NCBI GenBank assembly: GCA_964593555.1
Contig: CAZQIC010000004.1
Coordinates: 23,689 to 87,688 of the forward strand
Length of the DNA: 64,000 nucleotides
Reading direction: 5' to 3'
Source of the DNA: an uncultured Bacteroidia bacterium
Lineage (GTDB): Bacteria; Bacteroidota; Bacteroidia; JAFLBG01
Shown here in pieces: positions 1-64,000 of the stretch. How positions within the stretch are numbered: the stretch's first letter is position 1; each line of letters opens with the position of its first letter. The notes beneath the pieces are model-generated. The model was given only the letters and a program-made list of their open reading frames with translations, searched no databases and was not told where the DNA came from. Made by a program: the position numbers and the translations under genes.

Positions 1-838
1 TTCCATCGCCGCCATCATCAATGTAGATCAATAATTTTTGTCCATCGGGAGAAAGTCCGATGCTGGCATCATGGCCTGATGTATTTATTGGAGCGCCAAT
101 GCTCTTTGCCTGGCTCCATTTACCATTGTTGTTGGTAGAAATATAAATGTCCTCAAAATATTTTTTGTCTTCAGTCTGTGGCTGGTCTTCCTCGCCTGAT
201 TTGCGGCGGGTAGTAAATATCATCACTGATTCGTCAGCAGAGATCACGGATCCGTAATCAGCATATGGCGAATTTATTTCTTTCCCAACGTTATCAATAA
301 AAACACGAGCGGGTTTTGAGACAAGGTCTATTCCTGTGTTGCATTGAACAATTCGTTTGGTGATTTCTTCGCTCTTGGCGGCCGCATTATCTCCCGATAT
401 TTTTTGCTGATATTGTTTGTAAAATTTTATTGCTTTTTCCCAATCCATATTTAATTGATACGCCTGACCAAGCATATAATCTATTTCGGGATCAACATCT
501 GTATCTAATGAATAAGCCTTTTCAAGAAATGGTAAAGATTTTGTGCGGTAACTCGAAAAAAGGTAGCAATTGCCAATTTTCATATTGAGTGCGGCATTGT
601 TTGGATTAAATGTATTGGCTTGCAATAAAAAAGGCAGGGCTTCGGAATACATAAATGTTCCAACCTCGTACAGTTTGTTGCCTTCTTTTAAATTTTTTAC
701 AGCGGCTTTTAAGCCATCTTTATCATTGGGGAAATTTTCTTTTGTGAATTCAATGTTTTGTGAAAAATTCAGCAAAGGAATTGCCAGCAAAAAAAGTAAA
801 GCAAAAAAACGAATGGATTTAAAAAATGTTGCTTTCAT
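1..838 (-). CDS. TPR + PD40 (TolB-like beta-propeller) envelope protein, N-terminal part only; the 3' end lies beyond the left edge. Seventh paralog of the 26575-39680 array.
   Basis: Minus-strand translation from the ATG at 838-836 gives MKATFFKSIRFFALLFLLAIPLLNFSQ (signal peptide), then TPR-like helices. It continues ...VFIDNVGKEINSPYADYGSVISADESVMIFTTRRK...YFEDIYIS...GKWSQAKSIGAPINTSGHDASIGLSPDGQKLLIYIDDGGDG. This is colinear with the N-terminal halves of the six paralogs further right. There is no stop inside the window, so it is absent from the ORF track. Its ATG directly abuts the stop of 839..1894. Confidence 0.8.
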   Translation of the reverse strand, partial: MKATFFKSIRFFALLFLLAIPLLNFSQNIEFTKENFPNDKDGLKAAVKNLKEGNKLYEVGTFMYSEALPFLLQANTFNPNNAALNMKIGNCYLFSSYRTKSLPFLEKAYSLDTDVDPEIDYMLGQAYQLNMDWEKAIKFYKQYQQKISGDNAAAKSEEITKRIVQCNTGIDLVSKPARVFIDNVGKEINSPYADYGSVISADESVMIFTTRRKSGEEDQPQTEDKKYFEDIYISTNNNGKWSQAKSIGAPINTSGHDASIGLSPDGQKLLIYIDDGGDG

Positions 839-1894
839 TTATTTTTTGCAATCAAGTAAATAATTTTTTGCAATTTGCATGCCAAGTGTTGAGGCTTTTT
901 CCCAGTCGGCACAAGCCCCGGGAAGGTCTTTTTGCATTTCTTTTGATATGCCCCTGTTTAAATAAGCTTCACCATACTGGCCATTAATTGCAATTGCTTT
1001 TGTGTAATCATCAACAGAACCTTTATAATCTTTCATTTTAAATTTTGCCGCAGCTCTATTGTTCAATGCATAATAGTAGTTAGGGTTCAATGAAAGTGCC
1101 ATATTGAACATGGTAATGGCGTCTTCATATTTACCATTGTCGTATTGAGCAGATCCTAAACTGTTGTATAAAATATAATCATCTTTTTTAATTTGAACCG
1201 CTTTGGTGTAATCCTCAATAGCACCTTTCAGATCACCTTTTTTCTTTTTTACGCTGGCTATGTTTCCATATACGAATGGAATATCTGGCATTGCAATAAG
1301 TGCTTTTCTGTAGTCAGTAAGTGCTCCGTCATAATCTTCTAATTGTCTTTTGGCGCTGGCCCTGTCATTGTATGCAAAAGCATAATCGGGTTTTAACTTT
1401 ATGGCCTGGTCGTAATCTTCAATGGCACCTTTATAATCTCCTCTTTCGAAACGAAGTCCGCCGCGGAAATAAAAATTTTGTTCGTTCAATGGCCTTATGG
1501 AAATTGACTTATCATAATCGGCTTCTGCAGCGGCATTGTTTCCTAATGATTGCTGTACGCGGCCTCTTCCAAAATAAGCGTAATCAGATGAAGGATTTAA
1601 TTCAATGGCTTTATTATAATCATCCAGGGAGTTTTGAGTGTTCTTAAGTTCAAGATGTGCAGCAGCTCTGTTGCAATAGGCTTTTTCAAATTGCGGGTTA
1701 AGTGTTAAAGCTTTGTTAAAATCACTTAGCGCTTCAGTATATTTTTGTTTATTGAATTTTTCTACTCCACTGTTGTAAAATTTCTGCGCTTCCTGTTCTT
1801 TGTCAACCGTATAGGCTTTAACAGTATCAACCTGGGAAAATAGCTGGCAGGTGGACAGGAGCAATACTAAATATGTAAATAGTGTTTTCACCAA
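839..1894 (-). CDS. Secreted tetratricopeptide-repeat (TPR) protein
   Basis: 351-aa ORF with an N-terminal hydrophobic signal (LVLLLSTCQLFSQ). It has about 9 repeats of the A..Y/F..A....P 34-residue pattern (e.g. AIEDYDQAIKLKPDYAFAYNDRA). The start codon is TTG or GTG. Its stop abuts the next gene's ATG, suggesting an operon. Confidence 0.8.
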   Translation of the reverse strand: MVKTLFTYLVLLLSTCQLFSQVDTVKAYTVDKEQEAQKFYNSGVEKFNKQKYTEALSDFNKALTLNPQFEKAYCNRAAAHLELKNTQNSLDDYNKAIELNPSSDYAYFGRGRVQQSLGNNAAAEADYDKSISIRPLNEQNFYFRGGLRFERGDYKGAIEDYDQAIKLKPDYAFAYNDRASAKRQLEDYDGALTDYRKALIAMPDIPFVYGNIASVKKKKGDLKGAIEDYTKAVQIKKDDYILYNSLGSAQYDNGKYEDAITMFNMALSLNPNYYYALNNRAAAKFKMKDYKGSVDDYTKAIAINGQYGEAYLNRGISKEMQKDLPGACADWEKASTLGMQIAKNYLLDCKK

Positions 1895-1989
1895 TATGAA
1901 AATAGGTGAAATAAAATTAAGAAGAAATAATTCCCCACGGTTATTTAATGCCGTATATTATGAACAGGTCAATTGTGTATAACAGTTAT

Positions 1990-2023
1990 AAAAAAGAGAA
2001 GGGGCCTCCCCAAGCCCCTTCTC
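1990..2023 (-). terminator. Rho-independent terminator downstream of the PKD/T9SS gene
   Basis: 10-bp perfect stem gagaaggggc (1996-2005) / gccccttctc (2014-2023) with an 8-nt loop. On the minus strand it is followed by a run of 6 T (A-run 1990-1995). It lies 23 bp after the stop at 2046. Confidence 0.7.
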
Positions 2024-2045
2024 TGACAAAAAACAACACTATTAA

Positions 2046-3440
2046 TTAATTGTTGTTTAATATTAGTTTTTGAGTATATAACTTCTCATCAATTTTAATG
2101 GTGACTAGGTATATACCGTTACCGAAACCTGTGGCATCCCATTTTACGGTTTGTTTTCCGCTTTGTTCATCGATGTTATTTTTCAGATTTGCTACTTCCT
2201 TGCCTATCATATCATAAACACTGACCGAAACCGAAGCTTTTTTAGTAATGGTATAGGATATATTTGTTACCTCACTGAAAGGATTGGGATAGCTGCTAAT
2301 ATCGGTTCCAATTTCCTTGTCATCTTCCACGCTCATGGATATCATTTGAACACCGTTTGCCTGTGAAACCGTTATGTTAGCGCATATGGAATCGGAACAT
2401 TGTGTGTTTGGATTATATATTGCCAGGCAAACAAGATAGTTCCCTGGTGTGCTGTATGTGTGTTGCGCATATTGAGATGTAGAAGTGGTTCCATCACCAA
2501 AAGTCCAGAAGTACGTAAGGCCGGTTGAAGGTGTTGATGTACTGTAGAAATAAGCAGCAAACGCACTACTTGTATCAGGATATAAGCTAAATGAAGCCTG
2601 GCATCCGCTTATTCCACCAACTGTAATATATTGGCAAATTGAATCTGAACATGTTTGTATGGAATCATATACGTATAAACATGCAAGATAAGTTCCGGGG
2701 TTGGCAAATTGATGATATGGATATTGTTGATAGGAATAATTGCCGTCTCCAAATGTCCAGTAATAAAATAAACCACGGTTTGTTGAGTTTGGATAAAACC
2801 CAACATGATTTGCTGTGTCAGGATAAGTTGTAAATGATGCATCGCAATTTCCTGTTCCGCTGTTTACAGTTATATATTGGCACAATGAATCTGAGCATGT
2901 TTGTAAGGAATCATATACGTATAAACAGGCCAGGTAAGTGCCCGGTGAACTATATTGATGATATGGATATTGAAGGTTTGAAGATGCCCCGTCTCCAAAT
3001 GTCCAGTAATAAAATAAACCACGGTTTGTTGAGCTTGGATAAAACCCAACTTGATTTGCTGTGTCAGGATAAGCTGTAAATGATGCATCGCAATTTCCTG
3101 TCCCATTATTAATGGTTATATATTGACAGGTTGAATCCGAGCAAGAGTAAGTGGAGTCATAAGTGTATAAGCATACCCAGTAACTTCCATTAGCATAGGT
3201 GTGATTTGGATTTGTTTGGTAAGAATAACCTCCATCACCAAATGACCATTGAGAGATTGAAGCGCCAGAAGCGGTTGATGTATTGGCAAAAGAAACAGTA
3301 CTGCCGCTAGTTGAATAGTTGAAATTTGCCTGGCAATTTTGAGCCGCGGCTCTGTTCGTTGAGAATATTCCAAACGCAATTATAAAAGCGCTAAGCTTAA
3401 TGAGCCTGGATATTAGTCGTGATGTGGTTGAAGTTTTCAT
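2046..3440 (-). CDS. Secreted protein with four PKD-like Cys-containing repeats and a T9SS (Por) C-terminal sorting domain
   Basis: Signal peptide ends ...NRAAAQ. There are four ~82-aa repeats with the W(T/S)FGDG...Y...H.Y...G.Y..CL core typical of PKD domains. The C-terminal ~85 aa (YPNPFSEVTNISYTI...VSVYDMIGKEV...GIYLVTIKIDEKLYTQKLIL) matches the type A T9SS CTD pattern. Confidence 0.8.
   Translation of the reverse strand: MKTSTTSRLISRLIKLSAFIIAFGIFSTNRAAAQNCQANFNYSTSGSTVSFANTSTASGASISQWSFGDGGYSYQTNPNHTYANGSYWVCLYTYDSTYSCSDSTCQYITINNGTGNCDASFTAYPDTANQVGFYPSSTNRGLFYYWTFGDGASSNLQYPYHQYSSPGTYLACLYVYDSLQTCSDSLCQYITVNSGTGNCDASFTTYPDTANHVGFYPNSTNRGLFYYWTFGDGNYSYQQYPYHQFANPGTYLACLYVYDSIQTCSDSICQYITVGGISGCQASFSLYPDTSSAFAAYFYSTSTPSTGLTYFWTFGDGTTSTSQYAQHTYSTPGNYLVCLAIYNPNTQCSDSICANITVSQANGVQMISMSVEDDKEIGTDISSYPNPFSEVTNISYTITKKASVSVSVYDMIGKEVANLKNNIDEQSGKQTVKWDATGFGNGIYLVTIKIDEKLYTQKLILNNN
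2610..3101 (-). repeat. Two adjacent 246-bp (82-aa) near-identical coding repeats inside the PKD gene
   Basis: The string gtaaatgatgcatcgcaatttcctgt recurs at 2830 and 3076, giving a 246-bp period. The protein units GTGNCDASFT(A/T)YPDTAN(Q/H)VGFYP(S/N)STNRGLFYYWTFGDG...PGTYLACLYVYDS(L/I)QTCSDS(L/I)CQYITV are much more alike than either is to repeats 1 and 4. Confidence 0.85.
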
Positions 3441-3643
3441 TTTATTATTGTTTCGTTTTTTTTATTTAGTTAACGATACAAATATGAAACACTTCTTTAA
3501 TCAGGGCAAAATAAAGGTTGGTTTTTATTACTTATACAAAGTATGATTTTAAATATAAGTAGTGTGAATTTTTAATAAAATTGGAATAAATAACATTTAT
3601 ATCATAAAAAATATTACTCGTTCAGATTTGATTAATTGGTGGT

Positions 3644-4519
3644 TTAATAATTGTGGAGATCAAAGACCTTGATATCCGGATAATGAGTATTGAAGTAGCC
3701 GTGACCCTTTATTACATTGCTGGGGTAGTTTACGGGTTCACCAGTGATCTGGTTAAACAAGCCGCCTGCACGTTTATATGCGGTTAAAAACTGGTAATAA
3801 CCTTCACTTATATTCGCGATCGCAACTGCAATAGTATCGGTTGGTCCTATGCCGCTTAACTGCGTTTCGTTGGAATAAACATTATCATCAAAGGTGAGGT
3901 CGCTTAGCAATTCAAGTTCAGTCAACACTTTATTAGAACCGACAGAAAATATACGATTGATATCAAAACCTGTTCCCGAACGTTTTACATAGTAATTAAT
4001 GGCATACCAGTTTTTCTCAGGCAAATCACTGAACTCAAACTCTACTCTTACTGTTGTATCGCCGGGGTTTCTTGTTATTACCGGGTACACTGTGTCAAAT
4101 GGAACTTTTGGAAGCAGCGAACTTTCGGCTGTTATTTCCATTCCCGTTGCAGGATCTTTTGCATACAATGAATAAGTGCCGTAACTATATTGCAAGGTGT
4201 TTGTACTGATGTAAATGCCGGACGTTAACATATACAGAGTGTCAGTTTCTCCAAGATAGCTTACAGTAACTAATGCGTCACTCACAAGTACATTGTCTAA
4301 AAAGTTTGAAGCAACAGTATCCCCTTGAGTTGAGTTGGAAAGTGCACTGAAACTTCTTGTCAGTGCAACGATCATTGTTTGGCCGGGTATGATCTGAGAT
4401 GAAACAACTAACGTTGGCCGATGGCCTTCTATTTCAATATCAATTGGTTTTGGCAGGCATGCCGAAAGCAATAGGCATAAAACAGTAAGTGGAGGAAATA
4501 TATATTTATTTTTTTTCAT
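3644..4519 (-). CDS. Lipoprotein, probably DUF4249 family (usual partner of CarboxypepD_reg TonB receptors)
   Basis: 291 aa with a lipoprotein-like signal (LCLLLSAC). Its ATG overlaps the stop of the upstream TonB receptor by 1 nt (TGATG). The size and position match the receptor + DUF4249 pairs common in Bacteroidota. The family assignment is from memory of that synteny, not from a search. Confidence 0.5.
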   Translation of the reverse strand: MKKNKYIFPPLTVLCLLLSACLPKPIDIEIEGHRPTLVVSSQIIPGQTMIVALTRSFSALSNSTQGDTVASNFLDNVLVSDALVTVSYLGETDTLYMLTSGIYISTNTLQYSYGTYSLYAKDPATGMEITAESSLLPKVPFDTVYPVITRNPGDTTVRVEFEFSDLPEKNWYAINYYVKRSGTGFDINRIFSVGSNKVLTELELLSDLTFDDNVYSNETQLSGIGPTDTIAVAIANISEGYYQFLTAYKRAGGLFNQITGEPVNYPSNVIKGHGYFNTHYPDIKVFDLHNY

Positions 4520-6801
4520 CAGAATTTAAAATTATAAGCTACTGAAGGTATAAATCCAAACAATCCTTTTGCCTGGTATTTATATGTTCCATTGTCATTC
4601 GCAACAATTTCTACTTTATAAGGCTGCGCTCTGTTGTATAAATTGTATGCTCCAAAATTCCATTCTCCTTCTACCCAGTATTTTCTTTTCTTGGTTTTAA
4701 GAATAAAGTTAATGTCCATTCTGTGTGAAGGCGGCAGTACAATTGCATTTTTGCCTGAATAAATATTTAAAACATCCACATTGGAAAGGGCGGAGTTAGG
4801 CATGAAAAAATTCCCCTTTAAGGCGGTGAATCGTTGCCCTGTACTGAATATCCATACTGCGGAGAAGCTAAAACGTTTGGTAAACTCATATGTTCCTACC
4901 AATGAAAGGTCATGCCGCTTGTCGTATTTCGCAAAATATTTTTCTCCGTAATTTAATTTATCAAATTTTCTTGTGGCCCATGATAAGGTATAGCCAACCC
5001 ATCCAGTAAATTTCCCGGTTGATTTTTGTAAGAAAAATTCCAGGCCATAAGCCGCTCCTTTTCCCCTTATAAGTTCATTTTCGTAGTTGTTGTTTAATAA
5101 TAAAACCGCACCTTCTTTGTATTCAATAAGATTGTTCAGCCATTTGTAATATGCTTCAACTGTTAAAAGACTTTTTATCTTTTTTATTTTTTGTACATAA
5201 CCAACTGCGAGTTGATCAGATGATTGTGGTTTTACATTTTTTGTAACCGGATACCAAAGATCTGTTGGTAATGCAATTGATGAGCTTGAAACAAGATGCA
5301 TGTATTGTTTCATTCGGGAGTACCCAAATTTTAAACTTTGTGTTTCAGACAACGCATAGTTCAATGAAAACCTGGGCTCAAAGCCCCAATAATGGCAGCT
5401 GTCTCCGGATAAAGATGAGGTTCTGAATCCATAATAAATTTTAAAGAGACTATCGAGCGTTCTCTCGTGTCCGAAATAAATCCCAGATTCATTGGTAGTG
5501 ATCAATTTTCCTTGCTGGGATCTTAAGTACTCCGATATTTCGCCGGAGGTATTTACTACATTGGGTCGGAAACCGTGACTAACAAATGAGTATCCGCAAG
5601 TGATATGACTTTCGGGTGATTCAAATATCTCTACATCTTCTTTTATACCAATGTCCTTTATGTTTGAGCGAACCAGGAAAGAATTTCCGGGAATATTTGC
5701 TTCAACATCGTAGCGAAATTTTGTATAAACCAATGATGTGTTTGAGAAAATTCTGGAATCAAAAATATGATTCCACCTAGTAGTAAAAGTAGTGTTGCCT
5801 AATTTAAATCCTCCTTCAAAAATTCCGGAATCACTAGGGGCGGAAGCGGCCAGTATATCATCACCATCATAATAACTAAAGTAAAGACGGTCCTTATTTG
5901 AAATTTTATAATTGACCTTCATGTTTATATCATAGAAATAATACGGCAGTACATTTTTTCCACCATAAGCCATTTTAAAAACTTTATCAATATAAGATCT
6001 GCGGCCTGCTAATAGAAATGACATCTTATCTTTTTTCAGTGGACCTTGAATAGTAAGTCTCGAGGAGAGTAATCCAATACCGCCATCAACTCTCCAGTGT
6101 TCCTGGTCACCATCTTTCATCCTTATATCCATTACCGATGATAAACGGCCTCCGTATTTTGAAGGAAACCCACCCTTAATAAGCGTTACATCTTTTAATG
6201 CATCATTATTGAACACGGAAAAAAAACCGAACAAATGCGATACGTTGTATACAACGGCTTCATCAAGCAAAATAAGATTGTCATCTCCCGATCCACCACG
6301 CACGAACATTCCATTTTGCCCTTCGCCGCCACGCTTAACGCCAGGCATTAATTGCATTACTTTTATTATATCGGTTTCTCCTCCTATAGTTGGTATATTT
6401 TTTATTTGCTCAATAGGAATTCTTATCACACCCATTTGTGTAGATTTTACTTGTTGCAACTGTTCATCTGCAGTAATAACAACCTCTGTGAGTTCATTTT
6501 TTACCGGAGATAGTTTAGGGTTAATCACAATATTTTTGTCGAGTTTTATTTTTTTAATAATGGGTTCAAAGCCTAAATAGTTAAAACAGATCTCGTATTC
6601 TCCGGCAGGCAGAGAGAGGGAATAGAAACCATATACGTTTGTACTTGTACCTTGTGTTGTTCCCTTTATAAATGCCAGCGCTCCAATAGCCGATTCGCCG
6701 TTTGTAGAGTCTGCAATGTAGCCGCTGATAGTAAATTGCTGCCCATAAATTTTTATTGAGCAAATAGTAAGAAAAAGAAAATAGAAGCTGAACTTTTTCA
6801 A
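4519..6801 (-). CDS. TonB-dependent receptor with N-terminal carboxypeptidase-regulatory-like domain
   Basis: 760 aa with a signal peptide. The CarboxypepD_reg pattern is FTISGYIADSTNGESAIGALAFIKGTTQGTSTNVYGFYSLSLPAGEYEICFNYLGF. The plug region is IPTIGGETDIIKVMQLMPGV. The rest is a long aromatic-rich beta-barrel ending in ...SVAYNFKF (terminal F). The start codon is TTG. Confidence 0.85.
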   Translation of the reverse strand: MKKFSFYFLFLTICSIKIYGQQFTISGYIADSTNGESAIGALAFIKGTTQGTSTNVYGFYSLSLPAGEYEICFNYLGFEPIIKKIKLDKNIVINPKLSPVKNELTEVVITADEQLQQVKSTQMGVIRIPIEQIKNIPTIGGETDIIKVMQLMPGVKRGGEGQNGMFVRGGSGDDNLILLDEAVVYNVSHLFGFFSVFNNDALKDVTLIKGGFPSKYGGRLSSVMDIRMKDGDQEHWRVDGGIGLLSSRLTIQGPLKKDKMSFLLAGRRSYIDKVFKMAYGGKNVLPYYFYDINMKVNYKISNKDRLYFSYYDGDDILAASAPSDSGIFEGGFKLGNTTFTTRWNHIFDSRIFSNTSLVYTKFRYDVEANIPGNSFLVRSNIKDIGIKEDVEIFESPESHITCGYSFVSHGFRPNVVNTSGEISEYLRSQQGKLITTNESGIYFGHERTLDSLFKIYYGFRTSSLSGDSCHYWGFEPRFSLNYALSETQSLKFGYSRMKQYMHLVSSSSIALPTDLWYPVTKNVKPQSSDQLAVGYVQKIKKIKSLLTVEAYYKWLNNLIEYKEGAVLLLNNNYENELIRGKGAAYGLEFFLQKSTGKFTGWVGYTLSWATRKFDKLNYGEKYFAKYDKRHDLSLVGTYEFTKRFSFSAVWIFSTGQRFTALKGNFFMPNSALSNVDVLNIYSGKNAIVLPPSHRMDINFILKTKKRKYWVEGEWNFGAYNLYNRAQPYKVEIVANDNGTYKYQAKGLFGFIPSVAYNFKF

Positions 6802-6973
6802 GATGAGGTATTTGGGGTAAACACGCTATAATGTTTTAAGTAAGACTATTAACGGGTGTGAAAAGTTACAAAGATTCTTTAATAAAATTTAACATTTAAA
6901 GGTCCTTTCTTTTCGTGTTTTATGATAAAATAAGTGCTAAAATTCGTACTTTTAGGATAATCCAGGAAATAGA

Positions 6974-8515
6974 ATGGCACTGTTAGGATCAATTCTAAAG
7001 CGTACAATAGCCCTAAAAAAAAGGATCCCAAAGATCCGGAAAAAGGATGCATATAAAATGCAGCAGAAGGTATTGAGGGGGTTGATGGAGACCGCAGAGT
7101 TCACTGCTTTTGGAGAACATTATTCGTTTTCAAAATTATTGAATGAGACAGACCTGGTAAGTGCTTATAAAAGCAACGTTCCGGTACACGATTATAACTC
7201 CATTTTTCAAAAATGGTGGTACAGGTCGCTAAATGGCGAACCTTATGTTTGCTGGCCAGAGCATATAAAATATTTTGCATTGAGTTCGGGTACATCCGAA
7301 TCGTCAAGTAAACATATTCCGGTTACACGCAAGATGTTAAAGGCAATTCAAAAAACAAGCGTACGTCAGATCATGTCGCTTGCGAATTACGAGCTGCCAA
7401 AAGATCATTTTGAAAAAGGAATTTTAATGATAGGGGGGAGCACCCATCTTAATTTTAATGGAAGTTATTTTGAAGGCGATCTCAGTGGAATTACCACCGG
7501 TAATATTCCTTTTTGGTTCCAGCATTTTTATAAACCGGGAAGACGCATTGCAAAAGAGCGTGACTGGAACTCGAAACTTGATGAGATCACAAAAAATGCA
7601 AAGAACTGGGACATCGGCGTTGTGTGCGGTGTTCCGGCCTGGATACAAATATTATTCGAACGCATTATAAAATACCATAATGTAAAAACCATTCATGATG
7701 TTTGGCCAAATTTGTTGATGTATGTGCACGGCGGCGTTTCATTTGCTCCATATAAAAATGGGTTTGAGCGTTTGTTGTCCAGGCCGCTGATATACCTTGA
7801 TACTTACCTGGCCTCTGAAGGATTTATCGCTTACCAGGAACGGCCTGGAGCAGAGGGAATGAAAATGGTACTGGACAATGGATTGTTTTATGAATTTGTT
7901 CCTTTTACAGAAGCAAATTTTGATCAGGATGGAAGCATTATTCAGCATCCGGAAACTTTTACTATAAAAGAAGTAAAGGAAAATGTGGAGTATGCAATAT
8001 TGCTGAGTTCATGTGCAGGAGCATGGAGATACCTGATAGGTGATACAATAAAATTCACATCACTGGAACATCATGAAATATTGATTACCGGGCGTACCAA
8101 ACATTTTTTAAGTCTGTGTGGAGAGCATTTATCGCAGGATAATATGAACAGGGCAATAGAGATGCTTGCAGAAGAATTTGATCTGGATATAAAAGAATTT
8201 ACTGTAACCGGCATTAACTACGAATCGTTGTTTGCGCACAAGTGGTACATTGGAACAGATGATAAGGTGGATGTTAACCTTGTTAAAGAAAAACTTGATG
8301 ATTTTTTAAAAGTGCTGAATGATGATTACCGTGTTGAGCGCATTGCGGCGTTAAAAGATATTTTTATTGAGATACTTCCTTCACATATTTTTTATGATTG
8401 GATGAGAGAGAGGGGTAAGGAGGGGGGACAAAATAAATTTCCAAGAGTGTTAAAAGGTAATCATCTTTCTGAGTGGCAAGCGTTCCTTAAAAAGAATAAT
8501 TATACCAAGGAATGA
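6974..8515 (+). CDS. GH3 (auxin-responsive promoter) family acyl-adenylate-forming enzyme homolog
   Basis: 513 aa. It has the FALSSGTSESSSKHIPVT motif (GH3 SSGTT..K.IP nucleotide-binding loop), and the length and overall pattern of bacterial GH3-family proteins. Confidence 0.8.
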   Translation: MALLGSILKRTIALKKRIPKIRKKDAYKMQQKVLRGLMETAEFTAFGEHYSFSKLLNETDLVSAYKSNVPVHDYNSIFQKWWYRSLNGEPYVCWPEHIKYFALSSGTSESSSKHIPVTRKMLKAIQKTSVRQIMSLANYELPKDHFEKGILMIGGSTHLNFNGSYFEGDLSGITTGNIPFWFQHFYKPGRRIAKERDWNSKLDEITKNAKNWDIGVVCGVPAWIQILFERIIKYHNVKTIHDVWPNLLMYVHGGVSFAPYKNGFERLLSRPLIYLDTYLASEGFIAYQERPGAEGMKMVLDNGLFYEFVPFTEANFDQDGSIIQHPETFTIKEVKENVEYAILLSSCAGAWRYLIGDTIKFTSLEHHEILITGRTKHFLSLCGEHLSQDNMNRAIEMLAEEFDLDIKEFTVTGINYESLFAHKWYIGTDDKVDVNLVKEKLDDFLKVLNDDYRVERIAALKDIFIEILPSHIFYDWMRERGKEGGQNKFPRVLKGNHLSEWQAFLKKNNYTKE

Positions 8516-9141
8516 ATTTAGTCATTGAAGCTTTATATAAAGGATTAGGTTTAGGTTTTGCCTTGTGCATTTCCATCGGGCCCTCTTTTTTCGCTTTGAT
8601 AAAAACAAGTATTGATAACGGGTATCGCTCGGGTGTCGCGCTTGCCATTGGAATATTTATAAGTGATCTGTTGTGTGTTGCCCTTGCTTACCTGGGCGCC
8701 TCGCAGCTTTTTATGAACCCACAGAATAAAATTTATATTGGAATTATTGGTGGAACAATATTGGTAGTATTTGGAGTGTTTTATTTTTTTCAGAGTAATC
8801 CTGCCGCTGCTACTGATAAAAAGATAGAAATAAAGAAAGTGAATTTATGGTGGATGATGTTAAAAGGATTTATTCTTAACACATTTAATCCTGCAGTAAT
8901 TATGTTGTGGGTAGCCTGGGTAGGATTAATAAGCTCTAACGAAGAGTTTAAACAAATTCATCTTATTATTTTCTTTGCGACATCATTACTCGTTGTATTA
9001 TTTACAGATATACTTAAGTCAGTTGCTGCGAATAAGATCAGGCGTTACCTTACACCGTTTATTTTAAAATGGTTAAATCGCCTAGTGGGAACCATTTTAA
9101 TAATAGTGGGTCTTAATCTTATTTATAAGGTGTTTTATTAA
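8512..9141 (+). CDS. LysE/RhtB family amino-acid efflux translocator
   Basis: 209 aa with about 6 hydrophobic helices. The N-terminus (GLGLGFALCISIGPSFFALIKTS) fits the LysE family GP..... pattern. It overlaps the GH3 gene by ATGA. Confidence 0.75.
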   Translation: MNLVIEALYKGLGLGFALCISIGPSFFALIKTSIDNGYRSGVALAIGIFISDLLCVALAYLGASQLFMNPQNKIYIGIIGGTILVVFGVFYFFQSNPAAATDKKIEIKKVNLWWMMLKGFILNTFNPAVIMLWVAWVGLISSNEEFKQIHLIIFFATSLLVVLFTDILKSVAANKIRRYLTPFILKWLNRLVGTILIIVGLNLIYKVFY

Positions 9142-9146
9142 AGTGT

Positions 9147-10412
9147 TTACACGATCATTTTAATTTTCTCTGCAATATGGTTAGTTGTCTTCTTTGAGAT
9201 CTTTAGTTTTAAGGCAAGTTTTTCCCAGCTTTGAAAACTTTGACTTATCTCATTAATTATTTTTTTTGGATTTTTGATAGAATATTCACTGGCAACATGA
9301 AGAATATCTTTTAGATTGACATTTTCGTTTTTGCCATTTATGGAGAGAAAATGTGGAGTGGTTCTGCTAAAGTTTTCGTTATAACTAAATGTTAAATCAT
9401 AAGCCGGAGATAAATTCCATTCTCCCTTTTCATCCATATTGAAGCCGAAATTTTTAGTATGATCATCGACATTTCTACCCATAATGTTAAAAATCATTAT
9501 TCTGAATAACTGTTCTTTTGCAGAATAATTTAAATTCAATCTGTTTAAAATGGAAAATATCTGTTCATAAGAATAAGTGTTTGGCAGCCTAAAATTCATT
9601 CCGGCAAATGCATGTAAGGTTTGAGTATGTATTTTACGCCCATTTACACGGTCAAACCTTTTGGTCATAAAATAATAATCATTTTCAATTTTTTTTAGCT
9701 CAGAATCCATCATAATAATTTTAGATTCTTTGGCCATCTGGTAATATGCATATTCAATTTTACCTCTTTCTTTATCTGATTGCAGTCCAATATCCCTATT
9801 GAATTTTAAGATCCAGCTATCCTGGTCGTTTATGGGTAAATTATCTCCGCGATAAATATCGCCAGTTTTGTTATCAATATTAATCAGCACTTTTGGTTGA
9901 GCTCCACCGGGTGATGTTCCAATATGAAAAAGATTTGCCATATCATCAATATTGGCTATGGGCTTGTTATTCATTAATGATATTGATACTTCATTTAGTT
10001 TTTTTATGTTCAATAATTGAGAATTAGTTTGCTTATGTTTTGCAGGTTTAAATTCGAGGGCTCCCATCCCTCTATTGCCTATATAAGCAAGTTTTTCTAT
10101 TGGAGTAAGATCCCTGTAATTTTTACCTTCCCTTTCGAGGTATTTTGATAATAATTCAGTTCCAAATTTGTCCGGTAACGAATCTGATATGAAAAGAGGC
10201 AATCCTTTATCGGTATCAAACAATATACTGCCCTCGCTAGTGTTTTCAATTGAAGATATTATTGTTTTAGATGTAGGGTTTATTAATGGCGATAGTTGAA
10301 TACCGCTTTTAATAAAGCTTTCAGCGTATTCAAATATGCTGGTATTTTTTTTCTCGTTCCAAACAATAACTCCTGCCAGCTTTTCCCATATAATAACTTC
10401 TAATAGCTTCAT
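9147..10412 (-). CDS. hipA: HipA-family serine/threonine kinase toxin (type II TA)
   Basis: 421 aa. The N-terminal coupling region is (W)EKLAGVIVW. The core motifs are GTSPGGAQPKVLI and the catalytic VDDHTKNFGF...SPAYDL. Its ATG overlaps the stop of the upstream HTH gene (ATGA). Confidence 0.85.
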   Translation of the reverse strand: MKLLEVIIWEKLAGVIVWNEKKNTSIFEYAESFIKSGIQLSPLINPTSKTIISSIENTSEGSILFDTDKGLPLFISDSLPDKFGTELLSKYLEREGKNYRDLTPIEKLAYIGNRGMGALEFKPAKHKQTNSQLLNIKKLNEVSISLMNNKPIANIDDMANLFHIGTSPGGAQPKVLINIDNKTGDIYRGDNLPINDQDSWILKFNRDIGLQSDKERGKIEYAYYQMAKESKIIMMDSELKKIENDYYFMTKRFDRVNGRKIHTQTLHAFAGMNFRLPNTYSYEQIFSILNRLNLNYSAKEQLFRIMIFNIMGRNVDDHTKNFGFNMDEKGEWNLSPAYDLTFSYNENFSRTTPHFLSINGKNENVNLKDILHVASEYSIKNPKKIINEISQSFQSWEKLALKLKISKKTTNHIAEKIKMIV

Positions 10413-10723
10413 TTTTTGTATCCTCCTCTTTTTCTTTTTTTCTTTTCCTTTTCATAAATTTCCATTGGGGTTAATTCATATTCTTCTTCTTTAAAAAAAA
10501 ATTCAAATTTATCCAGCATGTTAAGTGATCGGGATATTGATATTAATGAAGCAATAGAAAAATTTCGGCCTTTTTCAATTTCTGCAATGGAGCTTCTACT
10601 CATTCCTGTTTTTTGAGCCAGTTCGGTTTGTGATAAATTAGCCTCTACACGTAAGGACTGAAGTTTTTCGCCCCATTTTCGTAATAATTCCTTATCGGAA
10701 TAATTTGAATATATATGCTCCAT
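10409..10723 (-). CDS. hipB: XRE-family HTH antitoxin (HipB-like)
   Basis: The helix-turn-helix LSQTELAQKTGMSRSSIAEIEKGRN is present and the C-terminal tail is basic. The gene is translationally coupled to hipA. The ORF track starts at TTG 10729; the ATG at 10723 (MEHIYSNY...) is more likely. Confidence 0.75.
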   Translation of the reverse strand: MEHIYSNYSDKELLRKWGEKLQSLRVEANLSQTELAQKTGMSRSSIAEIEKGRNFSIASLISISRSLNMLDKFEFFFKEEEYELTPMEIYEKEKKKRKRGGYKK

Positions 10724-10726
10724 ATA

Positions 10727-10801
10727 CAAATGTACTATAAAAGAGTCAATAAATCAAGTTAATAACAATAATGACTTGTTTATAGTACACTAAAAATAGT
10801 G
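10727..10801 (-). promoter_or_regulatory. Candidate hipBA promoter overlapped by operator-like inverted repeats
   Basis: On the minus strand, TTG (10757-10755), a 20-nt spacer, then TACATTTG (10734-10727) match the Bacteroidota TTG / TAnnTTTG consensus. The -7 box ends 3 nt before the ATG. A perfect 11-bp inverted repeat, tgtactataaa (10731-10741) / tttatagtaca (10779-10789), overlaps the -7 box. A second palindrome, cacta-aaaa-tagtg, lies at 10788-10801. Confidence 0.4.
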
Positions 10802-10815
10802 CGTTCATTAGTCAT

Positions 10816-11190
10816 GTATTGCTTACTGATATACTTAAATCTGTTGCTGCGAGCAAGATCAGGCGTTACCTTACTCCCTTTATTTTAAAATGGTTGAACC
10901 GTTTGGTATTACTGTTCGGAACATGTTGGAAGCAAAGGATATGTCACTCCTACGGAGTTTTTAGATGAGGGGAATTCTGTTTTCTACAAATATGTCGCTC
11001 CTACAGAGCTAAAATAGTCCCAGAGGGACGATATCTTGGTAGAAAAAATAAAATCTTTAACATCAAGCCCTGTAGGGGCTATATAAGGTTTCGAACAGTA
11101 ATGCCGTTTGGTAGGAACAATTTTGATAATAGTGGGATTGAATCTTATTTAAAAGGTGTTTTACTAGATTGGTTTGTTAAAGTGTTAGAG
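10816..11190 (+). pseudogene. Displaced remnant of the LysE gene 3' end (last ~47 codons), interrupted by a MITE-like element
   Basis: With 10909-11103 removed, this reads TDILKSVAASKIRRYLTPFILKWLNRLVGTILIIVGLNLI*KVFY*. The intact gene end (about 8992-9141) reads TDILKSVAANKIRRYLTPFILKWLNRLVGTILIIVGLNLIYKVFY*. Hand alignment gives roughly 85% nucleotide identity. A TAT to TAA change introduces a premature stop. Confidence 0.75.
10909..11103. mobile_element. ~195-bp non-autonomous (MITE-like) element with 14-bp terminal inverted repeats and a 10-bp target-site duplication
   Basis: The TIRs are TTACTGTTCGGAAC (10909-10922) and the reverse complement of gtttcgaacagtaa (11088-11101), with 1 mismatch. 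The element is flanked by direct ccgtttggta at 10899-10908 and 11104-11113. Excising it restores the LysE reading frame (NRLV|GTI). The interior contains the short motifs atgtcactcctacggag, atgtcgctcctacagag and agccctgtaggggct. There is no transposase ORF. Confidence 0.65.
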
Positions 11191-11217
11191 TAGGGCATTT
11201 GTTCTATTAGGCCCAAT

Positions 11218-11562
11218 TTAATTATTTTTGTTTTTGATAAGAAGATCTCCGCTATCAAAATACAGGTCAATTTTCTTCGTCCCATCAGCACTGAATTGTT
11301 CCCAATGCCCATGTGGCAGTCCATTTTTTATTGTATATGTTCCTTTTATTTTCCCGTTGTCGTGATAACAGGTGTCCGTGCCTGTGTATTTTTTATAACT
11401 CGAATGAGTTGCGCAGTTGATGTCGTAATAAATACCACCCTCCTCAAAAACCAATTCACTCAGAACTAATTCGTCAGAATCTTTAGTCCGTTCACATGAA
11501 TAGGTAGATAGAATTAAAATTCCAAACAACAGCCTAAATATTGTAGTCATAAGATTTGGCAT
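11218..11562 (-). CDS. Small lipoprotein with MORN-variant (YwqK-like) repeats
   Basis: 114 aa with a signal ending ...ILSTYSC. The repeats YHDNGKIKGTYTIKNGLPHGHWEQFSADGTKKIDLYFDSG fit the G....G....G.W..Y MORN-variant pattern. Confidence 0.5.
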   Translation of the reverse strand: MPNLMTTIFRLLFGILILSTYSCERTKDSDELVLSELVFEEGGIYYDINCATHSSYKKYTGTDTCYHDNGKIKGTYTIKNGLPHGHWEQFSADGTKKIDLYFDSGDLLIKNKNN

Positions 11563-11593
11563 AAAGGTTTGCGCAGTTGCGTTCGGGCGTTAC

Positions 11594-12013
11594 TTACCTC
11601 CCCAGTATCGCCCTTATATCCGGCTTAAAATAATTATTGCTTTTCAGGATCTTCCCGTCATCACGGAAAATTGGTTTTCCGTTTTCATCCAGCTTCGACA
11701 TATTGCTGCGGTGTATCTCATCGAATACTTCTTCAATTTTGTGTTGCAGGCCGTGTTTTAAAATGGTGCCAAACAATATATATAATTGATCACCTAATGC
11801 ATCGGCAATTTCTATCATGTTGCCTTGCTTGCAGGCATCGAGGTATTCATCATTCTCCTCTTTCATTAAAGTATAACGCAACTGGTATTCTTTCTCATCA
11901 ATGCGTTCGCACATTTCGTCGCGGTTGCCAATCAAAAATACTTCATGAAATTCTTTTACCTTATTTATTTTTTCAATTAAAATAGTGTTGGTGTCTCTTC
12001 CTTCTTTTTGCAT
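11594..12013 (-). CDS. MazG-like nucleoside triphosphate pyrophosphohydrolase family protein
   Basis: All-alpha sequence with the EE..E...A motif pair: LMKEENDEYLDACKQGNMIEIADALGDQLYILFGT, followed by FDEIHRSNMSKL. The ORF track starts at GTG 12046; the ATG at 12013 (MQKEGRD...) is more plausible. Confidence 0.55.
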   Translation of the reverse strand: MQKEGRDTNTILIEKINKVKEFHEVFLIGNRDEMCERIDEKEYQLRYTLMKEENDEYLDACKQGNMIEIADALGDQLYILFGTILKHGLQHKIEEVFDEIHRSNMSKLDENGKPIFRDDGKILKSNNYFKPDIRAILGR

Positions 12014-12106
12014 TTTATTTTTTATAAATAATTGGTTTATCACCACACGATTCTTGACAAACTACCATTGACGTATTTTTTAACTGATTGATCACCAGTA
12101 AGTTCC

Positions 12107-12215
12107 TTGATAGGGTGTGGTAGCCCGAAAATCCGCCGTGCTCGGGTCCGCTAGTGTGTATACGGATCGGATTTTCTTGACTTTTTTTGGTTACTTTTTT
12201 GGTCCAAGCAAAAAA
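12107..12215 (+). repeat. Dispersed ~100-bp structured repeat, copy 1 (second copy at 59133-59240)
   Basis: ttgatagggtgtggtagcccgaaaatccgccgtgctcgggtccgctagtgtgtatacggatcggattttcttgac... is nearly identical to 59133 onward. A conserved long-range pairing, AAAATCCGCCGT ... ACGG(a/t)TCGGATTTT, is present. It is intergenic. Confidence 0.7.
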
Positions 12216-12342
12216 GTGACAAGAAAAATAATATTCGAATGGTTTTCGATTAATAGAAAATGTCATTTTATATTGCTTTTTTGTAAAAAATTACTACTCG
12301 AACTGACTCCGTACGTTGGTTACGCTTAACCATGCAGAAGGG

Positions 12343-12984
12343 TTATTTTTTTGTTTTACCCTGCGCCAACTTTTTTTCTTCGTAACGTTTGTTGAGGCCT
12401 TCAACAATTTCGTTTGTTATATCCAGGCTGTCTGATGCGTAAAGAATATTTCCCCCCAACGGGGCATATGCAAGTATATAGTTGTAGTTATTATCCTTAT
12501 TGTACTCAATTAAAAAAGCATTAATATCCAATTGTATTTCATTATTCCTTTTTTGCATATCATCCATTAGTCTTGACAGTTCATCTTCCATGCCTTCTAG
12601 TTCGGCTTTTCTTTTTCCCAGGTTTTCTTCAATATTTTTTTCCTGGTCCAGGGATAACAGACCTTGCTGTCCCTTTTGCTGATACTCCATATAGTCGGTC
12701 TGCAGACTTTGGGCTTTTATCTGGTAATTTTTTTCCAATGAAGTTTTGTGGGACTCTGCTGTCTCTTTTAATTCTCTGGCGTAATCAAATTTTTCAAAAA
12801 GACTATCGGCATCTATGTACACAATCTTAGAAGCCTTTATATCCTTAGGAGAAATTGGGGTTACGGTACTTTCATCTGAAGCACCCGCTGTTGCAGTTTC
12901 TTTTCCGGATGCGAAGTGTAAATAATATAAATAACCAACTGCCGCAATAAGCAGGGCATTAAGAATTAACGAAATGTTTTTCAT
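12343..12984 (-). CDS. OmpH/Skp-like periplasmic chaperone
   Basis: 213 aa with an N-terminal membrane or signal helix. The long coiled-coil region is rich in E, K and Q (KTSLEKNYQIKAQSLQTDYMEYQQKGQQG...). The size and composition are typical of Bacteroidota OmpH-family proteins. Confidence 0.6.
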   Translation of the reverse strand: MKNISLILNALLIAAVGYLYYLHFASGKETATAGASDESTVTPISPKDIKASKIVYIDADSLFEKFDYARELKETAESHKTSLEKNYQIKAQSLQTDYMEYQQKGQQGLLSLDQEKNIEENLGKRKAELEGMEDELSRLMDDMQKRNNEIQLDINAFLIEYNKDNNYNYILAYAPLGGNILYASDSLDITNEIVEGLNKRYEEKKLAQGKTKK

Positions 12985-13068
12985 TTGTATAGATTATAAA
13001 GTGTCAATAGATAGATCTGACAAAGATAAAATAAACCCTTGTATAGAGATAAAATAGGACCTTAGAAT

Positions 13069-14160
13069 TTATTTGGCTTCTACCAGGATGCGGTGCTGGA
13101 AAAGTGTCAGTAAAAGTTCATTATCCAGCTCAATATCTTCCTTTGTATTCAATTCCTCTATAATAGCTTTTGTAGCCTTGCTGCCGTCAAAAATATCTAT
13201 CACTACATTTGGGAGTTCAAATGATGTATCTATCGAGGCAAGTTTTATTGTATAACTATCCTCCCCGGCTTTTTTGAAAACCAGCTCTTCGTTTTTCTTA
13301 AGCTTCTCTGGTATTGTAGTCATCTTGTTCTTTTTGCTCTCAAGGTCTTTTACCAAGATTTCGTTTTGAATACCAACAATTGAATTGTATTCTTCTTTAC
13401 TCAGTTTATTTACCAATTCAAAACACTTGATATAAAATTCTGCTTCCTTTCCCTGCCAGTTTCCCCATAGTTTCTGGTAATCTGCTTCTGTAGTAGGCAG
13501 GTTATCCAAATCCTCCAAGCTTAAATTGGAATTGTTTTGTGTTGGAGAGAGGATCGTATTTATAACATCTGTAAGGCTGCTGAGATCAAGCTTCAGCAAA
13601 CAGTATTTTGTTAAGTTTGTTTGTGAATAGACAAGGTATCCTTTTACTGAATCCCAAAACATTTTTCCGTTTTGTGCCGCAACTGTTTTACAAAAAAAAG
13701 TAGAACAAACGGACTCCCTGTATTTCCATACGCTGCAATATCCATTTTCTTTAATAAAGTAGGGGCATAGCAGTGTTGAACTGTTTCCGAAACCGGCCCC
13801 ACTGCCATTGCTATAAATAATGTTGTATATTTTGGGAGCATAAACACCTGCGGGACTAACTCCTGTACGTGCTGTTATTCGTTCGTGTATCCTTTTTTTT
13901 CCTTCATCCATCTGCGGATCTGGATCGGAGAGTATTCCACCGATCAGATAGTTGGGAAGAGAGGGATGATAAGTACAGCATTTTTTATCAGGCAAAAAAG
14001 GCCGCATTGCCAACTGCTCTTTGTTTTTGTCATCACCGCACACCATAGCACAATTGGCGCAGGTGGCAAATGTTTCTTTTGGAACAGTCTCATTAAAAAT
14101 ATCCGGGAATAGCTTATGGTATATTACGGGTAATTCCAAATTTATTTTTTGCTGAGCCAT
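13069..14160 (-). CDS. Cysteine-cluster protein (YkgJ/UPF0153-like Zn/Fe-S motif), function unknown
   Basis: 363 aa with no signal peptide. The Cys motifs are CANCAMVC...KKCCTYHP and LLCPYFIKENGYCSVWKYRESVCSTFFC. These resemble the CxxCxxCC ... CpfL...g.C.iY..RP..C pattern of YkgJ-family proteins. The assignment is tentative. Confidence 0.4.
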   Translation of the reverse strand: MAQQKINLELPVIYHKLFPDIFNETVPKETFATCANCAMVCGDDKNKEQLAMRPFLPDKKCCTYHPSLPNYLIGGILSDPDPQMDEGKKRIHERITARTGVSPAGVYAPKIYNIIYSNGSGAGFGNSSTLLCPYFIKENGYCSVWKYRESVCSTFFCKTVAAQNGKMFWDSVKGYLVYSQTNLTKYCLLKLDLSSLTDVINTILSPTQNNSNLSLEDLDNLPTTEADYQKLWGNWQGKEAEFYIKCFELVNKLSKEEYNSIVGIQNEILVKDLESKKNKMTTIPEKLKKNEELVFKKAGEDSYTIKLASIDTSFELPNVVIDIFDGSKATKAIIEELNTKEDIELDNELLLTLFQHRILVEAK

Positions 14161-14227
14161 ACTTCTATCTTTTTACTAAAATAAATATAATATCGATTGT
14201 TATTAAATGATTATTTAATGCATGCGC

Positions 14228-14264
14228 AAAAAAAAACTCCCCTGAGTTTTCAGGGGAGTTTTTT
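14228..14264. terminator. Bidirectional rho-independent terminator
   Basis: 8-bp GC-rich stem ctcccctg (14237-14244) / caggggag (14251-14258) with a 6-nt loop. It is flanked by 9 A upstream and 6 T downstream. It lies 24 bp after the stop of 14282..15133. Confidence 0.8.
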
Positions 14265-14281
14265 ATGAGACTAACTTAAGA

Positions 14282-15133
14282 CTATTGATCTTGAGCTAAA
14301 ATGTATTTTACATACATTGTATAAACTCCAGGTTGTGCGTAAGCATCAGCGTTAGAGATCAATGTAGTAGCAGCACCAGCAGCAACAACTGAAGCAGCTG
14401 TATTATTAACTGCAGTAGCAGCATCGTGTGCAGGGAATTTTGCAGGTAAACCTGGAACAATTCTGTAATCCATTACATAGTAATAGTCACTTGTTACACC
14501 AGTCTCTAACAAATAGCTTCCACCAGCAACTGAACAACCAGCAACGGTAGTAGAACCACCAGCGATGTATTTTTCAGAAGCTGTAGCAGCGTTTGAAGAT
14601 AATGGAGGATTGTAAGGAGTAGCGTTGCTTGGGCAATATACTAAGTTATCACTAGCAATAGTGTTAGCTGTAGTACGGATTGCGAAAGGATCGCTATAAT
14701 CACTTTCTGCAGCTGTCATAGAACCAGCGCAACCAGCGATTGTAGGGTTTCCAGGGAATTGGTGTAACTCAAGGGATGTTAAAGGAATCTCGTCAACCTC
14801 GTTAACACCAATTGATGTTCCTTCGTATTGAACTTGATTATCCCAAAGGTAGTCACCTACGTTGCTTTGAGAAAGGCCTGCAGCCCAAAGATCCCAAGAT
14901 ACTGTAGCACTAACCTTCAAAATTGTAGCTCCGTATTTTGTAATACCAGAGTAATACTCATTAATTTCATCAAATGTAAAGTCCAATTGCTCAGGGCCTT
15001 CCATTTTAAGTTGCAAAATAGGCTGCAAATCCATTGTAATTGTGACATTTTTTTCGTCGTTTAACTGCGCGAATGCAGTAGACGTGGCAGCCACAGCTAC
15101 AACACAAGCCGCTGATCTTAGATACTTTTTCAT
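14282..15133 (-). CDS. Secreted Ala/Thr/Ser/Gly-rich protein, candidate structural subunit of the 14282-22913 locus (paralog of 22164..22862)
   Basis: 283 aa with an SPI-type signal ...VAATSTAFAQ. It shares LDFTFD, SGIT..GAT.L, W.L, GCAG, MDYRI.P and a C-terminal PGVY...V motif with the 249-aa protein. It has its own promoter and a strong terminator. Confidence 0.7.
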   Translation of the reverse strand: MKKYLRSAACVVAVAATSTAFAQLNDEKNVTITMDLQPILQLKMEGPEQLDFTFDEINEYYSGITKYGATILKVSATVSWDLWAAGLSQSNVGDYLWDNQVQYEGTSIGVNEVDEIPLTSLELHQFPGNPTIAGCAGSMTAAESDYSDPFAIRTTANTIASDNLVYCPSNATPYNPPLSSNAATASEKYIAGGSTTVAGCSVAGGSYLLETGVTSDYYYVMDYRIVPGLPAKFPAHDAATAVNNTAASVVAAGAATTLISNADAYAQPGVYTMYVKYILAQDQ

Positions 15134-15158
15134 AGTGGTCGTTTTTAGTTTAACAATA

Positions 15159-15188
15159 CAAATATAACTGATTAATTGACAAAAACAA
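15159..15188 (-). promoter_or_regulatory. Bacteroidota sigma-A type promoter for the 283-aa subunit-like gene
   Basis: On the minus strand, TTG (15188-15186), a 19-nt spacer, then TATATTTG (15166-15159) are an exact fit to TTG-N19-TAnnTTTG. The -7 box ends 25 nt upstream of the ATG at 15133. Confidence 0.55.
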
Positions 15189-15252
15189 GTAAAATGCTGT
15201 TTTTAATGGGAATTTAATTGGTTTTTACGTTGAGAAAAGGCAATTGTTACGT

Positions 15253-16209
15253 TTATTCCACTTTAAATTCCAAATCGGCAGCTTCAATCTCTTCTTTACT
15301 TCCAAAATCAAGCACTGCGGTTGCAACATAGTTGCCTTTTGCAAGGCTACCAGGCAGTTTAAAATCCAGTATTCTTTCCTTCGCAGGAAAGATTGTAAAC
15401 TGCTTTACAAATAACTTTTCTTTGTAGCCGGTGTTCAAATTATTTACTTCAATATAAAGCTTACAAAAGCCAAGACCATCGCCAACATTTTTAGCATTAA
15501 CCGAAACGTATTTATCTGTCTTGTCATAATTGAAATTAAATTTTGTGATCTCTACTTTATTTAATTTAACATTGGGCGGATTTTGAAATATATACACACC
15601 AAATCCAAAAACGGGAATAATACCCATTACCACATTGTCTTTTTCATTATTAGAAGGAGTTATATATTTTTTTTCTGTTGTTTGGTCTACCATTATTAAA
15701 CACCATGCCGCTTTGTATGAATTTGGTTCATCAGGTATAGTTAATGTTATAGCAATTTTTTTTGCTTCACCCGGTTTAAGCTCAATAAAGCTGGGTGTTA
15801 TGCTAACGTTTTTTGATAAGCCATACTCAAATGGCGTTCCTCTTGGAAGCTGCGCAACAGCCCCTTTATCGTTCATGTCGTAATCAGAAACACTTACTTT
15901 AAATTTCTCATGCCTCCGGGTATCATTAGTAACTGTAATGTATTTTGTTTCGGTAGTACCTGGCTTAGTTCTGAAACGAATATTAGATGGAGAAACTGCA
16001 ATTCCCATATCTGTAATTCCTGTGTCAGATCCTGCAGGGGCGGCAACCGGCGCAGGGCTGGGAGCCGGAGCTGCCGAAACCGTTGAAGCAGGTACCGGTG
16101 TTGGTTCATTTTGTTTTGTAGAATCGGTCACCTGCGAAAAAACAGAATAATGACAAAAAAAAGAAAAAAGAAAAATTGAAATACTTAAGCTTTTAGTCAT
16201 TTTGTTCAT
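15253..16209 (-). CDS. Secreted two-domain beta-sandwich protein, PapD-like (candidate periplasmic chaperone)
   Basis: 318 aa with a signal peptide and a Pro/Ala-rich linker (PTPVPASTVSAAPAPSPAPVAAPAG). The next segments are VSPSNIRFRTKPGTTETKYITVTNDTRRHEKFKVSV and ITPSFIELKPGEAKKIAITLTIPDEP. These mimic the PapD_N strand pattern (v.P.ri.f......... l.v.N ... v.Pp.f.l.pg..q.iri...). A second beta-rich domain follows. The fold call is pattern-based only. Confidence 0.4.
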   Translation of the reverse strand: MNKMTKSLSISIFLFSFFCHYSVFSQVTDSTKQNEPTPVPASTVSAAPAPSPAPVAAPAGSDTGITDMGIAVSPSNIRFRTKPGTTETKYITVTNDTRRHEKFKVSVSDYDMNDKGAVAQLPRGTPFEYGLSKNVSITPSFIELKPGEAKKIAITLTIPDEPNSYKAAWCLIMVDQTTEKKYITPSNNEKDNVVMGIIPVFGFGVYIFQNPPNVKLNKVEITKFNFNYDKTDKYVSVNAKNVGDGLGFCKLYIEVNNLNTGYKEKLFVKQFTIFPAKERILDFKLPGSLAKGNYVATAVLDFGSKEEIEAADLEFKVE

Positions 16210-16253
16210 ATGATAAACCTATCCGATTATAACTATGGTAAAGTTACTAATTC

Positions 16254-25790: not shown

Positions 25791-25793
25791 GTC

Positions 25794-26564
25794 TTACTTA
25801 TTATTAAACGCTTTTAGTCTAAGCTGGGTAATAATTTTTTTAGTATAAAGGGGGAAATCGCCATTCATCATCCAGCTATAATAGGAAGGCTCCGCTTTAA
25901 AAACTTCTGCAACCGGTTTGTCCTTGTGTTTGCCAAAGCTAAAAACCTCGACCCCTTCGGCATTGTATACAATTCGTCCTGCGAGGTCAACGTTTTTTGA
26001 TCGCAGCGAAAAATCGTGAAGAAAGGAAATTTCATTTTTTAATTCACTGTATTTTTCAATTTGTGCTTCAAGTATTTCATATGTTGCTGTGGTATCTGCC
26101 TCAGCACTATGTGCATTTATTATTTCCTTACCGCAATAAAATTTGTAGGCAGCGGAAAGTGTTCTTTGCTCCATTTGATGAAAAATATTTTGAACATCAA
26201 CCATTTTTCTTGTGCTGATATCAAAATCGATTTCCACTCTTAAAAATTCCTCGACCAATAATGGAATATCAAATTTGTTTGAGTTATATCCTGCCAGATC
26301 ACAGCCTTCTAAAAAAGAAACAAACTGAGGGGCAAGTTCTTTAAAAGTGGGTTCGTTTTTTACATCTTCATCCATGATTCCATGTATTGCAGAGGATCCG
26401 GGAGGGATTGGAATGGTGGGGTTTACTCTTAATGTTTTTATTTCCTTATTGTAATTCGGAAAAAGTTTGAGAATGGATATTTCAACAATACGATCACTCC
26501 CTACATTTACACCTGTGGTTTCAAGATCGATGAACGCAAGAGGTTTTGTTAGTTTTAATTTCAC
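25794..26564 (-). CDS. DnaQ-like 3'-5' exonuclease (DNA polymerase III epsilon family) with C-terminal extension
   Basis: ExoI is FIDLETTG, ExoII is AGYNSNKFDIPLL and ExoIII is HSAEADTTAT. The start codon is GTG. Confidence 0.85.
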   Translation of the reverse strand: MKLKLTKPLAFIDLETTGVNVGSDRIVEISILKLFPNYNKEIKTLRVNPTIPIPPGSSAIHGIMDEDVKNEPTFKELAPQFVSFLEGCDLAGYNSNKFDIPLLVEEFLRVEIDFDISTRKMVDVQNIFHQMEQRTLSAAYKFYCGKEIINAHSAEADTTATYEILEAQIEKYSELKNEISFLHDFSLRSKNVDLAGRIVYNAEGVEVFSFGKHKDKPVAEVFKAEPSYYSWMMNGDFPLYTKKIITQLRLKAFNNK

Positions 26565-26574
26565 GATGGCTGAA

Positions 26575-28164
26575 TTATTTTATTTCTTTTTCCAGGAGAA
26601 AATCTTTAGTGGTTTCGGGTTGAAATGATCCCATGTCATAGATCACAACAGCATCCACATATGTTTTGTATCCTTTCATCTCAACTGTAATAGCATACTT
26701 TCCCGGCTTAAGTGCCATTACATATTTACCAGTACTTTTAGAAGCCTTATAGGGAGTTTCAGTTTTAGAGGATAGGTCGGTCACAATAATTTCTGCGTTA
26801 AATTCCTTTTTTAAAGAATCACCAAGGATAATATTTCCTGAAACAATTCCATATCGCTGATCAGCATCGTTGAATGCGACTCTGTATATATCAAGGTCGC
26901 CATAACCACCTTCTCTGCTTGATGAAACATACGCTACTCTGTCGTTTGATGTAAATGAAATTGAACGATTTTCAAATGGTGTATTCAGCGGATAGCCTAA
27001 ATTCACAGGTTTACTCCAAGTGTTTTCTTCTTCGTTCCAAACAGCTTTAAAAAGATCATATTCTCCCATACTCGAGTGGCCTTCGGAAGAGAAAAAAAGC
27101 GTTTTGCCGTCTTCTGCAAGAAATGGAAAGTCTTCTTTGTATTTCGTATTAATGTTGGGACCAAGGTTTTGTGGAAGTCCCCAGCTGCCTGTTGGTAATT
27201 TACGGCTCATATAGATATCGGTTTCGCCAAAATTTTCTTTACGTTCACTTGCAAAAAAAATAATCTCTCCATTTGGTGAAAAAGATCCTGAACGCTCAAA
27301 ACCTTCGTTCACATTTTGATCTAGCTTTTTTATTTTTTTATAACTGCTTTTTACATTTTCTGTAACATAAATATTACCAAGGCTGTCAATGTGATCTATG
27401 TATACAATAATTTGTTTACCATCGGATGACATTCCCACAGCTTGTTCATCATAAACTGTATTCACAAACCGTCCAATATCTTTTGCTCTTTCCCATTTCC
27501 CGGTTTTTACATTGGAAGAGTAAATGTCAGAAGGGTAGTAGCCATCAAACTCAAGCCTGGCACCAACATTTTCTTTCCTTCGTGTAGTGAAAACAAGAAA
27601 GGATTCATCTTTATCAACCAAGGGATAATAGTCCGGGAATTCCGAATTTATTTCCTTTCCAACATTTTCAAATGTGACATTGACAGGATATTTTATAAGT
27701 TCTTTCCCGTTGTTACACATTTCAATTTCACGATCTACCTTTTCAATATCTTTTCCTTTTGCTTTTTCCTTGTATTTAGTATATGTGTTTATTGCCTCAT
27801 CAAAACGCATGGCATAATGATATGCTTTCCCCAGATAGTAGAGTGCTTCATTGCTGAATTTTTCCTGCTTCGTAACTTTTTCGAGATAGGGAATTGCAAG
27901 TGGTTTGTTAATGTTCGAATACAAATAACACAGTGCCGCCTTATATTGATAATCCATATTGTTCGGCTCATCCTTTATCAGTTCTTTATACACCTTTAAT
28001 GCCATTAAATAATTGGTGTGACTAAAATGCTCTTCGGCATCCTCGGGTTCAAAGCCTTTTTTTGGTCCTTTGCCAGGCTGGGAAAAGCAAAGTACAGGAA
28101 TGAGAAAAAGCATTACCAATGACGATGAAAATATACCGATATGTGAACCTTTGTGGACTCTCAT
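26575..28164 (-). CDS. TPR + PD40 (TolB-like) + CarboxypepD_reg-like protein, no OmpA domain (array paralog 6)
   Basis: The ATG at 28164 is preferred over TTG 28179. The N-terminus is TPR-like. The PD40-like repeats include NSEFPDYYPLVDKDESFLVFTTRR, SSDGKQIIVY, FSPNGEIIFFASER, LAEDGKTLFFSSEGHSSMGEYDLF and SNDRVAYVSSSREGGYGDLDIY. The C-terminus is IVSGNIILGD...TGKYVMALKPGKYAITVEMKGY. Confidence 0.8.
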   Translation of the reverse strand: MRVHKGSHIGIFSSSLVMLFLIPVLCFSQPGKGPKKGFEPEDAEEHFSHTNYLMALKVYKELIKDEPNNMDYQYKAALCYLYSNINKPLAIPYLEKVTKQEKFSNEALYYLGKAYHYAMRFDEAINTYTKYKEKAKGKDIEKVDREIEMCNNGKELIKYPVNVTFENVGKEINSEFPDYYPLVDKDESFLVFTTRRKENVGARLEFDGYYPSDIYSSNVKTGKWERAKDIGRFVNTVYDEQAVGMSSDGKQIIVYIDHIDSLGNIYVTENVKSSYKKIKKLDQNVNEGFERSGSFSPNGEIIFFASERKENFGETDIYMSRKLPTGSWGLPQNLGPNINTKYKEDFPFLAEDGKTLFFSSEGHSSMGEYDLFKAVWNEEENTWSKPVNLGYPLNTPFENRSISFTSNDRVAYVSSSREGGYGDLDIYRVAFNDADQRYGIVSGNIILGDSLKKEFNAEIIVTDLSSKTETPYKASKSTGKYVMALKPGKYAITVEMKGYKTYVDAVVIYDMGSFQPETTKDFLLEKEIK

Positions 28165-28248
28165 AATATCAGAAAACAAACAAGTTCGGTGCCAGTAAGC
28201 TAAATAAATTGTTAAAGCTTGTTAAATCAATATTCCTACGCAACATAA

Positions 28249-30714
28249 TTACTCGATAGTAATTCGCACATATTGGAACTTTTCGTAAGCAGATTTGTTG
28301 ACCAGGTAATCATTATTATAAGCCGGACCATTTACTGAACTGCTTATTGTTTTGAATATGATCTTTGAACCATCAATGCCATTCTCTTTTGTAGAATTAA
28401 TTATTTTATCTTTTGAATTCGCAGCTCTGTCAGCGGCAAGTTCTCTGTTACTATTGAATGCTCTTGTTGGAACATTGGATGCACTTGAGGTCATTGATAG
28501 AGTTACACTTCCCTGCGATTGAATTTTTGCAACAAGGGTTTTAATGAAGGTTTTATAATTCTCATCATTAATATTTACTTCAACAATATTATATTTAAAA
28601 AACATCTCAAACTGTTTATCGCTTACGGATGAAAGTGATGATGAGTTGTCGCGTTGGCTGCTTTTGCCTGGAGCTGTATCATCAAACGGGATAAGTTCTC
28701 CGCTGAAAGGTACTATTATAGCGTCGTCAAAGCCTTTTGCGATCATTTCCTCCTTAAGTTTTTTTGCTTCCGTAACAGACTTAAATGTACCTACATAGTA
28801 TATGTACCATCCATTATCTGTTTTGCGGTACTCTACATTTTTAACACCTTTAATACTGAAGGCATCATACAAAGCGGGCTTTTTAACCGAGCTGATCTGA
28901 ACTTTATATGTTTTCTCTGTGTAATTTTTTGCCTCCGCTGGTTTTTTATTTTCAACAACTTTATTTTCTTTTATCGGAACATTTTTGTTCTCGTTGTTAT
29001 TTCCTACAGGTTTATTTGTAGTGTTGTTTTTGTTTTCTTCAGGCTTTGGATTTTTGTTTTCTTCTGTTTTTTTATTTTTGTTATTCGCTTTCTCAAGCGC
29101 CTTCCTCATGCTTTCCTGCAGTTTAACAGGATCAAGGAAAATTTCTTTTTCAATTTCTTTGTAATCACTTCCTGCAGGAACAGTAATTTCTTCTTTAAAA
29201 AATTCTTCGTTGTCAATTGTATAAGATGCTGAATAAGTTTTTCCGGGCATCAGCGGTAATACATATTTACCTGTAATTGCGTTGGCTTTGTAAACACCAA
29301 TTTCACCTGTTTCAAGATCGGTGATAGTTATTTCAAGATCTTTTGGTAATGGTTTGCCTTCTACCGGAATAATTTTTCCGATGATAAGCGCAACCGAGGA
29401 AACTTTGGATGTTTCAAGCGAGATCATATATAAATCCTTATCTCCTCTGCTGTCCTTTCCTCCTGATGAATAGTATGCACGTTTTCCATCTGTAGAACTC
29501 ACATAGAAAATATCATCATCGGGAGTATTGATCGGAGGTAAAAGGTTAGTTGGTGTTGTCCAGCCGGAATCGTTTTTAGTTGTATAAAAAATATCAAAAC
29601 CGCCCATGCTTGAATGACCATTGGAACTAAAGAAAAGTGTAACCCGGTCAGGGTGGATAAATGGCGCATCTTCATCATACTCGGTATTTAAAGTAGGTCC
29701 CATGTTAGTGGCTAAGCTCCAATTACCATTGGGCAATCTCACGCACTTATAAAGATCACGACCGCCATATCCCCCATTTCTGTCACTTACAAAATAAAGA
29801 GTGTTGCCATCAGGGGTTACGCAGGCGCTTGGTTCCCAAGCCGTGGTATTTATATCGGAACCCATTTTTTCAGGAGCAGACCATATTTCACCTTCTAACG
29901 TACTGGAATAAATATTTCCGTCTCCACCATCATCTTTATAAATAAAAAGCTGGTATCCATCAGCAGTTAATCCAATAGTTGCCTCGTGTGCTGGAGTGTT
30001 AATGCTTGACCCTATTAACACAGGAGAACTCCAAGTCCCATCATCTTTGCGATGGCATATGTAAATATCTTCGTAAAACTGATCGTCATTTGTTCTGTCA
30101 TCGCCGGTACTTCCAGGTCTTCTTGATGTAAAAATCAACGTTGATTCATCGGCAGTGATCACGGGACTATAGTCAGGGTAAGCGCTATTCACACTATCAC
30201 CAAGATTAGTAATGGAAATATTTGTTGGAAGCGCGAGGTACTCCTTTGCATTTTGGCACATGTCGATCTGATGTGTAACCTCCTTACGCAGATCAGCTTG
30301 TTTAGTAGGGGAGAGGTAAGTTAAATACTTCTTATAATTTATTATCGCCGAATCTATTTTATAGGTAAGATGATGTGCCGCGCCTAAATAATAATAAACA
30401 TTTATTGGTGCGCCTTTTTCATGTGCCTCAAATGGTACGTATTTTTCATTCACGTTTGTTGCCGCCTTTTTCAAATAATACGCCGCCTTGGTTTTTTCTG
30501 CTGCCGATTTTATATAGCAAAAGCCAATCAGGTAATTGATGTTAGCATTGAGTGAGTCAAGCTTATAGGCCTCCAAAAAATTCTCTAATGCTTTTGGGTA
30601 ATTTTCTTCGAGTACGAGATAATTGCCTTCAACAAATTTTTCCTTATAAGTATAATTTTGCGCGTTAGCCCCCAAAATTAGAAAAAGAAAAAAAGAAACT
30701 GATATTAATCTCAT
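28249..30714 (-). CDS. TPR + PD40 + CarboxypepD_reg + low-complexity linker + SPOR + degenerate OmpA-like domain protein (array paralog 5)
   Basis: 821 aa. The N-terminal two-thirds are colinear with the neighbouring paralogs. A linker rich in K, N and E follows (NNKNKKTEENKNPKPEENKNNTTNKPVGNNNENKN). The SPOR pattern is YKVQISSVKKP...WYIYYVGTFKSVTEAKKLKEEMIAKGFDDAIIVPF. The C-terminal ~130 aa keep the OmpA_C spacing (VTLSMTSSASNVPT...NRELAADRA...FQYVRITIE) but lack GHTD and NRRVE. Confidence 0.8.
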   Translation of the reverse strand: MRLISVSFFLFLILGANAQNYTYKEKFVEGNYLVLEENYPKALENFLEAYKLDSLNANINYLIGFCYIKSAAEKTKAAYYLKKAATNVNEKYVPFEAHEKGAPINVYYYLGAAHHLTYKIDSAIINYKKYLTYLSPTKQADLRKEVTHQIDMCQNAKEYLALPTNISITNLGDSVNSAYPDYSPVITADESTLIFTSRRPGSTGDDRTNDDQFYEDIYICHRKDDGTWSSPVLIGSSINTPAHEATIGLTADGYQLFIYKDDGGDGNIYSSTLEGEIWSAPEKMGSDINTTAWEPSACVTPDGNTLYFVSDRNGGYGGRDLYKCVRLPNGNWSLATNMGPTLNTEYDEDAPFIHPDRVTLFFSSNGHSSMGGFDIFYTTKNDSGWTTPTNLLPPINTPDDDIFYVSSTDGKRAYYSSGGKDSRGDKDLYMISLETSKVSSVALIIGKIIPVEGKPLPKDLEITITDLETGEIGVYKANAITGKYVLPLMPGKTYSASYTIDNEEFFKEEITVPAGSDYKEIEKEIFLDPVKLQESMRKALEKANNKNKKTEENKNPKPEENKNNTTNKPVGNNNENKNVPIKENKVVENKKPAEAKNYTEKTYKVQISSVKKPALYDAFSIKGVKNVEYRKTDNGWYIYYVGTFKSVTEAKKLKEEMIAKGFDDAIIVPFSGELIPFDDTAPGKSSQRDNSSSLSSVSDKQFEMFFKYNIVEVNINDENYKTFIKTLVAKIQSQGSVTLSMTSSASNVPTRAFNSNRELAADRAANSKDKIINSTKENGIDGSKIIFKTISSSVNGPAYNNDYLVNKSAYEKFQYVRITIE

Positions 30715-30771
30715 ATCATGAGTTAGTTTAGTTTAAGCAAAACTCTACCTACAAAAATATGGAATTAAACT

Positions 30772-30810
30772 AAAAAAGGGGTTTATTTTTCAATAAAATA
30801 AACCCCTTTT
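30772..30810 (-). terminator. Rho-independent terminator between array paralogs 4 and 5
   Basis: 12-bp stem ggggtttatttt (30778-30789) / aaaataaacccc (30795-30806) with a 5-nt loop. On the minus strand it is followed by TTTTTT (30777-30772). It lies 20 bp after the stop at 30827. Confidence 0.7.
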
Positions 30811-30826
30811 CGGTTTGTTTTAGGGA

Positions 30827-33133
30827 TTACTCAATTATTTTAAGTTCTACCCTGCGATTGAGCTGCATGCCTTCCAGATTTGGTTTTCCGTCGGCTGTAG
30901 AATTTGGAGCCATTGGAACTGTTTCTCCGTATCCTTTGGCGATGATCCGATTTTTATCTATACCTCTTTTTATTAAATAATTCACGACCGACTGAGCTCT
31001 GTCTTTTGAAAGTTTAAGGTTGGTTTCGTCTTTACCTTTGCTGTCTGTGTGACCGGATACTTCAACTTTAATTCTTCCGTTTTCTTTCAAAAAGGTATAA
31101 AGTTTTTCTAATTCTATATCTGATTCTTTTCTTAGTAATGATTTATTTGAATCAAAGAAAACATTGTTAAGTACAATCGTTGCTCCCTTAACAATTGGAT
31201 CTAGTGTAACATCTTTAACTATTTCCTTAAACTCGGGTTGTTTTGGAACATTTATGTTCTCTGAATGGAACAGGTATCCTGTTGCATCGTACGCTATGTT
31301 GTAGTTTTTGCCTGTTTGCAATACAAAATAATATTTTCCGGAATTCTTATCTGTAAAAAACGCTCCGACAGATTCTCCTGTTTGATTATTCTTTACAGTC
31401 ACATTAACATTAGGAATTGTTTCTTTCTTTGTGTTTTTTACTACTCCTGAAATTGACAAAGTACCCGGTGTTTTGCTTTCGAAATTAATGGTGGTTAAAT
31501 CAACTTCTTTTAAAATTTCCTGATAAGGTCCCCCGGCCTGAATCGTAATTTTATCTGTAATGGGTTTGTAATCGGTTGATTCATACCTAACGGTATATGC
31601 TCTTCCTGTTGGCCCTCCATTAAGTGCTATTATATATTTACCGGTTTTTGAGTTTGGTCTTATTTCCTGAACAATTTTTCCGCTCTCGTCATCAATAACA
31701 CTTATTTGAACATTTTTAGCTTCCTTCAAATCTCCATCGAATGTAACTATACCTTTTAAAAGTGTGATAGGATCAACAATGCTGTTGGAAAGGGTTATGA
31801 GGTAAATGTCTTTATCACCCACGCCCGCTGTTTTGGCGGATGAATAGTAGGCTCTTTTTCCATCAGCTGATAATACATAGAATATATCGTCGTCGGGCGT
31901 ATTAATTGGTGCCCCCATATTTTTTATTTCTGACCAGGTCCCGTTTTCTTCTTTTGTGGTGTAAAAAACATCAAACCCCCCAGACGTTTTATGGCCATTG
32001 GAACTAAAAATTAAAGTAACACCATCAGGATGCATGAAAGGAGCATCTTCATCATACTCTGTATTAATTGCAGGACCCAGATTGGACGCTAAACTCCACT
32101 CTCCATTAGGAAGTTTTACGCAGCGGTAAATATCCCGGCCTCCTGATCCTCCTAGTCTGTCACTTACAAAGTAAAGTATATTTCCATCGGGTGAAAAGCA
32201 TGCGCTTGGTTCCCAAAAAGTGGAGTTAATATCTGAGCCCATCTTTTCTGGAACAGACCATGTTTCGCCCGTTAATTTACTCAGGTAAATGTTGCCATCT
32301 CCGTTATCATCTTTATAAATAAGCAGCTGTTCTCCATTTGCAGAAAGAGCAATAGCTGCCTCGTGTCCCGGCGTATTAATGTTGGGGCCAATAGATTCGG
32401 GGGTTGTCCATTCTCCCTTATTATCTTTGTGGCATATATAAATATCTTCATAGAAATCGCCTGTAGGGGTAAGTTCGTAGCCTATGCCGCCAGCTCTTCT
32501 TGAAGTAAAAATTAATGTTGATTCGTCGGCTGATATAACGGGGCTATAATCGGGATATGGGCCGTTAACAGTATCACTTAGTATATTAATTTTTGCTTCG
32601 GTGGGTTTTGAATAAATATCTTTTGCATTCACACACATTGCCAATTGGCGGTCAACCTCTTTCATTAGTTCGGTTTCGCGAGGTTTTATGTACGTTTTAA
32701 AACGCTCAAAACACCTAATCGCATCATCGAATTGATAATTGTACCTAAAGGCCAGGCCAAGGTAGTAATATGCGTTTGTCGGAGCGCTTTTCTCTTTTGG
32801 ATCAAACGGAATATAGTTTTCTGAAATGTCTAAAATGGATTTCTTTAAATAATAAGCTGCTCTAGATTTTTCACCCTGAGTATTGATAATACTAAAACCT
32901 ATATTGAAATTTATGTTGGCGTTTATTGAATCTATTTTATATGCGTCTTTAAAACTACTGAGAGCTTTTGTATAATTTTCGTCAAGCAGATTATATGCTC
33001 CATCAAGGAAATATTCTTTGTATTCTTTTCTCTCTTGTCCATAAATTAACCCCGTGGTACATAGTGCTAAAAAAAGAACAACTAGTGCATTGTAATCTTT
33101 ACGTAAAAACTTTAATTTCTTTGAAGTGGGCAT
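30827..33133 (-). CDS. TPR + PD40 + 2x CarboxypepD_reg + OmpA_C protein (array paralog 4)
   Basis: The ATG at 33133 (MPTSKKLKFL...LALCTTGLIYGQ) is preferred over TTG 33163. The C-terminus is canonical OmpA: NNVFFDSNKSLLRKESDIELEKLYTFLKENGRIKVEVSGHTDSKGKDETNLKLSKDRAQSVVNYLIKRGID...NRRVELKI. Confidence 0.85.
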   Translation of the reverse strand: MPTSKKLKFLRKDYNALVVLFLALCTTGLIYGQERKEYKEYFLDGAYNLLDENYTKALSSFKDAYKIDSINANINFNIGFSIINTQGEKSRAAYYLKKSILDISENYIPFDPKEKSAPTNAYYYLGLAFRYNYQFDDAIRCFERFKTYIKPRETELMKEVDRQLAMCVNAKDIYSKPTEAKINILSDTVNGPYPDYSPVISADESTLIFTSRRAGGIGYELTPTGDFYEDIYICHKDNKGEWTTPESIGPNINTPGHEAAIALSANGEQLLIYKDDNGDGNIYLSKLTGETWSVPEKMGSDINSTFWEPSACFSPDGNILYFVSDRLGGSGGRDIYRCVKLPNGEWSLASNLGPAINTEYDEDAPFMHPDGVTLIFSSNGHKTSGGFDVFYTTKEENGTWSEIKNMGAPINTPDDDIFYVLSADGKRAYYSSAKTAGVGDKDIYLITLSNSIVDPITLLKGIVTFDGDLKEAKNVQISVIDDESGKIVQEIRPNSKTGKYIIALNGGPTGRAYTVRYESTDYKPITDKITIQAGGPYQEILKEVDLTTINFESKTPGTLSISGVVKNTKKETIPNVNVTVKNNQTGESVGAFFTDKNSGKYYFVLQTGKNYNIAYDATGYLFHSENINVPKQPEFKEIVKDVTLDPIVKGATIVLNNVFFDSNKSLLRKESDIELEKLYTFLKENGRIKVEVSGHTDSKGKDETNLKLSKDRAQSVVNYLIKRGIDKNRIIAKGYGETVPMAPNSTADGKPNLEGMQLNRRVELKIIE

Positions 33134-33230
33134 GACAAATTGGGGACTTTTTGTGTGTAACAAATATAAGATTTAAAAGCGCCTTCCAAAATAAATTAGA
33201 GGGGAACAGAATTAAAAGCTGATGAAAAGT

Positions 33231-35588
33231 TTACTTGGTTATGGAAGTTACTTTGAACTCCACTCTACGGTTTTGCTGCATCCCATTAGGATCTGGTTTT
33301 CCATCAGCAAGTTTTTCACTGGCAACAGGAACGGTTGAACCATAACCCTTAGCAATGAGCCGGTTTTTCTTAATTCCCTTATAGAAATATGGGGCTATCT
33401 TATAAACTTTTCTTTGGGTACTTGTTAAGTAATCCACAACCGCTTGCGCCCTAAGCTGAGAAAGTTTTTGGTTTAAATCAGGTTTTCCCTGACCATCAGT
33501 GTGTCCTAAGATTTCGACATTCATATCTGGATTGTCAGCCAATAGTTTGTAAAGTTTTTCCAATTCAGGAATAGATTCTTTTTTAATTTTTGATTTGTTA
33601 GAGTCAAAGAAAATATTTTTTAACACCACTTTTTCCCCGGTTTCCATTTTGGAAAGTGTAACATCAAATATCATTTCGGAGTGCTCATTATCTTTTGGTA
33701 TATCAATATTTTCTGAATGATAGAGATAACCGCCTTCAGCATCAAACGAAACGTTATAGTTTTCACCTTTTTGCAGAGACATATAATATGCACCGGTTGT
33801 TGGGTTGCTGTAATATGTATCAACTATCTCCTCTGTTTTATTATTCTTAACAACAATTTTTGCTCCCGGGATAACATTTCCATTCTTATCCTTAAGTACT
33901 CCTGTTACAGAAACGGTTCCTTTGGTTTTACTCTTTAAGTTTACAGACCTCATGTCGAGTGTACGCTCAATGACCTGATAGGCACTTCCCGGCTCAATTT
34001 TTATGGTTTCCGAATAAGGTTGAAAATTATCGGCCTCATAGCTTATTGCATAGGTTCTTCCATCTTTGCCCGGGTTAAGGATCATCAAATATTTTCCGGT
34101 TTTTGAATTTGGTCTTATCTCGCTTACAGCTTGTCCTGTTTCAATATCTGAAACAATAATTTTTACGTTACCTGTAGTTGTTTCTTTTCCATCATAAGTA
34201 AGGAAACCTTTTAATAAAACTGTAGGTTCAACAATAACATCTCCCACATCAATTTGATAAAGATCTTTTTCGCCAACTCCCCCAACTTTTGCGGAAGAGT
34301 AATAGGCCCTTTTACCATCTGTAGATAATACATAAAAAATATCATCATCAGGTGTATTGATAGGGCTTCCAATATTTACCGGCAAATTCCATTTCCATTG
34401 TGTACTCTTATCCCTGTCTTCCTTTTCTTTTCTTATAACGTAAAAAATATCGAAACCGCCCATTCCTCTTTGGCCATTGGAACTGAAGAAAAGTGTAACG
34501 CCATCAGGGTGGATAAAAGGAGCATCCTCATCATATTCCGTATTAATTGTGGGGCCAAGATTAGTTGCCTTACTCCATTTGTTGTTAGGTAGTTTTATAC
34601 TTCTGTAAATATCTCTCCCTCCAAAACCACCTTCTCTGTCACTTACGAAATACAGTGTATTACCATCTGCTGTAACGCAGGCGTGCGTTTCCCATGCAGG
34701 AGTATTAATGTCATTAATGTCCGTCTCGTCAACTTTTAATGGCTTCGGTTCGTCCCAACTATCTCCCGATAAATCGCTCACATAAATGTCGCCGCCGTTT
34801 ATGCTTTTGTAAACAAAAAGCTGGTTACCGTTTGCGGAAATACTAATTGCGGCATCGTTGTCATTTGTATTAATATTAATTGCTTTTGGATCGGCCCATT
34901 CGCTTCCGTTTTTTGTACACATGTAAATGTCTTCATTGTATTTACCGTCCGGGCCAATTTCATTTCCAGTACTTCCTTCACGGCGCGAAGTAAAAAGCAG
35001 AACAGATTCATCCGCATTTATTATCGGACAATATTCAGCTTGTGCAGTATTTATTCTTTCGCCAATATTTTTAATGGTAACCTTACTCGGTTTTGAAGTT
35101 AATTCTTTTCCTACAACACAATTTTCTATAAATTTTCTAAGTTCTTTTTGTGCATCTTCGTTATCACCCAAAATAACTTTAAAGCGCTGAAAATTACTAT
35201 TGGCTGCTGCAAAATCAAAATTTAATAATTGAACTTGTCCTAAATAATACATCACATTGTCTGGGGCTTTCGTTTCGTTAGGATCAAATGGGTCATAATT
35301 TCTTGCGGTATTCTTGCTTGCTTTTTCAAAGTAGGGTACAGCTTTTAGTTTATCATTTACAGAGTTGAGGTAACACATGCCTATCTTGTAATTCACGTTG
35401 GCGTTGTTGCTATCAATTGCATACGCTTCCAAATATGTTTCGAGTGCTTTAGGGTAGTTTTTTTCAAGGAATAAATAGTTTCCTTCTTCGATTTTTTTTC
35501 GGCAGGTAGCTTTGTCTGATCCTGAAAAAGAACTGTTCCAGGCCATGACAAGAAAAACAACAATAAAAAATCTAAAAATTTTATTCAT
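33231..35588 (-). CDS. TPR + PD40 + 2x CarboxypepD_reg + OmpA_C protein (array paralog 3)
   Basis: 785 aa. It has the same architecture, with the OmpA_C segment ILGHTDGQGKPDLNQKLSQLRAQAVVDYL...NRRVEFKV. It carries an insertion (STQRKVYKIAPYFYKGIKKN) within the OmpA domain. Confidence 0.85.
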   Translation of the reverse strand: MNKIFRFFIVVFLVMAWNSSFSGSDKATCRKKIEEGNYLFLEKNYPKALETYLEAYAIDSNNANVNYKIGMCYLNSVNDKLKAVPYFEKASKNTARNYDPFDPNETKAPDNVMYYLGQVQLLNFDFAAANSNFQRFKVILGDNEDAQKELRKFIENCVVGKELTSKPSKVTIKNIGERINTAQAEYCPIINADESVLLFTSRREGSTGNEIGPDGKYNEDIYMCTKNGSEWADPKAININTNDNDAAISISANGNQLFVYKSINGGDIYVSDLSGDSWDEPKPLKVDETDINDINTPAWETHACVTADGNTLYFVSDREGGFGGRDIYRSIKLPNNKWSKATNLGPTINTEYDEDAPFIHPDGVTLFFSSNGQRGMGGFDIFYVIRKEKEDRDKSTQWKWNLPVNIGSPINTPDDDIFYVLSTDGKRAYYSSAKVGGVGEKDLYQIDVGDVIVEPTVLLKGFLTYDGKETTTGNVKIIVSDIETGQAVSEIRPNSKTGKYLMILNPGKDGRTYAISYEADNFQPYSETIKIEPGSAYQVIERTLDMRSVNLKSKTKGTVSVTGVLKDKNGNVIPGAKIVVKNNKTEEIVDTYYSNPTTGAYYMSLQKGENYNVSFDAEGGYLYHSENIDIPKDNEHSEMIFDVTLSKMETGEKVVLKNIFFDSNKSKIKKESIPELEKLYKLLADNPDMNVEILGHTDGQGKPDLNQKLSQLRAQAVVDYLTSTQRKVYKIAPYFYKGIKKNRLIAKGYGSTVPVASEKLADGKPDPNGMQQNRRVEFKVTSITK

Positions 35589-35602
35589 TCAAAACTCGTT
35601 AC

Positions 35603-37948
35603 TTATTTTTTAATCGGTACAATTTTAAACTCAACCCTTCTGTTTAATTGTCTTCCTTCAGGATTATCAGTTTTGTCGGGATTTTCATTCGGGGCAATAG
35701 GCTGCGATTCTCCTCTGCCAATTGTTTTGATCCGTGTTGCAAGAATTCCCTTGTCCGTAAAATGTTTTTTAGTCGCAGAGGCACGCTTCTGAGATAGGTT
35801 TACGTTAAATTGTTCGGAGCCTTTTGAATCCGTATGGCCGTAAATTTCCAGCCTGACATCCTTGTTTTCAGAAACGAATTTGTAGATACTGTCCAACTCT
35901 CTAACGGCGTCTTCTCTAACAAGGCTCTTTGCAAAATCAAAAAGTATTGGTTTGAATTGTACTGTTTTTGTTGGTTCATTATTATCATTTGATGCAATAG
36001 GTTGTTGTGAAATGTAGTCAGTGAACGATGTAACTTTGAATAAAGGAGATAAGCTGGTGTAATTTTTTGATTTCATCTTTAACCATTCCGAATAAGCTTG
36101 TTCCTTTGACTTTCCTGCCAAAGAAGGCTCCAATGCAACAAGGCTGTCCATATCAGCTAACACTGTATATATTTTTGCCTTGCGACCAACAACAACACCT
36201 TTTTCCTTGATGTCCTCAAATTGAATCTCCTGATAATAGTTTACTTCTTTTGCAGATTTAGGAATAAATATATCTAACGTATGATCCGGATATCCTTGCG
36301 ACTCAATTGATAAAGCATATTGGTTACCTGAAGGCAATGTATATAGTTTTTGTCCTAAAGAAGAAGAGGTTACATAATTTGTCGGGTCTTCATTATCACC
36401 ACGCTCTGTTATTTTTAACCTAGCAACTTCAGCAACAGAGCCATTGTTTTTTATAACTGCAAAAACTTTCCCATTGGTGGAAACTTTTGAAAGGCTGTCA
36501 ATTTTGTTTATGAGTTGAGTTGTTGCAAGAATTTTAGCTTCTGCGGAATCAACACCTAGATATGTTTGAAGATTTTGTGATGCATTGGGAACGTCAGGTG
36601 GAGACACGAGATATATGTCGAGATCTCCAAAGTTTTCTCCTTGAATAGAAGAGAAGTAGGCATGATCTCCTTTCGCGTTTAAAACAAAAAAGATATCGTC
36701 GGCTGCAGTATTAATTGGGTAGCCAATGTTTATAGGGCTAGACCAGCTGCCATCATCCTGAAGTTTTGTTTGAAATATATCAAAGCCGCCCATGCTTTTG
36801 TGTCCTTCAGAAGAAAAATACAAAGTTTTTCCATCAGGATGAATGAAGGGGCTGTCATCATCAAAACGGGTATTTATTGTTGATCCAAGATTCTCAAGGC
36901 TACTCCAAGAACCATCAGCTTGTTTTTTAGATTTATAAATATCTTTTCCGCCAAATCCTCCGGGTCTTTCACTAACTATATACAGCGTGGTTCCATCTGA
37001 AGATTGGCTCACACTTGGTTCATGATATTTCTTTGAGTTTACAACCTCGGGTAATCTTGCGGGACGCGACCATTTTCCGTCCGTTGTTGCTTCAGATTTC
37101 CAAATATCACTTTTTCTATATAGGTAAAGTGCTTTTCCATCTGTCGTAAGAGAGATCGAAGCATCATGATCACGCGTGTTTATTGAAGTGCTAATTTTTT
37201 CAGCATCAGAAAAAAGTGACTTAAAAAGATGAATTCTTGTATCCCCTGAATCAATCTTTGAAGAGGTTTTCCATTCGGAATTTCCTGCGACTCTTTTGGA
37301 GATGTAAACATCTTCATAGTATTTTCCATCATCATCTATTTTCCCTCCTGTTGTACCTTTTCTTTTTGATGTAAAAACTAAAATTGATTCATCGCCTGAA
37401 ATTGCAGGAGCATAATCCGCACTTTCGGAATTAACATTTTTGCCAAGATTGTTGATCTTGATTTGTAATGGTGTTTTTATATATATAGCAGCTGTGTTAC
37501 ATTGAGAAATATAATTATCAATTTCTTCAATGTCTTTAATAGCACTTTGGCTTTGTCCAACATATTCCTTTAAAATATTCAGCATCTCTATCGCATCCTG
37601 AAATTTATGAGCGATCTGATAAGTTCTGCCCAGATAATAATAGATCTCCGGTAAAGTGTCCTTCATGTTTTTTAAAGCGGCTTCAAAAAAAGGAAGTGCG
37701 TTGAGTTTATCTGATGCATTAGAGGAATAAAAATAACTTACACCAAGTTTGTAGTTGTAGGCAAAATTGTTGGGGCTTAGTAAAACAAGGTCTTTGAAAA
37801 GTGGGATTGATCGGCCATAATCACCTACCATGTAGGAGCGGTTAGCTTTTTTATAAAGTCTTTTTTCCTTACCACTTTCAGCTCTTAAGCCATTGAAGCT
37901 TGATAGAGCAATTGTAATACAACACAGAAAAGTAAAAATCCTCTTCAT
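35603..37948 (-). CDS. TPR + PD40 + OmpA_C protein (array paralog 2, most divergent middle region)
   Basis: The ATG at 37948 (MKRIFTFLCCITIALSS...) is preferred over TTG 37963. The PD40-like repeats include SGDESILVFTSKRKG, TTDGKALYLY, SSDGTTLYIVSERPGGFGGKDIY and HPDGKTLYFSSEGHKSMGGFDIF. The OmpA_C segment is IYGHTDSKGSEQFNVNLSQKRA...NRRVEFKI. It lies only 14 bp from paralog 3. Confidence 0.85.
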   Translation of the reverse strand: MKRIFTFLCCITIALSSFNGLRAESGKEKRLYKKANRSYMVGDYGRSIPLFKDLVLLSPNNFAYNYKLGVSYFYSSNASDKLNALPFFEAALKNMKDTLPEIYYYLGRTYQIAHKFQDAIEMLNILKEYVGQSQSAIKDIEEIDNYISQCNTAAIYIKTPLQIKINNLGKNVNSESADYAPAISGDESILVFTSKRKGTTGGKIDDDGKYYEDVYISKRVAGNSEWKTSSKIDSGDTRIHLFKSLFSDAEKISTSINTRDHDASISLTTDGKALYLYRKSDIWKSEATTDGKWSRPARLPEVVNSKKYHEPSVSQSSDGTTLYIVSERPGGFGGKDIYKSKKQADGSWSSLENLGSTINTRFDDDSPFIHPDGKTLYFSSEGHKSMGGFDIFQTKLQDDGSWSSPINIGYPINTAADDIFFVLNAKGDHAYFSSIQGENFGDLDIYLVSPPDVPNASQNLQTYLGVDSAEAKILATTQLINKIDSLSKVSTNGKVFAVIKNNGSVAEVARLKITERGDNEDPTNYVTSSSLGQKLYTLPSGNQYALSIESQGYPDHTLDIFIPKSAKEVNYYQEIQFEDIKEKGVVVGRKAKIYTVLADMDSLVALEPSLAGKSKEQAYSEWLKMKSKNYTSLSPLFKVTSFTDYISQQPIASNDNNEPTKTVQFKPILFDFAKSLVREDAVRELDSIYKFVSENKDVRLEIYGHTDSKGSEQFNVNLSQKRASATKKHFTDKGILATRIKTIGRGESQPIAPNENPDKTDNPEGRQLNRRVEFKIVPIKK

Positions 37949-38057
37949 TAACGGTAGACGCAATTAACTATGAAAACTATTTATTTTCAAAAATTACCTG
38001 CAAATGTAAGGTTTTTTACTTCCAATACCCAAAATTAAGAGGTTGGAAATGAGGGAA

Positions 38058-39680
38058 TTATTTTGAAGTGGGGATAACAATAGGCTCCAAATCAATGGCT
38101 TTGTTGGTTATTCCATAGCTGGAATCATCGGGAACCTTAATTTTTTTGGAAAGCATCTCCTCGCCATCAATCGTGTAAGAAATTTGGTAATTCTTTCCCG
38201 GAGTAAGGATGTATAAGTATTTCCCGGTACTGGAGTTGGGTGAATAGTCTCCAATTATATCGTTCGACTCCAGATCGGTTATAGTAATCATGGCAAAGTT
38301 TGGGACATTTCCATCTTTGTCTAATAACGTACCCTTATATACGGTAAGCGGAGTTTCCCTTTGATCAGAAAAGGTGATCATATAAATATCCTCATCTCCA
38401 TAACCACCCTTTTTAAAAGAAGAATAATATGCTCTTTTGCTTCCAACGGTGGGCACAAAAAATATGTCATCGTCAGTTGAGTTTACCGGATACCCCATAT
38501 TCATTGACTCGGACCATTTACCTGTATCGGATAGCATAGAACTAAAAAATATATCATATCCTCCCATTCCTTTGTGACCTTTGGAGCTGAAAAAAAGCGT
38601 AAACCCGTCCGGGTGAATGTATGGAGCTTCTTCATCGAAAGGGGTATTCACCTGAGTTCCCAAATTTGTAGGGCGGCCCCATTCACCATTCGGAAGTTTT
38701 TTTGAACGGTAAATGTCTTTTCCTCCCATTCCTCCTGGCATATTACTTGTAAAATAAAGTAGAGTTCCATCTGCAGAAATACTTGCGGCCGATTCGTTAG
38801 ATGTGGAGTTAATATAATCGTTCATTTTTTTTGGGGCAGACCACGTGCTTCCCTCGAGTGTGCTGGTGTATAGATTAGCATCACCACTATCATCTCTTTT
38901 AACCAATAATTTTTGACCATCTATTGATAAGGCTACTGTTGCTTCATTGCCTTCTGTATTTATTGTAGGTCCAATACCAAGAGGTGTGGTCCATCCTTCA
39001 TTCGCCTTATAAGAAACATAAATATCTTCATAAAAGTTTCCATCCTTATCCTGTTTGTTACCGGTTGATCCTTTTCTTTTTGAAGTGTAGATCAAAGTCG
39101 ATTCATCAGCATTAAAAACCGGTGAGTAATCAGGATACTTAGTGTTTATAGATGGGCCAAGATTATCAATTTTTATTTGGATAGGAACAGAAGAAAGTTC
39201 TTTGCCATTTTTACAAATATCAATTTGTCTTTTTACTTCAGTTATTTTACTGGCGTCTATTGCAGAAGCGGTGATCAATAATTTCTGGTATGTTGATATG
39301 GCTTCATCAAATTGGTAGTTGAGGTGATATGCCTTTGCTAAATATTCATATACATTCATTGGCGCATATTTATCCTTCATGGCACCGGTGTATTTTGTTG
39401 AAGCTTTTGCAGCAGCGAGTTCAAGGTATTTGATCGATTTTTCTTTTGCAATTGGTGAGTTAAGGTAACAGATCCCGATTTTGTATTTTATGGCGATCGA
39501 CTCCTTTAAAACGGAATCAATTGAAAGGTATAAAGGCAGCGCTTGTTCGAAATTTTCAGCAACATAAAAAGCTTCTGCAACAGTATATTTTTTTTCCAAG
39601 TTTGCACCGCCGGCAATTTTTGAGCCGGGCGCACAAAAAGAAAGTAAAAAAGCAAATGAAAATAAAAGAAGCGACTTCAT
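38058..39680 (-). CDS. TPR + PD40 + CarboxypepD_reg-like protein, no OmpA domain (array paralog 1)
   Basis: 540 aa with a lipoprotein-like signal (LLSFCAPGS). It has the same TPR and PD40 layout and ends after one CarboxypepD_reg-like domain (VYKGTLLDKDGNVPNFAMITITDLESNDIIGDYSPNSSTGKYLYILTPGKNYQISY). It starts 6 bp after the E2 gene stop. Confidence 0.85.
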   Translation of the reverse strand: MKSLLLFSFAFLLSFCAPGSKIAGGANLEKKYTVAEAFYVAENFEQALPLYLSIDSVLKESIAIKYKIGICYLNSPIAKEKSIKYLELAAAKASTKYTGAMKDKYAPMNVYEYLAKAYHLNYQFDEAISTYQKLLITASAIDASKITEVKRQIDICKNGKELSSVPIQIKIDNLGPSINTKYPDYSPVFNADESTLIYTSKRKGSTGNKQDKDGNFYEDIYVSYKANEGWTTPLGIGPTINTEGNEATVALSIDGQKLLVKRDDSGDANLYTSTLEGSTWSAPKKMNDYINSTSNESAASISADGTLLYFTSNMPGGMGGKDIYRSKKLPNGEWGRPTNLGTQVNTPFDEEAPYIHPDGFTLFFSSKGHKGMGGYDIFFSSMLSDTGKWSESMNMGYPVNSTDDDIFFVPTVGSKRAYYSSFKKGGYGDEDIYMITFSDQRETPLTVYKGTLLDKDGNVPNFAMITITDLESNDIIGDYSPNSSTGKYLYILTPGKNYQISYTIDGEEMLSKKIKVPDDSSYGITNKAIDLEPIVIPTSK

Positions 39681-39686
39681 GCTGAT

Positions 39687-41012
39687 TTAAATAGTTCTAT
39701 TAGTGTCAAATTGTTCGAGATAATCTCCTACACGTCTTAAAAAGCTTCCTCCAAGAGCTCCATCTACAACTCTGTGGTCATAAGATAGAGACAAATACAT
39801 CATGTGTCTTATGCCAATTGTATCACCCTGTGGTGTTTCAATTACTGCAGGCTTTTTACGAATTGCACCAACAGCCATAATCGCCACCTGGGGTTGATTA
39901 ATAATCGGAGTTCCCATTACATTCCCGAATGTACCGACATTCGTAATTGTAAAAGTTCCTCCCTGAATTTCATCGGGAACCAGTTTATTGTTGCGCGCCC
40001 TTGAAGCCAAATCGTTAACAGCTTTTGTAAGTCCCAATAAATTTTTGTGGTCTGCATCTTTAATTACCGGCACAATAAGATTGCCACTTGGTAATGCGGT
40101 TGCCATTCCAATATTTATATGTCTGCGTTTAATGATCTTTGTTCCATCAACGGAAACATTTACCATTGGGAAATCTTTCAATGCTCTTACAATTGCTTCA
40201 ATGAATATTGGGGTAAAAGTGATTTTCTCTTTTTCGTTTTTTTCAAAGTGACTCTTTACTTTGTTTCTCCACTCAACAATACTTGTTACATCAGCCTCAA
40301 CATATGAAGTAACATGTGGTGATACGTGCTTCGACATTACCATGTGATCGGCAATGAGTTTACGCATACGATCCATTTCAATTATTTCATCATCACCACC
40401 AACGGAGATTGAAGGTTTGGCAATTGATGTTCCATTGCTGGTTGCAGTAGCTGTGTTATGATGAACAACCTGCTCTGTAACAGGAGCGCTTACTTGTTTT
40501 CCGCGATTTGGAACATAGGCAAGAATATCATTTTTAGTAACTCGTCCGTCTTTACCAGTACCTGTTATTGTATCTAATTCGTTTAAAAGAATTCCCTCCT
40601 GCTTTGCTATGTTCTTTACAAGAGGAGAATAAAACTTATTCGATGATGAATAGTTTTCTGCTTTTGCAACCGGTGGAGCAACTGCTGTTTGGGTTTTAAT
40701 AGCCGAGCCTGAAGCAAGGGGTGCAGCGGTTTCTTTCACTGGTGTTTTTGTAATAACAGAAGCATCACCACCACCTGTAGAAATAATTGCGATTGGAGAT
40801 CCTACTTTTATTACATCGCCTTCTTTGAATAATTGTTTAACAAGCACACCTTCGCTGGGAGACGGCACTTCAGAGTCAACCTTATCTGTAGCAATTTCTA
40901 ACACAGCCTCATCAGCCTCGATCTTATCGCCTTCTTTTTTGAGCCATTTAATAATAGTTGCTTCGGCAACACTTTCGCCCATTTTGGGCATTATCATCTC
41001 AACTTGTGCCAT
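39687..41012 (-). CDS. Dihydrolipoamide acyltransferase (E2 component of a 2-oxoacid dehydrogenase complex)
   Basis: 441 aa. The lipoyl domain is MPKMGESVAEATIIKWLKKEGDKIEADEAVLEIATDKVDSEVPSP. A Pro/Ala linker and a peripheral subunit-binding domain (SPLVKNIAKQEGILLNELDTITGTGKDGRVTKNDI) follow. The catalytic domain ends LSLSYDHRVVDGALGGSFL. Confidence 0.9.
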   Translation of the reverse strand: MAQVEMIMPKMGESVAEATIIKWLKKEGDKIEADEAVLEIATDKVDSEVPSPSEGVLVKQLFKEGDVIKVGSPIAIISTGGGDASVITKTPVKETAAPLASGSAIKTQTAVAPPVAKAENYSSSNKFYSPLVKNIAKQEGILLNELDTITGTGKDGRVTKNDILAYVPNRGKQVSAPVTEQVVHHNTATATSNGTSIAKPSISVGGDDEIIEMDRMRKLIADHMVMSKHVSPHVTSYVEADVTSIVEWRNKVKSHFEKNEKEKITFTPIFIEAIVRALKDFPMVNVSVDGTKIIKRRHINIGMATALPSGNLIVPVIKDADHKNLLGLTKAVNDLASRARNNKLVPDEIQGGTFTITNVGTFGNVMGTPIINQPQVAIMAVGAIRKKPAVIETPQGDTIGIRHMMYLSLSYDHRVVDGALGGSFLRRVGDYLEQFDTNRTI

Positions 41013-41114
41013 ACTTTAATCTAAATAACCGATGTTTCTCAACTCCTGCAAAAATAACTAAGTTTATGGAATTAAACCCTTTTTTGCATCCATATAAATG
41101 TAGAAATTTATTAT

Positions 41115-41594
41115 ATGATACGAACATTTTTTATGATTATGTTTTTAGGTTTATATGGGTTCTTATCCGCACAGGATCCAGTGTTAAATGATCAGTTACT
41201 GTGCGATGGCTGGATCTTAAAAAAAGGCTGGTTTGATAAGCCCGTGATTGAGCTGGAACGCCTGGATACAAATAAGCATAAATCTTTTGGAACAAAATTT
41301 AGTTTTGAACTTGCAAATGTTGTAGGAGCCTATAATGTTTTTGAGCGTAGGTTCTCTATTAATATTTATAATCCGGACAGGTTGGGTATGTGCGGAAACG
41401 GGATGTTGTATGTCGATAAAGGAGAATGGACATTAAAAGATAAGCAGCTCACACTTGATTTAAAAGGAGGGTATAGACTTGAGGGTGAGTTTCATTACAT
41501 CATCAGATATGACGTGAAGATGATTGATAAGGACAAAATGGTTCTTACGCAAAATAAAATCATTAAAAATCACAAAAAGACTCACAACTATTAA
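41115..41594 (+). CDS. Hypothetical secreted protein (tandem paralog A)
   Basis: 159 aa with the signal FLGLYGFLSAQ. It shares C.GWILKKGWFDK.VIELERLD..KHK..G..F.FE...GVYNVF and KGGYR....FHYI..Y.V with the next ORF. Confidence 0.6.
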   Translation: MIRTFFMIMFLGLYGFLSAQDPVLNDQLLCDGWILKKGWFDKPVIELERLDTNKHKSFGTKFSFELANVVGAYNVFERRFSINIYNPDRLGMCGNGMLYVDKGEWTLKDKQLTLDLKGGYRLEGEFHYIIRYDVKMIDKDKMVLTQNKIIKNHKKTHNY

Positions 41595-41611
41595 TTTCGT
41601 CATCTCATCAC

Positions 41612-42082
41612 ATGAAATACCTATATATATTAATAGTTGTTTTGTATTTTGAAGATAATTGTATTGCACAAACATTATCAATTGACGAAAGGAAAATATG
41701 CGGCAGATGGATATTAAAAAAAGGTTGGTTCGATAAAGATGTTATTGAGCTCGAACGTTTAGATTCTGTTAAGCACAAAGATGTAGGATCTGAATTTTGT
41801 TTTGAGATCAAAAATCCTACAGGTGTATATAATGTCTTTAGACATAATCTATCTGTTGATTTTTATAATCCTCAAAAATTAGAAGCATGTGAACAAGGGT
41901 TACCATATACAGAACATGGTGAATGGAACCTTATTGGAAGTAAACTCAAAATAGATATAAAAGGTGGATATAGGTTTAATGTTGTATTCCATTATATTTT
42001 GGAATATGAGGTTGTATTTGTCTCAGAAAATTTAATGACACTTAAAAAAAATAAAGTAATAAAGAGTTACCAAACGAAATAG
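41612..42082 (+). CDS. Hypothetical secreted protein (tandem paralog B)
   Basis: 156 aa. It is colinear with 41115..41594 at roughly 45-50% identity by eye. The signal is LIVVLYFEDNCIAQ. Confidence 0.6.
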   Translation: MKYLYILIVVLYFEDNCIAQTLSIDERKICGRWILKKGWFDKDVIELERLDSVKHKDVGSEFCFEIKNPTGVYNVFRHNLSVDFYNPQKLEACEQGLPYTEHGEWNLIGSKLKIDIKGGYRFNVVFHYILEYEVVFVSENLMTLKKNKVIKSYQTK

Positions 42083-42093
42083 GATTGGTTACA

Positions 42094-44061
42094 TTACCGG
42101 CCCAATTCCCTGAAGTTATTTGTGATTAATTTAATATCTGATATTGTATTGTAGTCTTTGGCGTATAAAAAATTCAAACGCTCAATAGTTTCTTGGTCTT
42201 GCTCTTTTAGTTTGTCAGTAGGTGTAATGATTCCCGGTTTTATACGAACTAACTTATCTTCTGTATTGCTTGTTTTTGTATATCCAACCCAGGAGTTTTT
42301 TCCAAAGAGAACGTTGAAAATATTTTTCAGCAGACCAATAGGCTTTTTTATTGCAAAAATTAAGATGGGAAAAAATATCAGCAGCAGCACACTGGTAATC
42401 ATATCCAGTAGCCTTTTGTTTCTTTTATTAGATGGCTTGGCAATAGAATTGATGTCAATTGTATAAAGATCACCGGATGTGTTGATTGAATTGCTACCAA
42501 TTACCGATAGACTTTCCGGTGGAGCAATTTTAAATTCAATGGCAGCACTACCGAGTTCGGCCATTTGGTGAATTATTTTTTGTGCAGTTAAATCTTTAGC
42601 GCAAAAAATAACTTCATCGATATTATAAATGCCAATCACTTCTTTTAATTGATCAATATTTCCAATGAATTTTTTTTTGTCCGGATTATCATCAGTAGAA
42701 ACATAACCAACAAAAGCACTTTGCAAAGAAGTTTGATTAAGGAGATTGTGTACTCTTTTACATTCTTCCTCATTTCCAACAACAGCGAGTCTTTTATTCA
42801 TTCCCCCATCAAGCGCAAATGATTTGATTTTTAATAAATGAAGAAGCATCCTGGTAAAGAGGATGCTTGTTAGTACCCATGTCGCGCCTAATAATATAAG
42901 CGCTCTCGAAAAACGAAAATTTTCAGGCAATAAGGCATAGATGATAAGAATGATTCCTGTGCCAATTACAGTTCCGCGAATGATCCTGGTAAGTTTTACT
43001 GGTTTGTCATACCCTCCGCTAAAAAAAATGGTAATGAGCCAGATGAAAATATATGAGGGAACAACATACCGGATAAACTCAATCGGATAAGTACCCCCTT
43101 CAGTAAATTTTATATTTTGCTCGTAATAGTTTTTAATAAAAAATATTCCCGTGAAAATAAGTGCCGCGTCAAAAGCGGGGAGAGCAAGTTGCTTGATGAG
43201 CCTGCTTATTAATGAAATTCCTGCGCGAAAATAAATTGCAATATTGATGAGGAATGAAAAAAGCTGAGCATTGTTTTGTGAAAAATGTTTTTTTGCAAAG
43301 ATGATCATGGCATTGTAAAACACAAATACATAATTTACGCTGCTCTTTTTCGTGCTTTCACCCTTATAATGGATAATTCGTGTTTCCGGAAAATAATAAT
43401 TTTTATAACCGCCTAATGTGATACGGTAAGAGAGGTCAATGTCCTCGCCGTACATAAAAAAACTTTCGTCAAGCAAACCAATTTTATCGAGCGTTGTTTT
43501 CCTCAACAACATAAATGCGCCGGCAAGCACATCAACTTCGTTTATTTTGTCGTTGTCAAGAAACCCTAAATGATATTTTCCAAACGTTTTTGATTTGGGA
43601 AATAATTTTGATAGTCCGAATATTTTATAAAACGCAACGGAGGGCGTAGGTAGGCCTCGCTTTGATTCCGGTAAAAAATTTCCTTTTCCATCAAGCATCT
43701 TAACGCCTAATCCGCCTGCGTCAGGATGAGTGTCCATAAAATGAACAATTTTTTCGAATGTATCTTCTTCAACAACGGTGTCAGGGTTAAGTAATAGAAC
43801 ATATTCTCCCTTGCTTTGTTTTATTGCCTGGTTATTGGCGTAGGAAAATCCGTGATTGTTTTTGTTTGCGATAAGATGAACTTCGGAAAATTTTTCTTTC
43901 ACCATTCCCACTGAGCCGTCCACAGAATTATTGTCGACAACAAAAATTTCGCCGGCTATATTTTTAAGCGCCTTTTTTACGGAATGTAAACATTGCTCGA
44001 GAAAATGTTCAACATTGTAGTTGACTATGATTACTGATATTTTGATGTGCGGATGTACCAA
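42094..44061 (-). CDS. Family 2 glycosyltransferase fused to a multi-pass membrane region resembling a catalytically truncated polyprenyl-phosphate glycosyl-transferase scaffold
   Basis: 655 aa. The GT2 N-terminus is ISVIIVNYNVEHFLEQCLHSV...VVDNNSVDGS...LLLNPDT. About 5 TM helices come next, then a Rossmann-like segment (KRLAVVGNEEECKRV...IDEVIFCAKDL). The tail is KRLLDMITSVLLLIFFPILIFAI...NVLFGKNSWVGY. The start codon is TTG. Confidence 0.6.
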   Translation of the reverse strand: MVHPHIKISVIIVNYNVEHFLEQCLHSVKKALKNIAGEIFVVDNNSVDGSVGMVKEKFSEVHLIANKNNHGFSYANNQAIKQSKGEYVLLLNPDTVVEEDTFEKIVHFMDTHPDAGGLGVKMLDGKGNFLPESKRGLPTPSVAFYKIFGLSKLFPKSKTFGKYHLGFLDNDKINEVDVLAGAFMLLRKTTLDKIGLLDESFFMYGEDIDLSYRITLGGYKNYYFPETRIIHYKGESTKKSSVNYVFVFYNAMIIFAKKHFSQNNAQLFSFLINIAIYFRAGISLISRLIKQLALPAFDAALIFTGIFFIKNYYEQNIKFTEGGTYPIEFIRYVVPSYIFIWLITIFFSGGYDKPVKLTRIIRGTVIGTGIILIIYALLPENFRFSRALILLGATWVLTSILFTRMLLHLLKIKSFALDGGMNKRLAVVGNEEECKRVHNLLNQTSLQSAFVGYVSTDDNPDKKKFIGNIDQLKEVIGIYNIDEVIFCAKDLTAQKIIHQMAELGSAAIEFKIAPPESLSVIGSNSINTSGDLYTIDINSIAKPSNKRNKRLLDMITSVLLLIFFPILIFAIKKPIGLLKNIFNVLFGKNSWVGYTKTSNTEDKLVRIKPGIITPTDKLKEQDQETIERLNFLYAKDYNTISDIKLITNNFRELGR

Positions 44062-44075
44062 TGCTGATATGGAGA

Positions 44076-44696
44076 TTAGCGAATGGTTAGGTTATTTTCA
44101 TAAGGTGTACGATTTATGATCGAGCGTCCTAACGTTACTTCATCTGTATACTCCAATTCATCGCCCATAGCAACTCCGCGAGCTATAGTGCTGATAGTAA
44201 TATTGAATTCTTTTAATCTTTTATAAATATAAAAGTTGGTGGTTTCTCCTTCCATTGTAGTACTCAATGCCATGATCACTTCATTGATAACGCCCGTTCT
44301 TGCCTTGTCTACAAGTGATTCTATTTTCAGATCACCCGGACCTATACCATCCATCGGTGAAATAATCCCCCCTAAAACGTGGTAAACTCCTTTATATTGT
44401 TGGGTATTTTCAACGGCCATTACATCACGAATATCTTCAACAACACAAACAAGACTCAGTTCACGTTTAGGATTGGCACATATGTCACATATTTCGTTAT
44501 CAGAAATATTGTGGCATTGTTTACAGTATTTTAATTCGTTTTTAAGTTTTACCAAAGATGAGCCAAACCGTTCAACATCACTTTGCGACTGTCTCATTAA
44601 ATGAAGCGCATAACGAAGCGCAGTTTTTTTGCCTACGCCGGGTAGTTTGGAGAATTCGTTAACAGCATTTTCTATGAGTTTGGAAGAGAAATTCAT
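44076..44696 (-). CDS. recR: Recombination protein RecR
   Basis: The HhH motif is [16 protein letters not shown] and the C4 zinc finger is [16 protein letters not shown]. The Toprim region is [14 protein letters not shown]...GVYHVLGG and the C-terminus is GDELEYTD. The ATG at 44696 (MNFSSKLIE) is preferred over TTG 44705. Confidence 0.95.
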
Positions 44697-44751
44697 TCTA
44701 CTCAAAAATACGAAATAAAATGGGATGATTTGAGGGGGTAGAAAGAGATTA

Positions 44752-45492
44752 TTATTTTTTTACTTTTCCTGTGCGGTCTTGCTGCTCTTTTTTAAGTTTA
44801 ACTATTACGTTATCTATATAATAATATGCATAGTCTCTTGGGTCCATAATGTCTTTTGACGGATGGACTTTTTTGAATTTTATCTTTTTACCCGTTTCAA
44901 AACAGCCAATTGTAAAATAATTCTCGCCCCCTTTTGCTGTAAAATTTTCAAGAATTGTTACCCATTGGGACGTATCAGATATGTTTACATGTGTAGTAAC
45001 CTGTGGTTTTAATTTTAATAGTTGAACAGTTTTTTCTTTTATTTCTTTTTCGGAAAAATAGACTTCTAAGTGTTGCAAAGAGATCTTGGAGCATTCAGCT
45101 AATGACACACTGAATTCAATAGTACATTTTTGTTTTGCTTTTAGTGGTTCCGAAAAATGGCCTTGTAAATATTCACCACCGGCTTCTTCCTGGTTTTGTT
45201 TCCTGAAATCATATGCGATAATTCCTGTGTAAGTGTTTCCTGATAGAGGTAATTGGTATCCCCAATAATTTTTAGAAGCAAATGGAATTTTATATTCGGC
45301 GCAGTTGTTATTGAAATAATCCGGTGAACTCATTGTAGGGTTGTTCCAATCGGTACAATTCTCTAAACCTGAAATATACCATGGGGCGCAATTAGAAAAT
45401 TCAAAATCAGGATTTAGAACAATATTCTGCGCTCTTCCGGGAAAACAGAAAGCGCAAAGAAATATAAATGTTGTTGTAATAATTTTACTCAT
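44752..45492 (-). CDS. Hypothetical secreted protein (N-terminal NxVxNPxFE...CP...W...SPDYFN module)
   Basis: 246 aa with a signal ending ...CFPGRAQ. The [40 protein letters not shown] pattern recurs at the N-termini of many Bacteroidota envelope proteins. Function is unknown. Confidence 0.55.
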
Positions 45493-45496
45493 AAAT

Positions 45497-46690
45497 TCAA
45501 AATTCTTTGCGCATTATAGTTAGCAAGGATTTTGGAGAGGTTTTTTCAATAACTATTTTTTCACAGCCATTAAACACTGCAAATTCTTTGATGGCAATGC
45601 ATACTTGCGGCAATAGCTTTTTGAAATTCTTTGGTTCTTTTTCCAGGAAGAAGTTTTTGATATAAAATGTTTTTGTCTTCCTGTCGGCTTTGGGGTCAAG
45701 TCTGCCAATAAATTCGTTGTCTATTAATATTGGCAGACAAAAATAGCCGAATATCCTTTTTGGTTCAGGTACATAGCATTCTATAAGGTAATTGTAGTTG
45801 AACAATTGTTCAATACGCTTGCGTTGTATAAGTACATTATCAAACGGCGATAATAAATGAATTGTTTTTGATCTTTTTTTATCGTTTAGCAGTTTGAGAT
45901 TTTGTTCAGTTGTGTAAAAAATATTTTTTTCAATCCCCTGCACTTTTAAAGGAATTATTTTTTCTTTCTCTGTGAGTTCCTTCAGTTTTTTATTTACTGT
46001 TGGTTTTATAAGTCTTCTCAGGTAAGTAATTTCATTTTCCGAAACAAAACCATGCGTGCTTATTGCTTTTAATATTAAGTGTTCGGCATATTCTTCATTC
46101 GTGGGAGTAGATGAATCAACAAATGAAGGCAATACTCTTTCAGTAAGGTCATATACTTTATGAAATCCTTGTCGTTTGGCAACCATTAATTCTCCTTCCA
46201 TGAACAATTGCTCTAATGCTCTTTTCGCAGGTTTCCATTCATACCATGGGCCGGAACGTTTTTGTTTATGCTCAAAATCTTTGCTTTGCAGAGCGCCTTC
46301 GTTTTGTATGCGTTTCAGTACAAGTTTTTTTGTTTTCTTATCGTCCTCAAACCAATGTGATTTGCCTTTTGAATAAAGGTTCTTTCTATATAATGAGAAT
46401 CGGTACTCGCTGATAGGCAAATAAGATGCCGCATGACTCCAGTACTCAAATATTGTTTTGTCTTTTTCGAGAAGTTCGTTAAGGTATTGTTCTTTGTAAT
46501 TTTTCACCCTTGTCCATAATGTATGATGATGTGCTCTTGCAATGATTGATATGGTATCGAGTTGTATATAGCCGAGGTGTTCAATAGCTTTTAACGTGCC
46601 TTCTTTTCCTTTTCCAAAAAAATCATTCTTGTGCAGGCCTTGGCAATTGAGGGCTAACAAACGTGCTTCTTGTGATGAAAGGGTTTGCAT
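45497..46690 (-). CDS. Winged-helix DNA-binding protein, YcaQ (DUF1006) family (interstrand-crosslink DNA glycosylase-like)
   Basis: 397 aa. It contains HLGYIQLDTISIIARAHHHTLWTRV and has the length and layout of YcaQ-family proteins. Its ATG overlaps the upstream stop (TAATG). Confidence 0.7.
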   Translation of the reverse strand: MQTLSSQEARLLALNCQGLHKNDFFGKGKEGTLKAIEHLGYIQLDTISIIARAHHHTLWTRVKNYKEQYLNELLEKDKTIFEYWSHAASYLPISEYRFSLYRKNLYSKGKSHWFEDDKKTKKLVLKRIQNEGALQSKDFEHKQKRSGPWYEWKPAKRALEQLFMEGELMVAKRQGFHKVYDLTERVLPSFVDSSTPTNEEYAEHLILKAISTHGFVSENEITYLRRLIKPTVNKKLKELTEKEKIIPLKVQGIEKNIFYTTEQNLKLLNDKKRSKTIHLLSPFDNVLIQRKRIEQLFNYNYLIECYVPEPKRIFGYFCLPILIDNEFIGRLDPKADRKTKTFYIKNFFLEKEPKNFKKLLPQVCIAIKEFAVFNGCEKIVIEKTSPKSLLTIMRKEF

Positions 46691-48120
46691 TATTTGTTAA
46701 GAGTCAATTTTTTTAAAACTCGTATCAATGTGTCTACTGTTTTAAGATGCGTGCGGAATGAGAGACAGGCAAAACGCAAAACAAATTTCCCGTTCATGGT
46801 GGTTGAAGAAATAAATACTCTTCCGTCTTTTTGAACCGCTTTTACCAATTGCGCATTGAATTCATTCGCATCTCCTTTTTCTGGAACATATCGGTATGTA
46901 GCTACGGAAAGTTCCGGAGTAGGGCCAACTTCAAATCCTAATTTTTTAATTTTTTCAAAAAAGTATTGAGTGAGTAAAAGTTTTTCTTCAAGGCATGCAC
47001 GAAAAGGTTTTACTCCATGGAGCATCAAGGGTAACCAAAGTCTTAATCCCCGGAAGTGACGTGTTAACTCGGGGGAAAGATCGGCAGGGGAGTCTTCGTC
47101 CCTTGAATTTATTGTGTCCTGCATATAACTTGCCAGGTATTGATGCGATGAGCTTAGGTGTTTTTTGTTTTTCACAATAACTACTCCCAACCCATAAGGG
47201 ATAAATAATCCCTTGTGAGGATCCATTACGGCAGAGTCAGAAAGTTCGATTCCTTTCAATAATTTTTTTCCAGACTTTGTTAAAATGAAAAAACCGCCAT
47301 AAGCCGCGTCGACATGAAACCACATAGCATATTTTTTTGCTATTGATCCTATTTGCTGCAAAGGATCAACTGCTCCAACGTCAGTCGTACCCGCAGATCC
47401 TATGACAAGCCAGGGTGTTAACCCTGCTTTTTTATCTTGTTTAATTTGCTGCTCCAATTGGCGAATATCCATTCTGTAATTTTCATCCATTGGAACATGT
47501 CGCTTCACAGATTCTTCAAGTCCTGCAATACGAATGGCCTTATCAACACAATGATGTACTTGTTTAGTTAAATACACTACTGTTTTGGGAATGTCTTTGC
47601 TTTTTATTTTGTGAGCATCGCGCGCTGTTACAATGGCTGTAAGATTGGCAATACTTCCTCCGGACAATAAGCTTCCTGCTGCACTTGATGGATATCCGAT
47701 CAATCCTGCCATCCATTTCACTAGCATATTTTCCATGCGTGTCGCTCCGGGTGAAGCGAAGAAAATCCCGGAATAACGATTAGTAATCGCGGCCATATAA
47801 TCTCCAAGCGCAGAATAATAGATTCCGCCGCCCGGTATATAGCCGAGGTGCCCACCTGATGCGGGATTCAGGCCTGTACTGTCAACATTTTTTTCAATAA
47901 GTTTTAGCGCCTTTTCGGTGCTAATACCCTTTTCTTTTATTTTTTCTTTTAAAAGTGCTTTTCCCTTGTCTTTTGTTTCAATGAAAGAGGGTAATTGCTC
48001 AACATTATCTAGAAAATATTCAGTGTATGAAATAATCTTTTTTCTAACCGCTTTTCTGCTTTTTGACCCCGGTTCCAGCTGTTTTGCTATAGCCTCCAGC
48101 TTTTTTAATTCTTTCTTCAT
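46690..48120 (-). CDS. Group II pyridoxal-phosphate-dependent amino-acid decarboxylase
   Basis: 476 aa. It contains SGGSIANLTAIVTARD and WFHVDAAYGGF, plus the PLP-lysine context SDSAVMDPHKGLFIPYG. Confidence 0.85.
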   Translation of the reverse strand: MKKELKKLEAIAKQLEPGSKSRKAVRKKIISYTEYFLDNVEQLPSFIETKDKGKALLKEKIKEKGISTEKALKLIEKNVDSTGLNPASGGHLGYIPGGGIYYSALGDYMAAITNRYSGIFFASPGATRMENMLVKWMAGLIGYPSSAAGSLLSGGSIANLTAIVTARDAHKIKSKDIPKTVVYLTKQVHHCVDKAIRIAGLEESVKRHVPMDENYRMDIRQLEQQIKQDKKAGLTPWLVIGSAGTTDVGAVDPLQQIGSIAKKYAMWFHVDAAYGGFFILTKSGKKLLKGIELSDSAVMDPHKGLFIPYGLGVVIVKNKKHLSSSHQYLASYMQDTINSRDEDSPADLSPELTRHFRGLRLWLPLMLHGVKPFRACLEEKLLLTQYFFEKIKKLGFEVGPTPELSVATYRYVPEKGDANEFNAQLVKAVQKDGRVFISSTTMNGKFVLRFACLSFRTHLKTVDTLIRVLKKLTLNK

Positions 48121-48242
48121 AGCCTAAATCCTAAATGTGAAAAACTTTGTTAATATACCAAATAGTTGGCGGGTAATTACAGGGTTAAAAAAATCTTTCT
48201 TTGTTAGGAGGAATAGTTTTATCATCCAATAAACGTTAAACT

Positions 48243-49991
48243 TTGTCGCCACTATTTATCTTATTGAGTATTGCCGGTTATTTTTGCTTCCTGTTACTTA
48301 TCGCATGGTACACGAGTCGCAATGCAACTAACCAATCTTATTTTCTCGGTAATAAGGCATCTCCCTGGTATGCGGTAGCGTTTGGAATGATTGGAGATTC
48401 TTTATCCGGAGTTACATTTATTTCATTACCGGGTACAGTAGGCACTTCGCAATTTTCTTATTTGCAATTGGTACTTGGTTATTTGTTGGGTTATTACATC
48501 ATTGCAAAAGTATTGCTGCCTCTTTATTATCGATTAAATCTTACTTCAATCTACAGTTACCTCAATGGTCGTTTTGGTGCATGGTACACGAGTCGCAATG
48601 CAACTAACCAATCTTATTTTCTCGGTAATAAGGCATCTCCCTGGTATGCGGTAGCGTTTGGAATGATTGGAGATTCTTTATCCGGAGTTACATTTATTTC
48701 ATTACCGGGTACAGTAGGCACTTCGCAATTTTCTTATTTGCAATTGGTACTTGGTTATTTGTTGGGTTATTACATCATTGCAAAAGTATTGCTGCCTCTT
48801 TATTATCGATTAAATCTTACTTCAATCTACAGTTACCTCAATGGTCGTTTTGGTGCATGGTCTCAGAAAACCGGATCTTTCTTTTTTTTGATTTCACGAA
48901 CAATAGGGGCCGCACTGCGTTTATATTTGGCTGCCGGAGTAATCCAGCTTTTTGTATCTGATGCATGGAAAATTCCTTTTCCGGTAACAGTATCTATTAT
49001 TATTATACTGATTCTTATTTACACCTATAAAGGTGGTATTAAAACATTGGTATGGACAGATACTTTCCAATCGCTACTGTTATTGTTAGGCGTTGTTTTA
49101 TCAATAGTTGCGATCATGCAAAAGCTGGATTGGGGTATTGGCGAAACACTTACGAATGTGGCTAACAGCAGTTATTCAAAAATCTTTTTTTGGGATTGGC
49201 GGCCTGGTAATTTTTTCTTCAAACAATTTTTAAGCGGAGCATTCATTGCGGTTGTAATGACCGGGCTAGATCAGAATATGATGCAGAAAAATTTAAGTTG
49301 CCCTTCGCTAAAAGATGCTCAGAAAAATATTTATTCGTTCAGCATTGTATTGGTATTGGTGAACATATTTTTTGTTTCATTAGGCGCATTACTTTATTTA
49401 TATATGGATAAAATGGGAATTGAACTGCCAATGAATGCTGATACTGGAAAAATAGCGACGGATAAAATTTTTCCCATGTTAGCACTGGGGCATTTAGGTT
49501 CATTTGCCGCAATTGTATTTATTCTCGGATTAACTGCAGCTACGTTTTCAAGTGCAGATTCGGTTCTGACCACACTTACTACTTCATTTTCTATCGACTT
49601 TTTAAGATTGGATGATAGTACAAGGTATACTGAGCAGCAGCAAACCAAAATACGTCATTGGGTACATATCGGGTTTGCAATAGTTTTATTGATAACAATT
49701 TTATTGTGCTCTGTTGTTAAGCAAACCTCAGTACTCGATGCTATATTTAAAGTAGCGGCATATACCTATGGACCTTTATTGGGTTTATTTACCTTCGGAC
49801 TTTTTAGTAAACGTACAGTAATTGATAAATGGGTTCCTTTTATTTGTATTGTTTCTCCTGGTATTTGTTATCTGTTGAGCGAAAATTCAATCGAATGGTT
49901 TAATGGTTACAAATTCGGTTATGAATTATTGCTTATCAATGGCTTCCTGACTTTTGCAGGTTTATTTGGGATCTCAAAAAAAAGTCAATAG
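48243..49991 (+). CDS. Sodium:solute symporter (SSF) family transporter carrying an internal 92-codon perfect duplication
   Basis: 582 aa with many TM helices. The SSF-like N-terminus is SRNATNQSYFLGNKASPWYAVAFGMIGDSLSGVTFISLPG. The start codon is TTG. See the repeat at 48303-48854. Confidence 0.8.
   Translation: MSPLFILLSIAGYFCFLLLIAWYTSRNATNQSYFLGNKASPWYAVAFGMIGDSLSGVTFISLPGTVGTSQFSYLQLVLGYLLGYYIIAKVLLPLYYRLNLTSIYSYLNGRFGAWYTSRNATNQSYFLGNKASPWYAVAFGMIGDSLSGVTFISLPGTVGTSQFSYLQLVLGYLLGYYIIAKVLLPLYYRLNLTSIYSYLNGRFGAWSQKTGSFFFLISRTIGAALRLYLAAGVIQLFVSDAWKIPFPVTVSIIIILILIYTYKGGIKTLVWTDTFQSLLLLLGVVLSIVAIMQKLDWGIGETLTNVANSSYSKIFFWDWRPGNFFFKQFLSGAFIAVVMTGLDQNMMQKNLSCPSLKDAQKNIYSFSIVLVLVNIFFVSLGALLYLYMDKMGIELPMNADTGKIATDKIFPMLALGHLGSFAAIVFILGLTAATFSSADSVLTTLTTSFSIDFLRLDDSTRYTEQQQTKIRHWVHIGFAIVLLITILLCSVVKQTSVLDAIFKVAAYTYGPLLGLFTFGLFSKRTVIDKWVPFICIVSPGICYLLSENSIEWFNGYKFGYELLLINGFLTFAGLFGISKKSQ
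48303..48854 (+). repeat. Perfect 276-bp x 2 in-frame tandem duplication
   Basis: gcatggtacacgagtcgcaatgc... begins at 48303 and again at 48579. The 92-aa unit AWYTSRNATN...SYLNGRFG is repeated exactly in the translation. The 7-bp junction string gcatggt recurs a third time at 48855-48861. Confidence 0.95.
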
Positions 49992-50030
49992 AAATGTCTA
50001 TTGGCTTTAGAGAAATTTAAAACTTAAATT

Positions 50031-50510
50031 TTATTCTTTCATTTTCTCCACATAATCACTAAGCTTATTAATAGTTTGATTTCCGCCTTCTATTGCGCCA
50101 TATTCTTCAACAACCCTTCTGCGTTCCGCTGCTGTTTTAAATAATGAGCGCATAGTAAGTTTGGTTTTTCCGTTAGCATCTTCAAACGTGACAGTGACAT
50201 GAAATTCATCCGGGTTGTTTTCATCTGAGCCATGCCAATATTCCAGGAGTTCAGGCTTTACTACTTTTATATAGCTAATCAGGTTAGGAAATATTGTACC
50301 ATCAGAGGACTTCATAGTATATTTCCATTTACCTCCTGGCTTTACATCCATACTTTCTGTTTTATTAATAAACCCGTTTGGTCCCCACCAGTTGTCAATA
50401 TGTTTTGGGTTGGTCCAGGTTTCAAATACAAGTTCTCTTGGAGCATTCAGCAGGCGTTCAATAACGATCTCTCTATTTGTTGTGTTGTTTGTTTTTTTTA
50501 CGGTTTCCAT
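50031..50510 (-). CDS. SRPBCC-superfamily protein (AHSA1/Aha1-like domain)
   Basis: 159 aa. REIVIERLLNAPRELVFETWTNPKHIDNWWGP and KLTMRSLF are typical of Aha1-domain SRPBCC proteins paired with ArsR regulators. Confidence 0.7.
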   Translation of the reverse strand: METVKKTNNTTNREIVIERLLNAPRELVFETWTNPKHIDNWWGPNGFINKTESMDVKPGGKWKYTMKSSDGTIFPNLISYIKVVKPELLEYWHGSDENNPDEFHVTVTFEDANGKTKLTMRSLFKTAAERRRVVEEYGAIEGGNQTINKLSDYVEKMKE

Positions 50511-50832
50511 TTTTTTTGTTTTTTGACTGAAGTGCGATTAAATAATTGTCTAGATCATTGAGTTTGTTAGTCCAGAATTTACGGTACTGTTCCACCCAGT
50601 CGGAAATCTCATTAAGTTTTTCCAGTTTAGCATTACAATGCCTTTCTCTTCCTTGTTGTTTAATTACAACTAGTCCACATTGCGTAAGTATTTTAATGTG
50701 TTTGGAAATAGCAGGGCGGCTAATATCAAATTTTTCGGCTACGGAATTTAGATTCATTGAATTATTGGCAAGCAGGTGAATAATTTTCCTGCGTGTGGGG
50801 TCGGCAATGGCCTGGAATACGTCTCGTCTCAT
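50473..50832 (-). CDS. ArsR/SmtB-family transcriptional regulator
   Basis: VFQAIADPTRRKIIHLLANNSMNLNSVAEKFDISRPAISKHIKILTQCGLV is the canonical ArsR wHTH. Its 3' end overlaps the SRPBCC gene by 38 bp. Confidence 0.85.
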   Translation of the reverse strand: MRRDVFQAIADPTRRKIIHLLANNSMNLNSVAEKFDISRPAISKHIKILTQCGLVVIKQQGRERHCNAKLEKLNEISDWVEQYRKFWTNKLNDLDNYLIALQSKNKKNGNRKKNKQHNK

Positions 50833-50938
50833 AATAAATATTTATGTAACCAATTGGTTATAAATATAGATGTAAATTCCGATTGTGCAAATATTTCTTG
50901 TAAGATTCTAAAATTGGGATTGTACCGGAGATGGTTCC

Positions 50939-52273
50939 TTAGTTGATCTTTTGACGGGATAAAAATGTTGTTTTAAAGTCCTCGTTTTCTACGTATAGAT
51001 AGTAGATATACCCCTCGTGTGCTTTTATTTTTTCCACAAAGGGGTAGGGGATTGGATATGTTTGGGTCATCGTATTGCCTGAATGATAGTCTATTTCTTT
51101 TAGCTTAATTACTCCTTTTGATTTGAAAGAGGTATAGATTTTTTTCTCAGTTTTATCTACATAAATCTCTCTATTCCAGTCTTTTTCGCTGTTGAAATTT
51201 ATTTTGTATTCGTTTGTTTTATTTTCGATAGGAGAAAATGTTGTTAGTTTTGAGTCGGCACAATCAAATAGGTAAACTGTATCATTAATTGTATATAGAG
51301 GAGAAAAAATTTCAATGAAGATTCTTTGTTCTGCAAAGATTCTTTCGAAATTCTGCGCAAGAGACCCTGCTTTATAAATTCCAGCATCGATTTTGACCTG
51401 CTCATAACTAATTTCATTTGCACTCATCTCCAAAATTCGTTTATCTGTAATTGAAGCAATTGGTCTTTTTAATCTGTCTTTTTTGTTTACATAATAATAA
51501 TTTACAATAAGATTGTTTGTGGTAATGCGAAAAATTCCAAGATCTTCTTTGTGAGATCCTATTCTTTGTTCAAAATATAAGTTGTTTGCATCCTGGGCAA
51601 TGCAAGGAAAAAGCAAAGCCTCCATTTTTTTTGTTTCTACCGGAGTAAGCAATCGTAAGGAGTTTAAAGAATAATCTACCTGATAACTATTTTCTGAACA
51701 TATAACATGACAGCTACCAAAACAATCTTTAAATAATCTTAAAGGTCTTTCAGGAATATTCAGCGAGGCCAGTGTATCAAGGTTTTGGTCGATAAGAGTA
51801 AGTTTTGTCTTAGATCGATCCAGCAGATAGGTGATAAGAAGAATGTTATCGTTGTAAAATTCATAGTCGAGTACATTGCAATTGGTATTACTTGTAATTT
51901 TTTCAGGAATATCGCCGGTGATTTCTACTTCAGGCAGCTTCTTAATTTTTTTCGTTAGTTCTATCAAAAGATCTTTTGAGTTTTCCTTTTCAATACTCAA
52001 CTGTTTTTTTTCGTATCCAACACGCTGTACATTAATATTAATAACGATGACTGTTTTATAGTATTCTATTTCAAAAATTCCGTTTGAATTTGAGAGCGTT
52101 CCGTTTGTAGAATCAATCTGAACACTTACGTTGGATAAAGGTTGTTTGCTTTCGGAGTCAATTATTTTACCAGTAATTTTATATTGTGTAGTTTGTCCCA
52201 AAGCAGATATAGCAATTAATATATTTATTGTTATAAGAGATAAAAGTTTTGATATTGATTTCAGGTTTTTCAT
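50939..52273 (-). CDS. Hypothetical secreted protein with N-terminal CarboxypepD_reg-like domain
   Basis: The ATG at 52273 (MKNLKSISKLLSLITINILIAISALGQ) is preferred over 52321. It contains YKITGKIIDSESKQPLSNVSVQIDSTNGTLSNSNGIFEIEY. I do not recognise the remainder. Confidence 0.55.
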   Translation of the reverse strand: MKNLKSISKLLSLITINILIAISALGQTTQYKITGKIIDSESKQPLSNVSVQIDSTNGTLSNSNGIFEIEYYKTVIVININVQRVGYEKKQLSIEKENSKDLLIELTKKIKKLPEVEITGDIPEKITSNTNCNVLDYEFYNDNILLITYLLDRSKTKLTLIDQNLDTLASLNIPERPLRLFKDCFGSCHVICSENSYQVDYSLNSLRLLTPVETKKMEALLFPCIAQDANNLYFEQRIGSHKEDLGIFRITTNNLIVNYYYVNKKDRLKRPIASITDKRILEMSANEISYEQVKIDAGIYKAGSLAQNFERIFAEQRIFIEIFSPLYTINDTVYLFDCADSKLTTFSPIENKTNEYKINFNSEKDWNREIYVDKTEKKIYTSFKSKGVIKLKEIDYHSGNTMTQTYPIPYPFVEKIKAHEGYIYYLYVENEDFKTTFLSRQKIN

Positions 52274-52411
52274 TTGGATTACAATTGTTTTAAATAACTG
52301 CTGTACGGGTCCAAAATTCAAACAAAGAAATGTCCTTATAGAATAAATCGAATTGCCAATTTTTAAATTGGCAAGGGTATAATACGACCGATAATAGAAG
52401 AAATTGAAAGG

Positions 52412-53620
52412 TTATATTTTTGAGTTATTCGGTCTCGAATAAACCAATTGGACAACATTAATGTTACGTGCAGCGAATGCAGCTTCGCAATAGCTCAGGT
52501 AATAATTCCATTTGCGAATAAAAGGATCATCGAATCCAAGTTTTTTAACTTCGATTATTTTATTGTTAAAGTTTTCTCTCCATGTCGCTAATGTACGGGC
52601 ATAATTAAGTCCCATTTCATTTAAAGAAAATAAAGTCATGTCGCCGGTATCATTAATCGCCTTATTCATGGCTGCGACAGAAGGGAGCAGGGATCCGGGA
52701 AAAATATGTTTTTGTATCCAGTCGACGCTGTTCTTTAAGGCATTGTAACGCGAGTCAGGACTAATAATCACCTGCAGACCAAGCACGCCATCTTTTTTCA
52801 ACACCTCGTGACATTTTTTAAAATAAGCGTTCAGGTATTTATGTCCAACAGCTTCGAGCATTTCTATTGAAATTATTTTGTCAAAACTTCCTTTGATCTT
52901 CCTGTAATCTTCAAGTACAATGTTTACGCGGTTTTCCAATCCTTCTTTTTTAATTCGTTGAATGGCATAATCGTATTGTTCTTTAGAAATAGTTATACCG
53001 GTAACTTTACATCCATATTTTTTTGCAGCATGTACCGCGAAGCCTCCCCAACCGCATCCTATTTCAAGTACATGATCATTTGAATTAAGTTTTACACTCT
53101 CGCATAACCTGTCATATTTATTGGCTTGTGCTTCCTGTAAAGTGTTTTCGTTTTGTTTAAAATATCCACAAGAGTAGGTCATGCTGGGGTCAAGGAAGGT
53201 GGAGAAAAAATCATTGTTAAGATCGTAATGTTCGTGAATATTTTTTTTCGATCCACTCACCGAATTGTTTCTTGTAAGGTGTGTGACCCGGTTAATCAGG
53301 TTTAATAAATTAACAGGGGAAAATCTTTTTGTACCGCCCGACATGGCAGGGTTGTTTTCTATGTTATGTATCAGCCAGGAAATCACATTTGTAATGTTGT
53401 CCGTATCCCAGTCCCCATCAACAAATGCTTCCCCAAAGCCTATATCACCATGTAAAACTGTTTTTTTGAAAAATGCATCATTGTTTATTTTAATGGAAGC
53501 TTTAACGCTTTCGTTTTTGCCGATTGTCATTTTTTCATTGCCTGGCAATTGTAACTCAAGCATTCCGGCATCCATCTTCTTTAATAATCCTAATACGATT
53601 TTTTTATATGTCGAGCCCAT
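52412..53620 (-). CDS. Cyclopropane-fatty-acyl-phospholipid synthase family SAM-dependent methyltransferase
   Basis: 402 aa. It contains HYDLNNDFFSTFLDPSMTYSCGYF and the SAM motif VLEIGCGWGGFAVHAAKKYGCKVTGITISKEQ, followed by ISIEMLEAVG. Confidence 0.85.
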   Translation of the reverse strand: MGSTYKKIVLGLLKKMDAGMLELQLPGNEKMTIGKNESVKASIKINNDAFFKKTVLHGDIGFGEAFVDGDWDTDNITNVISWLIHNIENNPAMSGGTKRFSPVNLLNLINRVTHLTRNNSVSGSKKNIHEHYDLNNDFFSTFLDPSMTYSCGYFKQNENTLQEAQANKYDRLCESVKLNSNDHVLEIGCGWGGFAVHAAKKYGCKVTGITISKEQYDYAIQRIKKEGLENRVNIVLEDYRKIKGSFDKIISIEMLEAVGHKYLNAYFKKCHEVLKKDGVLGLQVIISPDSRYNALKNSVDWIQKHIFPGSLLPSVAAMNKAINDTGDMTLFSLNEMGLNYARTLATWRENFNNKIIEVKKLGFDDPFIRKWNYYLSYCEAAFAARNINVVQLVYSRPNNSKI

Positions 53621-53622
53621 TT

Positions 53623-54402
53623 TTATTTTTCTATAGGGTTAATTACCTGTTGTTGTAGTTGCTGATTTGCGTTTTTCTTATGATATCCAATTCCTCTTAA
53701 CCAGAGTTTCATTGCCTGCCAGTGAATAAGGAGAATTATTTTAACAGTTATGAGTGGATATCTAAAAGTATAAAAAAGCATTTTGGTGTTTGTTATCTCT
53801 TCTTTTTTGCCGGTTAATGTGCTGAAGAAAAATTTACTGTTATCTCTGAAATCATCTATGTGAATATCTAATTTTTCTCCTGGGACTTTTAATTTAAAAT
53901 CGAACCACGCATCAAGATCAATAAAAGGGGATACGTAGAAGAATTTCTGGTGCTGTTCTTTAAATGTTTCGTTCTCATTTTTCTTTAATAGAAATAATTT
54001 CATTTCTTTAAATGTATTTGTTATTTCCGCAATAACACATACAGGTTTTCCCTCTCTATCGAAACAAAAATAAAAAGATACCGGGTTAAATATATAACCC
54101 ATTGTACGTAAGTGCGTCAACAACATGATTTTTCCCCCTTGAAGATCAATTCCCTGAGATGTGAGGTAATTCAATACTTTTTCTTTGATGGTATTCCCCG
54201 GTTTTTCTTTGAAATAATCATTGTCTTGGAAGCTAAAAATATTGGATCGGTTCCTGCTGATCAGCAAATTGTTTTTTGCTAAGGAGTCTATCTCGTCGAG
54301 ATCTAAGTAAAACATGAAAATGTTATAATTGAATACATATTTTTTGGGAAGCATCCTGCAATGCATCACTTTGCTTTTATATATGCAGGATCTTAGCTCC
54401 AT
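53623..54402 (-). CDS. DUF1365 family protein
   Basis: SCIYKSKVMHCRMLPKKYVFNYNIFMFYLDLDEI matches the DUF1365 N-terminal pattern (s.iy.G.V.H.R..P..h.F.Y..f...lDLde). It sits between the FAD oxidoreductase and cfa genes, as in many bacteria. The ATG at 54402 is preferred over TTG 54429. Confidence 0.7.
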   Translation of the reverse strand: MELRSCIYKSKVMHCRMLPKKYVFNYNIFMFYLDLDEIDSLAKNNLLISRNRSNIFSFQDNDYFKEKPGNTIKEKVLNYLTSQGIDLQGGKIMLLTHLRTMGYIFNPVSFYFCFDREGKPVCVIAEITNTFKEMKLFLLKKNENETFKEQHQKFFYVSPFIDLDAWFDFKLKVPGEKLDIHIDDFRDNSKFFFSTLTGKKEEITNTKMLFYTFRYPLITVKIILLIHWQAMKLWLRGIGYHKKNANQQLQQQVINPIEK

Positions 54403-55655
54403 ACATCCCTTTTTAGTATAGTTCCGCAAACATCAACTGCTGATTTAAATGCATCCTCATGAAAGCCGTGTCCAAAGTAACTCCCGCAAAAATAAATTGG
54501 CCCACTTGTATTTAGTGTCGCAAGCTTATCCTGTGCTTCCAGCGCATCAACCGTAAATACGGGATGTTCATATGTGTATTGTTTCAGGATTTTCTTTTCG
54601 TTAATCTCTCCAAAATCATTAATGGAAACAAAGTAATTTTTTTTTGTCTTTAGATTTTGGAGTTTATTCATGTAATAAATCGTGGAAGTAAGGTTTTCGC
54701 CTTTTTTGTTATCGATCAAATAATTCCATGCCGACCAAACACGCCTTGTTTTTGGCATTACGTTTTCATCCCAATGGAGTGTTGCAATGTTCTTTTGATA
54801 TGTGAATGGGGAAAGCAACTTTCTTTGTTCTGTTGTTGGGTTTTCTAATAGTGAAAGCGCCTGATCGCCATGACACGCGAAAATTACTTTATCATATAAT
54901 TTCTTTTCACCGGACTCAATTGTTATTTCAATCTTATCGCCAATATGTTCTATTTTTTTCGCCCCGCAATTTATTTTTATTTTTTCTTTGAAAGGTGCAA
55001 TGAGTTTTTGTTTGTAGCTCTCACTTCCATTTGTAACTGTGTACCACTGGTAATGTGTATTGAGTCCCAATAAGCCGTGGTTGTGAAAAAAACGAACCAG
55101 GCTATAGATTGGAAATTTAAGAGTGAGTGACGTTGGGACGGACCAAAGCGCAGAGCTCATCGGTGCAAGATACTTATAGAGAAAATCTTCACCTAATTTC
55201 ATTTCCTCGATGTATTCCGCAACTGAATAATGATAATATTTTTTATCATTTATGATTTCTGTTGCGTGATCATTGAATCGGTTTATTTGATTTAACATTT
55301 TTATGAATGAGAAATCGAATATGTTTTTCCGCTGCCCGAAAAGTCCATTAAATCCCGATCCGCAATATTCAAGCTCTGAAGGCCTGTGCTGGACTCCAAA
55401 ACTCATATCAGTTTTTTCGAGAGGAACATCAAGCTTTTCGAATAGGCGAAACAGGTTTGGATAGTTAATTGGGTTGCATACAATAAATCCGGTGTCAATA
55501 TTTACAGGCTTGCCATCTTCTTCAATGATGGCAGTATTGGTATGGCCTCCAATGTAATTTTGTTTTTCAAACACATCGATATCATAGTGTTTATGCAAAA
55601 AATAAGCACAGCCCATGCCTGTAATTCCTGTTCCTATGATAGCGACTTTTCCCAC
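54393..55655 (-). CDS. NAD(P)/FAD-dependent oxidoreductase (amine-oxidase/phytoene-desaturase-like)
   Basis: 420 aa. The dinucleotide-binding motif is KVAIIGTGITGMGCAYFL...VFEKQNYIGGH and the C-terminus is FCGSYFGHGFHEDA. The start codon is GTG. Confidence 0.8.
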   Translation of the reverse strand: MGKVAIIGTGITGMGCAYFLHKHYDIDVFEKQNYIGGHTNTAIIEEDGKPVNIDTGFIVCNPINYPNLFRLFEKLDVPLEKTDMSFGVQHRPSELEYCGSGFNGLFGQRKNIFDFSFIKMLNQINRFNDHATEIINDKKYYHYSVAEYIEEMKLGEDFLYKYLAPMSSALWSVPTSLTLKFPIYSLVRFFHNHGLLGLNTHYQWYTVTNGSESYKQKLIAPFKEKIKINCGAKKIEHIGDKIEITIESGEKKLYDKVIFACHGDQALSLLENPTTEQRKLLSPFTYQKNIATLHWDENVMPKTRRVWSAWNYLIDNKKGENLTSTIYYMNKLQNLKTKKNYFVSINDFGEINEKKILKQYTYEHPVFTVDALEAQDKLATLNTSGPIYFCGSYFGHGFHEDAFKSAVDVCGTILKRDVWS

Positions 55656-55683
55656 CTTTATAAAATAGTAATATTTTTCTTGA

Positions 55684-55775
55684 ACGTCATTGCGAGTGAG
55701 GGCACTTTCTGCCCGAACGAAGCAATCTTGTTGCTGGAATAGATTGCTTCAGTCGTTCCTCCTTCGCAATGACGA
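55684..55775. repeat. Palindromic intergenic repeat of the 'cattgcgag...gaagcaatc' type
   Basis: The outer arms are cgtcattgcgagtgagg (55684-55700) and cctccttcgcaatgacg (55759-55775). The inner perfect arms are gaagcaatct and agattgcttc. It lies between the FAD oxidoreductase gene and the second methyltransferase gene. Confidence 0.7.
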
Positions 55776-55800
55776 AGTGCATATGAGTTAAATACAATCA

Positions 55801-56838
55801 TTAGATATTTTTCTTCTCAAACAAATAATGTCCAACTAACCATTCTTGTCCGTTTTTTAAGCCAAATAATTCTTCACATGACATAAAAAATACTCTCCAG
55901 TAAGCCCACCATTTTACAGCGTTCTCTTTTCCGTAGGTGCTTTCCATAATGGGCATTATTTCTTTTTTGTGCTTGTCCATATTCTGTAACCAGGCAAGAG
56001 ATGTTTTTTCATAATGTGTGCCATCCACATCCCACTGCTTGGTAATTTGAATGTGGTCGGAAAATTCATGGAATAAATTTTTGCCAGGCATAATTCCTCC
56101 GCTGAAAAAATATTTTGCCATCCAATCAGTTTCATCAATTACCTCGAATAAGTAACTGTATTCTTTATGACAAAAAATATGGACGAATAATTTTGCATCA
56201 GGTTTCATAAGCCCTGCTACTTTTTGAAACAATGCTTTATAATTGCGCATATGCTCAAACATTTCAATAGAAACTATGCGATCAAATGTTTCATTGATGG
56301 TGAATTCATTAATGTTCGCTGTAATTACGGTAAGATTTTTTATACCACGTTCTATCGCTTGCTGGTCGATAAATATTTTTTGTGTTTTGGAATTAGATAC
56401 TGCCGTAATTGAACTATTAGGGAATTTTTTTGCTATATATAATGACAATGATCCCCAGCCGCAGCCAAGTTCCAATATTTTATGCCCGTCTTTTATTTCT
56501 GCCCGCTCACAATATAGCGAGAGCATCTTATCTTCTGCTTCATCAAGATTTTTAGTAGAAGAATCCCAGAAACAGCTGCTGTATTTTAGATTTTTGCCAA
56601 GTGCCAGCTGAAAAAAAGTCGTCGGTAATTCATAATGCTGTTCGTTAGCCTTTATTGTATCAACAGCGATAGGCCCAGTACTTATTTTTTGTAATAAGTC
56701 TTTGAAATGTGCAGCCTGCTTTTCAGAAGTACCTTTGTTCTCCTGGCGCAATCGGTCGTAGCATAATTTTCGTATATATGATCTGATAACAAAATCAGGT
56801 AAAAGATTTTGTTCAAACAACTTTGTTAATAGTTTCAA
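55801..56838 (-). CDS. Second cyclopropane-fatty-acid-synthase-like SAM-dependent methyltransferase
   Basis: 345 aa. It contains QHYELPTTFFQLALGKNLKYSSCFW and the SAM motif ILELGCGWGSLSLYIAKKFPNSSITAVSNS, followed by VSIEMFEHM. The start codon is TTG. Confidence 0.8.
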   Translation of the reverse strand: MKLLTKLFEQNLLPDFVIRSYIRKLCYDRLRQENKGTSEKQAAHFKDLLQKISTGPIAVDTIKANEQHYELPTTFFQLALGKNLKYSSCFWDSSTKNLDEAEDKMLSLYCERAEIKDGHKILELGCGWGSLSLYIAKKFPNSSITAVSNSKTQKIFIDQQAIERGIKNLTVITANINEFTINETFDRIVSIEMFEHMRNYKALFQKVAGLMKPDAKLFVHIFCHKEYSYLFEVIDETDWMAKYFFSGGIMPGKNLFHEFSDHIQITKQWDVDGTHYEKTSLAWLQNMDKHKKEIMPIMESTYGKENAVKWWAYWRVFFMSCEELFGLKNGQEWLVGHYLFEKKNI

Positions 56839-56905
56839 AAGGCAATAGTTTTTTGAATGTAAAAAAACGACTTATTTTGCATTAATTTACGAAAAACAAC
56901 ATTAA

Positions 56906-57676
56906 ATGGATTTGATTTTATTCAATTGTTCACTTGCAGTATCTGTATATATATTAATAGTATATGTAATAGCTCAGATCAAGGTTGATAACAGCATTGT
57001 TGATATTGCCTGGGGCGGTGGATTCATTGCTATAGTCGGAGTTTCAATATTAAGTATGGAATCTGTTCATCCGCGTCAAATCCTTGTTTCAGCACTGGTA
57101 TTTATCTGGGGTTTAAGACTTGCATTATATATTCATGGGCGCAATAATGGCAAACCGGAAGATTATCGTTACCAGGAATTTCGTAAAGGATGGGGCAAAA
57201 ACCCATGGCTGCACGCATTAGTGAAGGTGTTTTTATTGCAGGCTATTTTGATGTTTTTAATTGGTCTTTCATTAATTGAGATTGCAGCATATGGCAATAG
57301 TCCTTTAAATTGGATCGATGTATTGGGAGTGATTGTTTGGGTAAAAGGATTTTTCTTTGAAGCCTTGGGTGATTATCAGATGTCACGCTTTAAAAAGGAC
57401 CCCAACAATAAAGGAAAAATAATGCGTGCGGGATTGTGGAAATATACCCGTCATCCTAATTACTTCGGAGAAGTAGCCATGTGGTGGGGAATATTTATCA
57501 TAAGTATTTCCGCTGGCAATTGGTGGATATCGTTGATAAGTCCGGTGTTACTGACACTTTTAATCTTAAAAGTGTCTGGTGTTACAATGTTGGAAAAAAA
57601 ATATACAGGTAATCCTAAGTATGAAGATTATATAAAGAAGACGAGCACTTTTATCCCTTGGTTCCCTAAAAAGTAA
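56906..57676 (+). CDS. DUF1295 family membrane protein (steroid 5-alpha-reductase / ICMT-like fold)
   Basis: 256 aa and polytopic. It contains [20 protein letters not shown], which is characteristic of DUF1295 proteins. Confidence 0.8.
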
Positions 57677-57746
57677 AAACATCGCGCATTCAGAAAATAC
57701 TGCCGTAATTTTTCCTCTAAATAAGAAGGTAGCTTATGCTTTTGGT

Positions 57747-59054
57747 ATGCTTGGCTGGTCAATAATCAGCAACCTTATTTCAGTAATGCTTATTTATTTT
57801 TATTTGCCGCCTGATGACTCAGGTTTAACGAGTCTGGTACCGCAGATAGTTTTTTTTGGTGTATTTAACCTTATGGCTTTGCTTGTTGCGAGCGGACGTT
57901 TGTTTGATGCCATAATTGATCCATTGGTAGCATATTTCAGTGATAAAAGTACACATCCAAAAGGCAGAAGGATTCCGTTTATGAAAATTGGATTTATTCC
58001 TGCTGTAGTTTGTTGTTTGCTAATATTTATGCCGCTTGAACATCAAGAGTCGATGGCAAATGTTTGGTGGTTATTTTTTGTCCAGATATTATTTTATTTT
58101 TTTGTTACGTTATATATTATCCCTTATAATGCCCTTCTCCCGGAATTAGCAAATACTTCAGAAGAAAAAGTAAGCCTTTCAACTATTCAGTCTTTTGCTT
58201 TTGTTATTGGCATGATCATTTCTTCACAAACGCCTGCTTTTGCAGATTTGCTGGAGAAAGTGTTGGAAATTAGCTCGAGGCAACATGCATTACAATTAGC
58301 TATAGGAATTCTTTCTGCAATCGCAGGGATGTGTATGTTGATTCCTGTACTTGCTATTGATGAAAAAAAATATTGCAAACATAGTCCAGTATCTATTCCC
58401 ATACTTCCAGCTTTGAGACAGGCTTTTGCGAATGTCTCTTTTCGTTTTTTCCTGGTGGCCGATTTTACCTATTACATTTCTATTGCTATTATCACGAGCG
58501 GATTACTGTATTATGTAAAAACTTTGGCTGGCATGGAGGAAGCAGAGGGAGGAAAATTAATGATGGTGATGGTCGGTCTTTCGTTGTTGTTTTATCCTTT
58601 TATGAATAAAATTACAAAAAGGGTGGGGAAGAAGAACCTGATAGTGATATCACTCGCGATGCTATCTGTTTTATTTTTTGGGATTTATTTCGTTGGAAAA
58701 CTTCCTATTGAGGGTTCGGTACATTTATATATTTTGTTCTCACTTTGTTCTTTACCATTAACATTTTTAAGTATTATTCCACCCGCACTGCTTGCCGAAC
58801 TAGCAAATGCTGATTTAATAGTAACAGGACAATCTAAAGAAGGAATATATTATGCTGTCCGTTTTCTATTTGTGAAGTTGGGACAAACACTCGGCATCAT
58901 GTCATTCGCAATTTTTTTATCGTATGGTAAAGATGTGGGTGATGACATGGGGTTAAGATCAACAGGAATTGTGGGGGGGGTATTGTGTTTAGTGGGTTGT
59001 CTTATTTTTTTGAAGTTTGATGAGAAGAAGTTGATGCAGAGTGAGCGGGATTAG
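57747..59054 (+). CDS. MFS transporter, glycoside-pentoside-hexuronide (GPH) cation symporter-like
   Basis: 435 aa with about 11-12 TM helices. It contains the GPH-like motif DAIIDPLVAYFSDKSTHPKGRRIPF. The conserved N-terminal K..Y.FG motif lies partly upstream of the annotated ATG (see findings). Confidence 0.75.
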   Translation: MLGWSIISNLISVMLIYFYLPPDDSGLTSLVPQIVFFGVFNLMALLVASGRLFDAIIDPLVAYFSDKSTHPKGRRIPFMKIGFIPAVVCCLLIFMPLEHQESMANVWWLFFVQILFYFFVTLYIIPYNALLPELANTSEEKVSLSTIQSFAFVIGMIISSQTPAFADLLEKVLEISSRQHALQLAIGILSAIAGMCMLIPVLAIDEKKYCKHSPVSIPILPALRQAFANVSFRFFLVADFTYYISIAIITSGLLYYVKTLAGMEEAEGGKLMMVMVGLSLLFYPFMNKITKRVGKKNLIVISLAMLSVLFFGIYFVGKLPIEGSVHLYILFSLCSLPLTFLSIIPPALLAELANADLIVTGQSKEGIYYAVRFLFVKLGQTLGIMSFAIFLSYGKDVGDDMGLRSTGIVGGVLCLVGCLIFLKFDEKKLMQSERD

Positions 59055-59132
59055 TTTTCGCATCTCGACAAGCTCGATGTGACAATTCGGAATGGGATAA
59101 CCGTAACATGTTTTTGTTTTCCGATAAGGTTA

Positions 59133-59240
59133 TTGATAGGGTGTGATAGCCCGAAAATCCGCCGTGCTCGGGTCTGCCTGTGTGTATACGGTTCGGATTT
59201 TCTTGACTTGTTTGTACTTTTTTTGGGTGGTAGCTAAGAA
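59133..59240 (+). repeat. Dispersed ~100-bp structured repeat, copy 2
   Basis: ttgatagggtgtgatagcccgaaaatccgccgtgctcgggtctgcctgtgtgtatacggttcggattttcttgac... is nearly identical to 12107 onward and in the same orientation. It is intergenic, between convergent genes. Confidence 0.7.
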
Positions 59241-59253
59241 AGTAAAATAGCAA

Positions 59254-59805
59254 TTAATGCGTCGTTTCTAATTCGTATTCAAAATAGTTTCCTTGGTATA
59301 AGCCACCAATAAAACCCTCCCATTCAATTTTAAGTTTTTTATTCCTTTCTGATACGTTTGCGGGAGCATCATTTTTGATCTGCTCATAATATGAATGCAT
59401 TGAACAATAGAGTTGTATTTCATATAGACCTTTCTGCTTGGCCATGTTTTTTAATACAATCTCCTTTGTTTCTAAAGGAGTGTTATGGTTTAGCTGTGGA
59501 ATTAATACATATGAACATTTTAGAGTGTCCTTGTTTTTAGAAATTTTATTAAAAGGATTAAAGAGCTGAAATGTGAAAACTGTCTCGTTATCCCTAGCAA
59601 TAATTGTGCTGTCTTTGATAATAAATTTATTGGGAGCTGATTGTATCTTTTGCAATGTTTGTTGAATGGTTGATAAGTCAGGATTGGTATCATGATTAGT
59701 TCCATGGACAAAATATTGTGAACTTTGCGGTGTTGGCTTTTCGTTTCTACAACTGAACAGAAAGCAAGCTGTCAAAAAAGTTAAAGAAATACACAGATGT
59801 TTCAT
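59254..59805 (-). CDS. Hypothetical lipoprotein
   Basis: 183 aa with a lipoprotein signal (LTACFLFSC). I recognise no domain. Confidence 0.55.
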   Translation of the reverse strand: MKHLCISLTFLTACFLFSCRNEKPTPQSSQYFVHGTNHDTNPDLSTIQQTLQKIQSAPNKFIIKDSTIIARDNETVFTFQLFNPFNKISKNKDTLKCSYVLIPQLNHNTPLETKEIVLKNMAKQKGLYEIQLYCSMHSYYEQIKNDAPANVSERNKKLKIEWEGFIGGLYQGNYFEYELETTH

Positions 59806-59829
59806 GCCTGATTTTAATTGTTATTAGGA

Positions 59830-62202
59830 CTAAAACTCTATCCTATACCCTCCATAAGGGAATAGGCCCAATTGATATTCATACACCATTTCCGATTTTG
59901 AAGGATCGTATATTTGGCGCAATATATTTTTCTTGTTTAAAATATTTTCGACACTTATAAAGAATAACTGGTTAATTTTTTTCTGATTTATCTTGTAAGA
60001 AATTTTAAAATCAACTTTTGAATAATTCCTGAATTTTTGAGAGTAGGCGAGCGAATCAATATATACAGCTCTTTTTTCCTGTATGGAAGCATCAATGTCA
60101 GCTGGAGTAAAGCGTCCGCCGCCTGCCATTGTAACTTTTGCATCAAAAGCCAGGATCTTGTTTCCTTTTCCAAGAGGGATCTCAATTCCTCCAAGGGTAT
60201 TTAATACATAACCATTGCTATATCCCGTAAAACGTTCAACTCCATCACTTGAGGTATACTTAGATTCAAACACAGATAAAGTGAAAAGTGTATAATAATT
60301 TTTACTGAAAAATTTCTCTACTGTAAGTTCAACACCATAATTTTTCCCCTTCCCTTTGTTTGTAAGACTGTCAACAAGCGGTATGCCTTCAATGTCATTG
60401 CCCACATTGATCATTGAAAAAGAAGTTTTGTAATTTTTTTCAATTGGGATATCATACAATTGTTGGTAATATGGTTCAACTTTTACACGGAAGTCCTTGC
60501 CAATATTTGCATCATATCCTGTAATAAAGTGATGTGCTCTTGAAAGATCAAGATTTCTGTTGGAATGAACGAAAGTTCCGTTGGCTTCATTTGTGGTACG
60601 GTAAAAATAGTAGATCAGCGGTTGTATCTGACTATGCATTCCATAGGAGAAATTGACAGATTGCTTTTTACTTATCTGCCATCTTATACCACCCCTGGGT
60701 TCTATTGCCCATGAATTGTTTAATAAAAAATTCTGGAGATGTATTCCATTGTTGAGTGTTAGCTTGTCCGATATTCTGTATTGCCAGTGTGCAAAACCTT
60801 GTATTAAGCCGGTATTGTTTTTCTCTTTAAGAATGTCGAAGTATTGTACATTTGTACGAGAGAAATAAGATGATTTATAATCGATCATCATATTGCTATA
60901 TGTTACACCCGATTTTAAAAGATGTTTGCTGTTTATTTTATTTGTAAAAATATAATCAACGTTTAGCTGATCATCGATAGATGTATTCTTAAATACATTA
61001 AAATTTTCTTTTGTAACAGATAGGGTGTCAATGTTTATTTTGTAATAACTTCTTGATCCTGAAATTGAAAATTTTCCGGATATTTTATTGTTAAAGAAGT
61101 AAGTGTGTGATGCTCCGATAGTTCCCATTCCTGCTGTAAAGATCAGGTCTTCACCTTTGGATGTAAACGACCAATCCGTAGAATCTTTTTCACTATCCAA
61201 TAAAGATATATTACTGTAACCTCCAACTCCCCAAATGCTGAAAATGCCTTTTTTTTCAGTTGGTAAATTTATTTTAAAAGAAAGGTCCTGATATTTTGGG
61301 ATGGCAGATACACCAAAGCTTATTCCCAATGCCTGAAAAATTTCCAGTGTTGAATACCTGTAATTCACAAGGAATGATCCGCCGTTCTTTTTATTCAGTG
61401 GTCCCTCTACACCAAATTCTAATCCGTTAAAACCAAGCTGCCCGGTGAATTCTGTTTTTTCATTGTTACCGTTTCGTAATCTTAGATCAAACACTGCCGC
61501 CATCCTGTTTCCATACTCTGCGGGAAATGCGCCTGTCAAAAAATCTGTATTACCCAATAAGTTATTGTTAAGCATACTTACCGGCCCGCCGGTTGCTCCC
61601 TGATTTGAAAAGTGATTTGGATTAGGTATTGGTAGGCCTTCCAATCGCCACAATACTCCTAGTGGAGAATTACCTCTTACAACAATATCATTGCGTACAT
61701 CATTACCGGTTGCAACACCTGCGTAATTCGCGACCATTTTACTTGGATCTCCTCGGCTTCCGGCAAAACGTTCTGTTTCTTCATTCTTGAAATTACGTGC
61801 GCTATTGGTAACTAACTCATTGTTCGCTTTTGTTTTATCTTTTTCAAAAATAATTTCCACCACTTCAGAAGAATATACTTTCTCACGCATTTCAATGGTA
61901 AGTATTACTTCTTTACCTGATGATACTACAATGTTACTTATTGTAACATCATCGAATCCTAAAAAACTTGCTTTTATTGCGTGGCGACCAACTTTAACAT
62001 TGTTGAGCCTGAATCTGCCTTCGTTATCTGTTGAAGATCCGTTAAACGTGTCATTATTAAGTAAAATAACATTTGCACCAATAAGCGGTGACTTAGAGTC
62101 GGCATCAATAACTTTTCCGCGAATTGTTTGAGTGAATGTTTGAGAGAATGCGATAGAAAAATTTAAAAGGGAGAATAGAAAAACTAAAATTTTATTTTTC
62201 AT
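59830..62202 (-). CDS. TonB-dependent receptor with CarboxypepD_reg N-terminal domain
   Basis: 790 aa. The N-terminal domain is [57 protein letters not shown]. The plug region is [18 protein letters not shown]...VVRGNSP. The barrel ends in ...GGYRIEF. Its ATG overlaps the pyrF stop (ATGA). Confidence 0.85.
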
Positions 62203-63017
62203 GATAATCCATCCAACAGTTTTTCCATCTCTTGCTGCACTAATTTCGCTTGCACGGCTGCTTGTATTGCAAAATCTTCTCCCTCGCTGGCATATATTAT
62301 CGCCCTTGAGGAATTAACGAGTAGGCCGCATTGTTTGTTCATGCCGTATTTAGCTACTTCTGCCAGGCTTCCACCTTGTGCGCCAACACCGGGGACCAAT
62401 AAAAAATTATCTGGAATTATTTTTCTTATTTCACTAAGCATGCTTGCTTTTGTGGCACCAACTACATACATCATGTTATCTGCGTTGCCCCAGGTTTTTG
62501 AGGTATGTAAAATTTCTTCGAAAAGTTTTTTGTTATTGTGTTCTAATAATTGAAAATCAGCGGCGCTGCTATTCGAGGTTAATGCTAGTAGTACCACCCA
62601 TTTGTCTTCGTAATTAAGAAAAGGTTTTACGGAATCCGCTCCCATGTAAGGTGCAACAGTAAGTGCATCAAAGTCCATTAATCCGAAAAATGCCTGCGCA
62701 TACATGTCGGAAGTGTTTCCAATGTCACCTCTCTTAGCATCAGCTATGGTAAAAATACTTTTTAACTCTTTTAAATAATGGATTGTTTTTTCCAGCGATT
62801 CCCATCCAGCGCTGCCCATACTTTCATAAAATGCAGTATTGGGTTTATAAGAAACGCATAAATGATGAGTAGCATCAATGATCTGTTTGTTGAATTCGAA
62901 AATGGGATCACTTGATTTATGAAGATGCCTCGGAATTTTTTTTATGTCGGGATCAAGACCAATACATAAAAAGGATTTTTTGTCCTGGATATTTTTGAAA
63001 AGTTCCTGCCTTGTCAT
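62199..63017 (-). CDS. pyrF: Orotidine 5'-phosphate decarboxylase (long, type 2 form)
   Basis: 272 aa. It contains FLCIGLDPD, the active-site context [15 protein letters not shown], and [11 protein letters not shown]. Confidence 0.9.
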
Positions 63018-63135
63018 AACCTGAAAACAAAATTACTTATTCCCAGTGATATAATTGCAATGAGGCAAACACAAATATAAGTACTTACGCCAGCAGGCTC
63101 AAAAACGAAATGGTATCCTGAGGGTTCTCAAAGGG

Positions 63136-64000
63136 TTACAATGCCGTTCCTTCTTTTAATTTTTCGGCGTTTTCTGCAACATGTAACGCATCAATAAACT
63201 CTTGTATGTCACCATTCATGAAGGCCGGCAAATTATGCATGCTTAATCCTATGCGGTGATCAGTTACACGGCTCTGTGGATAATTGTAGGTGCGTATTTT
63301 GGCTGATCGGTCACCTGTAGAGACCATTGTTTTTCTCTTAGAAGCAACATCACCATCTCTTTTTTTAGACTCGAGGTCATAAAGTTTGGTGCGTAACATG
63401 TTCATGGCTCGTTCCCTATTGCCGTGCTGAGAGCGTTCCACCTGGCATGTGATTTGAATACCGCTGGGCTTATGTGTAAGCATTACTTTTGTCTCTACCT
63501 TATTTACGTTCTGTCCTCCAGCACCTCCTGAACGCGCTGTCACTATTTCCAGATCGGCGGGGTTAATAACTATTTCAAAATCTTCTACTTCAGGCAACAC
63601 TACAACAGATGCCGCTGATGTATGTACTCTTCCCTGTGTTTCTGTTTCAGGCACACGTTGTACACGGTGTACGCCCGATTCAAATTTTAATATTCCGTAT
63701 GCAGTATCGCCAGTCACATTAAAAATAACCTCTTTGTAACCACCGGCTGTGCCGTCGGAGAAATCCACTAATTCTACTTTTAACTTATTTGATTCGCAAT
63801 ACCTGGTGTACATGCGGTAAAGGTCGCCAACAAAAATACTTGCTTCATCACCACCGGTACCGGCTCTGAGTTCCACAATGGCATTTCTTTCGTCTTCCGG
63901 GTCCTTAGGTACAAGCAGGTTTTTGATCTCTAATTCCAGATTTTCTTTTTGTATGGATAGCTCGTCCACTTCTGTTTTTGCCATCGCACGAAAATCTTCG
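63136..64000 (-). CDS. prfA: Peptide chain release factor 1; the 5' end lies beyond the right edge
   Basis: The GGQ motif is [17 protein letters not shown]. The RF1-type P-x-T tripeptide context is [26 protein letters not shown]. The reading frame stays open from the first listed Met (63984) to the window end, and about 80 N-terminal residues expected for RF1 are missing. Confidence 0.9.

Follow-up and report, generated by a model that had tools for sequence, protein, structure and literature searches.

A conserved six-gene array of diverged PorE-like paralogs downstream of an E2 acyltransferase gene in an uncultured Bacteroidia bacterium

Six consecutive genes in the genome of an uncultured Bacteroidia bacterium, taken in a preliminary description for a TolB/Pal-like fusion family, raise the question of which family they belong to and what so many related copies might do side by side. 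In the window (the whole stretch of 64,000 nucleotides analyzed), the array covers positions 26575-39680 and consists of six intact minus-strand open reading frames of 540, 786, 785, 778, 821 and 534 aa, denoted here copies A to F, which match exactly the six same-strand genes described before; the gaps from A to F measure 94, 14, 67, 112 and 69 bp. A gene for the E2 component of a 2-oxoacid dehydrogenase (39687..41012, minus strand; Pfam 2-oxoacid_dh, Biotin_lipoyl and E3_binding) lies 6 bp upstream of copy A and forms the conserved left border of the array; it is a lone E2 as reported, with neither E1 nor E3 present among its immediate neighbors. The conserved motifs quoted for the six proteins are visible in their alignment, and the copies are well diverged, with 31-52% pairwise identity over ~460-830 aligned residues, which rules out collapsed or recent repeats. 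The seventh copy mentioned in the preliminary description is real, but only its N-terminal 279 aa (2..838, minus strand) fall within the window, as this 691-aa protein, with OmpA_C at its end, crosses the window start.

All six copies were matched by the NCBIfam models for PorE and CHU_0125 with E-values from 1e-43 to 1e-100. The PorE model (NF052230) gave 200.6, 215.1, 283.3, 303.7, 178.4 and 147.2 bits for copies A to F against a cut-off of 600, and the model for CHU_0125 of Cytophaga hutchinsonii (NF053607, "OmpA-like outer membrane integrity protein") gave 184.5-337.7 bits against a cut-off of 620; copy A scored about 200 bits with both, and in five of the six copies the CHU_0125 score equaled or exceeded the PorE score. 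Two candidates encoded elsewhere in the genome come nearer to PorE (537.9 and 531.5 bits), and a genome-wide search for a CHU_0125 equivalog returned none, the top score being 383 bits. The TolB model (TIGR02800) reached only 17-33 bits in the six copies (top 32.6; cut-off 343) and the Pal model (TIGR02802) 47.5-62.7 bits in copies B, C and D (cut-off 125); the six genes are thus not a TolB/Pal family but old paralogs of the Bacteroidota PorE/CHU_0125 superfamily, below both of its curated cut-offs, and the proposed likeness to a TolB propeller and a Pal C-terminus holds at the level of fold, not of equivalog identity. A canonical TolB equivalog was likewise undetectable in the genome (top 43.8 bits against 343).

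At the domain level, PD40 (PF07676) was significant in all six copies (69-100 bits, 74 in copy A; gathering cut-off 20.9), as the preliminary description had led us to expect, and OmpA_C (PF00691) was found in copies B, C and D (63.2, 55.6 and 80.8 bits; gathering cut-off 27.2). CarboxypepD_reg was detected in copies C (37 bits) and D and weakly in copy F, and the TPR matches in Pfam were weak. The PorE-like family is known to be strongly expanded in Bacteroidota, and Flavobacterium johnsoniae carries a large set of non-lipoprotein, signal-peptide-bearing PorE homologs (PMC7192894), with more than 20 PorE-like paralogs per genome. We counted ~22 paralogs in the present genome and 2-29 in each relative, and short forms of ~510-560 aa are frequent across the family. 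The array is an ordinary member of this known, much-expanded family, extending a known theme and opening none.

The shared design suggested previously, namely a signal peptide, TPR, a PD40 propeller and CRD, with or without OmpA_C, was borne out. Copy A (38058..39680) has a signal peptide of the SPI type, TPR, five PD40 repeats and one CRD-like sandwich, and copy F (26575..28179) a signal peptide, TPR, PD40 and one CRD-like sandwich; both are devoid of a wall anchor. The signal peptide and TPR are followed in copy B (35603..37963; ATG at 37948 the likely start) by PD40 with an insertion, a variable middle region and a canonical OmpA_C, in copy C (33231..35588) by PD40, two CRDs and OmpA_C with an insertion, in copy D (30827..33163; ATG at 33133 the likely start) by five PD40 repeats, two CRDs and OmpA_C, and in copy E (28249..30714) by PD40, one CRD, an N/K-rich linker, SPOR and a divergent OmpA-fold C-terminal domain. 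The order of TPR, five-bladed PD40/WD40 propeller, CRD and OmpA_C is that of PorE (PG1058), a T9SS component of Porphyromonas gingivalis; copies C and D follow it with an extra CRD, and copy B broadly conforms to it, whereas OmpA_C is missing from A and F and is replaced in E by SPOR and the divergent OmpA fold; CHU_0125 also shares TPR, PD40 and OmpA_C. Unlike PorE, the array genes do not lie beside T9SS genes but among housekeeping genes. Furthermore, P. gingivalis PorE is a lipoprotein, whereas the array copies carry signal-peptidase-I signals: inspected by eye, most of the copies and orthologs examined have A, S or G before Gln, resembling signal-peptidase-I sites, and no conserved lipobox Cys was seen in these N-termini, the Cys in the N-terminus of copy A not being conserved.

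In the AlphaFold2 model of copy D (pLDDT 90.3), a TPR region of helices is accompanied by five repeats of four strands each, two beta-sandwiches and a C-terminal domain of the alpha/beta type. In Foldseek searches, the best solved matches of the propeller were TolB, and those of the C-terminus were the PorE C-terminal domain (6TOP) and other Pal/OmpA_C-type domains; 6TOP was also matched by sequence (E 1.8e-17), and a PDB sequence search with copy D retrieved OmpA_C relatives only, with none for the TPR and propeller head. In place of the 6-7 blades anticipated earlier, five PD40 repeats were found, a blade count that derives from the repeats in the sequence, the pattern of strands in DSSP and the five blades of the published PorE model. 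The proteins share a propeller fold and a Pal-type OmpA_C tail with TolB-Pal of Proteobacteria, and are predicted to be periplasmic and wall-associated like it. However, TolB-Pal consists of two proteins, whereas the array combines both parts in one polypeptide; TolB has six blades and an N-terminal alpha/beta TolA-binding domain, in place of which the copy D model shows TPR helices; and Pal has a lipoprotein signal, whereas the array proteins have no lipobox.

Which copies could hold on to the cell wall depends on their tails. The Asp/Asn/Arg triad, with identical GHTD-x7-N-x6-R spacing, is present in copies B, C and D (GHTDSKGSEQFNVNLSQKRA in copy B) and shared with PorE, in which Asp576, Asn584 and Arg591 are the peptidoglycan-binding residues (PMC7192894). 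Thus, judged by sequence, these copies have a canonical OmpA_C with a predicted Asp/Asn/Arg pocket for the peptidoglycan DAP stem. In copies A and F, no OmpA, SPOR or transmembrane segment was found past the single CRD-like sandwich; lacking a tail module, these two would be unanchored.

Copy E also has wall-binding-type modules. A SPOR domain (PF05036; residues ~600-666, 28717..28917, minus strand) scored 22.7 bits in the whole protein and 28.5 bits in the isolated segment, above the cut-off of 21, and precomputed SPOR annotations also exist for the copy E orthologs P0007 and P0009. In other bacteria, SPOR binds denuded or septal glycan. A Pfam scan of the last 151 aa, with E-values up to 10, returned noise only; however, the AlphaFold2 model of this C-terminal domain (28252..28671, minus strand; pLDDT 93.9) had exclusively OmpA_C, MotB and Pal domains among its top Foldseek matches (target-normalized TM 0.41-0.66). 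The domain, marked by the motif SAS.VPT...N..L...R, keeps the Asn and Arg of the triad and has Val-Pro where Asp stood. By its model, the tail of copy E is a re-tooled domain of the OmpA fold, missed by Pfam. It occurs in at least 409 representative protein clusters, about half of them with PorE-like N-termini, and is nearly always C-terminal (no more than 10 residues from the end in 148 of the 150 listed).

The view that the array is not a recent amplification is upheld by comparison with relatives. Each array gene has a 1:1 ortholog in identical order in a genome of the sister genus (G001), among them that of copy A (G001:C70 77748, 539 aa, 61% identity), and some copies have orthologs in other families. 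Additional orthologs were found for copy B in G005 and G010, for copy C in G005 and G022, and for copy F in G022 and G025; copy A as a lone query retrieved no relative among the genome contigs, but an alignment-based scan did. The locus, with the order GT, E2, one to eight copies, exonuclease and FAA hydrolase, recurs across Bacteroidia: it is syntenic in all five relatives fetched, each with E2 directly upstream of one or more PorE-like genes, and the same E2 linkage was seen in 23 out of 80 public loci; the borders enclose one to eight copies. We found no description of this E2-exonuclease array locus in the literature searched. The three copies tested are under purifying selection, with dN/dS of 0.078 for copy D (C-terminal part), 0.110 for copy E (against a metagenomic ortholog with 97% identity) and 0.053 for copy F (N-terminal part).

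The possible partners of these proteins are suggested by the wider family. PorE binds PorP through its WD40 domain and has an essential OmpA_C (PMC12773672); operons are known in which a PorE-like gene stands together with those for type-B cargo and an SprF-like shuttle (PMC9143113, PMC12618676), an example being Fjoh_3950 of F. johnsoniae. The array genes are not in such operons but form a same-strand array at the conserved E2-exonuclease locus. In the present genome, four paralogs outside the array adjoin PorP/SprF genes, two short forms (C78 and C87) adjoin PorP genes, and 12 of the 16 PorP/SprF-like barrels have no adjacent PorE-like gene. Across 26 genomes (one per family, except two from this family), the copy number of the PorE-like family tracked that of PorP/SprF with a Spearman rho of 0.92, or 0.90 with genome size removed, in both cases ignoring phylogeny. 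SusD, the first control family, is absent from most relatives, and TonB-dependent receptors were therefore taken as the control; they showed no link (rho -0.15). Instead of physical pairing, the co-variation could also reflect a common driver, for instance a general dependence on T9SS. Because no PorP/SprF gene was found beside the array or on its whole contig, pairing with PorP-like barrels is proposed solely from family-wide co-variation and analogy.

Our preferred explanation, to which we assign a probability of about 0.6, is that the array consists of ancient, individually kept PorE/CHU_0125 paralogs that work in the periplasm as adaptors or tethers of outer-membrane complexes. The array would have arisen by duplication of a single gene downstream of the E2 acyltransferase gene. 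The proteins would reach the periplasm by means of a signal peptide of the signal-peptidase-I type that ends before Gln, and the head common to all six, modeled as TPR helices with a PD40 propeller of five repeats, might dock on the periplasmic face of outer-membrane proteins, by analogy with PorE and PorP; the likeliest partners would be the type-B shuttle barrels of T9SS, PorP/SprF-like proteins for which this genome has many genes outside the array. CRD beta-sandwiches, one or two per protein, would serve as spacers, and the tail would set the attachment: to the peptidoglycan DAP stem through OmpA_C in B, C and D, and through SPOR and the OmpA-fold domain with the replaced Asp, a candidate wall tail, in E. 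Copies A and F might be unanchored adaptors or competitors, so that the envelope tethering proposed earlier appears likely for the anchored copies but does not extend to these two.

Alternatively, the array might be a T9SS-independent set for envelope integrity or division that, like CHU_0125, stands in for TolB-Pal, with heads binding general outer-membrane components and OmpA_C and SPOR tails holding bulk and septal peptidoglycan. The fold-level resemblance to TolB and Pal, the better or equal CHU_0125 scores in five of six copies, the septal-glycan type of module in copy E, the missing TolB equivalog and the housekeeping surroundings all fit this possibility, as does the outer-membrane damage that follows deletion of CHU_0125 (PMC5891637). 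However, no copy reaches the CHU_0125 cut-off, TPR helices replace the TolA-binding domain of TolB, and the repeats number five rather than six; moreover, close tracking of PorP/SprF copy number is not expected from a role in general integrity, and 20 or more copies per genome are far above the need of a Tol-Pal-like system. We consider this alternative unlikely, although it retains an appreciable share of our expectation.

We regard as improbable that A, F and possibly other copies have no part in tethering and work instead as soluble scaffolds or chaperone-like factors of the periplasm, for example by escorting partners of the anchored copies or regulating them. Their early end after one CRD-like sandwich, the frequency of forms of similar length in the family and the position of C78 and C87 beside PorP genes would agree with such a role, but searches of the six copies with Pfam and NCBIfam revealed no chaperone or enzymatic motif, and since A and F share homologous heads with the anchored copies, it is simpler to assume a related role in binding. 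We give virtually no credence to duplicates that are silent or in decay, or to an artifact of assembly, given the intact frames, the 1:1 orthologs across genera and families, the dN/dS of 0.05-0.11 (D, E and F) and the promoter-like boxes and terminator in place; pseudogenes, recent amplification and misassembly are rejected by identity, orthology and dN/dS.

PorE-type proteins are thought to connect the cell wall with Bacteroidota outer-membrane machines, among them the shuttles and cargo complexes of T9SS, and this locus offers a clean, conserved and ordered set of paralogs with three anchoring modes, together with a quantitative tie between PorE-like and PorP/SprF family sizes and an uncatalogued OmpA-fold tail. 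These leads might be useful for research on T9SS surface anchoring and the Bacteroidota envelope, in which the division of work among dozens of environmental paralogs is at issue. As a speculative extension of the adaptor reading, which we hold to be doubtful, the E2-linked array might be a conserved toolkit that serves orphan PorP/SprF barrels in trans, its tails sorting type-B proteins into those fixed to bulk wall via the DAP-pocket OmpA_C (B, C, D), those fixed at septal or denuded glycan via SPOR and the "SAS.VPT" fold (E), and those left mobile via the tail-less A and F. If so, the "SAS.VPT" domain would represent a new wall-ligand specificity across its many protein clusters.

The array appears to be transcribed in several units. 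Copy D is followed by a strong hairpin (30773..30811, minus strand) that resembles an intrinsic terminator, its stem measuring 17 bp and leading into a T-run; this agrees with the preliminary description, which had deduced at least two units from the terminator. A sigma-70 promoter scan gave fewer matches than shuffled sequence and was uninformative; hence, we used the Bacteroidetes-type -7 motif TAnnTTTG. Such boxes, all on the minus strand, occur 36 nt upstream of E2 (41049..41056), twice upstream of copy B (38001..38037), 27 nt upstream of the copy D ATG (33161..33168) and 37 nt upstream of copy E, just past the terminator (30752..30759). Five were counted in ~0.5 kb of array intergenic DNA, compared with 33 across the 64-kb strand. 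The placement of the -7 boxes points to about four units of transcription and not just two: E2-A, B-C, D, which ends at the terminator, and E-F together with genes further downstream.

We identified six minus-strand ORFs where the preliminary description had placed a six-gene array, and we name them here in order of transcription: A (38058-39680, 540 aa), B (35603-37963, 786 aa), C (33231-35588, 785 aa), D (30827-33163, 778 aa), E (28249-30714, 821 aa) and F (26575-28179, 534 aa). From A to F, the intergenic spacers measure 94, 14, 67, 112 and 69 bp, and pairwise identity among the copies is 31-52%, with D/E and C/D being the closest pairs. A gene for a 2-oxoacid dehydrogenase E2 subunit with lipoyl, E3-binding and catalytic domains (39687-41012) lies 6 bp upstream of A, and no E1 or E3 gene was found among its neighbours. 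The seventh copy counted previously is indeed present: window positions 2-838 encode the N-terminal part of a 691-aa paralogue that extends beyond the window start.

Pfam searches matched PD40 in all six copies (69-100 bits), OmpA in B, C and D, CarboxypepD_reg in C and D and weakly in F, and SPOR in E, whereas the TPR matches were weak. In NCBIfam, all six copies are nearest to two curated Bacteroidota families that combine TPR, PD40 and OmpA_C domains, T9SS_PorE (NF052230; 147-304 bits) and CHU_0125_OmpA (NF053607; 184-338 bits), but fall far under the respective cut-offs of 600 and 620 bits; the TolB and Pal equivalog models gave marginal matches only. Given these scores, the better PorE candidates elsewhere in the genome (537.9 bits on contig C36 and 531.5 bits at C4:5944-8169) and the lack of a CHU_0125 equivalog in the genome, A-F are paralogues within the superfamily and not PorE or CHU_0125 themselves. 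The two candidate true PorE orthologues outside the window (G000:C36:21801-23948 and the C4 gene), both just below the 600-bit cut-off, are highly alike as judged by eye; they could be a real duplication or, because the contamination of this MAG is 5.25%, strain or contamination heterogeneity.

For D, AlphaFold2 gave a confident model from 81 homologues (pLDDT 90.3, pTM 0.73), comprising TPR helices (residues 9-175), five four-strand repeats (180-448), two beta-sandwiches (457-546 and 558-639) and an alpha/beta domain (652-766). In Foldseek comparisons, the propeller resembles TolB (2w8b and 1c5k; ~270 columns, rmsd 4-5 Å), and the tail resembles PorE's C-terminal domain (6TOP) and other OmpA_C domains. 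Six to seven blades had been proposed for this propeller; the model instead has five repeats, as in the five-bladed propeller of PorE (PMC7192894). Among PDB sequences, the top match to D's OmpA_C domain is 7f4v chain aB, an 872-aa chain that was deposited under the name photosystem I PsaB and whose C-terminal residues 732-864 align with OmpA_C, an unexpected fusion in that entry.

The tails of the six proteins differ. B, C and D keep all three PG-contacting side chains of PorE, Asp576, Asn584 and Arg591 (PMC7192894), at identical spacing; A and F end after a single CarboxypepD_reg-like sandwich. In E, an N/K-rich linker is followed by SPOR and then by 140 residues that match nothing in Pfam. 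Searched for exhaustively with HMMER, this last domain occurs in 409 representative clusters; in 148 of the 150 matches listed it stops no more than 10 residues short of the C-terminus, and about half carry a PorE-like N-terminus. The best Foldseek matches of its model (pLDDT 93.9) are all OmpA_C, MotB or Pal folds (target-normalised TM 0.41-0.66), and in its invariant motif, SAS.VPT...N..L...R, the OmpA-pocket Asn and Arg are retained and the Asp is replaced. Thus, E is predicted to be directed to the wall by two modules, SPOR and a putative OmpA-fold domain.

The usual signal-peptidase-I pattern in Bacteroidota is A, S or G before Gln, and among the six copies and the orthologues compared, most N-termini end in this way; the Cys in the N-terminus of A is not conserved. 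These features predict that A-F are periplasmic non-lipoproteins, similar to the F. johnsoniae homologues but different in export type from P. gingivalis PorE (PMC7192894).

The source genome (4.87 Mb, 240 contigs) encodes ~22 paralogues, and 25 of the 26 genomes surveyed have 2-29; apart from two from the family of the source genome, every one of the 26 represents a separate family of the class. In a tree of 43 heads, each copy in the window groups with a single gene from the eight-gene array of the sister-genus genome G001 (support 99-100), where gene order is the same and D has two co-orthologues; several clades also take in genes of three further relatives (G005, G022 and G010). The locus order GT, E2, PorE-like genes, DnaQ-like exonuclease and FAA hydrolase is syntenic across the relatives compared, with E2 flanking the PorE-like genes in 5/5 relatives and lying immediately upstream in 23 of the 80 public Bacteroidia loci examined, and with 1 to 8 copies between the locus borders. 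The head-tree orthology and this conserved locus indicate that the array expanded long ago from one E2-linked gene. The ordered 1:1 orthologues in G001 and low dN/dS values (D, 0.078; E, 0.110; F, 0.053), computed against a metagenomic contig of 95-99% identity, rule out pseudogenes, a recent amplification and an artefact of assembly.

In the window and in all five relatives, 0-48 bp separate the lone E2 gene from the first PorE-like gene downstream, both being on the same strand, and loci with this arrangement include L014, L016, L025, L042, L047 and L060. The two genes look co-transcribed, and we see no functional logic in coupling an acyltransferase of the cytoplasm with a protein of the periplasm. 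The array's strand carries 33 copies of the Bacteroidetes -7 box, TAnnTTTG, in the 64 kb, five of them in short gaps between genes, upstream of E2, B (two), D and E. Combined with a hairpin terminator between D and E (17-bp stem and T-run, 30811-30773 on the coding strand), these boxes suggest four predicted transcription units: E2-A, B-C, D, and E-F with downstream genes.

In P. gingivalis, the propeller of PorE binds PorP, an outer-membrane barrel, and the OmpA_C domain, which bears the PG-binding residues, is indispensable (PMC12773672); a wall-anchored complex of PorE, PorP and type-B cargo has been proposed (PMC9143113). In F. johnsoniae, PorE-like genes share operons with genes for SprF-like shuttles and for type-B cargo (PMC12618676). 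We found 16 PorP/SprF genes in the source genome, and four PorE-like paralogues, none of them in the array, directly adjoin one. Across the 26 genomes, the copy numbers of PorE-like and PorP/SprF genes co-vary (Spearman 0.92, falling to 0.90 once genome size is removed; kinship ignored), whereas PorE-like copy number does not track that of TonB-dependent receptors (rho -0.15). This specific co-variation supports a family-wide coupling of PorE-like proteins to PorP/SprF barrels, without implying a pairing of the array genes themselves. The main alternative, a T9SS-independent, Tol-Pal-like role in envelope integrity or division as for CHU_0125 (PMC5891637), would fit the housekeeping gene context of the array, the SPOR domain of E and the fact that no canonical TolB was detected in the genome, but we consider it the less likely reading.

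Most sampled genomes of the class lack SusD/RagB genes, and the three with 8-17 SusD genes (G002, G012 and G013) have only small numbers of PorE-like and PorP/SprF genes, a split suggestive of two opposed lifestyles with respect to the envelope.

Published work already covers the family, its domain architecture and the size of its paralogue sets, with 14 homologues in T. forsythia and >20 in F. johnsoniae (PMC7192894). Fresh, albeit modest, points are that the E2-linked locus is conserved and varies in copy number, that the PorE-like family co-varies specifically with PorP/SprF, and that E has an uncatalogued OmpA-fold tail.

Elsewhere in the window, two minus-strand ORFs of 1120 aa (18786-22148) and 249 aa (22164-22913), downstream of a Prc-type tail-specific protease, have zero Pfam or NCBIfam matches. 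Two adjacent minus-strand genes with a 4-bp overlap encode OmpA_C proteins of 513 aa (16254-17795) and 293 aa (17792-18673), which are devoid of the TPR or propeller head and resemble PorE/CHU_0125 only in the CarboxypepD_reg-like domain and OmpA tail.
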